Source of the DNA: an uncultured bacterium
GTDB taxonomy: Bacteria > Fidelibacterota > UBA2242
Direction: 5' to 3'
Assembly (NCBI GenBank): GCA_964485745.1
Contig: CAZAKO010000002.1
Coordinates: 1 to 57,888 of the forward strand
DNA: 57,888 nt
In this document: positions 1 through 57,888 of the stretch, piece after piece
How the letters are laid out: every line of letters starts with the position of its first letter
Position numbering within the stretch: position 1 is the stretch's first letter
Program-made: the position numbers and the translations under genes
Notes under the pieces: generated by a model
Seen by the model: the letters and a program-made list of their open reading frames with translations, nothing else
The model's database searches: none
What the model was told of the DNA's origin: nothing

Positions 1-1459
1 CAACTTTGATCTCCTTCATCACCGGGTTATACTGCTCCTGCTTGTCAAATGTAAATGGTTCATCCAGTGAAGCAAGATTTATCAATTGGATTTCGGCTTT
101 CCCTTTAAACATACCTGAGGTGCTAAATATGTCGGCGGTTATGGTTTTGTCCTTGTGGCGATTCACAACATTGATAAAAACTGTATTTGTTGCTTCATTG
201 TACACGGTGGTAACATCCAGGTAGGGGATGCCTTTATACTTCTCCGTATTAAAAGTATCGCATTGAACATATGTGTCAACTGCATTGCCGCGACAGTTAA
301 CTGAGAACAATTTGAACGTCTGAAACAGCGGCGATTTAAAACTTCCTTTTTCCCGGTCGGTACTCAGCAGGGAAGTCGCCATTGTAAAGTTGGTCATCTT
401 AACAACATCGGCATGTCGAATAAAGGAATTCAGACATTGGGCAACTGGCAGAACGGATCGAAAATTTCTGCCGAAAGTTCCCCACTCATCAAATGAAATG
501 TAAATGGGATTGGTAAAGCCTTTCATGGCTCTTATGGCTTCGATTTGGGCGGCTGGGATTCTGATCTTTTCTTCGAAATCCATCGCGCTTTGCCCCATGA
601 AAGTATAATAGTCAGGTGAGTTTTCCCAGTAGCGATGAATGGAAATATAATCGATCACATCGCCCAGTACCGTCAACACTTTCCGGTTCCATTCAACCCA
701 CTGACCGGTAGGTTCATAGTATGATGAGCCGGAAGCGACTAATTTAATGGTGTTGTCTACCGATCGCATCGCCTTGGCGGCTTCCCGGGCAATCTTGACG
801 TAATCCTCGGCGCATTTATAACCCAGTTCCCAGGGCGCGCCGTCAACTTCATTACCGAGATCCCAGATTTTTATGCCATACGGTTTTGGATGACCATTCT
901 TAGCGCGTAGATCAGAATAGTAAGTTCCTTTCTTATAGTTGCAGTATTCAACCCAATAACAAGCATCCTGGATTGTAGCCAGTCCCAAATTCACACAGAT
1001 GACATTTTCACTCCCGATGGTGTTATTTAACGCAATCCATTCATCCGTACCGACATGATTGTTCTCGATTCCACCCCAGGCGAGGTTGATCCGCGTCGGG
1101 CGTTGCGCCTTCGGTCCGATGCCGTCCTGCCAGTTATAGCCCATTACGAAATTGCCGCCCGGCCAGCGCATGTTGGTTATTTTTAATTCCTGCATTGCCT
1201 CAATATAATCTTTCCTAAAGCCGTTTTCATCGGCAAGCGGCGAGGACGGATCATATAAATTTCCATATAGGGTATTGAATTCTGCTGTATCCGGTAAACC
1301 CATTCTCCTTCCGCTAAAGTGGATCGGCTCCATAAATACGCCATAGATTTTCGGATCAATCGCCCCGATTGTTCGCTCAATATCAATTTTGATTGTTGCG
1401 GTTTGAGAGGATAAGATCGTAGAAAGTGCAACCAGTAAGGTAACAAGCAATTTTTTCAT
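1..1459 (-). CDS. abfA: GH51 alpha-L-arabinofuranosidase, truncated by the window edge (C-terminus missing)
   Basis: Absent from the supplied ORF track. ATG at 1459-1457 is preceded by GGGAG, and the reverse frame stays open to position 1. My translation starts MKKLLVTLLVALSTILSSQ (signal peptide). It contains 'MRWPGGNFVMGYNWQDGIGPKAQRPTRINLAWGG' and 'IKIWDLGNEVDGAPWE' (acid/base Glu motif), both typical of GH51 AbfA-type enzymes. Confidence 0.8.
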   Translation of the reverse strand, partial: MKKLLVTLLVALSTILSSQTATIKIDIERTIGAIDPKIYGVFMEPIHFSGRRMGLPDTAEFNTLYGNLYDPSSPLADENGFRKDYIEAMQELKITNMRWPGGNFVMGYNWQDGIGPKAQRPTRINLAWGGIENNHVGTDEWIALNNTIGSENVICVNLGLATIQDACYWVEYCNYKKGTYYSDLRAKNGHPKPYGIKIWDLGNEVDGAPWELGYKCAEDYVKIAREAAKAMRSVDNTIKLVASGSSYYEPTGQWVEWNRKVLTVLGDVIDYISIHRYWENSPDYYTFMGQSAMDFEEKIRIPAAQIEAIRAMKGFTNPIYISFDEWGTFGRNFRSVLPVAQCLNSFIRHADVVKMTNFTMATSLLSTDREKGSFKSPLFQTFKLFSVNCRGNAVDTYVQCDTFNTEKYKGIPYLDVTTVYNEATNTVFINVVNRHKDKTITADIFSTSGMFKGKAEIQLINLASLDEPFTFDKQEQYNPVMKEIKV

Positions 1460-1556
1460 GGTTACTCCCGATTAATTGATATTTTTGATTTAATAATCAA
1501 TTATATATTTTTCAGTCCTATAATCAGTTGTTTAATCGGTGACCTCAATTCTTATT

Positions 1557-3011
1557 CTATTTGGGGATTATATCCACGATTACCCGTTTGTATCGTGACA
1601 GTTGAGGAGTGCCTTTGTCGGTAACTTTCAATATGAAGTGGGCAGTCTCCTTTTTAGCTACTTCAGGAGCTATCACCCAAACTCCCCGTGCATTCTCGGC
1701 TGAATTAATTTTGATCAATTCTTTATATGATCCGGCTTCGGGATAATGAAACCACAGGTAACTGAGATTGTCTCCATCAGGATCGGTCGTACCGCTGGCA
1801 TCCAGACCAAAGCCCTCTCCTGATTTGACCGTTATCTGCTCAGGATGTCCCAATGCTGGCACGGGTGGATGGTTGGCTTCCTTGTAGGCTTTTATGCACC
1901 AGTCCATCCGGGCGGCAAAATCATTCTGAAAGTCATCCCGCCACCGCCACAAAGTCACTTTATTATTGCTGAAGGTAATGGTGTCCTTGCGAACTGTTCG
2001 TCCGTATTCATTATAAATATATGGAGTATAACTATCCACTGCATTTGTCCAGATAGCCCTTGTCTCGGGTTCAAACGGCACCCCCGATCCGCCTTTTGTG
2101 AGCGTCGCAAAATCTGGTTGGTACAGTTCATAACGACCACCCCAGCCACCCCATTCGGGATGTTCCGGCTCGTTGAGTCCGTTCGGTATTAACGGCAACC
2201 ACGACGGGGTATCCCCCTCCATGCCATAGGCTACATCGGGATAGGCCGCCCCGAGAGCTCCATGGCTTTGTTGAATGTTTTCTGCCAACCAATCATTGCT
2301 GATCTCATTATTGTCTAATCCATTCACAAAACCGTTGATGGCATTCCAGGTGGCACTGCCGTAATCATCGCTTGGACTGACAATATAAAACAGATCCGGA
2401 AAATTATTGCGAATCCAGATACCGCTGTCGTCCTGGTCCGATATGGTATAAACTCTGAGTTTTGCGATCAATTTTTTAACTTCCGTTTCGGATTTAGTTT
2501 TTCTGATTTTAAAAAGTGCCTGTGCTAACGTATTAGGACCGCCCCAGATGCAGATCCACAACAGGCGGTTATCATTTTCTTCAAGGACTTTGATAATCCA
2601 TTCTGAACCTTCCGAGTCTTTTCCATCGCCAACTCCCAGCATTCCGTATTTTGGCAAACCTTGCTTTACCTTCAGCAAAAGCGCCTCAGCGCCTGGGAAG
2701 CCGGTCTCATGTTTATTCAGGTTCGGTTGCACTTTTCCATAGGCCTGTATTATTTTTTTTATCGATTCAGGAGCAACTCTTGTTTTTTGCCATACCGAAG
2801 TCGTCGCAATCAATCCTTCGATATCAATCACATTTGAATATAAAAGTAACCGCACCAACGATTGAGTATCGTCCGGATCCGCCTCGATATCGGTTAAGAT
2901 AATTGCCCTGTTTTTGGGGGTTACCTGCGAGTATGGAGATTGGCAGGATAGCAATAAAAGAATCAAAATTAAAACAAAAGACATTCTCATAATATTTGAA
3001 TTCCCTATCAT
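1557..3011 (-). CDS. DUF1593 / Sde_0182-like protein with nucleoside-hydrolase-like domain; predicted lipoprotein; function unknown
   Basis: Signal peptide with lipobox 'LLLLSC'. N-terminal 'RAIILTDIEADPDDTQSLVRLLLYSNVIDIEGLIATTS' matches the DUF1593 / NH-like fold and its DxxxDxDD aspartate cluster. The C-terminal ~100 aa are Ig-like ('DPDGDNLSYLWFHYPE'). Start uncertain (ATGs at 3011, 2990 and 2984). Confidence 0.75.
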   Translation of the reverse strand: MIGNSNIMRMSFVLILILLLLSCQSPYSQVTPKNRAIILTDIEADPDDTQSLVRLLLYSNVIDIEGLIATTSVWQKTRVAPESIKKIIQAYGKVQPNLNKHETGFPGAEALLLKVKQGLPKYGMLGVGDGKDSEGSEWIIKVLEENDNRLLWICIWGGPNTLAQALFKIRKTKSETEVKKLIAKLRVYTISDQDDSGIWIRNNFPDLFYIVSPSDDYGSATWNAINGFVNGLDNNEISNDWLAENIQQSHGALGAAYPDVAYGMEGDTPSWLPLIPNGLNEPEHPEWGGWGGRYELYQPDFATLTKGGSGVPFEPETRAIWTNAVDSYTPYIYNEYGRTVRKDTITFSNNKVTLWRWRDDFQNDFAARMDWCIKAYKEANHPPVPALGHPEQITVKSGEGFGLDASGTTDPDGDNLSYLWFHYPEAGSYKELIKINSAENARGVWVIAPEVAKKETAHFILKVTDKGTPQLSRYKRVIVDIIPK

Positions 3012-3038
3012 TTGAGTTAAACCAATTTTTTCGTTTCG

Positions 3039-4094
3039 CTATACAATCCTGCTTACCCCGAAGGGATGGCTTCTGCCAAAAGACGATATAAATAAGTACC
3101 GTTTGACAGTCCTGCCACATTTCATTGCCTTGAATATTTCCCGGAAGACTGCGAACTTTATCGGGGCGTCTCCATCCTGGGTATCAATTTTAGTTATTCC
3201 GGATTCAATCGTGAAAAAATCAACCATCATTTTCAAATATTGATCTATAAACATACCGGGACCATGTTGACCACCCGGAACTAAAACAAATTGACCTGGC
3301 ACGTTTGCTTTCTGCAAAGCAGCAAAGAGCAATTCGCTGTTACAATGAGGCACTAACGGGTCCGCATCGCCATGCAGAATCAGAAAAGACGGGTCGTTCG
3401 GGTCTACATAAGTGATCGGATTCGCCAGCGCACATTTGTCGGGATTGTCCTGAATCGGTCCGCCGATGAGGCTCGATTCAGGGGAATCGGGAGCATCATG
3501 AACCATGCCGCTTTCGCAGGAGTCCATTACCAGGAAGTCAGTCGGTCCAAACCAGTCCACGACCGCATCAACTGCACTGCTGTAGGTTAAATATTGACCA
3601 AGATTGCCCTCTAAATCATAGGTTGTGGAACCAATGGTATAATGTTTGACAAACCTGGAAGTCCCCGCCAGTGCCGCCAGGTGTCCGCCTGACGAGCTTC
3701 CGGTTATGCCAACGAAAGAAGTATCAAGCTGATAATTCCCGGCATTCGCCCGGATAAAACGAATCACGGCTTTAATATCATTGATTTGAGCGGGAAATTT
3801 TGCATCGGCACTCGAACGGTGGTTGGGCATGACTATGGCAAAACCGGCATCCAGTAAGGCTTTACCTAAAGTCGCCAGATCAGTCCCTTTTAGATTGTTA
3901 CCAAACCACGCGCTGCCATAGATTACCACCACAACCGGATAGGTTGGCTTTACAACTTTAGGTAGATAAATATCCAACCGGTGATATACCAGTGAGTCAC
4001 CCACATAATCCAAATCCTTCCAGCTTTTAGAGTATTGCTGGCTAAAGCAATGGATGCATACTACAGCAAAAACAAATATTGTAGAGCATTTCAT
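3039..4094 (-). CDS. Secreted alpha/beta-hydrolase (carbohydrate esterase-like, BD-FAE/CE10-like)
   Basis: Signal peptide MKCSTIFVFAVVCIHCFSQ. Oxyanion region 'VVVVIYGSAWFGN', nucleophile elbow 'GITGSSSGGHLAA' and 'HGDADPLVP' (Asp/His region). The last ~45 aa resemble no domain I know. Confidence 0.7.
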   Translation of the reverse strand: MKCSTIFVFAVVCIHCFSQQYSKSWKDLDYVGDSLVYHRLDIYLPKVVKPTYPVVVVIYGSAWFGNNLKGTDLATLGKALLDAGFAIVMPNHRSSADAKFPAQINDIKAVIRFIRANAGNYQLDTSFVGITGSSSGGHLAALAGTSRFVKHYTIGSTTYDLEGNLGQYLTYSSAVDAVVDWFGPTDFLVMDSCESGMVHDAPDSPESSLIGGPIQDNPDKCALANPITYVDPNDPSFLILHGDADPLVPHCNSELLFAALQKANVPGQFVLVPGGQHGPGMFIDQYLKMMVDFFTIESGITKIDTQDGDAPIKFAVFREIFKAMKCGRTVKRYLFISSFGRSHPFGVSRIV

Positions 4095-4218
4095 AGCTCA
4101 ATTCTCTTATTTGTACTCTGATCTTGAATATATGCACCTATTTAGTTGGTCATTTTGCCATATCGCATTAATCATGAACGTAATTTTAATCAAGAAGGCT
4201 GCTCGTTACAGGTCAATT

Positions 4219-5385
<1,167 letters not shown>

Positions 5386-5496
5386 TTAAAACTGTCCTTT
5401 TAAAAACACGAAAAACTTTGGATCACCTGGAGCAAGTAATTGTCGATCAAGAATTATTCTGCGGTTGATAGCAGCTAACAAGAATAATCCCAATTT

Positions 5497-8280
5497 CTAT
5501 TCAATTGTTAAAATTTCTTTCAATCGAATATCTTTACATGAACTGCCGACTTGAATTTCCCACCGTCCCCGTTCTGTTTTGAAATCGTTCGATTCGATGT
5601 CGTAGAATGAAAACTCGGAAACAGGAATTTTGAAAGTCAGCGTTTTACTTTCACCGGGCTTAAGGGAAATCCTTTGAAAACGTTTTAATTGATTGATGGG
5701 CACTTTAATCGTTGCATCTATCCAACGAACGTAAACCTGAGCAACTTCATCCCCTTTGAGTTCCCCGCTGTTTTTAACTGAAAAATGGAGTTCAACCTCA
5801 CCATCTTTTTCAACTAATTCGGAATTCAGTTCTAAGTCGCTATATTCAAATCGTGTGTAAGAAAGCCCATGTCCAAACGGGAATAAAACCGGTTGTTCGA
5901 AATACATATAAGTTCGGGGATTATTTATAAGGTCATAATCCCACATGGGTGGCAGTTGTTGGGTTGAGGCATAGAATGTTGCGGGAAGCTTGCCGCCGGG
6001 ATTCACATCACCGAATAAGACATCGGCAATGGCTTTACCACCCAATTCGCCGCTATACCAGGCTTCAACAATTGCATTAGCTTGAGTTTCCGCTCCTGCC
6101 AGAGCAATGGGTCCGCCATTCACAAGCACAACCACTATATTTGGATTGACCGTCGCAACTTCAGTAATTAAATCTCTTTGAACCTGGGGTAATTCAATCG
6201 TGGTTCGGTCTAACTCTTCCTGCGAAAGCCCAGGTGAAATTCCGAGCACCAGAATAACAACATCATTTCTCGCCGCAACCTCTTTGGCTTTGCTGAAATC
6301 CTTTTGTGCAAGATCCCAGGTTAACCTCGCAGTTGCCCCTAACGCATTTTCAAAATATTCAAATACTATCTCATATTCTTTACCCGGTTCCAAGTCGGCT
6401 TCGGCACCAATGGGTTTTTCACCGTGTTCAGTCCAGTCATTAATCAACAATTTTCCATCTAAATAAAGACGTGAACCATCATCACAGCTGGTACCAATAT
6501 GATGGACGGGTTTGGGAGGAATTATCTTACCGGTCCAGCGGACTGAAAACCGATCTGCCGGAACACCCGGAGCGGGGGATTTAACCCCGTAACGAAAATC
6601 TACCACTGAATCTATCCGCGTTACAACCGGTTCTCCCGATAAATTCATATTATCAAAATATTCACCCTTCATCCCGGCTTTATTGGTTCCCTTTACTTTA
6701 GCGAAATATTGTGGCTCAATGGGTCTCAGCAAACCGCCGCCAATATCGCATCCTTTTGAATATTCCACTTTTATATCCAGAGCAGCTGCTTTTTCCTTTA
6801 TACCGTCAAGCGGGCTGTTCCAGACATTGGGAAAACCGCTGTAAATACCCAATTGAGCCTCTGCCGCATTGGGTCCGATTACTGCAATTGATTTTACCTT
6901 TTCCTTTTTCAAAGGCAGCACGCCGTCATTTTTAAGGAGTACGATAACTTTTTGCGCGGCTTCATAGGCTAAATCACGATGTTCCTGGCAATCAAGTTTT
7001 TCTTTTGAAATGGTAGAATAAGGCACTCTTTCCGGCGGATCAAAATCGCCCAATCTGAAACGCGCCGATAAAACCCTCTCTAAGGCACGATCGAGGTCCT
7101 TTTCCTCCAATAATCCCAGATCAAGAGCTTCCTGTAGGTACTCACGATATTCCTGTCCGCAGCTCATGTCACAGCCGGCGCGGACACTTCGGGCAACCGC
7201 CTCTGCCCCAGTAGCGAAAAAGTGATGACCATTAATCATATCGTTAATCGCGCCGCAATCGGTGACGACATATCCCGCAAAATTCCATTGACGTCTCAAC
7301 AGATTGGTCAATAAAAATGAATTCGCGTTACAGGGAACCTGATTGAGTTCATTATAGGCACCCATAATGGAATAGGCTTTTCCCTCAATGACAGCCTGAC
7401 GATAAGCCGGTAAATAATATTCATATAGACTGCGCATGTCCACATCGGACGAACCGGTATGCCGGCGTTCTTCCTCATTGTTGGCGATATAGTGTTTGGG
7501 CGTGGAAACGGTTTTTAGATAATAAGGGTCATTACCCTGCATGCCTTTGACAAAGGCGACTCCCATCCGCGATAGGAGATAGGGATCCTCGCTATAGGAT
7601 TCCTCATTCCGACCCCAACGCGGATCGCGCGCAATATTGAGCGTCGGGCTCCAATAGGTCAATCCTTTACTATAAGCGACATGATATGCACGGGCTTCAT
7701 CAGAAATTGCTGAAGCTACCCGCCGCACTAGATCAGGCTCCCACGTAGCGCCCATCGCCACCGCTTGCGGAAAGGAGGTCGCGCCACTGGCAAGTACGCC
7801 GTGTAAAGCTTCACTCCAATAATTGTAATGCGCAACGCCCAGGCGTGGGATTGCATCCGCGTCATTGGTTAATTGACCGATCTTTTCTTTAAGTGTCATT
7901 AAACTGATCAGATCGGTCAACCTTTCTTGATAAGAATTAGATTTAAAGACATTGATGATCACCGAACTGCTCACCGGTTGTTTGCCCTTTTCTTGTCCGG
8001 TAAGAATCAATAGGTAATAACCGGGACGCGGGAAGGTCACTTCAGTTACAGGATTCCTTGCGTCCTTGAAGACAACTTTGGAGTTTTGCGGACATTTCCA
8101 CTCAACTTTCATTTTATTCGAAGAAACACTTCCTTGAAGTTGGGCAGCATGGTTTTTTTCCCAATCAATTATTTGGTTGTTCCCGGCATTAATTACCGCA
8201 GTTTGAGGATATACAAGAGTTGAGACTAAAAGAAGTACGACTGCTGTCGCGACGATTGATCTGAAAGTCTTTTGATTCAT
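5497..8280 (-). CDS. GH3 exo-glycosidase (beta-xylosidase/beta-glucosidase) with N-terminal Ig-like extension and PA14 insert
   Basis: 'KEKIGQLTNDADAIPRLGVAHYNYWSEALHGV', 'GYVVTDCGAI' and the PA14 insert 'GEYFDNMNLSGEPVVTRIDSVVDFRYG'. The track start at 8292 is TTG. ATG at 8280 has GGAGAG upstream and gives the signal peptide MNQKTFRSIVATAVVLLLV. Confidence 0.85.
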   Translation of the reverse strand: MNQKTFRSIVATAVVLLLVSTLVYPQTAVINAGNNQIIDWEKNHAAQLQGSVSSNKMKVEWKCPQNSKVVFKDARNPVTEVTFPRPGYYLLILTGQEKGKQPVSSSVIINVFKSNSYQERLTDLISLMTLKEKIGQLTNDADAIPRLGVAHYNYWSEALHGVLASGATSFPQAVAMGATWEPDLVRRVASAISDEARAYHVAYSKGLTYWSPTLNIARDPRWGRNEESYSEDPYLLSRMGVAFVKGMQGNDPYYLKTVSTPKHYIANNEEERRHTGSSDVDMRSLYEYYLPAYRQAVIEGKAYSIMGAYNELNQVPCNANSFLLTNLLRRQWNFAGYVVTDCGAINDMINGHHFFATGAEAVARSVRAGCDMSCGQEYREYLQEALDLGLLEEKDLDRALERVLSARFRLGDFDPPERVPYSTISKEKLDCQEHRDLAYEAAQKVIVLLKNDGVLPLKKEKVKSIAVIGPNAAEAQLGIYSGFPNVWNSPLDGIKEKAAALDIKVEYSKGCDIGGGLLRPIEPQYFAKVKGTNKAGMKGEYFDNMNLSGEPVVTRIDSVVDFRYGVKSPAPGVPADRFSVRWTGKIIPPKPVHHIGTSCDDGSRLYLDGKLLINDWTEHGEKPIGAEADLEPGKEYEIVFEYFENALGATARLTWDLAQKDFSKAKEVAARNDVVILVLGISPGLSQEELDRTTIELPQVQRDLITEVATVNPNIVVVLVNGGPIALAGAETQANAIVEAWYSGELGGKAIADVLFGDVNPGGKLPATFYASTQQLPPMWDYDLINNPRTYMYFEQPVLFPFGHGLSYTRFEYSDLELNSELVEKDGEVELHFSVKNSGELKGDEVAQVYVRWIDATIKVPINQLKRFQRISLKPGESKTLTFKIPVSEFSFYDIESNDFKTERGRWEIQVGSSCKDIRLKEILTIE

Positions 8281-8338
8281 GTCACTCTCCAATAAAATTT
8301 ACTTTAGTTCGGCTTATCCTTAAGGTACATACCTCGCA

Positions 8339-10804
8339 CTATTTCTTTAAGAGAATATATCTACCGCCTGGTTTAGTTCCAATATCATAAACAAAAGTAT
8401 CTCTTAATTCAACACTTTTCAGCATCGCCTTATCAGAAATCAGGGGTTTTTTTATCTCAGGAATCCGGTAAAAAGGATTAGTATTTTCACCTTTGGTAAT
8501 TTCAAGGCTTGTTTTACCTTCAGCTTTTAATTCTGTATAAGAGCGAATCCGGCAGTTGCCACCCAGGTTCGACTTGATTATTAACCTTGAGACTTCTCCG
8601 TTTTGCCATTCCATATTTTCGATTTCGAATCCGCCCCGGGCGCGCAAACCTTTTACGCTACCGTTCTGCCAAACATCCGGCAGGGCAGGCAGCACAAAGA
8701 TTGCACCATCACCGCTTTGCAGAAGCATTTCCGTAACGCCGGCCGTAAAACCAAAATTACCATCAATCTGAAAAGGCGGGTGGGCATCCAAAAGATTGGG
8801 ATAGGTACCTCCTTTTTGTTTGCCATCGGGCTGGATAGATGGTGATAACTGGTCGGCAATCAGTTTAAAGGCATGATTGCCGTCAAGCAGATGCGCCCAT
8901 AAATTGATTTTCCATCCCATTGACCAGCCAGTGGATTCATCACCGCGTGCAATCAGGGATGTTTTCGCGGCAGAAAACAATTCCGGCGTCCGATAAGGTG
9001 ATATTTGATTAGAAGGATACAGCCCATATAAATGTGAGACATGGCGGTGCTTGTCGTCCGAATTATCCCAATCTTCAAGCCATTCCTGCAACTGCTCCCA
9101 TTTACCAATCTGCATCGGCGGCAAACGTTTTAAAGTATCTTTCATTTTTCCGATCAATTCCCGATCGGTATTGAGAATTTCCGCGGCTTTGATTGTCTTG
9201 GTCAAAAGATCAAACAGCAGTTGATTATCCATTGTCGTCCCAGCCGAGATGGAATATTTAGGATGACACGATGGAGAGTTCTCCGGAGAGACGGAAGGAC
9301 AGACGACCAGCCAATCATGTCCCGGATATTCAACTAAAAAACTCAGATAAAATTCTACGGCGCTTTTCATAATGGGATAAACCGATTCAAGATATTCCTT
9401 ATCACCATTGTATTCATATTTTTCCCATAGATGCTGGCAAAGCCAGGCGCCGCCCATCGGCCACATGCCCCAGTAGGCGCCGTCAACCGGACCGTTGATC
9501 CGCCAAATGTCCGTATTGTGGTGCAAAACCCAGCCCTCGACATCATACATATCCCTTGCGGTTTGCCTGCCGGTCTGAGAGAGTTCGCGAATCATTCTGA
9601 TCAGCGGCTCATTCATTTCACTCAAGTTAGTTGGTTCGGACGGCCAATAATTCATTTCCGTATTAATATTGACCGTATATTTACTATCCCAGGGCGGATA
9701 AAGCTGACTATTCCAGATTCCCTGCAGATTCGCCGGCTGTCCGCCGGGTCGCGAGGCAGAGATCAGTAAATAACGACCAAATTGAAAATATAATGCCACT
9801 AGCTGCGGATCGTTTCCTCGCGTAAATTTTTCAATCCGAAAGTCGGTGGGATTGTTTACGGAATCAGTTGCTCCCAGATCAAGGCTGACTCGCTTAAAAT
9901 AGCGCTGATAGTCGGCAATGTGATCTTTCAAAATCTGGTCATAATTCTTTTTCAAAGCTTTTTGAAGATAAGTTTTAACCCTTTCACCGGCATCGCCGCT
10001 GATATCATTATAATTCTTGAAACTGGATGCGATTGAAAGATATAGGGTGGCAACATTGGCGTTGCTTACAATCAGATTCTGATTGCTTGTAGAAACCGAT
10101 CCGCCTTCGGTTCTTACTTTCACCTGTACCTGAAATTTAACCGCACCTTCAATAGAATCGCAATCACTGGTAACTCCGGACATAATTAATTGATCATTTC
10201 CTTCGGTTGATATGACTACCGGTGCCGGATGATTCAGTGAAGCAGTAAAGTTAATTTTAGCAGATTCGCTGGCTGTAATTCGAACTATCATAACCTGGTC
10301 CGGATATGAGGCAAAAACTTCACGTTGATATGTCACTCCATCAATATCATAGCGAGTAAGAGTCACCGCCGTCTCGATATTCAGCTCCCGGTAATAATTC
10401 AAAAAATGTTCATGCCCTGGAAATACAAGGCAAAGGCTTCCCGCCGTTTGATAGGGCATGCCTTGCGAATTCCGACTGATGAATTTCCGGTTAGCCAGAT
10501 CCTGGGCTTCTTTATACTTGCCGGCAAAAATTAATTGCCTGACTTCCGGTAGAGCTTCTCTGGCGTCAGGGTTATCATTCCGGTGCGGTTGACCCGCCCA
10601 GATGGTATTTTCATTGAGCTGGATCTCTTCTTTAGCAGGATTGCCGAAAACCATGCCGCCTAAGCGACCATTACCGATGGGCAGCGCCTCAACCCATTGC
10701 TTAGCAGGTTGGCTGTACCAAAGTTTCAACAAAGTATTACTTTGGGCTAATACATTTGGCACCGAAATCAAGCTGAGCCAACAAATCAAAAAAATGCTCT
10801 TCAT
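8339..10804 (-). CDS. GH95 alpha-L-fucosidase (alpha-1,2-L-fucosidase/alpha-L-galactosidase family)
   Basis: Signal peptide followed by the hallmark N-terminus '[44 protein letters not shown]'. The ~820-aa length is typical of GH95. Confidence 0.9.
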
Positions 10805-10840
10805 TATTCTAAGTATACTTTAATCGCTACCAATACAACA

Positions 10841-12199
10841 TTATATTTTGCTTGAAACCCGCAAATCTTTGCGGCAGGCAACCGCCCCATAATAGGTAAT
10901 TACCATAAAGGCAATCAGCGGCACCCAGTAAGCCAGATTGATACTCCTGGCAGTGTCTGACACAATACCCTGAATTTGGGTCAAAACGGCTCCACCCAAA
11001 ATCGCCATGATTAATCCCGATCCACCCAGCTTGGTATCTTCCCCCAAACCCCGACAGGCCAGTCCAAAAATCGTCGGAAACATGAGCGACATGCAACCGG
11101 AAATACCAACCAATGCATACACACCGATCGGTCCACCGATGTAAATCACAGTTAATGTCAATCCCATTGCAAGGCTGGATAACGCGGTGAGCAAATTTGC
11201 CGGTGTAATATAGCGCATCAGCCCGGTGCATACAAACCGAGAGATGGCAAACAGGACCAGTGAAGCCATATAGTAGGTTGCGGCGATATTCTCGGGAGTT
11301 TTTCCTGCCGGAAGAATAATTGCCTCAAGTTTCAATTCCTGCATGGTATAACGAATCGTAAAAGACCAAACCCCGATTTGAGCGCCGACATAAAAAAACT
11401 GGGCGACAACACCCCACATGTAATGCCGGTTTCGCACCAACCGTTTGAAAGTAGCTCCCAAATTAAGCGGCCCACCGGCTTCGGCCGATTTGGGCATTTT
11501 GCGATTCGTGGCAATGAGAATCCAAGTGATAACCAGTATCAGACCGACGGCCACATAGGTCATGGTCACGGCATTGAGCTCTCCGGTTTGAATCGCCTTT
11601 AATTCCTGCGGGCTCATCGCTGCCCGTTCCAGCGCACTGGCTTTATTCAATTTGGAAAGAATAAAAAGCTTACTGACGAAAATACCCGTGATGGAACCAA
11701 TCGGATTAAAAGACTGGGCTAAATTCAAACGTCTGGTCCCGGTCTCCTCGGGTCCCATGGCAAGAATATAGGGATTGGCCGCCGTTTCCAGAATTGATAA
11801 TCCGCTGAAGAGAATCCAGATCGCGCCCAGAAAACAATAATAATTGGCGGTGAGCTTAGCTGGAAAAAAGAGAATAGCTCCAACTGAATACAGACCCAAA
11901 CCGAGCAATACTCCCGACTTGTAAGTATATTTTTTTATGTAAATCGCTGCAGGTACCGCGAGGAGACCATAACCCGCCCCGTAACACACAACCTGAATCA
12001 AGGCGGTCTTGGCGTCGGACATACTCATGATCCGCTTGAACGCCGCCAACAGTGTATCAGTCATATTATTGGCTACTCCCCACCAGGCAAAAAGACTGGT
12101 CAGCAGAATAAACGGCCAAAGAATTTCCCGGGGAACCAAGACCGGTTTCCGGCTCTCCACAGGAATTGAAGTATTAGAAGAAGCTGCAGTCATAATCAT
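10841..12199 (-). CDS. fucP: L-fucose:H+ symporter permease (MFS)
   Basis: Multi-pass membrane protein. The N-terminal 'FILLTSLFAWWGVANNMTDTLLAAFKRIMSMSD' is typical of FucP. Adjacent to GH95 and fucU. Confidence 0.85.
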   Translation of the reverse strand: MIMTAASSNTSIPVESRKPVLVPREILWPFILLTSLFAWWGVANNMTDTLLAAFKRIMSMSDAKTALIQVVCYGAGYGLLAVPAAIYIKKYTYKSGVLLGLGLYSVGAILFFPAKLTANYYCFLGAIWILFSGLSILETAANPYILAMGPEETGTRRLNLAQSFNPIGSITGIFVSKLFILSKLNKASALERAAMSPQELKAIQTGELNAVTMTYVAVGLILVITWILIATNRKMPKSAEAGGPLNLGATFKRLVRNRHYMWGVVAQFFYVGAQIGVWSFTIRYTMQELKLEAIILPAGKTPENIAATYYMASLVLFAISRFVCTGLMRYITPANLLTALSSLAMGLTLTVIYIGGPIGVYALVGISGCMSLMFPTIFGLACRGLGEDTKLGGSGLIMAILGGAVLTQIQGIVSDTARSINLAYWVPLIAFMVITYYGAVACRKDLRVSSKI

Positions 12200-12411
12200 A
12201 AACCTTTCTGTTAATCAACCATGGGTTTAGTGTCTCGACGGATAAATCAGTCGGTTGAAATCGAGAAGCAACCATTTTCTATTCGTTCAAATTTTTCAAT
12301 CCAAAATCCAATCCATTCAATAAAGATAAAGTGCCCAACTATTATTGCCCAGTCGAATGTATTGGAGGATACTGAAGTCATATTTTTTCTCTTTAATTTC
12401 CCAAAATAGTA

Positions 12412-12840
12412 CTAAATCACAACTCCTTTTTTCAAGATTATATTCGCATATAAGGCTGATTCACCCGTGGCGATGACGGCATAGGCTTTTCTGGCTCTTT
12501 CATAAAAAACGAACTTATCAAGATATTCAAATTCCTTAAAAGGTTCCTTGCTTTTAATAATGATTTTCCGGTATTCGTCCCAAATAACCGGTTTGTAAGA
12601 ATCACCCGGCATCACCGCCATTAATCCAACCGGGAATTCAACATAAGTATCCAGCGGCAAGAAGTTTAATATGGCTTTTAAAATTTCCGGAATTCCATGT
12701 CCATCCAGACGTACTAGCCTGTGAGCAATTGATGCAGCTGGAAAATTCCCATCGGCAATCACGATTTCATCACCATGTCCCATCTCCATTAGAATTTTAA
12801 GGAGATCGGGACTCAAAATATCAGGTATGTTCTTTAACAT
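12412..12840 (-). CDS. fucU: L-fucose mutarotase (RbsD/FucU family)
   Basis: 142 aa. 'ILMEMGHGDEIVIADGNFPA' is the FucU/RbsD signature. GGAGG lies 5 nt upstream of the ATG. Confidence 0.85.
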   Translation of the reverse strand: MLKNIPDILSPDLLKILMEMGHGDEIVIADGNFPAASIAHRLVRLDGHGIPEILKAILNFLPLDTYVEFPVGLMAVMPGDSYKPVIWDEYRKIIIKSKEPFKEFEYLDKFVFYERARKAYAVIATGESALYANIILKKGVVI

Positions 12841-12849
12841 TAAATCCTC

Positions 12850-13911
12850 CTATCGAATTTCTTCATCGAAGACCACGGCAACCTTGCCGCATTTCCCGCT
12901 TGCCATAAGTGCATAAGCATCGCTAACCTCATTCAGTTTGAACCGATGAGTAATAAGCGCTTCCGGCTTAATCTTCCAGCGAACCAATCGTTCGACTAAT
13001 TCCTCCATGCGCCAGATATTTGTCACCCATGAGCCATAAATCGTCTTTTGGTCGTGAATAATGTCTCTTGAAGGCTGAAACTCGCAGGTGCCACCTTCCC
13101 CGAGAAATACAATTTTGCCCCATTTGCGGGCGGCTTGGATGCAAGTGAGACGAGCCTTATTATTGGCCGAACAGTCAACTGACTTTTCCACCCCATTTCC
13201 CGAAGTCAAATCCCGGATTTGCGCGACATTATCTTCAGCAGCTTTAATTACCTTGTCAAAGAGTCCTGTATTCCGTGCAATCGTAATTCGTTCATCAATC
13301 ACTTCAATTCCATATATTTTCTGTGCACCCATCGCTTTAGACAACATCGCCGATGCTAATCCGAGCGGACCAAGACCGGTGATTAAGACCGCATCGTCCC
13401 CGCTAACGCCAATTTTTTCCAAACCTTCATAGACGGTTCCGAAGCCGCACGCCACCTGGGCTCCGTCGGAATAGCTGAGTTCATCCGGCAAATAAACCAG
13501 ATCTTTTTCTTCAGCCAGCAAGTACTCTGCCATACCACCATCCCGTTGCCAACCATAAGCTCGGCGGTACTCACTGGTGCACGAGATCATATAACCTCGT
13601 CGGCAGTCATTACAAACACCACAGCCGGAAATATGATAAACAATCACTCGGTCATCTTTCTTAAATCGGCGACATCCGGGACCCGCTTCGACAATCTGAC
13701 CGCACGGTTCGTGTCCGGCAATCATGCCCGGCTGATAGCCTTCCGGGCCTTTGCCTAAATGTTCATGATAGATACAGCGAATATCCGAACCGCAGATTGT
13801 GGATGATTTCATTTTGATTAATACTTCACCATGTTGAGGAACCGGAATTGCAAATTCCTTTAGCTCAACCGTACTGTTCCCGGGTAAGATTGCACCAATC
13901 ATTTTTTCCAT
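12850..13911 (-). CDS. Zinc-dependent medium-chain alcohol/polyol dehydrogenase
   Basis: Catalytic Zn ligands 'TICGSD' and 'GHEPCG'. Structural Zn cluster 'CGVCNDCRRGYMISC'. Rossmann motif 'GLGPLG'. Substrate unknown. Confidence 0.8.
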   Translation of the reverse strand: MEKMIGAILPGNSTVELKEFAIPVPQHGEVLIKMKSSTICGSDIRCIYHEHLGKGPEGYQPGMIAGHEPCGQIVEAGPGCRRFKKDDRVIVYHISGCGVCNDCRRGYMISCTSEYRRAYGWQRDGGMAEYLLAEEKDLVYLPDELSYSDGAQVACGFGTVYEGLEKIGVSGDDAVLITGLGPLGLASAMLSKAMGAQKIYGIEVIDERITIARNTGLFDKVIKAAEDNVAQIRDLTSGNGVEKSVDCSANNKARLTCIQAARKWGKIVFLGEGGTCEFQPSRDIIHDQKTIYGSWVTNIWRMEELVERLVRWKIKPEALITHRFKLNEVSDAYALMASGKCGKVAVVFDEEIR

Positions 13912-13944
13912 TATTCTCTCCCTACTTTCTTTAGATTATTTTTA

Positions 13945-14961
13945 TTATGAAACGATTTCCCCCTTTAAATCCCACAAGTCTTCCCAACTCTGGTTTTCTT
14001 TCCAGAGAAATACCTGTCCCTTAATTAGCCTGCAATTCCTATCAATTTTCGAAATCTCTTGCAGATCTTCATCGGTCAAATAAACCTTAACTGCCGCTTC
14101 AAGATTCTCATAAAAATGATTGACGGAAAACGGAATCGGAATTTGCCCGCGCTGAATTGCCCATTTAATGGCAACCTGAGCCGGAGTCACATTTAATCTA
14201 TCTGCAATTCTCGTTAGTACCTCATCTTCAAGGTCAACCGTATCTTCCGGCGTTCGATCGCGTGCAGGACGTCCCGGTGAACCAAGCGGGCAATAGGCAA
14301 TTGGCTGAATATTGTGATTTAGACAAAACTCGAATAATTCCGGCTGCTGAAAATGAGGGTGTAATTCCATTTCGTTGCCAACAGGTTTTATCCTTACATC
14401 TCTTAATAGCAGCTTCAACTTGGGAATCGTCATGTTGGATGTTCCAATATTTTTGACGAGACCCTCGTCAACCAGTTTCTCCATCTGGTGCCAGGTCTGC
14501 AGGTAATTTTCATGAATGTATGGTTTGGCGTTGGAGCTTCGTGAGGTCACTGCGCATTTTGGCGGATGAAAATTCGGGAAGGGCCAATGGACCAGATAGA
14601 GATCGAGATAATCAATTTGTAAATCTGCCAATGACTGGCGGCATGATTCGGCAACTTTGTCGTGCATATTATTCCAGACTTTCGAGGTAATCCACAAATC
14701 TTCGCGTTTAAGAAAACCGCTCTCGAAAATTTCTTTGAGAATACACCCGATGTTTTTTTCATTCCCATAAACCGAGGCACAGTCAATATGCCGGTAACCG
14801 GCATGGATTGCCTGCTCAACTGTTTCGGCAACAGTTTCCGCGGGGACCGAATCCGAGCCGAATGTCCCAAGTCCGATGCACGGAATTTTATCCCCTGTGG
14901 ATAGAGTAATTTTCGGAATCAGCTGCGGGTTTAGTTGTTTTGAAATGGCTTTGTTTTTCAT
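13945..14961 (-). CDS. Aldo-keto reductase (aldose-reductase-type AKR)
   Basis: 'IGLGTFG', then the catalytic tetrad context 'HIDCASVYGNE' (Asp, Tyr), 'ITSKVW' (Lys) and 'LVHWP' (His). Confidence 0.8.
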   Translation of the reverse strand: MKNKAISKQLNPQLIPKITLSTGDKIPCIGLGTFGSDSVPAETVAETVEQAIHAGYRHIDCASVYGNEKNIGCILKEIFESGFLKREDLWITSKVWNNMHDKVAESCRQSLADLQIDYLDLYLVHWPFPNFHPPKCAVTSRSSNAKPYIHENYLQTWHQMEKLVDEGLVKNIGTSNMTIPKLKLLLRDVRIKPVGNEMELHPHFQQPELFEFCLNHNIQPIAYCPLGSPGRPARDRTPEDTVDLEDEVLTRIADRLNVTPAQVAIKWAIQRGQIPIPFSVNHFYENLEAAVKVYLTDEDLQEISKIDRNCRLIKGQVFLWKENQSWEDLWDLKGEIVS

Positions 14962-15032
14962 TATATATTTCTCTTCTTAGTTACTGCTGAAATGATGCTT
15001 CTAATTCTGGATTTATAACCATCTTCCAACTC

Positions 15033-16658
15033 CTATTTGTGATTAGAAGTTAGCCAACCCGGACCTGTTCTAAACCAGTCGAAGTCAACATAGCCACCAA
15101 GTTCCTTTGTGGCATAATTAAAGAGGCAAAATTTGTTACCGGTAAAGATTTTGAGATTGAACTTCATATTCAGCTCATTCCCCAATTTAACAAATGATTG
15201 ATTGTCCAGGCTGTATGAGAACATAGCCGTGCCGGTCCCGGGCACTGCCTTTCCATCAAAATAGTGGGCAGCACCAGAACCATAAATCGCACTTGCGCGC
15301 AAATAGATTGTTGAGCCCTTCACTGCCTTAGAGTCAATTGTCTCACCGTTATTTACCATGATGATAAAATTCTTCCCATTCACTTTTTTTATTCCGATAT
15401 AAGCATAGGGATCTTGAAATATTGCCAATCCCGCAATGTCGCCGTCTTTCATTTTGCCGAAATTCATTTTAAGCGTAACAATCGAAGCCAACGTATCGGA
15501 ATAATAGGCAAACATCCGCTGTGTCAGGGTATTCCGGGCTTCCGGTAAAATATTGACGACCTTTGCAGTCCGGAGTCTTAAATAGCCAGGATTCTCACTC
15601 AATGACCATTTGGTTGAGTCCGGATTATGATTCCAGCCCCATTGCATGCCCAATGTCTTTTTATCAAATTCGTCCGACGTCGGTAAAACTTCAACTGAAT
15701 AAGTTTTACCAATATTCGGTTTCCTATAGGTGACAACAGCTCTGCCATCAACACCGACCATTGGCCAACCATCCTCCCAGGTAACCGGCTGTAAAGACGG
15801 AAAACGCCCGAATGGCCCGCTATCCACAAAGAGCATCGTCCACCATTCCCCGGTTTGGGTTTTTATCAGCGCTCCCTGGTGAATACCAAAATTAGGGCCA
15901 TGGTTTTTTTCACTCATTACCACTCTTTGTTCATAAGGACCATAAATGTTTTTCGAACGCAGCGCCACCTGGATACCATCCAAACCGCCGTAGGTACAAT
16001 ACAAATAATAATAGCCGTCAATTTTGTAAACATGCGTGCCTTCCAGACCTTTGCGAATATCTCCAGTATAGATCAGGGAATCTTTGCTGATCGGGGCGAA
16101 ATTTTGATCCAATTCGGTCATGCGGATTTCACTGTATCCATGGGCAACATAGATTCTGCCATCATCGTCAAAGAACAAGCCTGGGTCATAAAATCCCTTA
16201 GGCAAATGTTTGATTTGCCAGGGCCCTTCCGCTTTATCTGCCGAACATAGAAAACCACCTTCATCGAGCGTAATGAAGAGCAAATAAAATTTGCTATTAT
16301 GATATTTTAAACTGGTTGCCCATTGACCATGCCCGTACCGATTGCAGCCGTCAAGCTCGTAGCATTTATTAAAATCGAAGCGGGACACGGCATTACTGCA
16401 AAACTCCCAATTGACCAGGTCGGATGATTTTAAAATGGTCACACCGGGAAAAACGAACATGGTCGTTGATACAAAATAATAGGTATCATCTACCAGGATG
16501 ACATCCGGATCGGGAAAATCTGCCGCAATCACCGGATTTGTATAAGTGCCATCGCCGTTATCGCTATGAGTCTTTTGGGCATTTAAACCAGTTACTGATA
16601 CAAATAATATCAGACAAAGGAAAAATGCCCACATAATTGGAATATTTCTAATTCTCAT
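15033..16658 (-). CDS. GH43 beta-xylosidase/alpha-L-arabinofuranosidase with C-terminal concanavalin-like domain
   Basis: 'YTNPVIAADFPDPDVILVDDTYYFVSTT' and 'GTHVYKIDGYYYLY'. The C-terminal ~200 aa form a beta-sandwich. The start overlaps the upstream stop as ATGA (16655-16658). Confidence 0.85.
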   Translation of the reverse strand: MRIRNIPIMWAFFLCLILFVSVTGLNAQKTHSDNGDGTYTNPVIAADFPDPDVILVDDTYYFVSTTMFVFPGVTILKSSDLVNWEFCSNAVSRFDFNKCYELDGCNRYGHGQWATSLKYHNSKFYLLFITLDEGGFLCSADKAEGPWQIKHLPKGFYDPGLFFDDDGRIYVAHGYSEIRMTELDQNFAPISKDSLIYTGDIRKGLEGTHVYKIDGYYYLYCTYGGLDGIQVALRSKNIYGPYEQRVVMSEKNHGPNFGIHQGALIKTQTGEWWTMLFVDSGPFGRFPSLQPVTWEDGWPMVGVDGRAVVTYRKPNIGKTYSVEVLPTSDEFDKKTLGMQWGWNHNPDSTKWSLSENPGYLRLRTAKVVNILPEARNTLTQRMFAYYSDTLASIVTLKMNFGKMKDGDIAGLAIFQDPYAYIGIKKVNGKNFIIMVNNGETIDSKAVKGSTIYLRASAIYGSGAAHYFDGKAVPGTGTAMFSYSLDNQSFVKLGNELNMKFNLKIFTGNKFCLFNYATKELGGYVDFDWFRTGPGWLTSNHK

Positions 16659-19066
16659 TCTACCTCTTCAAAAATCATTTTGTCAAGATTAAGTAAATCA
16701 CCGTCAACAACCAGTTTCAGCACATGCTGACCGGCATCAAGTTTTACCGTCTTTTCAATCACTTCCCAATTTTGAAATCCAGCCGTATTGGGAATGGAAA
16801 TGATTCCCGTTTGGTCGACGCCATCACATTCGAGATGCAGTTTGCCGGTATCGTAAGCTGAGGCAATATAGAATGAAATCCGGTACGTTGCTGATTTATC
16901 TATTGTGACCGTATATGCCATCCAATCTCCGATATGAGTCCAACCGACATTGTACCCACCGGCAGCACATTTTTCAATATCCACACCTTGGTTTAGACGA
17001 TATTGCCCGCCTTCATTGTTATCATCTCTGTCATAATAAGCATCGCCCGGGCAGCCGGTATCGAAGTCTTCGGCTTCAATAGTTCCCGGAATCGTATGCA
17101 TCTTGAAAGCTGCCTGCTTAATCTCGCAAACCTCCAAGAGTTTCCATCCAAAGAAAGAACCTTTTCCCAAATCGAGTAATCCGGCTTTACTCCCTTTGGC
17201 CAGGCGAGTGTTGACGGCTAATATGAGATTTGGAAATTGTTTACTGGCAATTTTGAATAATCCCCCGCGTGCATCCTCAATTTTCCAATATTGATTATCC
17301 TTTCCGATAAAGTTTGAAACCTTAAGTTCTTGTTTCGAGATGCTACACTCGAGAACCTTTTTATTATTTTCACGATTCAGAATCTTATAAATACCTTTAC
17401 CGACACGTTCCAGCTTCCATTGGTTCGCAATATCTTTTCTCTTTCCTGTTAGGGTCAAATCTGAACCAAGCACCAAACTGCCTTCGTTTTCGGCCGGGAC
17501 GAGGTAATAATGTGGAGCACAGTTAAGATCAGCATACTTGTCAAGTGGCGGGATTTTACCATCGAAGCTAAGTTTTAGGACATATGCCATTTCTTCGAAA
17601 GAGCGCTCGGGTAAACCAACGATTAATCCTTTCGCCTCTTGCCTAAAGGTTAATGGCAGGTATTTTCCGGCGGCGCCATTGATCAGTTCGACCGATTTCA
17701 GGTTCTTGCCGCTGATTCTGTCGGACGACAATAATTTAAGTATTACTTCTTTCTGCCCTTGTTCCCAGCCGAGTAAAATTGCATACAGGGTGGTGTTGTC
17801 TTTTGACCTGGTATAGCGGATGTCTTGGGCAGTTCCTTCAACCGGAGCTCCCATGACACCATGAGCAGCTCCCATCTTTGTGGGACCCTCGCCACATTTT
17901 TCCCAGGCGCGGGTGGCATACACTGCTTCACCATATTTTTTGAGCCAGGCACCCATGTTAAGCAAAATGTCCTTCTGTTCCTGGGGTATTGTGCCGTCCG
18001 CTTTGGGAGAAATGTTGAGTATCATATTTCCGTTTTTGCTGATTCTATCCAAAAAGCTGTGAAGGATTTGTTGCTTGGAATAATATCCAAGCCCCTCGGT
18101 GTAGCACCAACTCGAGGAACTGACGGCATCATCGGTCAGCCAATAATTATCGGTAATGTCGGCAGGACCGCCACGCTCATAGTCCAAAACAGCGCATCTG
18201 GTATTCAAACCATCTTTAAATGTAGCCACTACTTCTTTATTCCATTCAACCGCTTGGTTATAATAGTAAGCCAAAAAGTCGAGCAGAACCGATTGTGAAA
18301 TAATATGCAAGTTGAAATCCTGGTAAATGATGTCAGGTTTATAGTTGTCTATAATTTCTTTATGCTTCGCCAACCAGAATGCTTCGTTTTTTTCTTTTCC
18401 CTGTTGTCCAAAAAGCATTTGCAGTTTTGGATCATCTAAATGAGGTACTGGCGCATAATATCCGGTGATGTTGTAGGCATGATGCATCGAAAGGAATATC
18501 CTCAGATTCTTTTTACGGAAGGCATCCGTTAACAGACCGACCAGATCGAGTTGCGGTCCCAGGTCCTTTGCATTCCAGGGATTTACCTTGCTGGCCCACA
18601 TCGAAAAGCCATCGTGGTGTTCGGCTACCGGTCCGGCAAATTTTGCTCCCGCATCGGCAAAGAGCTGCGCCCATTCGTCAGGATCGAATTGACCGCCTTC
18701 CGATTTAAGTTTCGGTGCAAACTGCACAAAATTGCCTTGCTTATCCTTCGCGCCAGTAATGAAGTTGTTGTAAGGCCATTGAGACGGGTCGCCATATATT
18801 TCGATATGGTGTTTATTTTCCGGCGATCCGTTGATATACATGCTACGCGGATACCATTCATTCGCAAACGCCGGGGCAGTATAAACTCCCCAGTGGAAAT
18901 AGATACCAAACTTGGCGTCTTTGAACCACTCCGGGACAGGGTTCACCTTTTCCAATGATTCAAAGGTGGGTTGGAAAGCTCGCTTTTGAGTTTGAGCTGG
19001 TACGTTCCCGGTTATCCCGGTGACAAGAAGAAATAGTAAAAAAGCATTCTTACTCCTCATAATCAT
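16655..19066 (-). CDS. GH29 alpha-L-fucosidase fused to a ricin-B-like lectin domain and a CBM6-like domain
   Basis: 'EWFKDAKFGIYFHWGVYTAPAFANEWYPRSMY' (GH29). The middle part 'QWKLERVGKGIYKILNRENNKKVLEC...QYWKIEDARGGLFKI' is ricin-type. The C-terminal 'IEAEDFD...GGYNVGWTHIGDWMAYTV...KLVVDGDLLNLDKMIF' is CBM6-like. GGGAGG is upstream of the ATG. Confidence 0.85.
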   Translation of the reverse strand: MIMRSKNAFLLFLLVTGITGNVPAQTQKRAFQPTFESLEKVNPVPEWFKDAKFGIYFHWGVYTAPAFANEWYPRSMYINGSPENKHHIEIYGDPSQWPYNNFITGAKDKQGNFVQFAPKLKSEGGQFDPDEWAQLFADAGAKFAGPVAEHHDGFSMWASKVNPWNAKDLGPQLDLVGLLTDAFRKKNLRIFLSMHHAYNITGYYAPVPHLDDPKLQMLFGQQGKEKNEAFWLAKHKEIIDNYKPDIIYQDFNLHIISQSVLLDFLAYYYNQAVEWNKEVVATFKDGLNTRCAVLDYERGGPADITDNYWLTDDAVSSSSWCYTEGLGYYSKQQILHSFLDRISKNGNMILNISPKADGTIPQEQKDILLNMGAWLKKYGEAVYATRAWEKCGEGPTKMGAAHGVMGAPVEGTAQDIRYTRSKDNTTLYAILLGWEQGQKEVILKLLSSDRISGKNLKSVELINGAAGKYLPLTFRQEAKGLIVGLPERSFEEMAYVLKLSFDGKIPPLDKYADLNCAPHYYLVPAENEGSLVLGSDLTLTGKRKDIANQWKLERVGKGIYKILNRENNKKVLECSISKQELKVSNFIGKDNQYWKIEDARGGLFKIASKQFPNLILAVNTRLAKGSKAGLLDLGKGSFFGWKLLEVCEIKQAAFKMHTIPGTIEAEDFDTGCPGDAYYDRDDNNEGGQYRLNQGVDIEKCAAGGYNVGWTHIGDWMAYTVTIDKSATYRISFYIASAYDTGKLHLECDGVDQTGIISIPNTAGFQNWEVIEKTVKLDAGQHVLKLVVDGDLLNLDKMIFEEVE

Positions 19067-19130
19067 TTTCCTCCCAAATTTTATTAAAAGTTAATCAAGC
19101 AAAACATGCTAAAAAATTAGTAGGGTTATG

Positions 19131-22013
19131 CTAATGTCTCGTTGTTATCGAAATCCCAGCATCGTGCAAACCATCCGAGCTCGCATTGAGCTTTATCTTC
19201 CCGGCTTTATCGGTTGACTGGACGACGACAAGACATAAACCGTGAAATGCCTTTCGCCCGCTGGCTTTAAAATACTCATGACTAATGGGGTTGCCATTGC
19301 CTACGCCAGCAATAATGCCATTACCTGTAATTGTAAATTTAACAACGTTGTCGGCGTTAGGGCAGAGATGACCTTCCTGGTCCACGATCTCGACTTTGAC
19401 ATAGGAAAGATCCTTACCATTGGCATTTATTTCGCTTCGATCTGGTGTCAATAAAATTTTAGCCGGTGCACCTGCGGTCTGGACTTCGTCCGTGCATATT
19501 ATCTTCCCGTTGTTTTTTGCAACGGCTTTTAATGCTCCCGCGGAATAAGGAACTTTCCATTCCAGATGCAAATCTTCTGTTTCACTGAATTTCTTTTCGC
19601 CAAGGGACTTTCCATTCAAAAACAATTCCACTGACTCACAATTGCTGTAACACCAGACCGGTATCTCTTGTCCCTCGAAACCTTGCCAGTTCCAGTGGGG
19701 CAGAATGTGAACCATTGGCTTCTCCGTCCATCGGCTTTGGTAAAGGTAGTAGCGATCTTTTGGAAAACCGCATAAATCCACAATACCGAAATAAGAACTG
19801 ACGGATGGCCAGCTAAATGGCGTCGGTTCACCGATGTAATCAAAACCCGTCCACACGAATTCACCTGCAACCCACGGAGCGGTTTTAACTGTTTTAAGAG
19901 TCAATTCTGCTGTATTGCCCCAACCAGGAGCAACTATATCATAAGAAGTGCACTGGTTGTTCAGCTCTTTTTTGATTATAAGCTTGTCCCCATCCTGAAC
20001 CAGGTTATATTCTCCACGGGTGCTGACAGCCGAAGCTGTTTCAGAGGCGATTAGCCTCGCTTTTCCCTTCAGAGTCTGGTAGAAGGACATGGAATAATTA
20101 ATGCCAAGCACATCGAGCGGTTTTGAAAAACCATTTTTATCAGCGGCTTCCGGTGAATTGCATGCCGAGGTTACCGGGCGCGTCGGGTCTTCAGTATGAC
20201 AAATATCCACAAGTCGCTTCGCCATTTCATACGCATCGGTATTGTCTTGCTCAGGGATTTCGTTGCCAATGCTCCACAGGATAATACTGGGATGATTCCT
20301 GTCGCGACGAATCATGTCCCTCAGATCTCTCTCGCTCCATTCGTCAAAAAACCGGCCATACCCGTACATCGTCTTTGACCTTTTCCATTCGTCGAATGCC
20401 TCGTCCATGACCAGAAAACCCATCCGGTCGCATAAATCCAACAGCTCAGGTGCAGGCGGATTGTGGCTGGTGCGGATGGCGTTACAACCCATACTCTTCA
20501 TAATTTCCAATTGACGCTCAATGGCGCGTTTATTCACCGCGGCACCTAAGCATCCCAAGTCATGATGATTACAAACACCTTTGATAACAACATGTTTTCC
20601 GTTCAGGAAAAACCCCTTATCTGTCGTAAATTCAAATATCCGGATTCCGAACGGTGTATCACGGCTGTCCGTAATACGACTATTCACAAGAACTTTTGAT
20701 TTAATGAGGTAAAGGGTAGGACTTTCCAGCGACCATAATTTGGGCTTTGGAAGTTTAAAAATCTGTTCAAAAATTCCACCACTGTCTGCCCCTACTTTTT
20801 GAAGCGAAGTGGTGTTGGCAACTTGATTTCCCGACTCATCCACTATCATGGTTTCCAATGTTACTTGTTCGGCAGAATCGGATTGATTCTGGATTTTCGT
20901 TGCCACGCGGACTGTGGCTTCGTTTTCTGACACATCCGGAGTAGTAACATAGATTCCCCAATGCGCGATATGAACCGGGTCTGTTATTGTTAATCGCACA
21001 TTCCGGTAAATGCCTGTGCCAGAATACCAGCGCGAGCATGGCTGCTGTACATTGACCCTAACTGCTAAAACATTTTGCTCGTCGCCAAATTTCAGATGTG
21101 GAGTCAATTCGTAATGAAAGCTGGAATAGCCGTACGGCCGGTTGCCGAGATGAACGCCGTTGATCCAGACGTCGCTGTTCATATACACGCCGTCGAATTC
21201 AATAAATACACGCTTGCCTTGAATGTTTTCCGGAAGTGTAAATGTTTTTCGGTACCAGCCGATGCCCGCGTTTACATAACCAGCGCCGCTTCCACCCGGG
21301 CAGGTTGATTCAAAAGGACCTTCGATTATCTTTTCTCCGTCATTATAAATTCCGCCTGTGATTATACCGTCAAAAACCCGGACAGCGATGCTGTTTTTAC
21401 CGCCGTAGTGAATGATTTCGGGAGGGACTTTATAACGCCGGAAGATATCCCAGGCGGTTACATAATTAGGGGGAAATGAACCCAAACTGCCCACCTTTAC
21501 ACCATTGAAATAAGTCTCGTCGACGTCGTCAATTTTGCCAACATTGATATAAATATCTTTCCCTTCTAAATCCGCAGGGATAATCAACTCGCGGCGGTAC
21601 CAACCGTACACGTTATCCTGGGTGTAGTTCGAATGTTCTTCCCAACTCGAAGGAAGCTTCACAACCTGCCAGGAATTGTCGTCCAGATCAGGGGCCTTCC
21701 AAAGCAGGTTATCGCCCCTCCTAAATTTCCATTCTCCTTTCACAACATTGAACTCCGGTGCATCCTCTTGTTTTGTTTCGGATTGAGCTAACCCTGCAAT
21801 ACTCCAATCGTGGGGCACATTCACGCTCAGCCACGAAGCGTCGTTAAATTCGGGCTTTTCAGCATCGTTAATTTCACCTGTGCAAAATCGCCAGCCCGTA
21901 TCAAATGACTGGATTTGTCTGATTCTCCCGTTACCGGCACAACCGCAGATTACAATTGTAATTAGAGCCGCACTAAATAAACAAATGATTGAAATTTGTT
22001 TGATATTCAACAT
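19131..22013 (-). CDS. GH2 beta-galactosidase-type glycosidase with nested extra sugar-binding domain
   Basis: 'FDTGWRF...VPHDWSIAG', 'GIGWYRKTF', 'FDGVYMNSDVWINGVHLG', 'NAIRTSHNPPAPELLDLCDRMGFLVMDEAFDEW' and 'HPSIILWSIGNEIPE' (acid/base Glu). Confidence 0.85.
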   Translation of the reverse strand: MLNIKQISIICLFSAALITIVICGCAGNGRIRQIQSFDTGWRFCTGEINDAEKPEFNDASWLSVNVPHDWSIAGLAQSETKQEDAPEFNVVKGEWKFRRGDNLLWKAPDLDDNSWQVVKLPSSWEEHSNYTQDNVYGWYRRELIIPADLEGKDIYINVGKIDDVDETYFNGVKVGSLGSFPPNYVTAWDIFRRYKVPPEIIHYGGKNSIAVRVFDGIITGGIYNDGEKIIEGPFESTCPGGSGAGYVNAGIGWYRKTFTLPENIQGKRVFIEFDGVYMNSDVWINGVHLGNRPYGYSSFHYELTPHLKFGDEQNVLAVRVNVQQPCSRWYSGTGIYRNVRLTITDPVHIAHWGIYVTTPDVSENEATVRVATKIQNQSDSAEQVTLETMIVDESGNQVANTTSLQKVGADSGGIFEQIFKLPKPKLWSLESPTLYLIKSKVLVNSRITDSRDTPFGIRIFEFTTDKGFFLNGKHVVIKGVCNHHDLGCLGAAVNKRAIERQLEIMKSMGCNAIRTSHNPPAPELLDLCDRMGFLVMDEAFDEWKRSKTMYGYGRFFDEWSERDLRDMIRRDRNHPSIILWSIGNEIPEQDNTDAYEMAKRLVDICHTEDPTRPVTSACNSPEAADKNGFSKPLDVLGINYSMSFYQTLKGKARLIASETASAVSTRGEYNLVQDGDKLIIKKELNNQCTSYDIVAPGWGNTAELTLKTVKTAPWVAGEFVWTGFDYIGEPTPFSWPSVSSYFGIVDLCGFPKDRYYLYQSRWTEKPMVHILPHWNWQGFEGQEIPVWCYSNCESVELFLNGKSLGEKKFSETEDLHLEWKVPYSAGALKAVAKNNGKIICTDEVQTAGAPAKILLTPDRSEINANGKDLSYVKVEIVDQEGHLCPNADNVVKFTITGNGIIAGVGNGNPISHEYFKASGRKAFHGLCLVVVQSTDKAGKIKLNASSDGLHDAGISITTRH

Positions 22014-22055
22014 TGAGTGACTCCTCCCTTCATTTTGTTAGTTGCACTCGTCTGC

Positions 22056-24734
22056 TCATTTTAATACTAAAAACTTCTTCGTGGCATAGTAATTTCCAGC
22101 CCGTAGTTTATAAAAGTACACTCCATTAGGCAGATTGGCGGCATTAAATCGCACGGAATGATTGCCTGCATCCTGGTGTTCCTTGAGCAGTGTTTCAACT
22201 TCCTTTCCGAGAACATCGTAGACTTTTAAAGTCACAAAATCACTTGCCGGCAATTGATAACTGATGAGCGTGGACGGATTAAACGGGTTTGGGTAGTTTT
22301 GATGCAGTTTAAATAATTGTGGCTGATTCATGCCTTGTTGTATATCTGTTGTACCCTCTTTTCTGAGCAAACGAATATCAAAGACGCCGCCGGCATAGCC
22401 ATTCGACGGTGCTTGAAACTTTACCCGAATGGTATCCTTGCCTTCTATCTTAGAGTTGGGAATTTTATACTCTATGTTCTTAAAGTCCAAAACATTCCAT
22501 ACTCCGGCTATATTGACCGTTTTAAATTTTACGTCATCGATGAGAATATCAAATGTTCTGTTTCCGGATTCGTTTCCCCAGTAACGCACCATCAAATACA
22601 AATTGATCTCACCATTGGTTTTTAGATTATAACTAAAATAACCTGCATTCCGGGCATCCCGCCAAATTTCACTCAGATAAGTGCCGGTATTGGAATTTGA
22701 ATCCTGCATCGCATGTGCGAGCTCGGATTGTGGATCGCCGACCGCTACCGAATCAATTGTACGATCACTCATATCTTCATTTTCAGCAATAGAATCGAGA
22801 AATGCCTGGTATTGGGACTCTGTTAAAGCCATCCAGTACATCATATATCTTGCATCATGGATTTGATAGAAAGGTTCAAACTCGAGATCATTTTCAGAAT
22901 TAACAATATTGAGTTCAGGAGCAGTAAAGGTCAATGGTTTACCTTCTACCGGTACCAACTTGTCCGGAATTTCGGAACGGTCATCTTCAACAATAATTGG
23001 CGCCTTATCAACAGGATAAATTGGTCCATTGGGATGTTGCCCCGCAGGGCCATCATCAGCGATCAAGCCCGTTAAATATTCTGTACCCGTTTTTGCCCCA
23101 AGCAGAATTGGGCCATGCATAAAGGCGACATACCTGGGTACATTGATCAACTCCACGATGGTATTGTGCATGGGCAGCAGAATCTCTACCTCATCCCCGG
23201 CTGTCCATGACCTGTCAACTTGAATGTAAGAAGATGGCTCTGCTGAATAGGGCCAGTCGTTGCCATTGACAGTCACTTTCAACGCTCCAGCGGCAACCCA
23301 CGACGGATAGCGAATCATTAATTTGAATTGAGCCGATCCTTCAGTGATAGTCAGTTTGGTTTGTTCTTCACTGGGGAAATTGGTTTCCTGTTTGATTTTA
23401 ATTCCTTTCACTCTCCAATCTAATTCGGAGGCAATGAAAAGATTTAAAAACAGAGAATCATTCTGATGTGTATAAATGAACTGGTTATATTTTCCATGGT
23501 TTTCCATGCCGGTGCCCACGCAGCACCACATGGCCTGATTTGGGGCGGAATAGACCCGATAATGACGGGGACGTGCCGGCGTATGATAGACATAACCGCC
23601 ATGCTCGGGATGCTGAGTAGACAGGATATGATTGTAAAGCGCTCGTTCATAAAAATCGACATATTTTACCAATGGATTTGCCCTGAACAAATCCTCGGTT
23701 AATTTGAGCATGTTGTACGTATTGCAGGATTCGGGACCATCAATCTCATTGATATAATCACCGCAGGCGGCAGCACTTGGAAAATGTTCTTTCCGACTGT
23801 TTCCGCCAAACGCCAGACTGCGGTTGCGAGTCACTGTTTCCCAGAAAAAACTGGCGGCATTGGCATAGGTGTCATCCCCACTAAGCTCTGCTATCCGTTG
23901 AAAGCCAACAGCTTTAGGAATCTGGGTATTGGCATGTTTATTATCGAGATTATCATTACCGGCAGCCATAGGATTTAATATGTCCTTATGAGAAAAGCGT
24001 TTCGCAGCCGTTAAATACTTTTCATCTCCGGTCATCTGATATGCATCGGCAAAAATTTCATTCATCCCGCCATGTTCTACGTCGAGCATTGTTTCCATCT
24101 GGGCGTCGGTCAGACCGGAAGTTATATCTATCCCCCAATCACAAAATTTTAGAAAAATGGTTTTGGCGTCTTCATTGCCGCCATACATCCAGGCATCCCG
24201 TAATCCGGCGTACATTTTATGAAGATTATACCAGGGTGCCCAGGCTGACTGATAAACCGAAAAATCACCCGTTTTAAACTTTGACCACATTGCACTGCTA
24301 TTGGGAACTCCGCCAACATAATTAATTCCCCAGGCTGAATTGTTGGCACTATTGGCGTCCTGACAAGCCTTAAGCTCGGAGATCATGTAATCCATGCGGG
24401 CTTTGCACTCGGCGTTGCCTGTGGCAGCATAATTCATTGCCATCACCGATAAATAATGCCCGCCAATATGCCCATCCAGACCACCGCTTTCCCAGTTTGG
24501 ATAATTGCTCGCTTTCGATGGCAATCCGGCGATCTTGAGATATGGTGCCAAACAACGATCCGCATTATATTGCAGAAGGGTTTGAATATTCAGGTCGCGG
24601 GCATTTTTAAACGGCCCGTCCAGCAAGATAACGTCTCCCAGGGGGAATTCATTTGTATAGAGTTTATCCTGCGCATAAGCATTGCTGAATAGCAAGACCG
24701 CACAAAAGATTAAAACAAAGAAATGTGTTTTCAT
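22056..24734 (-). CDS. GH127-type (DUF1680) beta-L-arabinofuranosidase-like enzyme with extra beta-sandwich module and T9SS sorting domain
   Basis: 'LLDGPFKNARDLNIQTLLQYNADRCLAPY' and 'GLDGHIGGHYLSVMAM'. 'ESCNTYNMLKL' and 'QAMWCCVGTGMENHGKY' provide the Glu/Cys and Cys-Cys zinc/catalytic motifs known from HypBA1. I chose ATG 24734 (AGGA upstream, signal peptide MKTHFFVLIFCAVLLFSNAYAQ) over the track start 24794, which has no SD. Confidence 0.8.
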   Translation of the reverse strand: MKTHFFVLIFCAVLLFSNAYAQDKLYTNEFPLGDVILLDGPFKNARDLNIQTLLQYNADRCLAPYLKIAGLPSKASNYPNWESGGLDGHIGGHYLSVMAMNYAATGNAECKARMDYMISELKACQDANSANNSAWGINYVGGVPNSSAMWSKFKTGDFSVYQSAWAPWYNLHKMYAGLRDAWMYGGNEDAKTIFLKFCDWGIDITSGLTDAQMETMLDVEHGGMNEIFADAYQMTGDEKYLTAAKRFSHKDILNPMAAGNDNLDNKHANTQIPKAVGFQRIAELSGDDTYANAASFFWETVTRNRSLAFGGNSRKEHFPSAAACGDYINEIDGPESCNTYNMLKLTEDLFRANPLVKYVDFYERALYNHILSTQHPEHGGYVYHTPARPRHYRVYSAPNQAMWCCVGTGMENHGKYNQFIYTHQNDSLFLNLFIASELDWRVKGIKIKQETNFPSEEQTKLTITEGSAQFKLMIRYPSWVAAGALKVTVNGNDWPYSAEPSSYIQVDRSWTAGDEVEILLPMHNTIVELINVPRYVAFMHGPILLGAKTGTEYLTGLIADDGPAGQHPNGPIYPVDKAPIIVEDDRSEIPDKLVPVEGKPLTFTAPELNIVNSENDLEFEPFYQIHDARYMMYWMALTESQYQAFLDSIAENEDMSDRTIDSVAVGDPQSELAHAMQDSNSNTGTYLSEIWRDARNAGYFSYNLKTNGEINLYLMVRYWGNESGNRTFDILIDDVKFKTVNIAGVWNVLDFKNIEYKIPNSKIEGKDTIRVKFQAPSNGYAGGVFDIRLLRKEGTTDIQQGMNQPQLFKLHQNYPNPFNPSTLISYQLPASDFVTLKVYDVLGKEVETLLKEHQDAGNHSVRFNAANLPNGVYFYKLRAGNYYATKKFLVLK
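22059..22301 (-). other. T9SS type-A C-terminal sorting domain (domain of the GH127-like enzyme)
   Basis: '[39 protein letters not shown]...NGVYFYKLRAGNYYATKKFLVLK'. Confidence 0.85.
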
Positions 24735-24804
24735 TTCAAATCCTATAGATAATAGAATAAACAAGATTTTTAAAATGGCGTTGATCAATTTCATTTGACT
24801 GCAT

Positions 24805-26319
24805 TTATTTAATGAATATCATTTTTTTCGAACCATGATACTTGTTTGATTGACCTCTGACTTGAATTTTACAAAAATACAATCCACTGCTAACTACATT
24901 GCCATTATCATTAAGTGATCTCCAGCTAATATCATGTAATCCTGCACCAAGGGTTTCATTTACCAATGTTTTCACTTTTTTACCATTGATGTTATAAATT
25001 TCCATGAGCGTCATCCCCGCTTCCGGCAAATGAAAACGAATTAATGTTACATTGGTGAACGGATTTGGATAATTGTTTTCAATCACGATTTCGTTGTACA
25101 GGGTATCGGCATCGCTCTCCCGGCATTTGGGCGCGCTCCCGGTATAAGTCGGCAGCCAATCGAAATAAGCTTGCGCGCCTTGCTTTGGACTCAGGTAGCA
25201 TTCCTGTGGAAGGCTATCGCCAAGATTCTCAATCAGGTCGCTAAGAAAGCCAACGAGGTATGAGACATTGCCTTGGTTATCCATAGCTTTTTTGATCGCG
25301 TTGCCGAAGCCGGCCGTGCTCCCGTTGACCAGGTTCCAGGGATCGTTTGGGAACGGAGTCCAAAACATTTCCGTGATGATCATTGGCCACTGGTCCGCGG
25401 CAGGTTTGTATTGTCTGTCCCACAGGACTTGAACGGCCATGAAATTATCGAACACACCACCATACGCAGGATAAAAATGGCACGCGATACCAATGTTTGT
25501 GCCAGTGAAGGGATAGATGACCCATTGATAAGGCGATCCCTGCCACTCTAATGTCGGAACCCAGATGACGTTTTCTGCGCCCGTATTCCGGATCGTGTCG
25601 ATGATAGGTTGTATCCAGTTTGTGAAGGCCGAAAAGTATTTGTTTTGATGGTTGCCCCAGTCGCCATTGCCCGGAGCCGATTCGATATCGACCGGCTCGT
25701 TCATGAGCTCAAACATGATGTTGTCCATTTTGTTGACGACCGAAGCAGTGGCGATTCTCTGCCAGAAGGTGCGCAGACGCTGCTGTTCTATCACACCCGC
25801 GTTACGGGTGCCGTTATTAGGTGTGTTAATCGGCCCAGTCGCGCTCAGCACCAGGTACAAGCCGACCGACCTGAGATGGTTGGCGTAAGGAACCAGAAAG
25901 TTATTGATCCAGCCATCGAACTGACTGGTGTCGACCAGCCCCTGCTCATGCGTCCAACCGCCGATTGCGTCGGTATTGACCCGCACAAAGCTGCAATACC
26001 ATCCATGATCCCGACCATATCTCGGGCTGGTGTCGCTCATCAGGTCAGCAACAATATTCATAAAGTTCAAAAAGCCTGCGACAGCCTTCGTATTGTTCCA
26101 GTCCTGTGGATCTCGGTACCATCTATTGCCGTTAAACCAGCTGGCTGTGGGTTGCATCCATCCATGAAGCAGGACATTGTTGCCGCAGGGATCTTTCAGG
26201 AAGCAGCCCTCTACATGTAAAGGCGGCGTTGGCATTCCCTCATAAGCCTGGGCGCATATCGAGAAGGCTGCTATCGCGGCAATAATAGAAGCTACATTGA
26301 TGATTCGTAAAGATTTCAT
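24805..26319 (-). CDS. GH5 family glycanase (probable endo-acting; specificity unknown) with T9SS sorting domain
   Basis: Signal peptide. 'NVLLHGWMQP', 'IMFELMNEP' (acid/base Glu in NEP) and 'MIITEMFW' (nucleophile Glu). C-terminal 'NNYPNPFTNVTLIRFHL...GLYFCKIQV...KKMIFIK'. Confidence 0.75.
   Translation of the reverse strand: MKSLRIINVASIIAAIAAFSICAQAYEGMPTPPLHVEGCFLKDPCGNNVLLHGWMQPTASWFNGNRWYRDPQDWNNTKAVAGFLNFMNIVADLMSDTSPRYGRDHGWYCSFVRVNTDAIGGWTHEQGLVDTSQFDGWINNFLVPYANHLRSVGLYLVLSATGPINTPNNGTRNAGVIEQQRLRTFWQRIATASVVNKMDNIMFELMNEPVDIESAPGNGDWGNHQNKYFSAFTNWIQPIIDTIRNTGAENVIWVPTLEWQGSPYQWVIYPFTGTNIGIACHFYPAYGGVFDNFMAVQVLWDRQYKPAADQWPMIITEMFWTPFPNDPWNLVNGSTAGFGNAIKKAMDNQGNVSYLVGFLSDLIENLGDSLPQECYLSPKQGAQAYFDWLPTYTGSAPKCRESDADTLYNEIVIENNYPNPFTNVTLIRFHLPEAGMTLMEIYNINGKKVKTLVNETLGAGLHDISWRSLNDNGNVVSSGLYFCKIQVRGQSNKYHGSKKMIFIK
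24808..25077 (-). other. T9SS type-A C-terminal sorting domain (domain of the GH5 enzyme)
   Basis: 90-aa tail with 'NYPNPF', 'IYNINGKKVKTL', 'GLYFCKI' and terminal 'KKMIFIK'. Confidence 0.8.
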
Positions 26320-26391
26320 TTTTTCTTTATAAAAGTCTTTATTCTTTCTTTTATTGTTTTAAGGGTAATGTCCGCCTTTAACCATTTGATA

Positions 26392-28332
26392 CTATTTTAA
26401 CAACAACATCTTCTTAGTACTATGATACGATCCTGCTTCTATTTTATAAAAATATACTCCACTCGGCAGATTGGAGGCATTGAATTGGAGTGAATGACTA
26501 CCTGCATTTTGACGTCCATTGACCAGCGTTTCGACTTCTTTTCCCGTTATATCGAATATCTTCAATATCACAAAATCATTTACTGGTAATAGATAGCTGA
26601 TGTTGGTGATTGGATTAAAGGGATTGGGGTAATTTTGATATAAACGATATGATTGAGCGATTTGAGTGTTTGCTTCATCATTCACTGCGACATAATTATC
26701 CCCACCTTCTATCATTATCATCTGGACTGACCTGGCGGGTGAAGCAAATTTAATCTCAGTTTCGATTGGGTAGGCATTCGCCGGAATATCCAATAGCTCC
26801 TCATAAGGTCCCCAATGGTTTGCATCCGGTCCGTATCCGTTGATGAAAACATTCGGCGAAAAGTCGCCACCATCTGTTCCGCCTATAAACGAGTAAATAT
26901 AATAATTTTGACCAACGCCGATCGACTGCAAGCTAATGCCGACAACCTCATCTTCAGTCCCTTTGTTTACAATAACCACCGCAGTTTCACCGGACGAATA
27001 TCTTGAAGCATAACTGAGTATATCGGTATCAGATGAAACCGCAGAAATGGCATGATCACCATAAAATTTTTGCAGAAAAGTTAGATAATAAAAGTCCGCG
27101 TGGGGATGATTTAAATAGTTAGGATCAGAACCACCATAAAACATGGTTGATTCGCCGGAAATCAGCAGCCATCTTGCAGCTAATCCATAATTGTTTTTTA
27201 TCATTTCACAAATCAGAACAACAGCCTGCATGCCATTGATATAAGATATTTGCTGAGCGACGGGTGCATTAAAGTGCATATTGTACTCGGTTAAAGCGAT
27301 CGGTTTGGGATAGGCACTTCTATTGGTGAAATCCTTCTTTAAATAGTCGATGTCCCTTTTAGGTTCGGTTACAGCAATACTCAAGAGCGCTGGTACCGTA
27401 TATGAAGAACCGAAATAATTATGAATAATATAAAAGTCAGCTTTATCGCCCACCTCTTTAAAGAATCCTTCGTTCCACGTTCGATCCACAAAATTCCAGC
27501 TTGTGGGTCCGTCAATGACAACCTGTCCCCCAATGTAAATATCAGTTCCAATCTCCTCCGCGGCTTTTCGCATTGAATCGGCAAAGACTTTGAAGTGCTT
27601 TCCGTATAGTGCGCCTGAAATAATTTGCGGTTGTCCGTCTTTATTCAACGCTGTATCAATCATCCAGCCATATTCCCACGGACCGCCGTTCTCATTGCCA
27701 ATTTCCCAAAACTTAGTTTGTCCGTCATCATAACGTACCCAGTCAGCGGCAAGATGGGCAGCTTTAGCTACCGGATCCGTGCTGGTTCCATAACGCGCAT
27801 ATCCGTAATTAATTGTGATTAATCCTTCAGCAACATCCGCATTATTACGAAGCTCATAATACTGGTCGCGTGTAGTTTGCCACCCTCCAACTCCTGTTTG
27901 TCCCCAAAATTTGTTTTTCTTTGCAGTTTTAGTGGTACTGTTATAGGTTGTCCCGTCATAAATTGAATCCGGAACATCGCTTGGTACACCATTCCAAAAA
28001 TACCCGTTTGACCAACTTCCACCAGGAAAACGAATAAGAGTCGGGGCCAGCCGCCAAATACCTTCGACTAATGTAGGATTATTATGGGCACCGGCCCAGG
28101 CGGCGATGGCATTCCCAAATACATATTTGGAAATTCTTCCAAGAGTGTCACTATTTAAGGTAACTGCGACTGAGGCTGGATTAGTAGGTTTTACAGCAGC
28201 AACTGCTTGAGGTATCTCCGCTGTCTTTGATCTGAAATCATCAAGGAAACAATTCTCAGCATTCTGTCCAAAAAGGTTAGCATTAATCAGGAATATCGTT
28301 CCGATAAAAATCAAATAAATTATTTTTTTCAT
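26392..28332 (-). CDS. Clan GH-A-like (beta/alpha)8 glycoside hydrolase, family unassigned, with T9SS sorting domain
   Basis: Signal peptide. 'LIRFPGGSWSNGYFWNG', 'KFWEIGNENGGPWEYGW' (candidate acid/base Glu) and 'PIALTEYNMHF' (candidate nucleophile Glu). Beta-sandwich region, then '[18 protein letters not shown]...GVYFYKIEAGSYHSTKKMLLLK'. Confidence 0.6.
   Translation of the reverse strand: MKKIIYLIFIGTIFLINANLFGQNAENCFLDDFRSKTAEIPQAVAAVKPTNPASVAVTLNSDTLGRISKYVFGNAIAAWAGAHNNPTLVEGIWRLAPTLIRFPGGSWSNGYFWNGVPSDVPDSIYDGTTYNSTTKTAKKNKFWGQTGVGGWQTTRDQYYELRNNADVAEGLITINYGYARYGTSTDPVAKAAHLAADWVRYDDGQTKFWEIGNENGGPWEYGWMIDTALNKDGQPQIISGALYGKHFKVFADSMRKAAEEIGTDIYIGGQVVIDGPTSWNFVDRTWNEGFFKEVGDKADFYIIHNYFGSSYTVPALLSIAVTEPKRDIDYLKKDFTNRSAYPKPIALTEYNMHFNAPVAQQISYINGMQAVVLICEMIKNNYGLAARWLLISGESTMFYGGSDPNYLNHPHADFYYLTFLQKFYGDHAISAVSSDTDILSYASRYSSGETAVVIVNKGTEDEVVGISLQSIGVGQNYYIYSFIGGTDGGDFSPNVFINGYGPDANHWGPYEELLDIPANAYPIETEIKFASPARSVQMIMIEGGDNYVAVNDEANTQIAQSYRLYQNYPNPFNPITNISYLLPVNDFVILKIFDITGKEVETLVNGRQNAGSHSLQFNASNLPSGVYFYKIEAGSYHSTKKMLLLK
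26395..26637 (-). other. T9SS type-A C-terminal sorting domain (domain of the unassigned GH)
   Basis: 81-aa tail, very similar to the GH127 tail at 22059-22301. Confidence 0.85.
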
Positions 28333-28393
28333 TATTAAGTCCTTTCGTTATTGTCTTTGTTGTTGCCACACTTGCGAACCAGACGATTAGTGT

Positions 28394-29983
28394 CTATTGT
28401 TTTGATATTGTCATTAAAAACACATCGTTCTCACGAATTTCCAATTCTTTTATAAAAGGCGTTCCTTTCTTGACTTTTATTTTTTCACTGGAAATGGCAG
28501 AACCATCATTGAGTTCCTTAATTTTTTGAACCTGTTCTTTGGTGAGTTGAGCGGGTCGGCCCATGTCGTAATACGTTGTATAGGGATCGTTCACGCGATA
28601 ACCGACTTTGTAGATGCTCAGGGTATACGCACCGGCAGGAATTCCTGAAATCTTTATTTGTACGTTCCCTTTTGATTTGGCCGGCAAGTCGCGGATGTAA
28701 TAATCCTGATTATTGATCGAATCGGGAAGGGTGTAGGTAAAATCCCAGAGGAGAACCTGGATGTTTCCTTTTTCATCCTTGCATGCCCAGGAACAGGAAT
28801 CAGAATTTATCAACTCCGTGTTCCCCAGTTGATTCAAGAATTTGTAGGCATAGAAAGCAGGTTTGTTGATTCCCTGGTAATTGATCAAACCAAAGCCGCC
28901 ATGAAACGGGGTGAAGCGGGGACCCGGTTCTTCAAAAATATCCGTGAATACCCAGTAGGACATTGACGTGGCTGCATCGCCAACCTTTTTAATTTTATCA
29001 AGTATGTAGGCGGCTTCATGATAACTGTCATGCAGCGGATCGGCAGGCGTGTAGGACGAGCTCCATTCGGTGTAATGCAGTTCCAAACCAGGCATTGAAG
29101 AACCTTCAATTTCTTTTCTTGAGTTGAGGACATCGCTACTCAAGCTCATTGGATTGCTATCAAGAATAGTTCCGGATTGTCCGTATTCATCGAGAAAACC
29201 TTGTTTGACACCATAGGCATGCGTTGTGATAAAATCCAGCGGAAGATTATTCTTTTTGCAGAAGTCGATCAATTCAACTTCCCATGCCGCACCCGCCGTG
29301 GCCGGTCCGCCGACCCGGTATTCTTTATTAACGCTTTTTATGGCTTTGACGGAATGCTGATACAATTTGAAATAGTCTTCCATCGTTCCTGTCCAGAACC
29401 ACGGTTTAAGGTTGGGTTCGTTCCAGACTTCAAAATACCAGGTTTTGACTTCGTCTGCGCCATAACGTTCGGTAAAATGAAGCGTCAGATTGCAGATCAG
29501 GTCTTCCCACTTTTTGTAATCTTTCGGCGGCGTGACGTTGCCTTTCCACCAGAAAATTGTTTCTTTGCCGCTGGCCAATGCTTCCGGCATAAAACCCAAT
29601 TCGACAAACGGTTTCATCCCGATGCTCAAAATAAAATCGTATAGCACATCGATGTACTGAAAATTGTATTCCGGATTTCCGTTTCTGTCTTCGCGATAAA
29701 CGCCCATATCATCGGTGAGCAGCCCGTGCATGCGGATATATTTGAACCCGCATTCTTGATGGACGTACGCCAATTGCTGCTGCCAGTCTGCCCGCAAGCC
29801 CTCATTGGCCCGGCCCGCTCCGACACACTCTTTAAACATCATGTTCATAGAGCCTTTGACTTGATTGAAGTCAAGAGTGATTACCCGGCCGGGTGATTCT
29901 GATTGCGCAAAAACACTATTAATGCAAAAACTGACCATAATAATGAGAGTAATCATATTCGCTATGAAATGGTTTTTTCTCAT
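28394..29983 (-). CDS. GH39 beta-xylosidase-type glycosidase
   Basis: 'KECVGAGRANEGLRADWQQQL', 'FKYIRMHGLLTDD', 'WYFEVWNEPNL' (acid/base Glu) and 'LHYTEWSSSY' (nucleophile Glu). Confidence 0.85.
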   Translation of the reverse strand: MRKNHFIANMITLIIMVSFCINSVFAQSESPGRVITLDFNQVKGSMNMMFKECVGAGRANEGLRADWQQQLAYVHQECGFKYIRMHGLLTDDMGVYREDRNGNPEYNFQYIDVLYDFILSIGMKPFVELGFMPEALASGKETIFWWKGNVTPPKDYKKWEDLICNLTLHFTERYGADEVKTWYFEVWNEPNLKPWFWTGTMEDYFKLYQHSVKAIKSVNKEYRVGGPATAGAAWEVELIDFCKKNNLPLDFITTHAYGVKQGFLDEYGQSGTILDSNPMSLSSDVLNSRKEIEGSSMPGLELHYTEWSSSYTPADPLHDSYHEAAYILDKIKKVGDAATSMSYWVFTDIFEEPGPRFTPFHGGFGLINYQGINKPAFYAYKFLNQLGNTELINSDSCSWACKDEKGNIQVLLWDFTYTLPDSINNQDYYIRDLPAKSKGNVQIKISGIPAGAYTLSIYKVGYRVNDPYTTYYDMGRPAQLTKEQVQKIKELNDGSAISSEKIKVKKGTPFIKELEIRENDVFLMTISKQ

Positions 29984-30032
29984 CTGAGGATCCTTTCAAT
30001 AGTGAGCAATATTTTATTCATATCAGATTGTC

Positions 30033-32069
30033 CTATTTGATCTCAACAAACTCTGGTTCAAAAGGTGCAATCGTAAATCCGCCTGGATTGTCTTTATCAA
30101 ACAACAGGCTTCTTGATTTGCCTTTCAGTTCAATTTTTTTCGGTTCATCGCTTACATTCAGATACAAGAAATGGGTTTTATCTATTTGTCTGGCCATGAC
30201 ACCCGACGGAACATCAGGCCCTTTTTTGATGCCCAGTTCATCGATCAGATCGTCAAGCAAGTTGCCGAGTATCTCACCTTTTGCGGGTAATCCAACATAA
30301 ATTGCCTTGCCTTTGCCAAATTTATTCGAGGTCATGATCGGGTAATCTTGATCCAGGCTGGTAATTGTGCCGATCACTTGGGCGTCTTTGGGGTTGATAA
30401 TATCAAACCGTGCCGCTTCTGTATTGATGACTTTCCCTTTGTAAGTAAACTCAAGTTTTTTGCCTTGATAAGACTTTCGAGAAATTTCATTCATGGCTTC
30501 GGTTTCTTCGTAGCTGCCTAACCGGATGCCAAAAACATCGCTTAACATGCCGGGGCGGGTTGTTCGAAACACTTGTCCGGTTTCGTCAACAATCGCCGAA
30601 TTGCTGGTCATAATAACGGTTCCACCTTTTTTTACATAGTCGCGGATTTTAGTGGCGGTCGCTTCATCCATGACAGCCACACCGGGAACAAACAATAATT
30701 TATAGTCTAATGAACTGCGGCTAATTTCCACGATCCGTGAATCCATGTTGCGCCAGTAAAACATATCCCAACAGGCTTGCACCTGGTTTTCATGTTGTTC
30801 GGGGAAGTATTTGCTTGCAATTTGGCTTGGAAATGAAAAAGCAAGCCCAACTGCGGCTTTCAATTTATACGGAAAGTACTTTTCAATTTTCCTGAATTCC
30901 GAAGCTATTTGTTTATATTCGTCGTATTTGCGGTTGGGAACGCCATCCCAATCGAGCATTCCTTCCAGGTATTGTTCTTCGCCAGCCCACATACTTTGCC
31001 AGGTCCAGCCGCAAACCATTTGATTGCCATACATTAGTGAAGCGTATGCCGATTTGCGGATCGAATTGGGAACGGCAGTCATGGTGGTAAATTCGTTACA
31101 CCAGAAAGGATTTGTGCTTTCGAATTGAATGCGTGAGATTCCAAACGCGGCGTTCATTACTCCCCAATTAGTTGTTAGCGAAGTTCCCGGATAAAAACCG
31201 CAGCCTTCCCGGGTCATTTTACCGGAATATGCAATTGGAGAATAATCAAAATATTTCATCCAACTATAATACCAGGCATTGGTATTGGTCAAAGCATTGG
31301 GAGCATTGTCGTTCACTATGTCAAGCACTTTAAAAAGAAACTGATTGATTTCATCGGAAACAAACCGCCTGAAATCAAGCATCCGCTCGGGCACATCGGT
31401 CGTATGGGTGGCGACCGGGAAGCCGATTTCGTCCCATTGATTAATCCTTCTCGACCAGCGCTGCGTCGCCCAGGCTTGATTCAAATTATCCAGGTTGGAA
31501 TATTTATTCTTTAACCAGGCAATAAATCTTTGCCTCGCTGTCTCAGAATAAGAAATCCGACCGTCGCCCGATTCGTTATCTATCCCAAAAGCCAGCAATG
31601 CCGGATGATTGGTATAATGTTTTGTCAGCACATCGGTGAAGCGCAGGGCGTAATTCTGGTACATCGGATCGCCGATATCTTCCATATACCGATGGTTCGG
31701 GTAGAGCACATCGCCTTTTTCATCGGTAATACGAATTGAAGGATATTTAGAGTGAAGCCAGATAGGCGCCGGTCGAATAGCGATGTCTAAAATGACTTTA
31801 ATGCCGGCTTCGTTCATCATGTCCATGACCTTATCGAACCAGGCAAAGTCGAATTGCCCTTCCGAGGGTTCGTAGCTGTCCCAAGCCAAATGGCCCATAC
31901 GAACCACTTTAAACCCGGCTTCTTTCATAAGTTGAATATCTCGCTGGATTTTCTCAGGATTTTTATCGTCGTGAGGATGATAGTTGGCGCCGACGTACAA
32001 TTCCTGCGCCATCAACAAAAACCTAAAGAAGCACAAAATTATTATTAAAAAAATCTTATATTTTCTCAT
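30033..32069 (-). CDS. GH42 beta-galactosidase (or alpha-L-arabinopyranosidase)
   Basis: 'GANYHPHDD...IQLMKEAGFKVVRMGHLAWDSYEPSEGQFDFAWFDKVMDMMNEAGIKVILD' is the GH42 N-terminal signature. The track start 32087 is TTG. ATG 32069 gives the signal peptide MRKYKIFLIIILCFF. Confidence 0.85.
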   Translation of the reverse strand: MRKYKIFLIIILCFFRFLLMAQELYVGANYHPHDDKNPEKIQRDIQLMKEAGFKVVRMGHLAWDSYEPSEGQFDFAWFDKVMDMMNEAGIKVILDIAIRPAPIWLHSKYPSIRITDEKGDVLYPNHRYMEDIGDPMYQNYALRFTDVLTKHYTNHPALLAFGIDNESGDGRISYSETARQRFIAWLKNKYSNLDNLNQAWATQRWSRRINQWDEIGFPVATHTTDVPERMLDFRRFVSDEINQFLFKVLDIVNDNAPNALTNTNAWYYSWMKYFDYSPIAYSGKMTREGCGFYPGTSLTTNWGVMNAAFGISRIQFESTNPFWCNEFTTMTAVPNSIRKSAYASLMYGNQMVCGWTWQSMWAGEEQYLEGMLDWDGVPNRKYDEYKQIASEFRKIEKYFPYKLKAAVGLAFSFPSQIASKYFPEQHENQVQACWDMFYWRNMDSRIVEISRSSLDYKLLFVPGVAVMDEATATKIRDYVKKGGTVIMTSNSAIVDETGQVFRTTRPGMLSDVFGIRLGSYEETEAMNEISRKSYQGKKLEFTYKGKVINTEAARFDIINPKDAQVIGTITSLDQDYPIMTSNKFGKGKAIYVGLPAKGEILGNLLDDLIDELGIKKGPDVPSGVMARQIDKTHFLYLNVSDEPKKIELKGKSRSLLFDKDNPGGFTIAPFEPEFVEIK

Positions 32070-32093
32070 ATTTATTGAGTGCTCCAAAATAAT

Positions 32094-34703
32094 TTATTGA
32101 ATTGTAAGCTTTGCTCTCTTTAAGTCTTTTTCGGCCGAGCTGTTTCCATATAAAATTTCATATTCTCCGGCGGCTACAGCCATCTTCCTATTTACCCGAT
32201 CATAAAACTCGAATGAAGCGGGAGGCAGGCTGATCACAGCCTGACCGGTTTTCCCGGCAGCCACTTCGACTCGCTGAAAACCCTTGAGAGTTTTGAGAGG
32301 ACCATCGGGATCGTTCATCTTGCGTACATAAACCTGGACGATTTCCGTGCCGTCGCGTTTTCCGATATTTGAAACGGGTATAGTCAGATTAATGCTTTCA
32401 TCTTTATTAATTGTGCTTTTACCGATCTTGGCATCTCCGATTGAAAAAGTTGTATAACTTAATCCATAACCAAACGGAAACAGAGGATCGGACATGAAGC
32501 GGTAAGTCCGATTTTTCATTGAATAATCTTCGAAATCGGGTAATTGCTGGGAGTCCTTATAAAAAGTAATTGGCAGTTTCCCCGAAGGATTATAATCGCC
32601 GAATAAAACATCGGCAACTGCCTGACCGCCCGATTCGCCGCCATACCAGGCTTGGAGAATGGCATCACAACTTTCTGTTTCGAGAGTCAGGGCAATTGCC
32701 GAGCCGGAACAGTTTACGAAAACAACCTTCTTCCCGGCTTGTTTCAACGTTTTCAAGCAATTACGTTGGACCGAAGGAAGTTCAATATCGGTACGGTCGC
32801 CGTTTTTGAAACCCGGGTAGGATACCGGCATTTCCTCGCCTTCCAGCAGCGTCGAAAGACCGCCGACAAAGATGACCACATCGATGTTCTCAAGTTTCGC
32901 TAATAGGTTGGTATAATCGACATCGACTTCTTTGCCAAAATTAAACTCGAGATTTGCCTGCCAATTGTAACGTTGCGCATAGCAGATTTCAATTTTATAT
33001 TTTTTACCGGCTTCCACCCTGATCGGATGTCGTGACGGAAGGGTTCTCCAATTATCATACTTTATCATCGATATTCCGTTTACCAGCAATTCAAAGTGTC
33101 CCGTAGCGCCACATTTGAATACGAGTTCTTCGCTTTGCGATGGCACGAACTCGGTTTCATATTTGGCAGAAAATCCTTCGAGTTTAACTCCAGGAGCAAA
33201 TTCATGCTGCCCTGCCGTCGTCAATTTAACTGGATTTGTAATGTATTGAGTGATTACCACTTCTCCCGTATAATCTGGTGTATTCCAATAGGTGGCTTTG
33301 AAACCCTTTTTCGCCTTAAAAAGACACTGTTCAATGTAACTTTGCGTCACTTTATCTTCTACCAAGTCGCATCCTTTGTCGTAGATTATTTGATCGGTCG
33401 AAAGTTTGGACTTGATGCCTTCAAGAATCGTAATCGTTCGTATAGGTTTTCCGTTGTAACTTCCCCATAGCATTGCTTCGTCATCTGCATTTGGACCAAT
33501 AACAGCTAACTTTTTGATAGATGATTTTTTAAAAGGCAAAATGTTATTTTTATTTTGAAGTAAGATGATGGACTGATGAGCCATTTCAAGGGCGAGTTTA
33601 CGATTTGTTTCATTATTTACAATTGACACAGGAATTTTTGACCATTGAACAATGTTATCATTATCCATTTCACCTAAATCGAAACGGTTTATGAGAACAC
33701 GCACCAAGCGGCTATTCAACTGTTCTTCTGTGAGTAACCCTTTTTCAATAGCTTCGGGTAATTTTTTATAAGCGTGGTTATCCCATTGACATTCGAGGTC
33801 GGTTCCCGCCAGGACACCTTTGGTGGCTGCATGGACAGCGTCAGAAGAAACTTTATGGCTGGTAAAAAAATCGGTAATGGCACCACAATCGGCAACAACA
33901 AGATTTTTATAGCCCCATCCATCACGTAGGATTTGTTGCAACAAGCGTGAATTACCACAACAAGGCTCATCGTCAAGGCGGTGGTATGCGCACATCACTT
34001 GCCGAACATCGGCTTCCTGCACCAACGCTTTGAATGCAGGCAGATACGTTTCCCACAAATCCCGTGGATCGACATTATTAAGGTTGATTTCATGCCGGCT
34101 CCACTCCGGTCCAGAATGCACCGCATAATGCTTGGCACAGGCCAGCAACTTCCGGTATCTTGCATCCGCCGGACCTTGAAGACCTTTTACTACTGAAACG
34201 CCCATCCGTGACATCAGGTAAGGATCTTCGCCATAGGTTTCCTGTCCTCGTCCCCAACGGGGATCGCGGAAGATATTAACGTTGGGTGTCCATACAGAAA
34301 GACTTAAAAATCTTCTGTTTTCTCCACCTCTGCGCAACATTTCATGATATTTGGCACGCGTTTCATCCGAAACAGCATTGAATATTTTGAAAACAAGTTC
34401 ATCATTAAAGGAAGCTGCCATTCCTATTGGCTGAGGAAACACCGTGACACTATTATTGTTTGCCAGGCCATGCAGCGCTTCACTCCACCAATTAAATTTT
34501 TTGATACCCAATCGTGGAATAGCCTCTGACACATCACACATCAAGGACGCTTTCTCTTCCAGCGTTAGCCGGGAAATCAAGTCTTTCGCTCTTTCTTCGG
34601 AACTCAGATTCGGATTTTGATAGGGCAATTGCTGCGCCCATAAATTCGATACAAATAGAAAAATCAGGATAACAAAGAGTTTATCTTTATTTAATAATCT
34701 CAC
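32094..34703 (-). CDS. GH3 exo-glycosidase (beta-glucosidase/beta-xylosidase) with PA14 insert; paralog of 47918-50527
   Basis: 'LTLEEKASLMCDVSEAIPRLGIKKFNWWSEALHGL' and 'LVVADCGAI', with a PA14-like insert ('ATYWNTPDYTGEVV'). There is no in-frame ATG near the N-terminus. GTG at 34703 (AAGGAAG upstream) gives M-RLLNKDKLFVILIFLF, matching the paralog's MRLLPDILKKKFIIIAIFLF. The track start 34736 is TTG. Confidence 0.85.
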   Translation of the reverse strand: MRLLNKDKLFVILIFLFVSNLWAQQLPYQNPNLSSEERAKDLISRLTLEEKASLMCDVSEAIPRLGIKKFNWWSEALHGLANNNSVTVFPQPIGMAASFNDELVFKIFNAVSDETRAKYHEMLRRGGENRRFLSLSVWTPNVNIFRDPRWGRGQETYGEDPYLMSRMGVSVVKGLQGPADARYRKLLACAKHYAVHSGPEWSRHEINLNNVDPRDLWETYLPAFKALVQEADVRQVMCAYHRLDDEPCCGNSRLLQQILRDGWGYKNLVVADCGAITDFFTSHKVSSDAVHAATKGVLAGTDLECQWDNHAYKKLPEAIEKGLLTEEQLNSRLVRVLINRFDLGEMDNDNIVQWSKIPVSIVNNETNRKLALEMAHQSIILLQNKNNILPFKKSSIKKLAVIGPNADDEAMLWGSYNGKPIRTITILEGIKSKLSTDQIIYDKGCDLVEDKVTQSYIEQCLFKAKKGFKATYWNTPDYTGEVVITQYITNPVKLTTAGQHEFAPGVKLEGFSAKYETEFVPSQSEELVFKCGATGHFELLVNGISMIKYDNWRTLPSRHPIRVEAGKKYKIEICYAQRYNWQANLEFNFGKEVDVDYTNLLAKLENIDVVIFVGGLSTLLEGEEMPVSYPGFKNGDRTDIELPSVQRNCLKTLKQAGKKVVFVNCSGSAIALTLETESCDAILQAWYGGESGGQAVADVLFGDYNPSGKLPITFYKDSQQLPDFEDYSMKNRTYRFMSDPLFPFGYGLSYTTFSIGDAKIGKSTINKDESINLTIPVSNIGKRDGTEIVQVYVRKMNDPDGPLKTLKGFQRVEVAAGKTGQAVISLPPASFEFYDRVNRKMAVAAGEYEILYGNSSAEKDLKRAKLTIQ

Positions 34704-34784
34704 TTTTCGCTTCCTTGCTGAATGGTAAAAATTCAATAGTTTTTCTCCTTTAGGTCATAGAATCTCTATCACGATTATGGAGCC

Positions 34785-37352
34785 TCAGTCTACGGTCTTG
34801 AACCGAAGGACTGCAATGGAATGCCCTGGAAAGGTGTGCGTCCAATTCGCGCTGGCGTCAGTGACGATAAAACGCCTGGGCGTGACGTTGAACGGATTCT
34901 CCACGGTGTTGATATCACCAAGCTTGCCCACCATGACCTCGCCGGTCGCCACGGAATGGATATTTGCGCCGACCAATTCAACGGTCAGGGTCTGATCCAC
35001 GTCGAAAACATTGACCACCTTCAAGATGACGTCGCCGGAGGCGTCTTCTTTACTAGCGCAGGCGAAGAGTGGCTCATTGGGATTGGGTGGAGCGTCACCA
35101 CGTCTAAAAGGACCTGCGGAGACCTGTGTAGGTTCCTGTGCGGATTCGACAGTCGGTATTGTCTGAGGAACGATCTGGTCAACAGGAATAACCCAGTCGC
35201 CCTTGGCATTGAAGAACATCTTTTGGACATAGTAAGACGGCGATCCAAAGCTGGTCAGGGTGTTGTAACCGATCAGGTCCGTATTCCATTGACTGCCGCC
35301 CGGATTCACGCGGGTAAATAGCGGAGCATAGCAGTTCATGACGACGATGTTGGCATTCCGCTCCAGACCGGTCAAAAACGCGGCATCGGACAAAGCGCAC
35401 TGGAAGGAAGGAGTCAGCCCCCGGGCGATACCAGGTTCCTGGGAAGCCCATTCGCCTTCGAAAATCTTCGGACCATTCCGATCAGCATTGTCATACAAAT
35501 GAGCATTACGGATAGCAGTGCTGGGTGACATGTAATGATGATTGTCAATCACATCGTGCGTTACACCCGGATCAGTTGTGGCAATAACCTGAATATGGGG
35601 ATATTTGGCTTTGATGGCGTTATAGAACATGGCAAAACGGCCATCAGGCCCACGATAAGAAACCGCACCATTGTTGAGGAAGTCCTCATTACCAATCTCG
35701 ACATAGGTGAGCTTGAAGGGCGCCGGATGGCCATCCTGGGCACGGCGGGCACCCCACTTTGTAGTCACCTCGCCGGTGATGTACTCGATTTCGTCGAGTG
35801 CATCCTGCACAAACGGCTTCAGTGCTTCACCAGTTATTACATCACGGCCACCGTTGAGGTGCAGGCCGGCATAAACACCGACTACCGGTTCCATGCTCAA
35901 TTCTTCGCACCATTCGAGGAATTCCAACAGACCCATGCCATCCGAAGAGCGATAGCCCCAGGGACTCATGTGGCCGGGGCGTTCTTCCCAAGGTCCGATC
36001 ATAGCCTTCCAATTGAAACGATTCTCAAAATTGAACCCCTCGACAAAATTGCCACCGGGAAAACGCAGGAACGACGGGTGCATATTGTCCAGAAGCTGCA
36101 TGATATCCGGCCGGAAACCGGTGACGGGACGTCCGCCTAAAGCAGCACCTGTGCGTTCCATGAATACAGGGGGAAACAACGAGACGAGATTGAAGTTGAC
36201 CGTGCCCTTCGAATTAGCAGCAATCACGAAACGAGCATCTGCCGTGGGCGCAACCTGTCCTGTTATCAACGTAACCTTATAATGTTTCCATCTGCCAGTA
36301 ATGGCCGTGATAGTTGCAGAGGCGTAAACGGTTGCGTTGTCATTAGACTCGATGGAGACCGTCAATGGCCCGGAGAATCTTTCCGAGGCTTTGGCATAGA
36401 AAGAACACCGATAGGTGCAATTGGGTTTGACAGGAATACCCCAATACCCATTATTCGCAATGGCGACGCGGCCGCCCGCGGGCACCTTGGAAATCGTAAG
36501 CTTCAGACTGGTCGTCAAGGCGGTGATATTAATGGGGTCACTTGTGTCGGTGACGGCGGTACCCTTGGCACCAGTCGAGGTCACGAGGAACCAGTGGGGC
36601 GCATCCGAAATCCAGTCTCCCGGAGGTTCGACGAGTGGACCGTGATCGACCGTGCTGCCGCCCTCAAATCCTCTTTCCGCCTGCCAGACCTGTCCAGCCG
36701 AATCCGTAAAAGGTTCGGACTGACCGGCTCGAATCCGAACAGTCGACTCGGAGGTCCCCTTCTGTGGAATGATCTCAATCGCCTTAATGGCCGGGTTCTC
36801 AATCTGGGGTGTGAATGTTATGCGAAACTCACCAGCGGTTACTTCCACGAGCACTGTTTCGATGTAGGCGCGGTTGAAACCGCCGGCTTTGACCCAGATA
36901 TCAAAGTCTTTGAATTCATGTCCCATGACATTGAAAGAAAAGACGCGCTCACCGGGACCGGCGATGCCCGTGTATGTCTCGGCAAAGTAGAGTTTTGCGA
37001 GATACTTGCCATTGGGAATTTTGCAGGAGAAAGCGCGCATCGAATAATGCTCGCTCCTGAACAGTCCCGGTTCCTTTGTTCCAGCGGCAGCGGGGAGCAT
37101 ACCGCCGCCCGGAGGATCCCTGAAAATGCGGTTCTGGATCAGTTCGCTATAGAGTCCGCCTTCGTAAGAATAGTTGATTTCCTCGGTCATCAGGCCGTAG
37201 AACAGGGGGTCGATTTTAGCTCCGGGCTTGTCCGCCTGGACAACAATTTTGCCAGGATCAGCGGCAAAAGCGGATACGGTAAACATCACAGCACACATTA
37301 GGACAGTCAATTGTGACAAACATCTTTTGACTACGTAAATGAGAGGTTTCAT
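34785..37352 (-). CDS. GH51-type alpha-L-arabinofuranosidase (long form) with inserted malectin-like domain
   Basis: 'KIDPLFYGLMTEEINYSYEGGLYSELIQNRIF', 'LRFPGGNFVEGF', 'YVEIGNEDF' (acid/base Glu) and a C-terminal AbfA-C-like beta-sandwich. ATG 37352 (AGGAG upstream, signal peptide MKPLIYVVKRCLSQLTVLMCAVMFTVSAFA) removes the overlap created by the track start 37427. Confidence 0.8.
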   Translation of the reverse strand: MKPLIYVVKRCLSQLTVLMCAVMFTVSAFAADPGKIVVQADKPGAKIDPLFYGLMTEEINYSYEGGLYSELIQNRIFRDPPGGGMLPAAAGTKEPGLFRSEHYSMRAFSCKIPNGKYLAKLYFAETYTGIAGPGERVFSFNVMGHEFKDFDIWVKAGGFNRAYIETVLVEVTAGEFRITFTPQIENPAIKAIEIIPQKGTSESTVRIRAGQSEPFTDSAGQVWQAERGFEGGSTVDHGPLVEPPGDWISDAPHWFLVTSTGAKGTAVTDTSDPINITALTTSLKLTISKVPAGGRVAIANNGYWGIPVKPNCTYRCSFYAKASERFSGPLTVSIESNDNATVYASATITAITGRWKHYKVTLITGQVAPTADARFVIAANSKGTVNFNLVSLFPPVFMERTGAALGGRPVTGFRPDIMQLLDNMHPSFLRFPGGNFVEGFNFENRFNWKAMIGPWEERPGHMSPWGYRSSDGMGLLEFLEWCEELSMEPVVGVYAGLHLNGGRDVITGEALKPFVQDALDEIEYITGEVTTKWGARRAQDGHPAPFKLTYVEIGNEDFLNNGAVSYRGPDGRFAMFYNAIKAKYPHIQVIATTDPGVTHDVIDNHHYMSPSTAIRNAHLYDNADRNGPKIFEGEWASQEPGIARGLTPSFQCALSDAAFLTGLERNANIVVMNCYAPLFTRVNPGGSQWNTDLIGYNTLTSFGSPSYYVQKMFFNAKGDWVIPVDQIVPQTIPTVESAQEPTQVSAGPFRRGDAPPNPNEPLFACASKEDASGDVILKVVNVFDVDQTLTVELVGANIHSVATGEVMVGKLGDINTVENPFNVTPRRFIVTDASANWTHTFPGHSIAVLRFKTVD

Positions 37353-37365
37353 AAGCGATACTCCT

Positions 37366-38556
<1,191 letters not shown>

Positions 38557-38620
38557 TTAATTAATATTCGAAATACAATTATCATTTCAGATTTTTCCTA
38601 CGGATTACTGATTTTGACTA

Positions 38621-41044
38621 CTACCAGAATACAATTTTCTTTTCTGCGCCATCGTAATTTACAACCTTCTCGATTCGATCTGTCGCATCAACTCCTATTC
38701 CATGATTGAGCGATACGATAACTACCTGAAAGGTTCTCTTTTTCAGCATTCCGGGAAAAGAGCCTTTTCGTTTGCCGATAGTCAATTCTTTTTTATCATT
38801 ATTCCACTGAAACGTGATGGTGGAATAAACTCCTTTTTCGTAATTGTAATTATCGCATTCATCTTCATACAATACAAACTCGCCGTCAGCGCCAGGATAG
38901 ACGCGGATTTCAAGTGCATCCCATTTTTTCTCTGTGGCATACTGCACATTGGGGCCGATGGGAAGAATGGAACCTGCTTTGACATAAAGTGGCATAATAT
39001 CAATCGGCATCGCTTTAGTAACCGTTTGTCCGCCGCTCCGTTTTTCGCCTGTCCAGAAATCGATCCAGTCGGTTCCTTTGGGCAGGTAGACATCGGTATC
39101 TTTGATTTGACCGAAATCTTCAACGCGGGTCGTATCATGGCCCTGAACCTGTATTTTTGAATACATCGGCGTGGTGACAGGGCAAACCAGCAACGACTTG
39201 CCGAACATATATTCATTGTTTACATCCAAAGCGTCTTTATCACCCGCAAAATCCATTACCAGGGCGCGCATCATCGTAGACTGGTTGGCCGTTATATCCC
39301 ATGCGGTGGAATAAATATAAGGCAACAAGCGGTAGCGCAGGTTGATAAATTTTTCAATGGCATCATAAATTATGTCGCCTTTCTTGCCAAATTGATAAAT
39401 TTCACGCGGGGCATCGGTTCCGTGGGAGCGCATCATCGGGCAGAAAACACCGAACTGAATCCAGCGGGCATAGAGTTCGCGGTAATCCGCATCCTCAAGT
39501 TTTTTGGGATATTCCCAGAGGAAAAAACCGCCGATGTCACTGTTCCAGTAAGGAATGCCGCAAAGGGAAAAATTGAGGCCGGCGGAAATCTGGTTTCTGA
39601 GCGTATTCCAGGAGGAGACGATATCGCCCGACCAGGTATTGGCGCCATAACGCTGCTGCCCGGCAAATGCCGAACGGGTCAGAATAAACACCCGTTTGTC
39701 CGATGTTATCGCACGTTGATGATCTGACAACCCTCCGACGGTCATTAATGGAAAGGCGTTGCGGACTTTACGGAAAGAGCCCAAATAGGTTTGGTGATCG
39801 AAATCTTCAGGTTTGGGATTGAAATGATCCGGTTCCGAGGAATCCATCCACCAGCCATCCATGCCGAGCGAGAAAATCCCTTTTTCGAGATATTTCCAGT
39901 AAATATCACGCGCTTCGGGATTGTAGGGATCGTAAACCCGCACACCCGACGGGTAATCCATTCTTGGTGGCCATTTTTCGGAACCGGATTGCGGCCATGT
40001 TTGAATATCCATCAATGCGCCGATTTTTTCCAGTTCTTTATAGGGCTTGGTTTGGGGACCAAAAGAATTCCAGATGGAAATGATCATGTGCACATTTAAG
40101 TTGTGAACGTCATCCAGCATTTTTTGGGGATTGTAAAATTCTACATTGAGGAAGTCCATAGCATTCCACAAATAATTGTTGCCCCAGTACTGCCAGTCTT
40201 GAATGATGCCATCAAGCGGCACGCCCAGTTCACGGTATTTTTTAACGACACCAACTGTTTCATCCTGACTTTTATACCGTTCCTTGCTTTGCCAGTAACC
40301 ATAAGTCCATAAAGGAAACAATGGCACCCGGCCGGTGAGATTGCGCATTTGAGCAATTACACTATCGGCATTGCCGCCGAACATGAAATAATAGTCGATA
40401 CAGTCGCCCACATCCGATGTGAACGAGGTGCTTTCTGGGTTATCCTCAAAAACCGTTGGTGAATAATTATCCCAGAAGAATCCGTACCCTTTGACCGATT
40501 GGAAAAAGGGAATAAAATCTTCCGTGTTGTTTTGCACCATGTATACTTTTTGATTGCGCTGCACCATTTTGCCATTCTGCAAAATGCCCAGTCCGTAAAT
40601 GGCTTCATTCTGCTCTAAAACATAAGACTGGGAGACCGCGTAGGTTTCAATCCCGGCATCATCAAAATCGGTAAATGCAGCACCATTCACTTTTTCATTT
40701 AATAAAGGACTACCCTCAAGCGTTGCAAAAGAGACTTGGCCGTTTTTCAGATTCAGGCTTACCATCATGCTTTTACTTTTCAAGAAAAGCTCATCCCCCT
40801 TTTGTTCGATGCTGAAGTCTGTTTGTTGAGGAACCTCGATCACCGAAAGACTTTTCTTTTCAAAAGCCTGGCCTGCGGGCGATTTCAAAACCCGAACGGT
40901 TGAGGGATTATAAAACTGAATTTCAACCTCGATTGCGTTGATAGTGGATTTTATTCCCAATTCGGTTTTTTGATAGACCTGTGCACTGGCAGTCATAACC
41001 AGAAGACAACCCAAAAAGGCAATTGGGAAAAATATTTTTTCCAT
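38621..41044 (-). CDS. GH31 alpha-xylosidase/alpha-glucosidase
   Basis: 'YGLGILQNG', 'GYWQSKERYKSQDE', 'GVPLDGIIQDWQYW', 'DGWWMDSSEPD' (nucleophile Asp region) and 'RSAFAGQQRYGANTWSGDIVSSW' (acid/base region). Alpha-xylosidase is suggested only by the xyloglucan-type neighbours. Confidence 0.8.
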   Translation of the reverse strand: MEKIFFPIAFLGCLLVMTASAQVYQKTELGIKSTINAIEVEIQFYNPSTVRVLKSPAGQAFEKKSLSVIEVPQQTDFSIEQKGDELFLKSKSMMVSLNLKNGQVSFATLEGSPLLNEKVNGAAFTDFDDAGIETYAVSQSYVLEQNEAIYGLGILQNGKMVQRNQKVYMVQNNTEDFIPFFQSVKGYGFFWDNYSPTVFEDNPESTSFTSDVGDCIDYYFMFGGNADSVIAQMRNLTGRVPLFPLWTYGYWQSKERYKSQDETVGVVKKYRELGVPLDGIIQDWQYWGNNYLWNAMDFLNVEFYNPQKMLDDVHNLNVHMIISIWNSFGPQTKPYKELEKIGALMDIQTWPQSGSEKWPPRMDYPSGVRVYDPYNPEARDIYWKYLEKGIFSLGMDGWWMDSSEPDHFNPKPEDFDHQTYLGSFRKVRNAFPLMTVGGLSDHQRAITSDKRVFILTRSAFAGQQRYGANTWSGDIVSSWNTLRNQISAGLNFSLCGIPYWNSDIGGFFLWEYPKKLEDADYRELYARWIQFGVFCPMMRSHGTDAPREIYQFGKKGDIIYDAIEKFINLRYRLLPYIYSTAWDITANQSTMMRALVMDFAGDKDALDVNNEYMFGKSLLVCPVTTPMYSKIQVQGHDTTRVEDFGQIKDTDVYLPKGTDWIDFWTGEKRSGGQTVTKAMPIDIMPLYVKAGSILPIGPNVQYATEKKWDALEIRVYPGADGEFVLYEDECDNYNYEKGVYSTITFQWNNDKKELTIGKRKGSFPGMLKKRTFQVVIVSLNHGIGVDATDRIEKVVNYDGAEKKIVFW

Positions 41045-41068
41045 ATTTTTACTCCCGTATTGAACTGT

Positions 41069-42628
41069 TTACTTTGCCCATGCGTCACCTTCGGAAGTTC
41101 GTCTCCACTTAAAATAACCATCCAATACTTTGAGCGATTCGAGACTCGGCACGGGGCCAACATGAGGTGTTTGCTGAAAATACATGACCTCGGGAGTTTC
41201 ATCGCTAAAGGTCGGCCATTCCGGCACGCCTTTGCCGTTGGGATTACCATATTTAGCAAAATTAGTCCAGTACGTGCCCATGGCTTCCGAGATGACCAGA
41301 TCGGATTCTGTTGTTTCCGGGTTGGAAGTATCGAGCATTTGAAAAACATAGCCCACATCCTGTCCGTGGGGTGAGCCATAGCCGTAGTGGGGAGAGTCCT
41401 CAGGATAATCTGGGTGCTGATCGAAATAGTACAGATAAGGATCTGATTGTCCCATCTTTGCCTGCAATCGCGCCCAGCTCCATGTGTGCCAGCCGAATGC
41501 CGCGTCACGAGCCAGGTCGCGCGCAGTTTTCGGAACCGAGTTCTCTCCAACGGGATAAGCCTTGAGCAGGTCGTCGGCAAATTGGCCGTAACGTTCCTTA
41601 ACGCTTGCAATATATTCTTTTGGGTCATTCGTTCGAGTAAAACTGGCGCCTTCATCCGAATTGTAACCCACAAGGATGGGCGTGTCATTGAACTGACCCG
41701 CTTCGTAGAGTTTGTATTGATCGTCGGGAATTACCCATCCGTCGATAATCGGCCAAGCCATGCCTTTGCCAAAACCGCCCATTGGCAGACTATCGGCAGG
41801 AATATTTCGTAACTCTGCAAGGGATAAGGCACCCGTACTCTGAGCATATGCTTCTCCATCACCTTCGGCAACATCGAGACGCTTCATGTTTTCGCCGGGA
41901 TAGGTGGTGGGCCGAGGAGGTCCGAACGAGCCGCCGCTTTGTGAAATGGCGCCGTCAAAAAGCCCCTTAGCCAGAGGCGATGCGCACAGCATGCTGACTG
42001 CGATTCCTCCGGCCGATTCTCCAAAAATCGTTACTTTATTGGGATTGCCTCCGAATGCAGCGATATTTTTCTGCACCCATTTCAGACCTGCGATCATATC
42101 CAGCAGGCCGTAATTTCCAGAAACATGATTCGGACTCTCGGCACTCAGCTCTGCATGCGCTAAAAATCCGAGATGTCCAACGCGGTAGGCGATACTGACC
42201 AGGACAACACCCTTTTTGGCAAGATGTTCACCGTTGTAGTAGGAGGTTGCTCCGCCATTGAATCCGCCGCCATAAATCCAGACCAGAACGGGAATCTTGT
42301 CGTTTGTGTATTTTGCCGGAGTCCAGACATTCAGATAGAGACAATCTTCACTCTGTTTTGCCCGATCTCCCCACCCCTGAATCGGGTCGGGACCAAATTG
42401 AGTGGCTTGAAGCACAGTATCCCATTTTGCAACCGGCTGAGGCGTTTTCCAGCGCAGGTCACCAATCGGTGGTGCGGCGAATGGAATGCCTTTGAAAACC
42501 GTGAGTCCGTCTTCAACTATTCCCTGAACCATTCCACCCTCGACCTTAACGAGGGTAGACTGAGGTGTTTTGCCGCATCCTGTGAGCAGCAGGGCGATCA
42601 TCGCAAAGCATGTGAATGTTTTTTTCAT
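41069..42628 (-). CDS. Type-B carboxylesterase (PnbA-like, CE10-like), predicted lipoprotein
   Basis: 'GIPFAAPPIGDLRWKTPQP', 'EDCLYLNVWTP' and 'IFGESAGG' (catalytic Ser). ATG 42628 gives MKKTFTCFAMIALLLTGC (lipobox LTGC). The track start 42667 adds 13 aa. Confidence 0.8.
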   Translation of the reverse strand: MKKTFTCFAMIALLLTGCGKTPQSTLVKVEGGMVQGIVEDGLTVFKGIPFAAPPIGDLRWKTPQPVAKWDTVLQATQFGPDPIQGWGDRAKQSEDCLYLNVWTPAKYTNDKIPVLVWIYGGGFNGGATSYYNGEHLAKKGVVLVSIAYRVGHLGFLAHAELSAESPNHVSGNYGLLDMIAGLKWVQKNIAAFGGNPNKVTIFGESAGGIAVSMLCASPLAKGLFDGAISQSGGSFGPPRPTTYPGENMKRLDVAEGDGEAYAQSTGALSLAELRNIPADSLPMGGFGKGMAWPIIDGWVIPDDQYKLYEAGQFNDTPILVGYNSDEGASFTRTNDPKEYIASVKERYGQFADDLLKAYPVGENSVPKTARDLARDAAFGWHTWSWARLQAKMGQSDPYLYYFDQHPDYPEDSPHYGYGSPHGQDVGYVFQMLDTSNPETTESDLVISEAMGTYWTNFAKYGNPNGKGVPEWPTFSDETPEVMYFQQTPHVGPVPSLESLKVLDGYFKWRRTSEGDAWAK

Positions 42629-42663
42629 GAGAGGTTCCTTTCGCAAACAGTAACTTTCACAAC

Positions 42664-44367
42664 TCAAAATCCCAATTGGTCTTTTAGAAATTGCATTTGC
42701 ACTTCAAACGCTTTGTCATTCAGGTGACCCAATTCGGGATAGATTTTAAAATGTTTTGGCACCGAAATTTGGTTATAAGCGGCAAAACCGAGGTGCGGGG
42801 GAATATCGTCATCGAATAAGGACGTGACAAAAAAAGTCGGGCATTTGATCTGTTCCGCAAATCCCTTTGTATCGATCAGATCCCATACATTGAGCGCGTC
42901 TTCGAGGGTGCACTCATTGTTATAGAATTCCAGAAAGTTTATGAATTCTCTTTTGCACAATTCACGGATTTTCAGGTGATCGCGCGGATCACAGGGACCG
43001 GGATCGAAGTATGAACAGGCCTTAATGTGATCGCTGCACAATCCGGCAGTTGCCAGCGTGAGTCCGCCGCCCTGACTGCCGCCCATCACACCGATTCTGG
43101 AGCCATCGACTTCGGGACGGCTCAGCAAAAATTCCACCGCCCGGACGCAATCCATATAAATGGCCCGGTAGGCGATCTCGGTTTCGCTGCAAAGTTTGTA
43201 TCCCCAAACTCCGGGAACACCAAACCCGGGATTGAACACATCGGCGCTAATCCCGTGACCACGGACGCACAAAGCCAGTTCGATCACATCGTCGCGGTTT
43301 TCCAGAAAAGCCCTGCGATCCTGATAGCCTTGTCCGTAACCCGGCACGTGCAGAACAGCGGCATGTCGTCCCGGTGTTTTCGGAACGAAATAGTATCCGC
43401 GAATTATCAGTCCGCCAAACGATCTCATTTCCGCAATGTAACCGTCACGGCTGTCCGAGCACAAATTGTTCGTTTTGATCAGCTTGAATTCTGGTTGCAC
43501 TTGACCTAACTCGGCCAATGTTTCATCCCAATAGGCTTTAAACCGGGGAACCGTGTTGTTCCCGCATTCAATTTTTTCGGGCGACAGCGCAAACCAGGCA
43601 ACATCCGAAGAATACCCGCCGTCGTTCATGATCACGATGCACTCATAAAATCCCGGTTCGGTGATCACATCCCCAAAATCGAATTGAATCTGCCCTTTTC
43701 CTTTTTTAACCTGATATTCGTTTTGAACAAATGACTGATGAAAATCATTGCCAATTGACAGCGTGATGCTACCTTTTTGTTCGGCATTGTATCGGATCGT
43801 GAACGAATTCGCATGTTCGGCCAAATAAAGATGATCTTGAGCCGGGATAACAATTTCGACTTCCGATTTTGATGTGGTCCTGGTTGGGGTGATGCTGCAA
43901 ACATTGTAACTGATTCCACCCGTGTAGGAAAGATTCGAGACAAAGACTGCAATTCGATTTTGTTTCCCAACCAACAGGCAGTCATCAGGAAGAGTAAATT
44001 CGGTCTTGGCTCCCCGGTTGGACCAAAATTGATTGGGCAACTTCCCACCGATCCATTTCCCGTTGACATAGATACTTTTGACATCACATTGCAAACTCAT
44101 CGTAAGGGTGAATTGTGAGCCGGCGAATCCAGCCGGTACAGAAAAATCATTGACGATACAGCCATTCCCATCAAGCCAGAAATAATCCTGCCGTTCCCAG
44201 GATAAGAGCAGATTGACATCCTTCCAATTGGCCGGGTCGATCTGGTTCAGGTTCGTTTCGGATGTATCCGCGAAACTGATTTTCCAAATTGGCGACAATA
44301 AATTTTGCGCAACCAGACCCGTCGATAAAAATATCGAAAGGGTGACCCATAGAAAACTCTTTTTCAT
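42664..44367 (-). CDS. CE7-like acetyl(xylan) esterase (AXE1 family) with ~300-aa N-terminal beta-sandwich extension
   Basis: 'AVLHVPGYGQGY', 'IGVMGGSQGGGLTLA' (the CE7 GxSQGG motif) and 'YPELGHL' (His). The N-terminal part resembles a galactose-binding-like fold ('WKDVNLLLSWERQDYFW...SIYVNGKWIGG'). ATG 44367 gives the signal peptide MKKSFLWVTLSIFLSTGLVAQ. The alternative ATG 44415 would overlap the upstream stop as ATGA. Confidence 0.75.
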   Translation of the reverse strand: MKKSFLWVTLSIFLSTGLVAQNLLSPIWKISFADTSETNLNQIDPANWKDVNLLLSWERQDYFWLDGNGCIVNDFSVPAGFAGSQFTLTMSLQCDVKSIYVNGKWIGGKLPNQFWSNRGAKTEFTLPDDCLLVGKQNRIAVFVSNLSYTGGISYNVCSITPTRTTSKSEVEIVIPAQDHLYLAEHANSFTIRYNAEQKGSITLSIGNDFHQSFVQNEYQVKKGKGQIQFDFGDVITEPGFYECIVIMNDGGYSSDVAWFALSPEKIECGNNTVPRFKAYWDETLAELGQVQPEFKLIKTNNLCSDSRDGYIAEMRSFGGLIIRGYYFVPKTPGRHAAVLHVPGYGQGYQDRRAFLENRDDVIELALCVRGHGISADVFNPGFGVPGVWGYKLCSETEIAYRAIYMDCVRAVEFLLSRPEVDGSRIGVMGGSQGGGLTLATAGLCSDHIKACSYFDPGPCDPRDHLKIRELCKREFINFLEFYNNECTLEDALNVWDLIDTKGFAEQIKCPTFFVTSLFDDDIPPHLGFAAYNQISVPKHFKIYPELGHLNDKAFEVQMQFLKDQLGF

Positions 44368-44411
44368 ACATAAAGGCCTCGCCTGATTCCAAAGAGATAA
44401 CATTTGCATGA

Positions 44412-45545
44412 TCATGGATTATACCTCGACCCGAGAATCAATTTATCGCCGGAATCATCAACCTCATAAAGTTGCGGTTTGCGAGGACCTCTCTCCTCAG
44501 CATGATGGATGATGAATAACCGTTTTCCTTCAAAGGTTGTAAACAACATGCCATGCCCGGAATTGTCTCCCTTGAAAGCTTCCGGTTCCTGAACCCAGGG
44601 GCCTTTGATGCTTCCTGATTCGGAATAAGCGATACCCTGCGCATACCGGTGTTCGCCCCAGCTCGACCAGAGCATCCCGAGCTTGCCCGTCTGTGTGCGG
44701 AACAATTGCGGGCCATCGGTTACCCAGCCGGGCATCTTCATGCCAAAGGTGGCTTCGCCAATGCTGTTCATCTCTTTGGACCATACCGCTTCACTGGCAC
44801 GGAAAATCGTGGTTGGCTCGGCAGTACGATGGGTTAGATCCTTGGAAAGCGGCATGTACGCCATGGTACCGTCAATGAGCTGCGTCCACTCGTGAACGAA
44901 AACCATGTAGGTTATATCATGCTCTTGATAGATGGTTCCATCGATAATATCCCAGTCTCCGGGACCGAGATAAAAATCATACTCCTGCACCAACGGTTTG
45001 TAAAGTCCTTCAGGAGAATCGGATACCAACAGCATGGTTTGGTTCAAAGGCACGTTATACCGGCGCGGGACCGCTTCAATCAATGTAGTGTGATCGCTCC
45101 ATGTACCGGCCAAATAATATTTATCCCCAAATTGGTGTATTTCGGCGGCAGCAACCCAAAGGCTGTCCATCCAGGTGCCTGTGAGATCGATAATCTTGTA
45201 AGGGCCCGTCCACATTTTCAGATCTTTGCTTTTGTATAATCGACCGCCTGTGCCTGTCAGATAATACGTCCTGGTTTCTTGATCAGGAAAAACGAAGGGA
45301 TCGCTCATGGATATTTCATCCAAGGAAACCGTTTTTATTTCCGGTTCCGGGCGTGCTGGCCATGGCAATCGTTTTGTTTTTGTGGTGCCGACATTACGTA
45401 TCCTTCCGAAAGTATTCTGTCCCGGATCGGCAAGAGACGCCTGTTCTCCCGGAACAAGTTGTTTTTTTTCTTGTGCCTGAGCGGTGTTGGTTTGTACCAC
45501 ATTAAAAACAAGCAGGATTGCAGTAAAAAAAGTGATTTTCTTCAT
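44412..45545 (-). CDS. GH43 arabinofuranosidase/arabinanase-type glycosidase
   Basis: 'SMSDPFVFPDQETRTYYLTGTG', 'WVAAAEIHQFGDKYYL' and 'GHGMLFTTFEGKRLFIIHH'. ATG 45545 gives the signal peptide MKKITFFTAILLVFNVVQTNTAQA. The 78-aa extension in the track overlaps the upstream gene and has no signal peptide. Confidence 0.8.
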   Translation of the reverse strand: MKKITFFTAILLVFNVVQTNTAQAQEKKQLVPGEQASLADPGQNTFGRIRNVGTTKTKRLPWPARPEPEIKTVSLDEISMSDPFVFPDQETRTYYLTGTGGRLYKSKDLKMWTGPYKIIDLTGTWMDSLWVAAAEIHQFGDKYYLAGTWSDHTTLIEAVPRRYNVPLNQTMLLVSDSPEGLYKPLVQEYDFYLGPGDWDIIDGTIYQEHDITYMVFVHEWTQLIDGTMAYMPLSKDLTHRTAEPTTIFRASEAVWSKEMNSIGEATFGMKMPGWVTDGPQLFRTQTGKLGMLWSSWGEHRYAQGIAYSESGSIKGPWVQEPEAFKGDNSGHGMLFTTFEGKRLFIIHHAEERGPRKPQLYEVDDSGDKLILGSRYNP

Positions 45546-45612
45546 AAGAATGATCTCTTTTGTCAAATGTGAATTCTTCTGAGTGCCGAGATTTATGCTT
45601 TGCTGTCCATTT

Positions 45613-47904
45613 TTAATTGCCCTTGGACAATTGTTGAAACAGAGCAGGATCGAACTCCTCCAGACCGGTGATGCTAACCAGGTGGTTGACCGAAACCCAC
45701 GGCAGCCAGAACCGGTGCCCTCCGACACCGCGACCGGATCGGCCCGGTCCCATGCGCCAGCCTTCCTGTTGCCATCCAACCCCTCTCATATCATACTGGC
45801 GACCTGGAAGAGCAACCATGGATTTGGTGGCATGCAACAGAACCCGCGCGACATCGAGATAATGCGAATCATTTGTGTATTTGTATAGTTTCGCGTAAGC
45901 GGGTGCGGACCAGTCCAGATATTCATCCACGCCGCCGACTCCGCGGGCCGTGATTCCCTGAACACCGATGGTCGGCACGCCTTTCTTCCAGTGGAGATGT
46001 GCATCGTCTGCGTCAACCGGCATGGGCAGATTCCAGATCCACATCCAGGTCTCGGTATAGTCCGCTGCGACTTGCGCGCGTTCCAGCCATTTGGATTCCC
46101 GGGTCGATTCATACAGACTCAGGAACGCTTCCAGACTCAACATTCCGGCTTCTTTATCGGTGATATTGGGATTGTCGCTGGCACCGCCGACATAGAATCC
46201 CCGCTTCCCAAAGTTATCCCAAACATATTCCGCAGCATGGATGGCAGACTGTTTATACTTCGAATCACCGGTTTCTTCAGTCATCAGAATGAGCAGCGGC
46301 ACGGGACAGTAACTCACCGTTCCCGTCGTTTCTACGACAACACTACTTCCGGATTCCCACCGCCGAGGAAAGGAACCATCCTCACGTTGCTGCAGGATCA
46401 GCCAGTCCACGTAATTCTTGACCCAGCTATACCATTCGGGATGTTCCCGTCCCAGAGCATGCTCGCGCCGGTATGCCCGCATCAGCACGCGCATGTCTTC
46501 CGTGGCGTTACGCAACCAGGGAGCGAGCCACTCCTGCCGGTCACCCGTCCAGGGTTTTCCAGTAGCCAGATCGTACCCGGTCGCCTGAAGCGGCACGGCG
46601 GGAAGCGCCTGAATCATTGATGAGATGATGGATAATCCGATGGCACGCATTTTTTGTCCACGTTCGCTCGGGTCGTGATCTCCTTCTCGCAATAGCTGAT
46701 CCGCACACTCGATGTTCTTGCTCACGAAACCCATCGCGGCCATCGTCCAATTCCATTGAGGCGCGTTCGTATCAAATGTGGCGACCGCAAACGGAATGGC
46801 GGTGCGGCCATCAATAGTGGCGGCCTGAGCGGCGAGGTGATCGAGCAGAATACGGCGCATCTGCTCGACGTCAATGGGAGCGACGGCGGGCTTCAACGTG
46901 CCCCAAGCCCAGCGCCACACGTTTCGCGTCATATTGCGGAACGATTCGTCGCGTCCAAATCGAAAATTCACTTCGTAACTGTGAGCGACTCCCTGCACAA
47001 TCGGATGAAAGCGGCGAATCCATCGAGACTCCGTCGGTGTATTCGGGCCGAACGCGTACATGGTCATTGTGCCGGGAAACTGGAAACCAAACTCGATTGG
47101 ATGTCCGTCCTCCTGCCATGCCCCTAAAGCGCCGAATTGAAACCGTGCATCGGTCATCACCTCTTGCGAAAGCTTGGTTTCCTCAACAGTCGATTCGCCT
47201 CGTGGCAAAGGATCCAGCATTGTTACCGAGGAACCGTTGTTGAAAGAGAGTGCGAATAGGGGGGCCGGGAGCATATCTTCACGGAGAAGGAAATGTCGAG
47301 CCGCATAATTCAGTGTGCCACCGGGAGAACGGTCGCCATTATAGGTGGGATCCCCGTACAATGCACCCGGAGCCAGGCAATTCACATCAGACCAGCAGAC
47401 GGAAGGGTCAATCTCAAACACGATAGATGAATTGAAACCGCCCGGAGCATTGCCCGTCACTTCCACTTTCCGGTGCACCGAAAGCACAGCGCCTGTCAAA
47501 CTCCATGTGTCATGTACATGAAAAACGACATTTTCGCCATACGCGATTTCGGCGCGGGCGTTGATTCCTGAAGCCGATTTCTGGACTGTTGTGTATCCGG
47601 CTGCAAATTCGCGAAGGGCATCGTCTTTTTGCATGACCTCAATCTGCACAGGTTTCAGTTGTGTCAGGCTCGGTGTGGCGCCGCCGGAGATTTCGATGCC
47701 CCATTCGTTTCCTGCCGTGCGGATAAATGTGATCGTCGCCCCGGTCTGCAAACGTCCAAGGTTCACTCGATCGCCTTGCTGTGCAAACACGGCCGAACTC
47801 AGCAAACATAATCGAAGAATTAGATATTGGCTAAACGCCTTTTTACTTTTTTGATATAAAAACTCACTCAAAGTTTTTCCGTGATTTCCGATTTTTATAT
47901 CCAT
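45613..47904 (-). CDS. Secreted protein of unknown function (beta-rich N-terminal half plus helical-repeat, (alpha/alpha)6-like C-terminal half)
   Basis: Long intact ORF. Hydrophobic signal 'LILRLCLLSSAVFAQ'. I recognise no family motif. The track start 47910 is TTG; the first ATG is 47904, 13 nt after the GH3 stop. Confidence 0.7.
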   Translation of the reverse strand: MDIKIGNHGKTLSEFLYQKSKKAFSQYLILRLCLLSSAVFAQQGDRVNLGRLQTGATITFIRTAGNEWGIEISGGATPSLTQLKPVQIEVMQKDDALREFAAGYTTVQKSASGINARAEIAYGENVVFHVHDTWSLTGAVLSVHRKVEVTGNAPGGFNSSIVFEIDPSVCWSDVNCLAPGALYGDPTYNGDRSPGGTLNYAARHFLLREDMLPAPLFALSFNNGSSVTMLDPLPRGESTVEETKLSQEVMTDARFQFGALGAWQEDGHPIEFGFQFPGTMTMYAFGPNTPTESRWIRRFHPIVQGVAHSYEVNFRFGRDESFRNMTRNVWRWAWGTLKPAVAPIDVEQMRRILLDHLAAQAATIDGRTAIPFAVATFDTNAPQWNWTMAAMGFVSKNIECADQLLREGDHDPSERGQKMRAIGLSIISSMIQALPAVPLQATGYDLATGKPWTGDRQEWLAPWLRNATEDMRVLMRAYRREHALGREHPEWYSWVKNYVDWLILQQREDGSFPRRWESGSSVVVETTGTVSYCPVPLLILMTEETGDSKYKQSAIHAAEYVWDNFGKRGFYVGGASDNPNITDKEAGMLSLEAFLSLYESTRESKWLERAQVAADYTETWMWIWNLPMPVDADDAHLHWKKGVPTIGVQGITARGVGGVDEYLDWSAPAYAKLYKYTNDSHYLDVARVLLHATKSMVALPGRQYDMRGVGWQQEGWRMGPGRSGRGVGGHRFWLPWVSVNHLVSITGLEEFDPALFQQLSKGN

Positions 47905-47917
47905 GCGCAAACGCGGT

Positions 47918-50527
47918 TTATTGAACCATGATTTTTATTATTTTTAAATCTTTTGCATCCGAGCTGGAACCATACAGAACCTCATATTCTCCAGAAGTGA
48001 CAGCCATATTACCACTTGCTCTATCGAAAAACTCGAACGATTTATAAGGCAGATCAATGATCGCTTGATTTAATTTTCCAGCGGCAACATCAACCCGTTG
48101 AAAGCCCCTTAAGGTTTTTAGTGGTCCGTCGGCATCGTTCACTTTACGCACATAAACCTGAACGATTTCTGTACCATCGCGTTTGCCGGAATTCTCTACA
48201 GGAATAGTGATGGTGATACTTTCATTGCTTTTGATTTTGGTTTTACTGATTTTTGCTTTGCCGATGGAAAAAGTAGTATAACTTAATCCGAAACCAAAGG
48301 GGAACAGTGGATCGGACATAAACCGGTAAGTGCGGCCTTTCATGGAATAATCTTCAAAATCACCCAGTTGATCAATGTTTTTATAAAAAGTGACGGGTAA
48401 TTTGCCGGATGGATTGTAATCGCCAAATACAACATCGGCTACTGCTTGCCCGCCGAATTCACCACTGTACCAGGCTTGCAGAATGGCATCACAGGTTTCA
48501 GTCTCGGGCACCAGTCCAATCGCCGAACCGGAACAATTCACAAAAATGATTTTCTTCCCGGCCTGTTTTAAAGCTTTCAGGCAATCTCTCTGTATTTCAG
48601 GAAGTTCAATATTTGTGCGATCGCCACCCTTGAAGCCGGGCAGCTCGACGGGCATTTGCTCGCCTTCCAGTCGGGAAGAAATACCGCCTGCGAAAATGAC
48701 CACATCAATTCCTGCCAACTTTTTGATGAGATCGTCAAATTGCACTGGAACTTCCTTGCCAAAATTCAGACTCAGGCTGGCAGGCCAGCGACCTATTTGT
48801 CTGAAACGCGCTTCGATTTTATATTCTTTGCCTTTTTCAACGTTTAATGGGAGACGAATCGTGCGTGGTCCAAACCTGACGGGCTTGTAAAGAGTATCGC
48901 CATTCACAATAAGTTCGAACCTTCCCCGCGGCTCGACTTTGAATACAAGCTCTCCTGATTCTGAGGTCTTGTAGACGGTTTCGTATTTACCGGAAAAACC
49001 CTCCAGAGTCACCCCCGGCGCAAATTCATGTTGTCCCTCCGTGGTCAGTTGGATAGGTTGGGTCATTTGTCCGGTGAATATACTCTCTCCTTCAAAATCG
49101 CGATTATTCCAATAAGTCGCTTTGATGCCCGGTTGACCATCGATGGCGCATGCGGGCACTGCGGTTTCGATGTACATTTTATCGGTCAGGTCGCATCCCC
49201 GGTCATATACAATCTCTTGGTCGGCGAGTTTGGTTTGTATGCCATTCAAAATCGTGATGGTATGAATGGGTCTGCCATTGTAATTTCCCCACAGCATTCG
49301 TTCATCATTTGCGTTAGGACCAATTACCGCAATCTTTTTTATGGACTTGGATAAAGGCAAGATGTTGTTTTTGTTCTGAAGGAGGGTCATGGTTTCCCGC
49401 GCCATGTCCAAAGCCAGTTTTTTGTGTTCATCACAATTGAGCACTGACGCCGGGATTTTTGTCCAGGGAACCAAGGCGTCGTCGTCCATCTCTCCTAAAT
49501 CGAAACGTCCGATCAAAATCCGTCTTAAACTTTTATTGATTTCTTCTTCGTCGATCAAGCCTCTTTCAACCGCTTCTGGTAACAGTTTATAAGCTGGACC
49601 GGCGCACTCCACATCCGTTCCTGCCAGAACCCCTTTGGCGGCCGCCTGGATTGGATCTGAGGAAACTTTGTGGCTGTTATAGAAGTCCGAAATTGCGCCA
49701 CAATCCGAGACCACAAGATACTTGAACCCCCATTCATCCCGCAGGATATTTTGAAGGAGTCTTGTGCTGCCACAGCAGGGTTCATCATCCAGACGTTGAT
49801 AAGCGCACATCACCTCACGGACGCCCGCATCCTGAACAAGAGACTTGAATGCCGGAAGATAGGTTTCCCATAAATCCCGAGGATCGAGGTCGTTGATGTT
49901 CATAGTATGACGGCTCGGTTCAGGTCCCGAGTGAACGGCAAAGTGCTTGGCACAAGCTAAAAGTTTTTTATATCTTGAATCAGGGTATCCCTGCAGTCCT
50001 TTGACGACAGAAATACCCATCCGAGACATCAGGTAAGGATCTTCGCCGTAGGTCTCCTGACCGCGTCCCCAGCGAGGATCACGAAAAATATTGATGTTGG
50101 GAGTCCAGACCGAGAGACTTAAAAAACGTCGATTTTCCATCCCTCTTTTTTGCGATTCGTTGTATTTGGCTCGTACTTCATCAGAGACGGCATTGAAAAT
50201 TTGAAAAACCAATTCATCATCGAATGAAGCTGCCATACCAATAGGTTGGGGGAAGACGGTGACACTGTCATTGTTTGCCAGACCATGCAACGCTTCGCTC
50301 CACCAATTGAATTTTTTTATTCCAAGGCGTGGAATAGCGTCCGATACATCACACATCAAAGTGGCTTTTTCTTCAAGTGTCAACCGTGGAATTAAATCTT
50401 TCGCCCGCTCTTCGGAGCTTAGCTCAGGATTCTGATAGGGCAGTTGCTGTCCCAGCAAATTGATCGAAAATAGGAAAATCGCGATAATAATGAACTTTTT
50501 CTTTAAAATATCTGGTAATAATCTCAT
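47918..50527 (-). CDS. GH3 exo-glycosidase with PA14 insert; paralog of 32094-34703
   Basis: 'LTLEEKATLMCDVSDAIPRLGIKKFNWWSEALHGL' and 'LVVSDCGAI', with a PA14-like insert ('ATYWNNRDFEGESI'). Collinear with the other copy along its whole length. Confidence 0.85.
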   Translation of the reverse strand: MRLLPDILKKKFIIIAIFLFSINLLGQQLPYQNPELSSEERAKDLIPRLTLEEKATLMCDVSDAIPRLGIKKFNWWSEALHGLANNDSVTVFPQPIGMAASFDDELVFQIFNAVSDEVRAKYNESQKRGMENRRFLSLSVWTPNINIFRDPRWGRGQETYGEDPYLMSRMGISVVKGLQGYPDSRYKKLLACAKHFAVHSGPEPSRHTMNINDLDPRDLWETYLPAFKSLVQDAGVREVMCAYQRLDDEPCCGSTRLLQNILRDEWGFKYLVVSDCGAISDFYNSHKVSSDPIQAAAKGVLAGTDVECAGPAYKLLPEAVERGLIDEEEINKSLRRILIGRFDLGEMDDDALVPWTKIPASVLNCDEHKKLALDMARETMTLLQNKNNILPLSKSIKKIAVIGPNANDERMLWGNYNGRPIHTITILNGIQTKLADQEIVYDRGCDLTDKMYIETAVPACAIDGQPGIKATYWNNRDFEGESIFTGQMTQPIQLTTEGQHEFAPGVTLEGFSGKYETVYKTSESGELVFKVEPRGRFELIVNGDTLYKPVRFGPRTIRLPLNVEKGKEYKIEARFRQIGRWPASLSLNFGKEVPVQFDDLIKKLAGIDVVIFAGGISSRLEGEQMPVELPGFKGGDRTNIELPEIQRDCLKALKQAGKKIIFVNCSGSAIGLVPETETCDAILQAWYSGEFGGQAVADVVFGDYNPSGKLPVTFYKNIDQLGDFEDYSMKGRTYRFMSDPLFPFGFGLSYTTFSIGKAKISKTKIKSNESITITIPVENSGKRDGTEIVQVYVRKVNDADGPLKTLRGFQRVDVAAGKLNQAIIDLPYKSFEFFDRASGNMAVTSGEYEVLYGSSSDAKDLKIIKIMVQ

Positions 50528-50563
50528 TATTTGATCCCGCGCTGCATATTAAAAATGCATTGG

Positions 50564-51733
<1,170 letters not shown>

Positions 51734-51826
51734 TCAAGATTATTTTTTAACTCTTACATTAGCTCAAATCTCAAACTTATTATTTTATCGTTTTGAATGA
51801 TTCCCATTCGTAGAGTTTAATTCATT

Positions 51827-53788
51827 TTATTTAGAAATTGTTTTAATAACAAATCCGCCCTCAGGCTGCATCGTCACGCCAATCGGTTTTGAAAAAGCAA
51901 GGTCTTTTTTTACCAGCTCAGATTTATCATCTGAATCAGTAATCAGAATCCCATTAGATTTACTGCTGATGAAAGGAATATTTAATTTTACAGTACGTTC
52001 AGCCTTCTCTCCATTGATACCAGCTATATACCAGGTATTATTTTTCTTTCGAGCCAATACGAAGTATTTCCCCGGATATCCGTCAATAAATTTCACATCA
52101 TCCCAGGTTTCGGGTAATGACCGCATATATTCTTTCACAAAATCTCTTTGCGCCGCCATACCCTCCGGCGTTTCAGCAATATGCTGAATACCGGAAGTGA
52201 ATAATACGGACAAAGCGATATCAAAACCGCCAGTTGTTCGGCGTTTTATATTCGGAATACCGGAGAAATTTACCGGTGTGAAATCCATCGGATCAAAAAG
52301 ATTTCGCGTAAATGGAATGACGGTACAATGCGAAGGTTGATTATCGGCAAAGTACTGCCCGAAGGTCACATATTCCTCTCCTCTGATTGCCTCCATGCTC
52401 ACTAAATTAGGATAGGTTCGATGCCAACCCCTCGGAAAGGTACATCCATGAAAATTTACGGCAAGATTATATTTTGAAGCGTCCTTTAGAATATCGATGT
52501 AATATTTCATCATTGATTGTCCATCACCGCCGAAGAAATCAACTTTAATACCACCAATGCCCATATCCTTTAATTTCTGAAACTCAGCGCACCTCGATTC
52601 TCTTGTAAGCATTTTGTCGCGTGGTGTAAGTGTCGTCGTATTCCAATCGCCCGCAGAGTTATACCACAATAATATTTTTACATTTTTCGTTTTAGCATAG
52701 ACAGCGAGCTCCTTAATCTTTTCATATCCAATTTTTGTATCCCAAAATGCATCAATGAGACAATATCGCCAATTCATTGAAGCCGCAAAATCAATATATC
52801 TTTGTTGAACATCGAATACCGTTGAATCATCTTTTAGAATCACCCAGCTCCACGAAGCAATACCGGGATGAAGCCACGACGAAACATCGTATTGGGCTGG
52901 AATCGCTAAATCAGTCCCTAAAGTCGATTCAACAAGACCGCCAAGATTTTCAGCTATTGCAATAATCCGCCAGGGGGTATACCATGGTAAAACCGATTCC
53001 GGCAGAAACGGTTCGTTTCCTCGGCTTTCTTGTGGTTGTGGAAATTGAATGGAATACTCACCAGCGGGAGAAAATTGACTTAGACGCGATCCACAGTAAT
53101 TGGTATCCACAGCTGTTTCGGTAATGCTCATCCAGTATTTGCCATAATTAAAAAGTGCAGGCATGACCCATCCTGCCTGATAAGGAGAAGGGGTTCCAAC
53201 TGGCATGTCAATCTGATAATATTCTTCATAGGATGGCTGAGTGAAACACCATCCGGTTCGGGCATCTGGACAGGGTTGCAGGAACGCTTTGGTCGTAAGA
53301 TCAAAGTGAAAGGAGGTTGCCTCTTTGAAAATTTTCACAGTTTTATCTGTTTTTTCAGGGAAATGATACCGGAATGCCACGCCATCGTCCGATACCTGAA
53401 AAATGATTTCGATTGTTTTTGAACTCGCATTTTTCAAATAAAAGATCCGCTTGTTGCCGAGATAATTACAATTCAACCGCTTGCCATGCAACAAGGTGTA
53501 TTTGTCGGAAACAATACTTGCATTCGAAACAGAGTCAAGAATAAGGTTAGCTGAAAAATCCCCATCGCTTCTGATGATTCCCAATTTTGACTGTTTCAAA
53601 ATAGTTGAACCCAAATGAGAAATTGAATACACCGGCTCGCCTTGAGTAGTAAGCCAAAATTCGACAGACATTTTTTGATCCGGACTTTTGATCGTATAAT
53701 TTTCTAAGCATAAACATTCACTGGAGGAGAAAAAAATTACAAAAATAGCAAATAGCCGGTTAACCCATTTCATAATCTTTATTTCCAT
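51827..53788 (-). CDS. GH97 alpha-glucosidase/alpha-galactosidase
   Basis: N-terminal 'YTIKSPDQKMSVEFWLTTQGEPVYSISHLGSTILKQSKLG' and the catalytic region 'GIGGIKVDFFGGDGQSMMKYYIDIL...NFHGCTFPRGWHRTYPNLVSMEAIRGEE'. AAGGAAAG is upstream of the ATG. Confidence 0.85.
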   Translation of the reverse strand: MEIKIMKWVNRLFAIFVIFFSSSECLCLENYTIKSPDQKMSVEFWLTTQGEPVYSISHLGSTILKQSKLGIIRSDGDFSANLILDSVSNASIVSDKYTLLHGKRLNCNYLGNKRIFYLKNASSKTIEIIFQVSDDGVAFRYHFPEKTDKTVKIFKEATSFHFDLTTKAFLQPCPDARTGWCFTQPSYEEYYQIDMPVGTPSPYQAGWVMPALFNYGKYWMSITETAVDTNYCGSRLSQFSPAGEYSIQFPQPQESRGNEPFLPESVLPWYTPWRIIAIAENLGGLVESTLGTDLAIPAQYDVSSWLHPGIASWSWVILKDDSTVFDVQQRYIDFAASMNWRYCLIDAFWDTKIGYEKIKELAVYAKTKNVKILLWYNSAGDWNTTTLTPRDKMLTRESRCAEFQKLKDMGIGGIKVDFFGGDGQSMMKYYIDILKDASKYNLAVNFHGCTFPRGWHRTYPNLVSMEAIRGEEYVTFGQYFADNQPSHCTVIPFTRNLFDPMDFTPVNFSGIPNIKRRTTGGFDIALSVLFTSGIQHIAETPEGMAAQRDFVKEYMRSLPETWDDVKFIDGYPGKYFVLARKKNNTWYIAGINGEKAERTVKLNIPFISSKSNGILITDSDDKSELVKKDLAFSKPIGVTMQPEGGFVIKTISK

Positions 53789-53799
53789 TAGTCTTTCCT

Positions 53800-55985
<2,186 letters not shown>

Positions 55986-56029
55986 GATCAGTGGATACTC
56001 GCTCTAACTTCATCCATCCAAAAGACCTT

Positions 56030-57775
56030 TTAGTCTCCCAGCCAGGCAGAAAGATTTTCCGCGGGAATCAGGATCCTGGCGATGTTCGGTCCCTGCCATG
56101 CGACGGATAAATTGTCGCCGCCACCACCTTCTTTTTGAACTGCTTCGATATAATAGAATTTCCCTGCTTCCAGTTGAAAATTAGCAGAATGCTGGAAGGT
56201 AAATTTACTGTATTCCTGATAGTTGGTCCATTCATCAACTCTAGCAATTAATGTTTTTTGGTTCGGATTCTCGTTCATACTAAGATAGAGCTGGGAAGCA
56301 TCATCGCTTGCGATCCAGAAGGAATAGGTGCCGCTGGTGTCCGGACGAACGTATCCCCTTAGACGCGACCCATAATTATCACCAAAGGCCTGCGGTCCAT
56401 TCAGCTGCTTAATGTATCTCCTGCCAGTCGGAAAATCCGGGAATCTCGGATCGGAAATTAAATTGCTTATTGACGTTCCAGGCATGTCACTCCACCATTC
56501 ACGAAGAATAAACCCAGTGTAGGATTGGACGGCGTGAACCACAATGGTATCCGCAAATTCGTTAGCCGTATCCCTGACAATTAAAAGCGTATTGCCTTCG
56601 GCCTGAGCAAGGAGAACGGCGTCAGGATAACCAGCTGCAACCGGCTCGATGTCCACAATTTCCGGATCCGCACAAGACCACTCATACATTGGAGCGGCAT
56701 TTCCACCTTGGGATAAAGCCTTCACTGTTCGGGGCACGTTTACACCGATTATCAAGGTGTCGATTCCCCCCGGTTCAGCCGGCAACCAGTTAACAGTTAT
56801 CCCCGTTTCCAAATCCTCAAATTGGCTCGCATCAAATGAGTTTTTCAGCGTGGCACCTGGTCCATTATAGGCATTGGCAGAAATGGACATTTCAACTTCC
56901 TGTGCATCCGTTCCTCTCAATGAAGATTGATAGGAGATCCAGTAATAACTATCCGCAAATTTGGCGATTGCTGCCTGGATTTTGGTGAAAACTTCGGCAA
57001 GTTGACTCGCATCAGAGACGACAATCCATCCACGATTTCCAGCCCGATTCAGGAAATCCTGATCTAGGTCACTGCCAAGACCGATTGTGTAGACGTTGGC
57101 TAGCTGGGAGGTATAGATGACCTCTTCTTTGCTCTTTTCATTTTCGGTGTCATCCCCGGCAGTAAAGACCACCAAATTCCCCTGCTGAACGACTCCCAGA
57201 TTGTAACCCTCACTGTACAGATTTAATCCGCGCGAGATGGCACCGTACAGATTTCTCTCTGACGAACCAGCTACGATCCCCTCAATTGCACTAATCAATT
57301 GGTCGAGGTCACCTGTAAAATCTTGAACCATGTTCAATGTTTTTGAAAAAGTATAAATTGCGATGGACTGCATTGGATCAAGATTACTTACAAATGCCAG
57401 AGCGGCTTCTTTTAAGGCATCCAGACTGACTCCCGTGCTGATATCCAACAGCAAGACTGTGTTCAAGCGGTAGTCGAACGTATTCCGCTTACGGACTAAC
57501 AAGGCTACCTTTTTCGGATCGATGGACACTCCGTTTTCCTTGATTGAAAAGCGGTCCACGGTTAATAAATCCGCTGCCATGCCGGAAGTGTCGAGTACAT
57601 TACAGAACAGGTGCACTTCATGCGGAGGAGAGGTCACTACACCATGTGACAGGATGATATACATGCCCACATCCGGGACCGGGTTCTGATCTTCGGGCCC
57701 TACATTATCGCCCTTGTCACACCGGATGGAGCAAAGGGTCACAATGACCAGGATAAAAAGAATTGCATTTCTCAT
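56030..57775 (-). CDS. Secreted or lipoprotein VWA-domain protein with BIg2-like and C-terminal PA14 domains
   Basis: Signal peptide MRNAILFILVIVTLCSIRC. VWA core 'NTVLLLDISTGVS...IAIYTFS...LVVFTAGDD...VYTIGLG', where the MIDAS reads DISTG rather than DxSxS. BIg2-like 'VKALSQGGNAAPMYEWSCADPEIVDIEPV'. PA14 'FGDNYGSRLRGYVRPDTSGTYSFWIASDDASQLYL...GKFYYIEAVQKEGGGGDNLSVAWQGP'. GGAGG is upstream of the ATG. Confidence 0.75.
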   Translation of the reverse strand: MRNAILFILVIVTLCSIRCDKGDNVGPEDQNPVPDVGMYIILSHGVVTSPPHEVHLFCNVLDTSGMAADLLTVDRFSIKENGVSIDPKKVALLVRKRNTFDYRLNTVLLLDISTGVSLDALKEAALAFVSNLDPMQSIAIYTFSKTLNMVQDFTGDLDQLISAIEGIVAGSSERNLYGAISRGLNLYSEGYNLGVVQQGNLVVFTAGDDTENEKSKEEVIYTSQLANVYTIGLGSDLDQDFLNRAGNRGWIVVSDASQLAEVFTKIQAAIAKFADSYYWISYQSSLRGTDAQEVEMSISANAYNGPGATLKNSFDASQFEDLETGITVNWLPAEPGGIDTLIIGVNVPRTVKALSQGGNAAPMYEWSCADPEIVDIEPVAAGYPDAVLLAQAEGNTLLIVRDTANEFADTIVVHAVQSYTGFILREWWSDMPGTSISNLISDPRFPDFPTGRRYIKQLNGPQAFGDNYGSRLRGYVRPDTSGTYSFWIASDDASQLYLSMNENPNQKTLIARVDEWTNYQEYSKFTFQHSANFQLEAGKFYYIEAVQKEGGGGDNLSVAWQGPNIARILIPAENLSAWLGD

Positions 57776-57815
57776 CTCTTACCTCCAATTTGACATCAAA
57801 TGCATAATGTCCTTT

Positions 57816-57888
57816 TTAAAACGTCGCACCAACGGTGAACATGGAATAATTGCCCAAGAGACCGATTGATTTATAGGCATAATCCAAC
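57816..57888 (-). CDS. 3' end (last 24 codons) of an outer-membrane beta-barrel-type protein; the rest lies outside the window
   Basis: The reverse frame reads '...LDYAYKSIGLLGNYSMFTVGATF*' (TAA at 57818-57816). Hydrophobic residues alternate and the terminal residue is Phe, as in OMP beta-signals. Only 24 aa are visible. Confidence 0.4.
   Translation of the reverse strand, partial: LDYAYKSIGLLGNYSMFTVGATF

Follow-up and report, generated by a model that had tools for sequence, protein, structure and literature searches.

Analysis of the window (the whole stretch of 57,888 nucleotides under study) identified, on the minus strand, a gene for a DUF1593 protein, referred to below as P0001, together with the genes and sites collected in Table 1. 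A Pfam scan of P0001 revealed a match to the nucleoside hydrolase (NH)-like family PF07632 over the full profile 1-268 (E 1.5e-111; 372.7 bits against a cut-off of 26.8) and a match to the C-terminal family PF21027 (E 6e-30; 104 bits against a cut-off of 27), with only weak PKD-type matches besides. With these two domains P0001 is a member of the DUF1593/Sde182 family. In the Pfam scan the IU-NH family PF01156 was absent at E <= 0.1, the GH140 catalytic domain PF13204 was not found with or without DUF5060, and none of the GH43, GH51 and GH127 models was matched.

The motif LLLLSC, reported in an earlier sequence-only reading of this DNA, is present at aa 18-23 (nt 2943-2960), with C23 in the lipobox. 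In most orthologues the start corresponds to M8 (ATG at 2990) and the signal is of the ordinary signal-peptidase-I kind (..FAQ), the lipobox being restricted to a few lineages. A hydrophobic signal-like segment was seen in every orthologue N-terminus inspected, and export is universal among them. The gene is flanked by a GH51 gene on one side and esterase genes on the other, as the same reading had described, and no terminator-like site was found on the minus strand between the BD-FAE esterase gene and the DUF1593 gene. Beyond the esterases follow GH3, GH95, GH43, GH29, GH2, GH127 and other genes, all on the minus strand.

Table 1. Position of the DUF1593 gene, its domains and predicted active-site motifs, and the adjacent genes in the window
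Feature	Position (nt)	Strand	Basis or remark
DUF1593 gene P0001 (484 aa)	1557..3011	-	ORF and Pfam scan
Signal peptide and lipobox L-L-S-C (Cys23)	2943..3011	-	direct sequence reading
NH-like domain PF07632 (Sde182_NH-like), aa 35-294	2130..2909	-	Pfam scan, hhalign, Foldseek
Ig/PKD-like C-terminal domain PF21027 (Sde0182_C), aa 402-480, DPDGD motif	1572..1808	-	
Asp cluster T40-D41-I-E43-A-D45-P-D47-D48	2868..2894	-	alignment
W156-G157-G158	2538..2546	-	W156 carbonyl aligns with fourth NH Ca2+ ligand (RihB residue 124)
D192-Q193-D194-D195 loop, after strand 185-189	2427..2438	-	conservation and model
E265-G266-D267	2211..2219	-	D267 aligns with Ca2+ ligand RihB D240
GH51 alpha-L-arabinofuranosidase gene, downstream of DUF1593 gene	2..1459	-	3' end off contig
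BD-FAE-type esterase gene, upstream	3039..4094	-	27 nt from DUF1593 start
Esterase gene with T9SS tail	4219..5373	-	
GH3 gene with PA14 insert	5497..8292	-	third member of recurrent GH3-DUF1593-GH51 module

The NH-like domain and its predicted active site

A Foldseek search with the full-length AF2 model returned 2YHG first (E 5e-44, TMt 0.88), followed by a mass of Ig-domain matches. With a separate model of the N-domain, 2YHG was again first (E 3e-25, TMq 0.79) and NH structures came next, namely 4I70, 3G5I, 8CTM, 1YOE and 1MAS at TM 0.32-0.53. 2YHG, the structure of the C-terminal region of Sde_0182, was reportedly described by Hehemann, Marsters and Boraston in 2011 and is the founding structure of PF07632 and PF21027. 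Sde_0182 is 37-41% identical to P0001 (phmmer E 4e-88) with a TM of 0.88 to the AF2 model, which bears out the sequence-only reading in ascribing a solved NH-like fold to this family. PDB relatives newer than 2YHG were not found up to April 2026.

Homology to the NHs was seen only by profile-profile alignment: a DUF1593 profile search of the PDB found zero NH chains at E <= 10, and hhalign of the DUF1593 alignment against IU-NHs, including E. coli RihB and RihC, gave 93% probability, an E of 4e-8 and 15% identity. RihB D11, D15 and D16 align with P0001 D41, D47 and D48 in hhalign, and, judged by alignment only, the four NH Ca2+ ligands are kept in P0001, with D41, D48, W156(O) and D267 corresponding to RihB D11, D16, 124(O) and D240. 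The cluster TDIEADPDD, which had been called intact and placed at nt 2868-2891, is present and its metal- and sugar-binding residues are conserved family-wide, but that interval spans only DIEADPDD (Table 1 gives the full motif). E43 and D45 are variable across the DUF1593 family.

Conservation was counted in 150 diverse 50%-cluster representatives. Near-invariance was found for D41 (146/148), D47 (149/149), D48 (148/149), Q193 (152/154), D194 (149/154), E265 (147/153) and D267 (149/153), and likewise for H101, R54, W241, Y257, W290 and R293; the family motifs D..DPDD, WGG, QD, EGD.P and W.GGR are all present in P0001 and at least 93% conserved. Q193 and D194 are candidate sugar-hydroxyl binders. 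No NH leaving-group activator, either His239/241 of the IU/CU-NHs or the Trp pair of the IAG-NHs, was found in P0001: the leaving-group histidine of RihB, His239, aligns to G266, and 147 of 153 representatives have Gly here. An alignment check for the catalytic His, as proposed in the sequence-only reading, therefore shows an invariant glycine in its place, and E265 just before it is a candidate general acid. Resemblance of P0001 to an enzyme, and not to a relic, is supported.

The family is large (6511 clusters at 50% identity), its domain fusion partners include CBM6, CBM35, CBM2, malectin, GDSL esterases and T9SS tails, and one representative is fused to a GH140-like domain. An activity for any DUF1593 member was not found in the PDB or in the literature searched, where the name DUF1593 yields no papers; published accounts show none for DUF1593/Sde_0182 proteins (PMC8910321, PMC5294722), in agreement with the sequence-only reading. 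The idea that the family acts on furanoses is not new, the hypothesis of a 'furanose-active catalytic domain' going back to the 2011 structure paper as relayed by PMC8910321 and PMC5294722.

Orthologues, neighbourhoods and apiose-type operons

Orthologues 72-83% identical to P0001 were found in Bacteroidota, Ignavibacteriota, KSB1, Planctomycetota, Calditrichota and others. The group is patchy among relatives, and phyla are mixed in the orthologue tree, so horizontal transfer did occur. Orthologue GC (0.35-0.62) follows flank GC (r = 0.70), and recent transfer as the sole cause of the high identity was rejected because gene GC follows host GC. Identity of 72-83% across phyla argues strongly for constraint on the group.

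Neighbourhoods of the orthologues are variable. Two genes per side at 67 loci comprise 138-150 different Pfam families, with no single conserved neighbour. From the furanosidase-rich surroundings in the window an O-furanosidase or novel glycosidase role had been argued; this argument fails because the genes around the orthologue differ from locus to locus, and 45 of 80 orthologue loci have none that is homologous to a GH or esterase gene of the window, although a non-nucleoside, furanoside-type role is still the best reading on other grounds. A PfkB kinase gene beside the orthologue in L002 was dropped as it recurs in no other locus; also dropped were 451/456-aa ORFs alternating with DUF1593 paralogues in L055, which are mutually non-homologous and have no Pfam match.

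The gene cluster of E. coli SE15 that enables growth on D-apiose encodes an SBP, a DUF2291 protein, an ATPase, a permease, the FGGY kinase AplK and the split transketolase AptA/AptB (PMC13001218). In five genomes of three phyla, a copy from the orthologue group was found in or beside an operon homologous to this cluster, with identities to the E. coli proteins of 45-49% for AptA, 38-42% for AptB, 38-41% for AplK, 43% for the ATPase, 40% for the permease and 32-33% for the SBP; these apiose-type blocks additionally encode a Fucose_iso_C-family isomerase. Two of them are from KSB1, one with the nearest relative of P0001 (83% identical, L015) and one with a 74% copy (L118). A third is from Bacteroidales (L063), and in a fourth, from Bacteroidota (L070), the AptB stop codon and the DUF1593 start codon overlap in the sequence ATGA. 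The fifth, from Ignavibacteriales (L119/L120), lies on a contig with 11 DUF1593 genes, one of which is a 74% copy. In the annotated stretches of L063, L070 and L118, DUF1593 proteins are the sole glycosidase candidates in the operon.

The isomerase occurs at >= 62% identity in 9 of 50 orthologue-bearing genomes, and in five of these nine an orthologue-group copy lies within 15 kb of it, against a chance expectation of about 0.6% per genome. Separate genes of GH140, the apiosidase family, or GH140-like genes were found nearby in L015, L021, L121 and L122, together with the orthologue in the first two and with DUF1593 paralogues in L121/L122. The orthologue group, its hemicellulose and GH3-DUF1593-GH51 loci and its apiose-type operons are new observations.

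Other data speak against apiose. The operon label depends on resemblance to the E. coli cluster at 32-49% identity, and NCBIfam has no apiose models; the L070 operon kinase, the one scanned, exceeds the NCBIfam glycerol-kinase cut-off, and the operon isomerase matches only sulfoquinovose isomerase, far below cut-off. The isomerase is absent from 41 of the 50 orthologue-bearing genomes, in a count of the isomerase alone, beside which three oxidative apiose routes exist; among the cultured carriers of the orthologue, it was not found in Lutibacter flavus DSM 27993, Imperialibacter or Rosettibacter primus, and Flexithrix dorotheae DSM 6795 has a homologue at only 46% identity. The 45 loci mentioned above count against apiose as well, as does the window locus, which is of hemicellulose and not pectin type. 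The genome to which the window belongs (87.65% complete) yielded no gene for an apiose-type isomerase, SBP or DUF2291 protein. Its GH140 homologues number only two, on other contigs; its split transketolase (C146), which adjoins a GntP permease and a Zn-ADH, and an FGGY kinase (C5), which has no apiose-type neighbours, speak neither for nor against apiose.

Proposed function and alternatives

The conserved site, the domain fusions and the operon context lead us to infer that P0001 would hydrolyse O-glycosides. Our preferred reading, to which we give a probability of roughly 0.45, is that P0001 is an exported, inverting, Ca2+-dependent exo-glycosidase on an NH fold, most likely a beta-D-apiofuranosidase; among the substrates that the sequence-only reading had listed, the comparative evidence singles out the apiofuranoside as the best reading. 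By analogy with the NHs, Ca2+ would be held by D41, D48, D267 and the W156 carbonyl, and would chelate the cis-2,3-diol of a terminal furanose and one water. Activated by D41, the water would attack C1 from the face opposite the aglycone, leading to inversion; D47, Q193 and D194 may hold the sugar hydroxyls, and E265, in place of the NH histidine, may donate the proton, now to an O-glycosidic leaving group. The likeliest glycone would be beta-D-apiofuranose, which combines a cis-2,3-diol with a 1,2-trans linkage as in a beta-riboside. In this organism the enzyme would remove apiosyl caps from plant glycans or diglycosides, which the co-encoded GH3 and GH51 enzymes would finish. Given the frequent co-occurrence with GH140, DUF1593 could remove another residue of apiose-containing glycans.

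An enzyme of the same Ca2+-dependent type might instead take another glycone on xylan or hemicellulose, such as alpha-L-rhamnose, beta-D-ribofuranose or an aryl (lignin-carbohydrate or plant phenolic) glycoside, the apiose operons then concerning only some group members. We regard this as unlikely. In its favour are hemicellulose genes at 35 of 80 orthologue loci, immediate neighbours that include CE15 glucuronoyl esterase, SASA-type acetylesterases, GH43, GH115, GH10, GH51 and GH3, and recurrence of the GH3-DUF1593-GH51 module. For rhamnose in particular, no known rhamnosidase is encoded in the window, a homologue of a 493-aa partner protein adjoins rhaA in G000, and GH78 is present in L021 and L122. 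However, rhamnose or ribose catabolic genes were found beside no orthologue, the apiose-type operon is the only catabolic or transport operon recurrent next to it, and orthologues this similar should have a common specificity.

Loss of the catalytic His would also fit a non-catalytic, Ca2+-dependent surface or periplasmic binder of furanose-containing glycans, a 'furanose-interacting module' in the words of an NH review, and a lipoprotein with an Ig-like domain recalls surface glycan-binding proteins. In PMC8910321, Sde_0182 is described as lacking catalytic activity and as keeping its Ca2+ site and the ability to bind ribofuranose. Such a role is improbable in view of the near-invariant polar residues besides the metal ligands (H101, Q193, D194, E265, R293), the fusions to CBMs and esterases, a pattern of catalytic modules, the up to 11 paralogues on one contig and the compact L070 operon, where the DUF1593 protein has no rival candidate for the releasing step.

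An alpha-L-/beta-L-arabinofuranosidase or a galactofuranosidase is suggested by GH51, the commonest specific neighbour of the orthologue, and by GH43, GH51 and GH127 at the locus, but seems quite improbable. L-arabinofuranose and D-galactofuranose have trans-2,3-diols, and would lack the cis-diol that an NH-type Ca2+ site chelates; at least five arabinofuranosidase-family genes are already encoded at the window locus, and no arabinose catabolic operon recurs beside the orthologue. A true extracellular N-ribohydrolase scavenging ribose from nucleosides, NAD-type compounds or other N-ribosides would suit the NH-like fold, the intact Ca2+ site and the RbsB-like SBP of adjacent operons, but is very improbable given the missing PF01156 match, the Gly for the leaving-group His, the export, the plant-glycan gene associations and the statement in PMC8910321 that the Sde_0182 domain is inactive on purine and pyrimidine nucleosides.

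If an NH-fold, Ca2+-dependent protein does hydrolyse O-glycosides, a mechanistically distinct GH family would be added from a family of more than 6,500 clusters with a crystal structure since 2011. The apiofuranosidase reading, if true, would close the chief enzymatic gap in how microbes use apiose, a sugar present in RG-II, seagrass and duckweed apiogalacturonans and more than 1,200 plant apiosides (PMC10602602). The question is made testable by the compact L070 operon, with its sole releasing candidate, and by the mutable residues listed above.

Comparison with known systems

Sde_0182 (Cbm2C) of Saccharophagus degradans likewise has an NH-like domain followed by an Ig-like domain, and shares with P0001 the DPDD, WGG, QD and EGDTP motifs. 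It carries three N-terminal CBMs, whereas P0001 has a lipoprotein signal only and inserts at about aa 213-239 and 299-345. Compared with the IU-NHs (PF01156; E. coli RihA/RihB/RihC, Crithidia IU-NH 1MAS), P0001 keeps the Ca2+ ligands and the neighbouring ribose-binding Asp, and the DUF1593 motif D-x-E/G-x-D/E-x-D-D stands against DxDxxxDD; unlike them, it has Gly for His after a conserved Glu, is exported, has an extra Ig-like domain and lies in a plant-glycan context. The GH47 and GH92 alpha-mannosidases are inverting enzymes in which Ca2+ binds the cis-2,3-diol of the glycone, but they differ from P0001 in having unrelated folds, a pyranose glycone and no homology.

GH140 enzymes have a (beta/alpha)8 barrel fold, and GH140 (PF13204, with DUF5060) is unrelated in sequence to P0001. 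BT1012 of Bacteroides thetaiotaomicron, a GH140 enzyme, is the only apiosidase known outside plants and aspergilli (PMC10059904), and its substrate is Apif-beta-1,2-GalA of RG-II (bioRxiv 10.64898/2026.03.13.711244). D-apiose would be the product in common with P0001, and the loci are partly common to both families; DUF1593 is expected to take apiosidic linkages other than that of BT1012.

For the beta-apiosidase of Aspergillus (A. niger and A. aculeatus preparations) we know of no assigned gene. The commercial enzymes are inverting, as an NH-type mechanism would predict too, and release apiose from plant diglycosides before beta-glucosidase acts (PMC10059904, PMC10742834); the DUF1593 gene An02g13630 of A. 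niger is expressed on wheat straw (PMC5294722). This activity may be linked to DUF1593. More tentatively than for P0001 itself, we propose that DUF1593 could be a new GH family, using the NH fold and its Ca2+-water machinery on O-glycosides, in which the orthologues would be apiofuranosidases spread horizontally among sediment and soil bacteria and to which the Aspergillus beta-apiosidase would also belong. If so, a gene could be assigned to an enzyme that the flavour industry (wine and juice processing) already uses.

The DUF1593 protein and its locus

A Pfam scan revealed that P0001, the product of the window's DUF1593 gene, carries both domains of the DUF1593 family (Table) and no PF01156 nucleoside-hydrolase (NH) match. 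Its N-terminus, MIGNSNIMRMSFVLILILLLLSC, contains an L-L-S-C lipobox. Only one relative has a solved structure, 2YHG (E 4e-88), which covers the C-terminal region of S. degradans Sde_0182; the PDB contained nothing newer as of April 2026. The AF2 model of P0001 (pLDDT 84, pTM 0.85) superposed on 2YHG with a TM of 0.88. P0001 genuinely belongs to a known orphan family, of which it is a typical member. The lipobox, the TDIEADPDD cluster and the GH51 and esterase flanks noted in the sequence-only reading were correct in every particular.

A literature search on 'DUF1593' found no paper. The NH-like domain of Sde_0182 retains Ca2+, does not act on purine or pyrimidine nucleosides and was hypothesised to interact with furanose sugars (PMC8910321); a 2024 preprint still terms the protein an uncharacterised, carbohydrate-associated hypothetical protein. 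Expression of the A. niger DUF1593 gene An02g13630 on lignocellulose has been described (PMC5294722). The furanosidase interpretation offered from the sequence is the 2011 hypothesis, still standing in those parts of the literature that were searched, and is not new.

The window locus is of hemicellulose type. The DUF1593 gene is separated by 97 nt from the GH51 gene on its downstream side and by 27 nt from the BD-FAE esterase gene on its upstream side. It forms part of a series of about 30 genes in the same orientation (GH3, GH95, GH43, GH29-CBM6, GH2, GH127, GH5, GH39, GH42, GH31, GH97 and many esterases), and no terminator-like sites were found between these genes on the coding strand. The window's genome has one DUF1593 copy, and the gene is present in only 5 of 41 relatives. 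Comparison of window positions 1-9000 with four relatives (G001, G009, G020, G027) found the entire region missing from the same-genus genome G001 (93% complete); DUF1593 stands beside a GH3 gene in G009 (directly) and G027 (about 460 nt off), where the two esterase genes that part them in the window are absent. The CAZyme cluster is accessory and rearranged among relatives.

Several relatives of the window's organism (G002, contig C99; G012, C349; G025, C65; G027, C2; loci L092-L104) have PF01156-type NH-like genes in tandem, up to about 11 per array; the window's genome has none. The encoded proteins bear a DTDANNE(L/M)DDQ motif together with a signal peptide or lipobox, and are thus exported NH-like proteins distinct from DUF1593.

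Table. Positions and gene orders of the features discussed (L, loci in other genomes; G000, the window's genome; C, contigs)
Feature	Location	Strand	Details
DUF1593 gene	window 1557-3011	minus	ORF, 484 aa (P0001)
Sde182_NH-like domain, PF07632	P0001 aa 35-294		E 1.5e-111, full-length
Sde0182_C Ig-like domain, PF21027	P0001 aa 402-480
TDIEADPDD Asp cluster	P0001 aa 40-48; nt 2868-2894	minus
142-aa ORF	window 12412-12840	minus	between MFS permease and Zn-ADH genes
KSB1 locus	L015		kinase, SBP, DUF2291, ATPase, isomerase, AptA, AptB, GH140-like protein, 493-aa protein, orthologue
KSB1 locus	L021		GH140-like protein, 493-aa protein, orthologue, paralogue, GH78, true GH140 (PF13204, 381 bits), paralogue
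Bacteroidales locus	L063		isomerase, AptA, AptB, SBP, DUF2291, ATPase, permease, 1134-aa double-NH DUF1593 protein with T9SS tail, orthologue
Bacteroidota locus	L070		DeoR regulator, kinase, isomerase, sugar permease, AptA, AptB, orthologue
493-aa protein	L015:8278-9756; L021:1423-2901
493-aa protein homologue	G000 C102:3-368	minus	63% identical; directly downstream of L-rhamnose isomerase rhaA
270-aa protein	L118:4618-5427; L119:9537-10346	minus	secreted; GNSIT (SGNH/GDSL-like) motif
1134-aa protein	L063:6468-9869		directly upstream of orthologue
DUF1593 gene set	G085 C41, 3-92 kb (L119, L120)		around apiose-type operon
Second GH cluster	G000 C50:1-13529		GH2, GH127-like gene, T9SS-tailed protein, GH140 gene

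Orthologues and an apiose-type operon

Proteins 70-83% identical to P0001 are encoded by 80 species-representative genomes of Bacteroidota, Ignavibacteriota, KSB1, Planctomycetota, Calditrichota, WOR-3, Fidelibacterota and one Desulfobacteraceae. Every N-terminus inspected has a hydrophobic signal-like segment, mostly of signal-peptidase-I type. Gene GC (0.35-0.62) tracks flank GC (r = 0.70), so the identity does not come from recent transfer alone and the protein is under strong constraint. The orthologue tree intermingles phyla, with at least 6 changes required for Bacteroidota on well-supported branches and about 1.5 substitutions per site to the nearest paralogues.

The group has no fixed genomic context: 35 of the 80 loci have at least one homologue of the window's GH or esterase genes and 45 have none, and a second DUF1593 paralogue occurs at 10. 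At 67 non-redundant loci, Pfam hits of the two nearest genes on either side were spread over 138-150 families, and those carbohydrate families that recur are of xylan type (CE15, SASA, DLH, GH3, GH43, GH51, GH115, GH10, GH2, GH31). A GH3(PA14)-DUF1593-GH51 module is found in the window, L014, L018 (G009), L020, L026, L031, L068 and L008, and at L115 the trio stands alone amid housekeeping genes.

Clustering of unlabelled neighbours revealed one gene block common to loci from different phyla, comprising an RbsB-like SBP, DUF2291, an ABC ATPase, a permease, a Fucose_iso_C-family isomerase and a split transketolase. In E. coli SE15, the cluster ECSF_RS02670-02715 gives growth on D-apiose (PMC13001218), and its SBP, DUF2291, ATPase, permease, FGGY kinase aplK, aptA and aptB match the shared block (blastp identities: AptA 45-49%, AptB 38-42%, AplK 38-41%, ATPase 43%, permease 40%, SBP 32-33%). 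From this 32-49% identity the operon is putatively assigned to apiose. NCBIfam, which has no apiose models, identifies the operon kinase as a glycerol kinase; its single match for the isomerase, a weak one, is to sulfoquinovose isomerase.

The closest relative of P0001, at 83% identity, is the L015 copy, and at L070 the AptB stop and DUF1593 start overlap as ATGA. The isomerase was not found in most of the 50 orthologue-bearing genomes searched; it is present at 62% identity or more in 9. In these isomerase regions the orthologue group is represented twice more, each time by a copy 74% identical to P0001: at the operon 3' end in a second KSB1 genome (L118), and at a distance of about 14 kb from the operon in an Ignavibacteriales genome (L119/L120). 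DUF1593 paralogues and GH140 adjoin the operon in Mangrovibacterium (L121/L122). Operon and orthologue co-localise in 5 of the 9 genomes against about 0.6% expected per genome, far beyond chance even with the KSB1 cases related. In the annotated stretches of L063, L070 and L118, DUF1593 proteins are the only sugar-release candidates.

The window's genome (87.65% complete) shows no apiose-type SBP, DUF2291 or isomerase genes; transketolase and kinase genes are present, and ambiguous. Its only GH140 homologues are two, on C50 and C254. The former, an apiosidase-family gene, is 62% identical to the GH140 of L021, and its cluster suggests that the window organism handles RG-II-type pectin fragments.

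Several neighbouring genes were also recorded. The 493-aa protein, conserved in two KSB1 genomes between the GH140-like gene and the orthologue, has no Pfam or NCBIfam match; the contig carrying its G000 homologue includes no more than the first 114-122 residues of it. The 270-aa protein, between the apiose-type operon and DUF1593 genes, has no NCBIfam match and recalls the GDSL-DUF1593 fusions in 4 of 60 long family members. The 1134-aa protein comprises two NH-like stretches (the first weakly PF01156-like), Sde0182_C, PKD, a GH115_C-like region and a T9SS tail. The Ignavibacteriales contig (G085 C41) carries 11 DUF1593 genes, a very large paralogue expansion, and a 1235-aa GH127-like gene.

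Active site and candidate substrate

NH chains were not reached directly with the DUF1593 profile. Using hhalign, 37 orthologues and paralogues matched an IU-NH alignment including E. coli RihB and RihC (93% probability, E 4e-8), with D41, D47, D48 and D267 of P0001 corresponding to RihB D11, D15, D16 and D240, and W156 to residue 124, a backbone carbonyl ligand. On this mapping P0001 retains the complete set of four Ca2+ ligands as well as the neighbouring Asp that binds ribose. The alignment, which had been proposed with the sequence-only reading, thus bore out the metal- and ribose-binding Asp residues but not the catalytic histidine, as the leaving-group His239 of RihB is replaced by G266. 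Among 150 diverse representatives, D41 (146/148), D47 (149/149), D48 (148/149), H101 (144/152), Q193 (152/154), D194 (149/154), E265 (147/153), G266 (147/153) and D267 (149/153) were near-invariant, likewise R54, W241, Y257, W290 and R293, whereas E43 and D45 of the Asp cluster were variable. The AF2 model of the N-domain alone matched 2YHG best, followed mostly by NHs (4I70, 3G5I, 8CTM, 6BA0, 1YOE, XopQ, 1MAS; TM 0.32-0.53). We infer that the metal-water-sugar site is preserved and the nucleobase-specific part exchanged, with a conserved Glu adjoining the old His position.

In NHs, which are inverting enzymes, Ca2+ chelates both the cis-2',3'-diol of the beta-ribofuranoside and the attacking water. 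Beta-D-apiofuranosides likewise have a cis-2,3-diol and a 1,2-trans aglycone, whereas alpha-L-Araf, beta-L-Araf and beta-D-Galf have trans-2,3-diols; from NH chemistry, apiose would therefore fit such a site and an arabinofuranosidase is disfavoured. The proposed O-furanosidase-type role is supported by the intact Ca2+-site Asp residues, but its arabinofuranosidase version, suggested by the locus, is opposed by these trans-diols. The best-supported mechanism, at a probability of about 0.45, is that P0001 would be a Ca2+-dependent, inverting exo-glycosidase of NH fold that releases D-apiose. Because GH140 often co-occurs, DUF1593 may instead cut some other bond in apiose-bearing glycans.

The main rival is a glycosidase acting on another glycone in hemicellulose breakdown, as the hemicellulose-type window locus would suggest. 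The DUF1593 family comprises 6511 50%-clusters (E <= 1e-3), and 60 long representatives included fusions to CBM6 (6), CBM35 (5), LamG (5), CBM2 (2), malectin (2), GDSL esterases (4), T9SS tails (8), plus single fusions to a GH140-like domain, to a sulfatase and to an alpha/beta hydrolase. Catalytic modules typically carry CBMs and partner with esterases, so DUF1593 behaves as expected of a catalytic module. A non-catalytic, binding role ranks behind the rival glycosidase.

The putative release of D-apiose by P0001 can be compared with known systems. In plant diglycosides, apiosidase, arabinofuranosidase and beta-glucosidase act in sequence (PMC10742834), and the GH3-DUF1593-GH51 trio may be read as encoding such an attack. 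Apiosidase has no known source other than plants, B. thetaiotaomicron (BT1012) and aspergilli (PMC10059904), and the commercial Aspergillus beta-apiosidases are inverting.

Follow-up and report, generated by a model that had tools for sequence, protein, structure and literature searches.

In the PL27 enzymes, a beta-sandwich precedes an (alpha/alpha)6 barrel (PMC8377490). This two-domain layout of the PL27 L-rhamnose-alpha-1,4-D-glucuronate lyase BACCELL_00875 (PDB 5NOK/5NO8) is shared by the protein described here, and both are secreted and come from plant-glycan loci of Bacteroidota-type bacteria. Members of GH116, GH52, GH63, GH15 and GH94 also combine a beta-sandwich with an (alpha/alpha)6 barrel; the beta-xylosidases found in GH116 and GH52 would suit a xylan context. 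The GH127/GH146 beta-L-arabinofuranosidases (DUF1680, PF07944) share the fold at the level of the Pfam clan, and GH127 has a conserved cysteine nucleophile and a Cys/Glu zinc site, established for HypBA1. Furthermore, the barrel alone resembles that of the AGE-superfamily epimerases and isomerases, GH76 and GH88, which are single-domain enzymes without a beta-sandwich. Few plant polymers are as abundant and as recalcitrant as the complex xylans of cereals and grasses, and to our knowledge several side-chain linkages of these xylans have yet to be matched with an enzyme.

In this study, a gene encoding a protein of 763 amino acids was analyzed within a stretch of 57,888 nucleotides from an uncultured bacterium, here called the window. 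Most probably, this secreted two-domain protein is a sugar-cutting enzyme, as yet undescribed, with a part in dismantling decorated plant xylan. The gene, its neighbors and the parts of its product are as follows:

45613..47904, minus strand: complete gene of the unassigned 763-aa protein, from the ATG at 47904 to the stop TAA at 45615-45613; the ENA protein P0001 is 99% identical
47918..50527, minus strand: upstream neighbor, GH3 with a PA14 insert, co-directional, 13-nt gap
44412..45545, minus strand: downstream neighbor, GH43, co-directional, 67-nt gap, ATG at 45545
47782..47904, minus strand: predicted signal peptide, aa 1-41, with a KSKK n-region, the core YLILRLCLLSSAVFA and a predicted cleavage site between VFA and QQ, as read from the translation
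46954..47769, minus strand: N-terminal beta-sandwich domain, aa 46-317, galactose-mutarotase-like (AF2 strands 46-317, pLDDT >90)
45625..46941, minus strand: C-terminal helical domain, aa 322-760, an (alpha/alpha)6 six-hairpin barrel (AF2 helices, Foldseek and sub-threshold Pfam matches)

The earlier note, made from the letters of the window alone, had given this open reading frame and its distances to the GH3 and GH43 genes. Translation reproduced the frame, on the minus strand, together with all six of the peptide strings quoted there, and both distances hold. The gene is clearly real, because ENA holds a 99% identical protein, more than 1000 homologues exist and 41 relatives show a mean column identity of 79%. 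An in-frame TTG at 47871 is a second possible start, and the consensus of the homologues begins approximately 20 residues inside the N-terminus. A 455-aa, TTG-started version of the GH43 frame that overlaps the gene was discarded as a mechanical artefact, the GH43 start being the ATG.

The signal peptide recognized in the earlier note is of the SPI type, and its region forms a helix (13-41) of low pLDDT in the AF2 model. No lipobox was seen in the translated signal peptide, and the Pfam search gave no Por_Secre_tail match that would mark a T9SS C-terminal tail, whereas four other proteins of the window carry T9SS tails. The protein is therefore probably periplasmic, as judged from a signal peptide that is accompanied by neither a lipobox nor a T9SS tail.

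Family status was judged from source names and the literature, from Pfam and NCBIfam release 20 (June 2026), and from the PDB to 2026; the family has no name in the protein-family or structure databases compared. In Pfam, the protein matched six-hairpin families only, at sub-threshold scores or over 25 residues; the models matched below threshold by the C-terminal domain were GH127, GlcNAc 2-epimerase, GH88, LanC and GH76, and the N-terminal beta-sandwich searched alone against Pfam gave no family. The Pfam models of GH116, GH52, GH63, GH15, GH65, GH94 and GH95 gave no match at E<=1, and the family profile aligned with the GH95 of the window at an hhalign probability of 0.3%. Moreover, no NCBIfam model matched, and phmmer and family-profile hmmsearch against PDB chains to 2026 yielded no sequence relative; the profile aligned a 30-residue helix with YihS-type isomerases (E~0.02). 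PF07221 (GlcNAc 2-epimerase) scored 19.5 bits at full length and 21.2 bits with the C-terminal domain, both below the cut-off of 23.4. Thus far, the claim that the protein cannot be placed was borne out in Pfam, NCBIfam and the PDB.

PF07944 (GH127, DUF1680) scored 22.9 bits with the whole protein against a cut-off of 24.9 and 25.1 bits with the C-terminal domain; the latter, however, joins only aa 669-693 to profile positions 183-207 of 376, a single hairpin helix of 25 residues (YxKLYxYTxDxHYLDVA) that recurs as a weak match. Arabinose-rich loci are home to GH127/GH146 and the present family alike. The window itself encodes a true GH127, but the family profile aligned with it at an hhalign probability of 11.9%, and GH127 is without the N-terminal beta-sandwich. 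In addition, the GH127 cysteine nucleophile and zinc ligand have no conserved counterpart in the family: C400 and C533 are conserved in the group of >72% identity only, and no cysteine stands in an invariant or >=90% column of the family-wide alignments. It is unlikely, although it keeps a real share of the probability, that the protein is an ordinary member of a GH or PL family that CAZy already lists with a known activity and that is without a Pfam or NCBIfam model or a solved structure. CAZy adds several families per year, and some homologues are tagged PF07944 in precomputed annotation; on the other side, every source name found is "hypothetical protein", including the RefSeq PGAP entries in Deinococcus aetherius and Bacteroides finegoldii, and a literature search found no paper describing the family.

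The fold was modeled twice. A first AF2 model from the shallow alignment A1 (41 sequences, 72-83% identical) reached a pLDDT of 70.7 with conserved loops disordered, and a second, from the deeper alignment A5, reached a pLDDT of 91.9 and a pTM of 0.90 and was used for the fold. This model has exactly the combination that the earlier note had predicted, a beta-sandwich plus an (alpha/alpha)6 barrel, and Foldseek agreed. Helices 397-751 pair into hairpins whose connections alternate between short and long, and Foldseek gave a probability of 1.0 to many six-hairpin enzymes, which places the barrel in the six-hairpin class. The N-terminal domain matched the mutarotase-fold proteins 4rnl, 1snz and 3k25, and the barrel alone matched AGE epimerases, GH76 and GH88 at TMt 0.54-0.70, although its sequence scores stayed below the thresholds of these families. 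The full protein matched two-domain enzymes of PL27, GH116, GH63, GH94, GH15 and GH52 with a probability of 1.0 (E 1e-8 to 1e-6 for the five GH families). However, these best matches share only 7-11% identity at TM 0.22-0.34 (7-11% and a global TM of 0.22-0.31 for the GH families), so that the protein belongs to no solved family, and the catalytic residues of the GH families are not mappable onto it. GH139 was also considered, as a family without a structure, and was dropped once its 3D structures (BT0984, SDT91673.1) and a GH95-like -1 subsite proved to have been reported in 2025 (PMC12282258). No GH139 entry appeared among the 50 best Foldseek matches or the PDB sequence matches, and the comparison with the GH95 of the window was negative; the GH139 coordinates may lie outside the PDB set searched.

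Conservation was read from alignments A2-A5. The conserved polar residues are R465, Q506, D509, R514, D577, D583, E585, W620, W624, D660, E714 and W736, all of which, according to the AF2 secondary structure, would sit on a single barrel face, either in the long loops between hairpins or where helices begin; R145, R465 and R514 are invariant arginines of the family. The following elements stand out:

47257..47283, minus strand: N-domain loop REDMLPAPL, aa 208-216, with R208, E209 and P215 at least 90% conserved family-wide
46357..46392, minus strand: motif QQREDGSFPRRW, aa 505-516, within the long loop that follows helix 489-504, with Q506, D509, G510 and R514 invariant or near-invariant
46144..46176, minus strand: motif DNPNITDKEAG, aa 577-587, entering helix 584-601, with D577, D583 and E585 conserved family-wide and in the remote Bacteroides homologue
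45925..45927, minus strand: D660, a conserved Asp on the same face of the barrel, directly ahead of helix 662-677
45763..45765, minus strand: E714, invariant in A3, A4 and A5, and in A2 conserved to >=90% (23-83% identity range)

The best candidates for the catalytic acid and base appear to be D577, D583 and E585, with D660 as a second candidate. The DNPNITDKEAG region also aligned locally in hhalign, at low probability, with the stretch NDNLDNKHANTQ of the GH127 in the window. E714 has no acid aligned at its position in the remote B. finegoldii protein. The ED..L.APL pattern is retained even in that protein, and the REDMLPAPL loop may reach into the active-site funnel of the barrel.

The family is large, with 1522 clusters at 50% identity, of which 387 representatives score E<=1e-30. 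In the GTDB species-representative genomes, one peptide pattern retrieved 223 stretches encoding relatives, and at least eight phyla are represented among the 80 loci retained; a homologue search seeded with distant members returned 11 proteins. In Pfam scans of 16 long fusion proteins, distant members were joined to CBM9, CBM32 (4-6 copies), RicinB/CBM13, NPCBM/CBM51, Laminin_G_3, SLH or T9SS tails. These CBM fusions, together with gene neighborhoods over 86 loci, show the family to be carbohydrate-active and extracellular, as the earlier note had supposed for the protein. WP_055279373.1, a Bacteroides finegoldii plasmid protein of 20% identity, keeps the core motifs (hhalign probability 99.9%) and is a remote member of the same superfamily. 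Its identification with the published PL27 BACFIN_07013, which would have tied the family to PL27 at the sequence level, was considered and rejected, since it is without any PDB sequence match.

Within three genes in the 86 loci, the neighbors were CE1-like and carboxyl-esterases (35), GH51 (14), GH54 (14), SASA esterases (12), GH43 with CBM32 (11), GH3 (10) and tannase/FAE (5), besides GH29, GH31, GH95 and GH97; Pfam-annotated contigs gave the same picture. By guilt by association, this gene context points to a xylan-derived substrate. The array of the window also contains GH42, GH2, GH127, GH29 and GH39, which are typical of arabinogalactan or xyloglucan. The substrate is not uniform across the family, since the subfamilies differ in their neighbors: the members of ~41% identity (L076, L077 and L085) are surrounded by sulfatases, and the B. 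finegoldii homologue by GH2, GH130 and GH88. In addition, WP_264777570.1, a Deinococcus homologue without a signal peptide, adjoins a sugar ABC importer, which, together with the missing T9SS tail of the 763-aa protein, suggests action at the level of oligosaccharides.

In view of these data, the protein, a member of an unclassified six-hairpin family, is read with a probability of roughly 0.55 as an exo-acting glycoside hydrolase of the periplasm that would act on decorated arabino/glucuronoxylan oligosaccharides. Such an enzyme would remove a specific decoration or split a specific linkage in oligosaccharides from decorated arabino/glucuronoxylan, in partnership with the GH3, GH43, GH51, GH31, GH95 and GH97 enzymes and the feruloyl and acetyl esterases that this array also encodes. 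The catalytic carboxylates would be located on the barrel face that bears the long loops, the likeliest being D583/E585 of DNPN(I/V)xDKEAG with D660 or D509, and the RED(R/M)LPAPL loop of the N-terminal domain may help to build the sugar pocket.

The earlier note had further suggested that the protein may supply a missing endo-xylanase or alpha-glucuronidase activity. The absence it started from was upheld, as no GH10, GH11, GH67 or GH115 domain was found in the 29 scanned ORFs of at least 200 aa in the window or in the end-truncated ORF, but the role itself was weakened. A GH67 alpha-glucuronidase lies near homologues in five of the 86 loci, which speaks against the protein as its substitute; the Deinococcus context points to oligosaccharide-level action; and the window carries a T9SS-exported GH5 that could perform endo-cleavage. 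The protein is thus unlikely to be either missing enzyme. Of the earlier interpretation as a whole, the lack of a recognizable family, the fold, the signal peptide and the carbohydrate-active family stood, and the missing xylanase or alpha-glucuronidase role was weakened.

A counterpoint to the hydrolase reading is that the top structural match is a lyase. BACCELL_00875 gave the best Foldseek E-value with both AF2 models (2e-7 and 1e-9), and a lyase like PL27 would act by beta-elimination next to a uronic acid, as PL27 does in giving a 4,5-unsaturated glucuronate. Its target could be, for example, (4-O-substituted) glucuronic acid in the side chains of xylan or arabinogalactan, and the invariant arginines could neutralize a carboxylate. 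The B. finegoldii homologue directly follows a GH88 unsaturated-glucuronyl hydrolase, and the operon of the Deinococcus homologue resembles uronate catabolism in containing an SDR together with a KDPG aldolase. However, the resemblance to PL27 is low (identity 9-11%, TM 0.27-0.34, rmsd ~16 A), and neither phmmer nor family-profile hmmsearch over all PDB chains, including 5NOK/5NO8, found homology to PL27 (BACCELL_00875, BT0263, BACFIN_07013) at E<=10. Moreover, the unsaturated-uronate hydrolase partner is absent from the closer loci, with a GH88 homologue within 10 kb in 0 of 86 loci of the closer subfamilies, and neutral-sugar exo-glycosidases and esterases dominate among the neighbors. A lyase is accordingly given only a small chance. 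It is very improbable that the protein is a non-hydrolytic six-hairpin protein (an AGE-type epimerase or isomerase, a GH94/GH65-like phosphorylase or a non-catalytic glycan binder), even though its barrel superposes best on AGE-type enzymes (TMt 0.60-0.67), the weak epimerase and YihS-type matches point there and GH94/GH65 phosphorylases are among its two-domain Foldseek matches, because epimerases and phosphorylases work in the cytoplasm and are not usually secreted or joined in relatives to CBMs, SLH or T9SS tails, because the epimerase-type Pfam matches are all below threshold, and because a barrel face with this many invariant carboxylates speaks against a purely binding role.

With the exo-acting hydrolase as the preferred reading, a wider proposal is put forward tentatively, at somewhat less than an even chance: the protein and its approximately 1500 clusters may form a new, unclassified CAZy family (GH, less likely PL) with an activity so far unassigned in the breakdown of complex heteroxylan, such as taking off one particular kind of oligosaccharide side chain from feruloylated glucuronoarabinoxylan, and may comprise at least two functionally distinct subfamilies, often in tandem, spread between phyla by horizontal transfer. 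A related locus carries such a tandem paralogue, of ~800 aa. A large, strongly conserved, cross-phylum family beside arabinofuranosidases, xylosidases, alpha-glucuronidases and feruloyl and acetyl esterases is a concrete and cheap target for a missing xylan activity. If that activity were defined, it would found a new CAZy family, improve the annotation of thousands of metagenomic "hypothetical proteins" and possibly add a debranching enzyme to cocktails for biomass conversion and prebiotic production.

The 763-aa protein is not the only large unplaceable frame, as the earlier note had it: the frame at 26392-28332 (646 aa) is also unplaced, with a T9SS sorting tail as its only match. The carriers of the family of the 763-aa protein, among them the cultured Novosphingobium gossypii DSM 29615, Deinococcus aetherius and B. 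finegoldii, are bacteria of soil, sediment, digesters and the gut.

The 763-aa secreted protein encoded on the minus strand of the window is best placed in a large family, uncharacterised and of the six-hairpin glycosidase/lyase class. The ORF listing and translation of the window placed the gene between its neighbours as follows:

47904-45613, minus strand: target ORF, 763 aa, ATG at 47904, stop at 45615-45613
47918: end of the upstream GH3 ORF, 13-nt gap to the target
45545: ATG of the downstream GH43, 67-nt gap to the target

These positions and spacings agreed with those claimed in the earlier note, and all of the peptides that it quoted were found in the translation. A longer TTG-start GH43 ORF overlapping the target was a mechanical artefact of the ORF listing. 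The N-terminus (KSKK, then YLILRLCLLSSAVFA followed by QQ) reads as an SPI-type signal peptide, as had been proposed. In the alignment consensus, homologues start about 20 residues further in than the annotated ATG, and the stretch 47869-47904 adds about 11-20 residues absent from them. The true start may instead be an in-frame TTG at 47871, which would yield a more typical signal peptide (MSEFLYQKSKKAF...); a signal peptide is retained with either start. Pfam scans found a T9SS sorting tail on four other window proteins and none on the target, from which we infer a probable periplasmic location.

Pfam returned weak matches only, every one to a six-hairpin model: the GH127 catalytic domain (22.9 bits, cut-off 24.9, one 25-residue stretch), GlcNAc 2-epimerase (19.5 bits, cut-off 23.4), together with faint GH88, LanC and GH76 signals. 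When scanned separately, the N-terminal domain had no Pfam match, and the C-terminal domain gave the hits of the whole protein, with the GH127 stretch now at 25.1 bits. NCBIfam release 20 held no model for the target, and searches of all PDB chains with phmmer and family-profile hmmsearch gave no significant match, the best being a 30-residue helix common with YihS-type isomerases (E~0.02). In hhalign, the family profile matched the window's own GH127 and GH95 with probabilities of 12% and 0.3%, respectively. Literature searches found no description of the family. The protein thus proved as unassignable as first claimed, and on these Pfam, NCBIfam and PDB comparisons its family is a promising candidate for a CAZy family of its own. 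It was not, however, the one large ORF of the array that could not be placed, as the following ORF had no catalytic-domain match in Pfam even at E<=0.1:

26392-28332, minus strand: 646-aa ORF, Por_Secre_tail (T9SS C-terminal sorting domain) only

Modelling of the target with few aligned sequences first gave a mediocre result (pLDDT 70.7); a second model, from a 52-sequence alignment (24-83% identity), was confident (pLDDT 91.9, pTM 0.90). The second model predicted a beta-sandwich at residues 46-317 and helical hairpins at residues 322-760, with the alternating short and long connections expected of an (alpha/alpha)6 barrel. A Foldseek search of the PDB (to April 2026) placed the PL27 lyase BACCELL_00875 at the top (E 1e-9), with GH116, GH63, GH94, GH15 and GH52 after it, all beta-sandwich plus (alpha/alpha)6 enzymes; the two-domain matches had 7-11% identity and a low global TM of 0.22-0.34. 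The barrel alone superposed on AGE epimerases, GH76 and GH88 (TMt 0.54-0.70), and the first model gave the same picture. The predicted layout and these matches therefore bear out the two-domain fold read from the sequence, with no close relative among the solved structures. GH139, whose GH95-like structures were published in 2025 (PMC12282258), was considered as the target's family and was absent among the Foldseek matches listed.

Alignments revealed residues conserved family-wide in the N-terminal domain (D132, R145, Y183, R208, E209, R298) and the C-terminal domain (R465, W491, Q506, D509, R514, D577, D583, E585, W606, W620, D660, E714, W736). In the second model, the latter lie in long inter-hairpin loops or in the first turns of helices 464, 584, 662 and 735, which would place them on one barrel face, the one that carries the active site in six-hairpin enzymes. 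A Bacteroides finegoldii homologue related to the family at 20% identity (hhalign probability 99.9%, E 6.5e-33; no sequence match in the PDB) keeps RED.L.APL, GR.HPEW, Q..DGSFPR, D.N..DKEA, W...W.VP and an aspartate equivalent to D660. Acid/base catalysis may be performed by D583/E585 with D660 or D509, and the RED loop of the N-terminal domain would complete the sugar pocket. GH127-type chemistry was ruled out because no cysteine is conserved in the family-wide alignments.

The search for homologues returned more than 1000 proteins, of which the top 120 are 72-99% identical and are called 'hypothetical protein' wherever a name is given; the B. finegoldii homologue and that of Deinococcus aetherius (40% identity) bear the same RefSeq name. 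Among 1.84 billion cluster representatives, the family profile matched 1522 at E<=1e-3, of which 387 reached E<=1e-30, and one peptide pattern alone located 223 relative-encoding stretches in GTDB species-representative genomes. Eighty loci were retained, representing Bacteroidota, Ignavibacteriota, Acidobacteriota, Planctomycetota, Verrucomicrobiota, Gemmatimonadota, Chloroflexota and Proteobacteria (Novosphingobium gossypii). Orthologues from Pirellulales, Solibacteraceae, Bacteroidales, Ignavibacteriota and Verrucomicrobiota (homologue loci L007-L086) were about 63-76% identical over ~740 aa, an unusually high value across phyla; the gene or the whole cluster may therefore have spread by horizontal transfer. 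Identities to the target were bimodal (40-55% and 60-80%). In at least eight loci, the ~740-aa orthologue is preceded by a co-oriented paralogue of ~790-800 aa that shares 45-50% identity with the target; in most of them the two genes are adjacent:

L003/L041: 7578-9944
L007: 4582-6954
L011: 6405-8804
L014: 7453-9849
L024: 2808-5165
L029: 7474-9906
L051: 4117-6435

This tandem arrangement suggests two functionally distinct subfamilies. The paralogue is absent from the window, where GH3 occupies its position.

Domain fusions and gene neighbourhoods indicate that the family is carbohydrate-active. Long members carry CBM9, four to six CBM32, RicinB/CBM13, NPCBM/CBM51, Laminin_G_3, SLH repeats or T9SS tails. 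ORFs were called in 86 loci and BLAST-clustered, and the clusters were named via the window's Pfam annotations and Pfam scans of representatives.

Neighbours within three genes of the homologue, 86 loci
CE1-like / carboxyl-esterases: 35
unassigned clan-A-like TIM barrel: 16
GH51: 14
GH54: 14
SASA esterases: 12
GH43+CBM32: 11
GH3: 10
beta-helix proteins: 8
GH97: 6
GH29: 6
tannase / feruloyl esterase: 5

GH31 (4) and GH95 were further neighbours, and independently annotated contigs agreed. The TIM-barrel neighbour, second most frequent, is a ~411-aa protein (L067, 12437-13672; the same in 21 further loci) with very weak GH5/GH113 (clan GH-A) Pfam matches only, and looks like another unassigned candidate glycosidase family. 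A conserved secreted protein of ~237-242 aa, with no Pfam match, adjoins the GH43+CBM32 gene in L041 (19830-20543), L001, L005, L006 and L012; in L001, L005 and L006 it stands between that gene and the target orthologue. The window lacks it and has a gap of just 67 nt between target and GH43.

The genes of the window form one array, all in the same orientation, with GH3, GH95, GH43, GH29, GH2, GH127, GH5, GH39, GH42, GH51, GH31, GH97, AXE1 and many esterases. Judged by annotation, array and neighbour set carry the signature of a feruloylated, acetylated arabino/glucuronoxylan, alongside some enzymes of arabinogalactan or xyloglucan type. Two further ORFs were noted:

2-1459, minus strand: alpha-L-arabinofuranosidase-like ORF cut by the window start (486 aa seen), Alpha-L-AF_C + ASD1_dom, with signal peptide; an additional GH51-like gene
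56030-57775, minus strand: VWA + PA14 domain protein at the upstream end of the array; no obvious enzyme, may be an adhesin or glycan-binding component

Pfam scans of 29 window ORFs of at least 200 aa, and of the ORF cut by the window start, confirmed the lack of GH10, GH11, GH67 and GH115. The fold and unassignability proposed in the earlier note largely stood, but its guess that the target supplies the missing endo-xylanase or alpha-glucuronidase was not supported. True GH67 genes adjoin homologues elsewhere (5 of the 86 loci), and the window's GH5, exported by T9SS, could be endo-acting. Moreover, the D. aetherius homologue (locus L090, pDAETH-1 490662-492836) has no signal peptide and is cytoplasmic. 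Its operon encodes a sugar ABC importer, a DUF4432 epimerase-like protein, an FGGY kinase, an SDR, a KDPG aldolase, an unknown 548-aa protein, a PF12831 FAD oxidoreductase, a PTE-family protein and an SIS protein, by annotation a sugar catabolic pathway not yet characterised, and carried by an organism that can be cultured. Taken together, these contexts make it more likely that the protein acts on imported oligosaccharides, as an exo or debranching enzyme, than that it is an endo-xylanase or replacement alpha-glucuronidase.

The uronate-like catabolic genes of that operon, the GH88 neighbour of the B. finegoldii homologue, the invariant arginines and the first rank of PL27 in Foldseek would also fit a lyase like PL27. 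However, all 86 loci lacked a GH88 homologue within 10 kb, and PL27 shares the two-domain layout with no sequence-level match to the target in the PDB searches; a lyase activity is considered unlikely. Specificity differs within the family, as more distant members of ~41% identity have sulfatases around them and the B. finegoldii member is flanked by GH88 and GH43 within a GH2/GH130 cluster. An annotated 'FAD-dependent oxidoreductase' also lies near the latter.

Follow-up and report, generated by a model that had tools for sequence, protein, structure and literature searches.

A VWA/PA14 protein encoded behind a PorV-like barrel in a candidate four-gene outer-membrane operon of uncultured KSB1-type bacteria

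To our knowledge, polysaccharide uptake in relatives of the Bacteroidota is understood almost wholly through SusC/SusD. In Bacteroidota loci, SusE/F-type surface glycan-binding lipoproteins are encoded after SusCD. Some barrels of the FadL-like superfamily, to which PorV belongs, transport substrates. In the T9SS attachment complex of Porphyromonas gingivalis, large proteins and barrels occur as PorZ–PorQ and PorU–PorV pairs (PMC8754138). PA14 sensors of the RsgI type bind xylan and pectin via calcium, and in lectin-type PA14 domains (Flo/Epa/RsgI) the sugar-binding calcium is held by an Asp-cis-Asp motif, a loop-2 Asn and a stabilising Tyr (PMC6852018). Here we compare with these systems the upstream end of a 57,888-nucleotide stretch of DNA from an uncultured bacterium, hereafter the window. 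Our analysis suggests that this end holds genes three and four of a conserved outer-membrane operon of four genes; full-text searches of the literature on the cassette and its lineage gave no published description of it, and the only TonB receptors mentioned in the Caldithrix genome paper are those for B12 and thiamine.

Transcription at this end of the window runs on the minus strand. The last 23 codons and stop of an outer-membrane barrel gene of the PorV/PorQ family (57816–57887) read ...LDYAYKSIGLLGNYSMFTVGATF, with the stop TAA at 57818–57816. A 40-nt spacer (57776–57815) carries a Shine-Dalgarno GGAGG (57782–57786) 6 nt ahead of the ATG at 57775, which opens a 581-aa gene (56030–57775) for a protein with VWA and PA14 domains, single-copy in this genome. 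Frame and coordinates thus bear out the sequence-only reading, which had described the tail of an outer-membrane protein followed 40 nt later by a 581-aa frame. It had also allowed that a terminator might separate the two genes; no terminator-like site was detected on the minus strand of the spacer. The same holds for the minus strand of the 310-nt gap (55720–56029) between the VWA/PA14 stop and a dual-esterase gene (53800–55719), with the CAZyme array following, and a public contig, L010, shows the same gap and no called gene in it.

The barrel gene continues on a second contig, C94 (L003:1–1068), which starts with the final 55 nt of the window, an overlap that allowed the locus to be extended upstream. 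This join is confirmed by L010, a public, contiguous and near-identical contig (99% identity between its VWA/PA14 protein and the window's), on which all four cassette genes precede the esterase, GH97, esterase and GH3 genes known from the window, with their order kept. The cassette consists, all on the minus strand, of a TonB receptor, a 1186-aa protein with a C-terminal domain (CTD), the PorV/PorQ-family barrel and the VWA/PA14 gene, so that the receptor and the 1186-aa protein lie directly upstream of the barrel. Neither a TonB receptor nor SusD is encoded inside the window; the receptor was found just past its end.

The receptor (912 aa) has a CarboxypepD_reg N-terminal domain, a plug and a barrel, with a TonB box (ETVVVTAS, or EAVVVTAS in C94) between the N-domain and the plug; its Pfam scores (Plug, 38.4 bits; TonB_dep_Rec_b-barrel, 111.1 bits) place it among the TonB-dependent receptors. 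Against the SusC/RagA model TIGR04056 it reaches 20.6 bits, under the cut-off of 368, and no SusD_RagB match was found in the genome, whose completeness is 87.65%. The arrangement resembles SusC/SusD (RagA/RagB) in that the TonB receptor, which combines an N-terminal extension with plug and barrel, is followed by a large surface partner, and in that multiple copies per genome head CAZyme clusters, with a LacI-type regulator, present in related loci, often in front. It differs from SusC/SusD in the absence of SusD from the genome, in a receptor far under the SusC/RagA cut-off, and in a partner of T9SS type that has its own private barrel and is not a lipoprotein.

This partner, the 1186-aa protein, is secreted and unannotated and consists of conserved domains rich in calcium motifs, a variable module and a strongly conserved C-terminal domain; Pfam and PDB sequence searches returned no match to it. 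Its tail is the most conserved part (mean identity 76%, versus 38% for residues 771–1060) and weakly matches the PorZ tail, and the tails of its paralogues match that of PorU. A Foldseek search with the predicted structure likewise placed PorZ (5m11) and PorU (6za2) as its top two matches, both weak (E about 1e-5, TM below 0.15). The protein belongs to a family of about 1200 aa with at least 1846 clusters, every one labelled 'hypothetical', which is multi-copy and occurs in 53 of the 61 sampled genomes of the phylum. Together with the receptor and barrel it forms a triad, of which this genome has about eight copies that lack a VWA/PA14 gene. Triads also have a SurA-like lipoprotein as a recurrent neighbour, and the genome encodes the T9SS components PorU (the sortase) and SprA.

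The joined barrel protein (full gene 353–361 aa) matches NF033709 with 202.9 bits (cut-off 90) over profile positions 1–326 of 326, and Pfam PorV (PF19572) with 40.4 bits (cut-off 27), which decides the earlier choice between a TonB-dependent transporter and a PorV/FadL-like barrel for the PorV-like alternative. It fails the equivalog cut-offs for PorV (NF033710, 90.1 versus 250) and PorQ (NF033711, 81.9 versus 220), and the best PorV-like and PorQ-like genes of the genome lie elsewhere, on contigs C1 (184 bits) and C20 (150 bits). Above the cut-off, the genome has 13 PorV-family genes, eight of them beside triads. As in PorZ–PorQ and PorU–PorV, a PorV/PorQ-family barrel here adjoins a large protein with a PorZ/PorU-like C-terminal domain, a tail from which we infer that the barrel may bind a T9SS protein, through that protein's C-terminal domain, at the cell surface. 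In contrast to those pairs, the barrel has a TonB receptor as its invariable companion, belongs to a set of about eight extra copies, and is encoded in carbohydrate loci rather than with secretion machinery. Given its constant partners, receptor and 1186-aa protein, and some eight co-occurrences with them that lack VWA/PA14, the barrel is best read as a predicted anchor for the large protein, not as an importer.

The VWA/PA14 protein starts with a signal peptide running to Cys19 (57719–57775; alignment A1), followed by a disordered Lys/Asp/Gly linker (pLDDT <50 for residues 16–34). Twenty homologues keep Cys19 without exception, and several of them show L-S-A-C (P0017, P0019, P0020) or S-G-C; the window copy's lipobox, S-I-R-C, is atypical in its Arg at −1 when set against [LVI][ASTVI][GAS]C, and its Asp at +2 is not conserved among homologues. 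The protein is a probable lipoprotein, with Cys19 as the putative lipidation site. It ends inside PA14 and has no match of the Por_Secre_tail/TIGR04183 type, on which grounds we rejected it as T9SS cargo.

A β-sandwich at about residues 36–100 (57476–57670; AlphaFold strands 39–96) precedes a VWA domain at about residues 101–276 (56948–57475), which is supported by the alignment, by Pfam (PF00092, residues 107–263, 32.4 bits versus a cut-off of 23.8), by PDB sequence matches (8s05, 5a8j) and, for the Rossmann-like fold, by Foldseek matches to ArnB, integrin I-domains and vWF A3 (target TM 0.7 for the latter two). TIGR03436 (acidobact_VWFA) matches residues 52–233 with 53.9 bits, under its cut-off of 81. 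The metal site of the VWA domain is degenerate. The sequence-only reading had noticed 'DISTG' in place of an intact MIDAS; LLLDISTGVS is indeed present, with D111 and S113 kept and the second Ser replaced by G115, and the canonical Thr and Asp are lost as well (R174 in ERNLYGA, A206 in FTAGDD). These three losses among five residues are conserved across the VWA/PA14 family, and a distant stand-alone relative, P0024, keeps all five (DNSLS/T/D). The degenerate site is consistent with the proposal that the VWA domain serves as a scaffold rather than as a metal-dependent binder.

Between VWA and PA14, the AlphaFold model shows two β-sandwich/Ig-like spacer domains (residues ~277–346 and 347–418; 56522–56947), with the sandwiches themselves at about residues 277–345 and 349–416. 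The assignment of this region to a BIg2-like family did not hold: Pfam Big_2 (PF02368) gave no match to the protein at E≤1, the only Pfam match in the region is a weak one to T2SS-T3SS_pil_N (E 0.035), and the modelled fold is a generic Ig-like sandwich. Whole-chain Foldseek, dominated by VWA matches, is uninformative on these spacers.

The C-terminal PA14 domain occupies about residues 419–581 (56033–56521; Pfam PF07691, residues 461–573, 39 bits, cut-off 24). Its D491-D492 pair is near-invariant, as is an acidic Gly-rich loop, K-E-G-G-G-G-D (548–554), that aligns with calcium-binding loop 2. Of the solved PA14 sequences, those of the RsgI sensors, 6qdi and 6qe7, come nearest. With these proteins of cellulolytic clostridia, RsgI3 (6qe7) and RsgI4 (6qdi), the domain has the Asp-Asp motif in common (PMC6852018), but identity is low, loop 2 carries a Glu, and there is a single PA14 rather than a dyad, with no anti-sigma module. 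In the HMM alignment with 6qdi, the loop-2 Asn becomes E549 and the stabilising Tyr becomes Gln or His, substitutions that leave lectin activity not assured. A PA14 insert was confirmed in all three GH3 genes of the locus, as had been read from the sequence; a common origin of these inserts and the PA14 of the VWA/PA14 protein was rejected, as no tblastn similarity was found genome-wide at E≤1e-3.

What is new here is a single-copy VWA/PA14 gene that follows the barrel, tracks a single triad clade, and encodes a degenerate MIDAS with the Asp-Asp pair kept. The gene stands directly after the barrel in 9/9 contexts of homologues with at least 48% identity, and the spacer between them is 15–41 nt long with a GGAGG in 7/7 related loci examined. 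VWA/PA14-linked triads form one clade (support 98/99) with one nested loss (L015), and this lineage without the gene marks it as dispensable; the protein is best read as an optional fourth component of the triad. The expectation that barrel and VWA/PA14 genes would sit beside CAZyme clusters in relatives held in part: the two remain neighbours and CAZymes follow the cassette in most loci, but one locus has the pair without CAZymes nearby. The cassette mostly stands at the head of gene clusters for plant polysaccharides, in KSB1-type bacteria that are uncultured and lack a classic SusD.

On these data, we propose that the VWA/PA14 protein is a surface glycan-binding lipoprotein with an accessory role and a position like that of SusE/F, a putative function to which we give a probability of roughly 0.5. 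Like SusE and SusF, it is encoded after outer-membrane transporter genes and before enzymes, is probably a lipoprotein, is lineage-specific and dispensable, and consists of a chain of Ig-like/β-sandwich domains ending in a domain of carbohydrate-binding type. Unlike them, it has VWA and PA14 in place of the SusE/F folds, no sequence relationship to them was found, and its gene comes after a PorV-like barrel rather than SusD; its surface position and glycan binding are predictions.

An unlikely alternative, and the one that survives best, is that the protein is a general surface adhesin or lectin, for plant particles or other cells, that is co-transcribed by chance and stands outside any uptake complex. 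Its PA14 subtype typically occurs as tandem arrays within large adhesin-like proteins that carry T9SS tails, and homologues with 36% and 29% identity occur on their own, with neither a triad nor a CAZyme cluster nearby; the lineage that lost the gene and the locus without CAZymes point the same way. Chance linkage is, however, hard to square with synteny in all nine contexts, with the conserved short spacer and its ribosome-binding site, and with co-inheritance of a single-copy gene with one triad clade.

More doubtful still, in our view, is a periplasm-facing lipoprotein whose MIDAS-less VWA domain would scaffold the barrel, the receptor or T9SS cargo, with PA14 binding protein rather than glycan. 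Such a role would fit the family-wide MIDAS losses, the about equal conservation of all five domains and the Asp at +2 in the window copy's atypical lipobox, and the SurA-like lipoprotein by the triads suggests dedicated biogenesis factors. Against it, T9SS-tailed extracellular proteins carry the same PA14 subtype and the same VWA module, one of them fusing the VWA module to a ConA-like lectin domain, which argues that these modules work outside the cell; the +2 residue varies among homologues, and the Asp-Asp pair and acidic loop of PA14 are near-invariant.

The sequence-only reading had suggested a possible SusCD-independent glycan-capture pair. Taken literally, barrel and PA14 protein would by themselves capture and import glycan without TonB, in place of SusC/SusD, which we now consider very improbable. 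This model has in its favour the absence of a TonB receptor from the window and could appeal to the transporting members of the FadL-like superfamily, but the locus extension contradicts it: a TonB receptor lies two genes upstream of the pair in 8/9 contexts, that is, on every contig that reaches far enough, and the barrel family recurs in this genome with the receptor and large protein in triads that have no VWA/PA14 gene. Finally, a polysaccharide sensor regulating the locus, like the PA14 modules of RsgI anti-sigma factors, is scarcely tenable, since although RsgI sensors are the closest solved PA14 sequences, related loci have a LacI-type regulator instead, and we rejected this reading for a protein with neither a transmembrane nor an anti-sigma domain.

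In the favoured reading, that of an accessory surface glycan-binding lipoprotein, the retained tail of the 1186-aa protein would dock on its private PorV-like barrel, as PorZ does on PorQ and PorU on PorV, and this docking would give the TonB receptor a neighbouring surface partner in this SusD-less genome. The VWA/PA14 protein would join as an accessory subunit, lipid-anchored at Cys19, in which the metal-independent VWA domain and the two Ig-like spacers hold out the C-terminal PA14. This domain may bind plant hemicellulose, probably via calcium, so that the protein would act like SusE/F-type surface glycan-binding lipoproteins. More tentatively, the four proteins could make up one outer-membrane machine of an undescribed kind, a SusD-free counterpart of the Bacteroides 'utilisome' into which the MIDAS-less VWA/PA14 lipoprotein would have been recruited in this KSB1 lineage as a fourth, glycan-binding subunit; we regard this larger proposal as possible but less than probable.

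KSB1-type genomes have many CAZyme clusters yet no SusD, and at the head of each cluster stand a TonB receptor, a protein of the large unannotated family and a PorV-like barrel private to it. Should our model be true, parts of the T9SS would have been reused for nutrient-capture complexes, and the VWA/PA14 gene would illustrate the way in which these acquire accessory proteins that bind glycans. Its PA14 is a small, expressible domain through which the substrate of the locus might be found in an uncultured phylum.

On the minus strand, the end of the window is arranged as the sequence-only reading had described: the 3′ end of an outer membrane barrel gene (...LDYAYKSIGLLGNYSMFTVGATF, with its TAA stop codon at 57818-57816), a 40-nt spacer with GGAGG six nt 5′ of an ATG at 57775, and an ORF running from that ATG to 56030. 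This ORF encodes a 581-aa protein with VWA (residues 107-263; 32.4 bits against a Pfam cut-off of 23.8) and PA14 (residues 461-573; 39 bits against 24) domains. The BIg2 domain proposed for its middle did not hold up, since the Pfam search returned no Big_2 match and only a generic Ig-like sandwich is present. A consensus scan of the minus strand found no terminator-like site between the barrel tail and the VWA/PA14 gene, where a terminator was to have signalled an unrelated barrel, or in the 310-nt gap that separates the VWA/PA14 gene from the esterase gene at 53800-55719. An 87-aa ORF (55722-55985) lies in this gap, where no gene is called in L010, a near-identical public contig.

The window is a complete contig (C2) of a 2.46-Mb genome in 292 contigs, 87.65% complete. 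Its last 55 nt are the first 55 nt of contig C94, a word found in no other contig of this genome, and L010, with 99% identity in the VWA/PA14 protein, spans the same region unbroken with its genes in the window's order, showing that the join is real. L010 encodes, in order, a 497-aa lipoprotein, a 912-aa TonB-dependent receptor, an unannotated 1186-aa protein, a 353-aa PorV-family protein and the 581-aa VWA/PA14 protein, followed, as in the window, by the 639-aa esterase, GH97, a second esterase and GH3. In C94, the gene for the 1186-aa protein holds two 100-N scaffold gaps (at about 2344-2442 and 3736-3837), so that this copy reads 1099 aa with runs of X, and the 1186-aa L010 copy was therefore used for analysis.

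Over the full length of NCBIfam profile NF033709 (PorV/PorQ family, cut-off 90), the joined barrel reaches 202.9 bits; it also matches Pfam PorV, but lies far under the equivalog cut-offs (90 vs 250 for PorV, 82 vs 220 for PorQ, PorV2 likewise). Between the types left open by the sequence-only reading, it is thus a PorV-like barrel and not a TonB-dependent transporter; OmpA and porin assignments were likewise rejected. The genome has 13 PorV-family genes above cut-off, the most PorV-like (C1) and the most PorQ-like (C20) lying away from the window locus, and eight copies (C94, C28, C24, C7, C13, C21, C99 and C36) have a TonB receptor and a 1186-aa-type paralogue as neighbours. On C52 (1165-5935), a PorV2-like barrel (85 bits, NF052325) adjoins an incomplete second PorU-like gene (184 and 103 bits), and the two may form a second attachment module.

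The receptor comprises a carboxypeptidase-regulatory-like N-domain, a textbook TonB box (ETVVVTAS), a Plug and a TonB barrel, and falls outside the SusC/RagA family (20.6 bits, cut-off 368); SusD was not found in the 87.65% complete genome. The 1186-aa protein had no match in Pfam or PDB sequence searches. Its family counts 1846 or more clusters, each annotated 'hypothetical', with records from KSB1, 'Calditrichaeota' and Ignavibacteriales, and occurs in 53 of the 61 genomes sampled from the phylum, mostly in several copies. Its C-terminal domain is linked by several lines of evidence to PorZ and PorU, the two T9SS proteins that, in the attachment complex, remain on PorQ and PorV (PMC8754138): the final ~100 residues show weak similarity to the PorZ tail, paralogue tails match that of PorU, and the best two Foldseek matches of its model (mean pLDDT 73.8), both weak, are PorZ (5m11) and PorU (6za2). 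A PorU sortase (740 bits) and SprA are also encoded in the genome, along with dozens of sorting tails. The tail is the family's most conserved part (76% mean identity, 29% invariant columns), which would not be expected of a cleaved signal; mean identity is lowest over residues 771-1060 (38%). This pattern fits a retained docking domain beside a specificity module. Residues ~351-495 of the 1186-aa protein (gene at L010:4477-8037) are dense in invariant Asp/Gly/Asn motifs (DGIDNDDDGLIDE, GDDVGLDGVGP...) resembling thrombospondin type-3 or dockerin-type calcium sites, in a poorly modelled region (pLDDT < 50). Another recurrent neighbour of triads of receptor, 1186-aa-type protein and barrel is a lipoprotein of ~497 aa (lipobox LVGC; SurA_N_2 match weak), which lies upstream of the receptor, directly 3′ of the barrel or a few kb downstream (L010:12-1505; in this genome C28:11115-12557 and C24:22819-24243; L022:10257-11711; L025:4208-5665). 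It could serve as a dedicated chaperone or as a further accessory subunit.

The VWA/PA14 gene is single-copy, and none of its domains has a paralogue in the genome. A word-indexed search gave 22 full-length relatives, and an exhaustive profile search about ten full-length representatives at the 50% identity level. Cys19 is invariant in a 20-member alignment and several members carry a canonical lipobox, that of the window copy (S-I-R-C) being atypical. The AlphaFold model (mean pLDDT 77.7) shows a disordered tether, a β-sandwich (39-96), VWA (102-275), two sandwiches (277-345 and 349-416) and PA14 (423-577), with Foldseek support for the VWA fold (ArnB, integrin I-domains, vWF A3) and the PA14 fold (6qdi). 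The MIDAS is degenerate throughout the family, keeping D111 and S113, with the second Ser replaced by Gly, Thr by Arg ('ERNLYGA') and Asp by Ala ('FTAGDD'); all five residues are kept in a stand-alone, 29%-identical relative lacking PA14. Among solved structures, the closest PA14 sequences come from the RsgI4 and RsgI3 sensor domains, which bind xylan and pectin via a calcium ion held by an Asp-cis-Asp and a loop-2 Asn (PMC6852018). The Asp-Asp pair (491-492) is near-invariant in the VWA/PA14 family, but the loop reads K-E-G-G-G-G-D, with Glu in place of the Asn, so the domain may plausibly bind calcium and sugar. PA14 domains of this subtype are found in thousands of further proteins, frequently as tandem arrays with T9SS sorting tails, and the sandwich-VWA-sandwich module is elsewhere fused to a ConA-like lectin domain, BACON or FN3 domains and T9SS tails, which points to an extracellular, carbohydrate-facing role.

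We give a probability of about one half to the VWA/PA14 protein being an accessory glycan-binding lipoprotein of the cell surface that resembles SusE/F-type proteins in gene position and build; the barrel identity and triad assignment are much firmer. Less likely rival readings are a general adhesin, a periplasmic scaffold, for which the degenerate MIDAS speaks, and a sensor, for which the closeness to RsgI sequences speaks; the lectin-fused and T9SS-tailed relatives point to the cell exterior and to carbohydrate. The SusCD-independent, TonB-independent pair of barrel and VWA/PA14 protein, as first proposed, is contradicted by the receptor and 1186-aa protein directly upstream of the barrel.

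In each of the nine contexts whose homologue has 48% identity or more, a PorV-like gene lies directly 5′ of the VWA/PA14 gene, and receptor and 1186-aa-type protein precede this barrel gene in eight, namely every contig reaching far enough. Spacers between barrel and VWA/PA14 genes are 15-41 nt, with GGAGG in every one examined, and a LacI-type regulator often lies 5′ of the receptor. Full-text literature searches aimed at this four-gene cassette and its lineage returned no description of it. The expected co-occurrence with CAZymes held at most loci, none being nearby at one; at 36% and 29% identity, the homologues are stand-alone genes. Downstream CAZymes are CE1, GH97, GH3, GH31, GH42, GH2, GH29 and GH95 at the window locus, and GH51 and GH95; GH42, GH95 and GH27; GH9 and GH95; or GH27, a GH127-like gene and GH43 at four others. 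The recurrence of GH95 in four of these five loci suggests decorated plant hemicellulose as a putative substrate. Besides xylan esterases, the window encodes, within 5497-50527, GH31, GH95, GH29+CBM6, GH42, GH2 and three GH3 enzymes with PA14 inserts, a set as suggestive of fucosylated xyloglucan degradation as of xylan degradation.

In the tree of the 1186-aa-type proteins, all VWA-linked triads fall in one clade (support 98/99), whose sister clade lacks the VWA/PA14 gene; a related locus without the gene (L015) is nested within the VWA-linked clade, indicating loss there. Other triads have enzymes or sugar catabolism genes directly 3′, such as GH9, or a fucose pathway with GH29. The triad is the core of these loci, to which the VWA/PA14 gene adds a fourth member, lineage-specific and dispensable.
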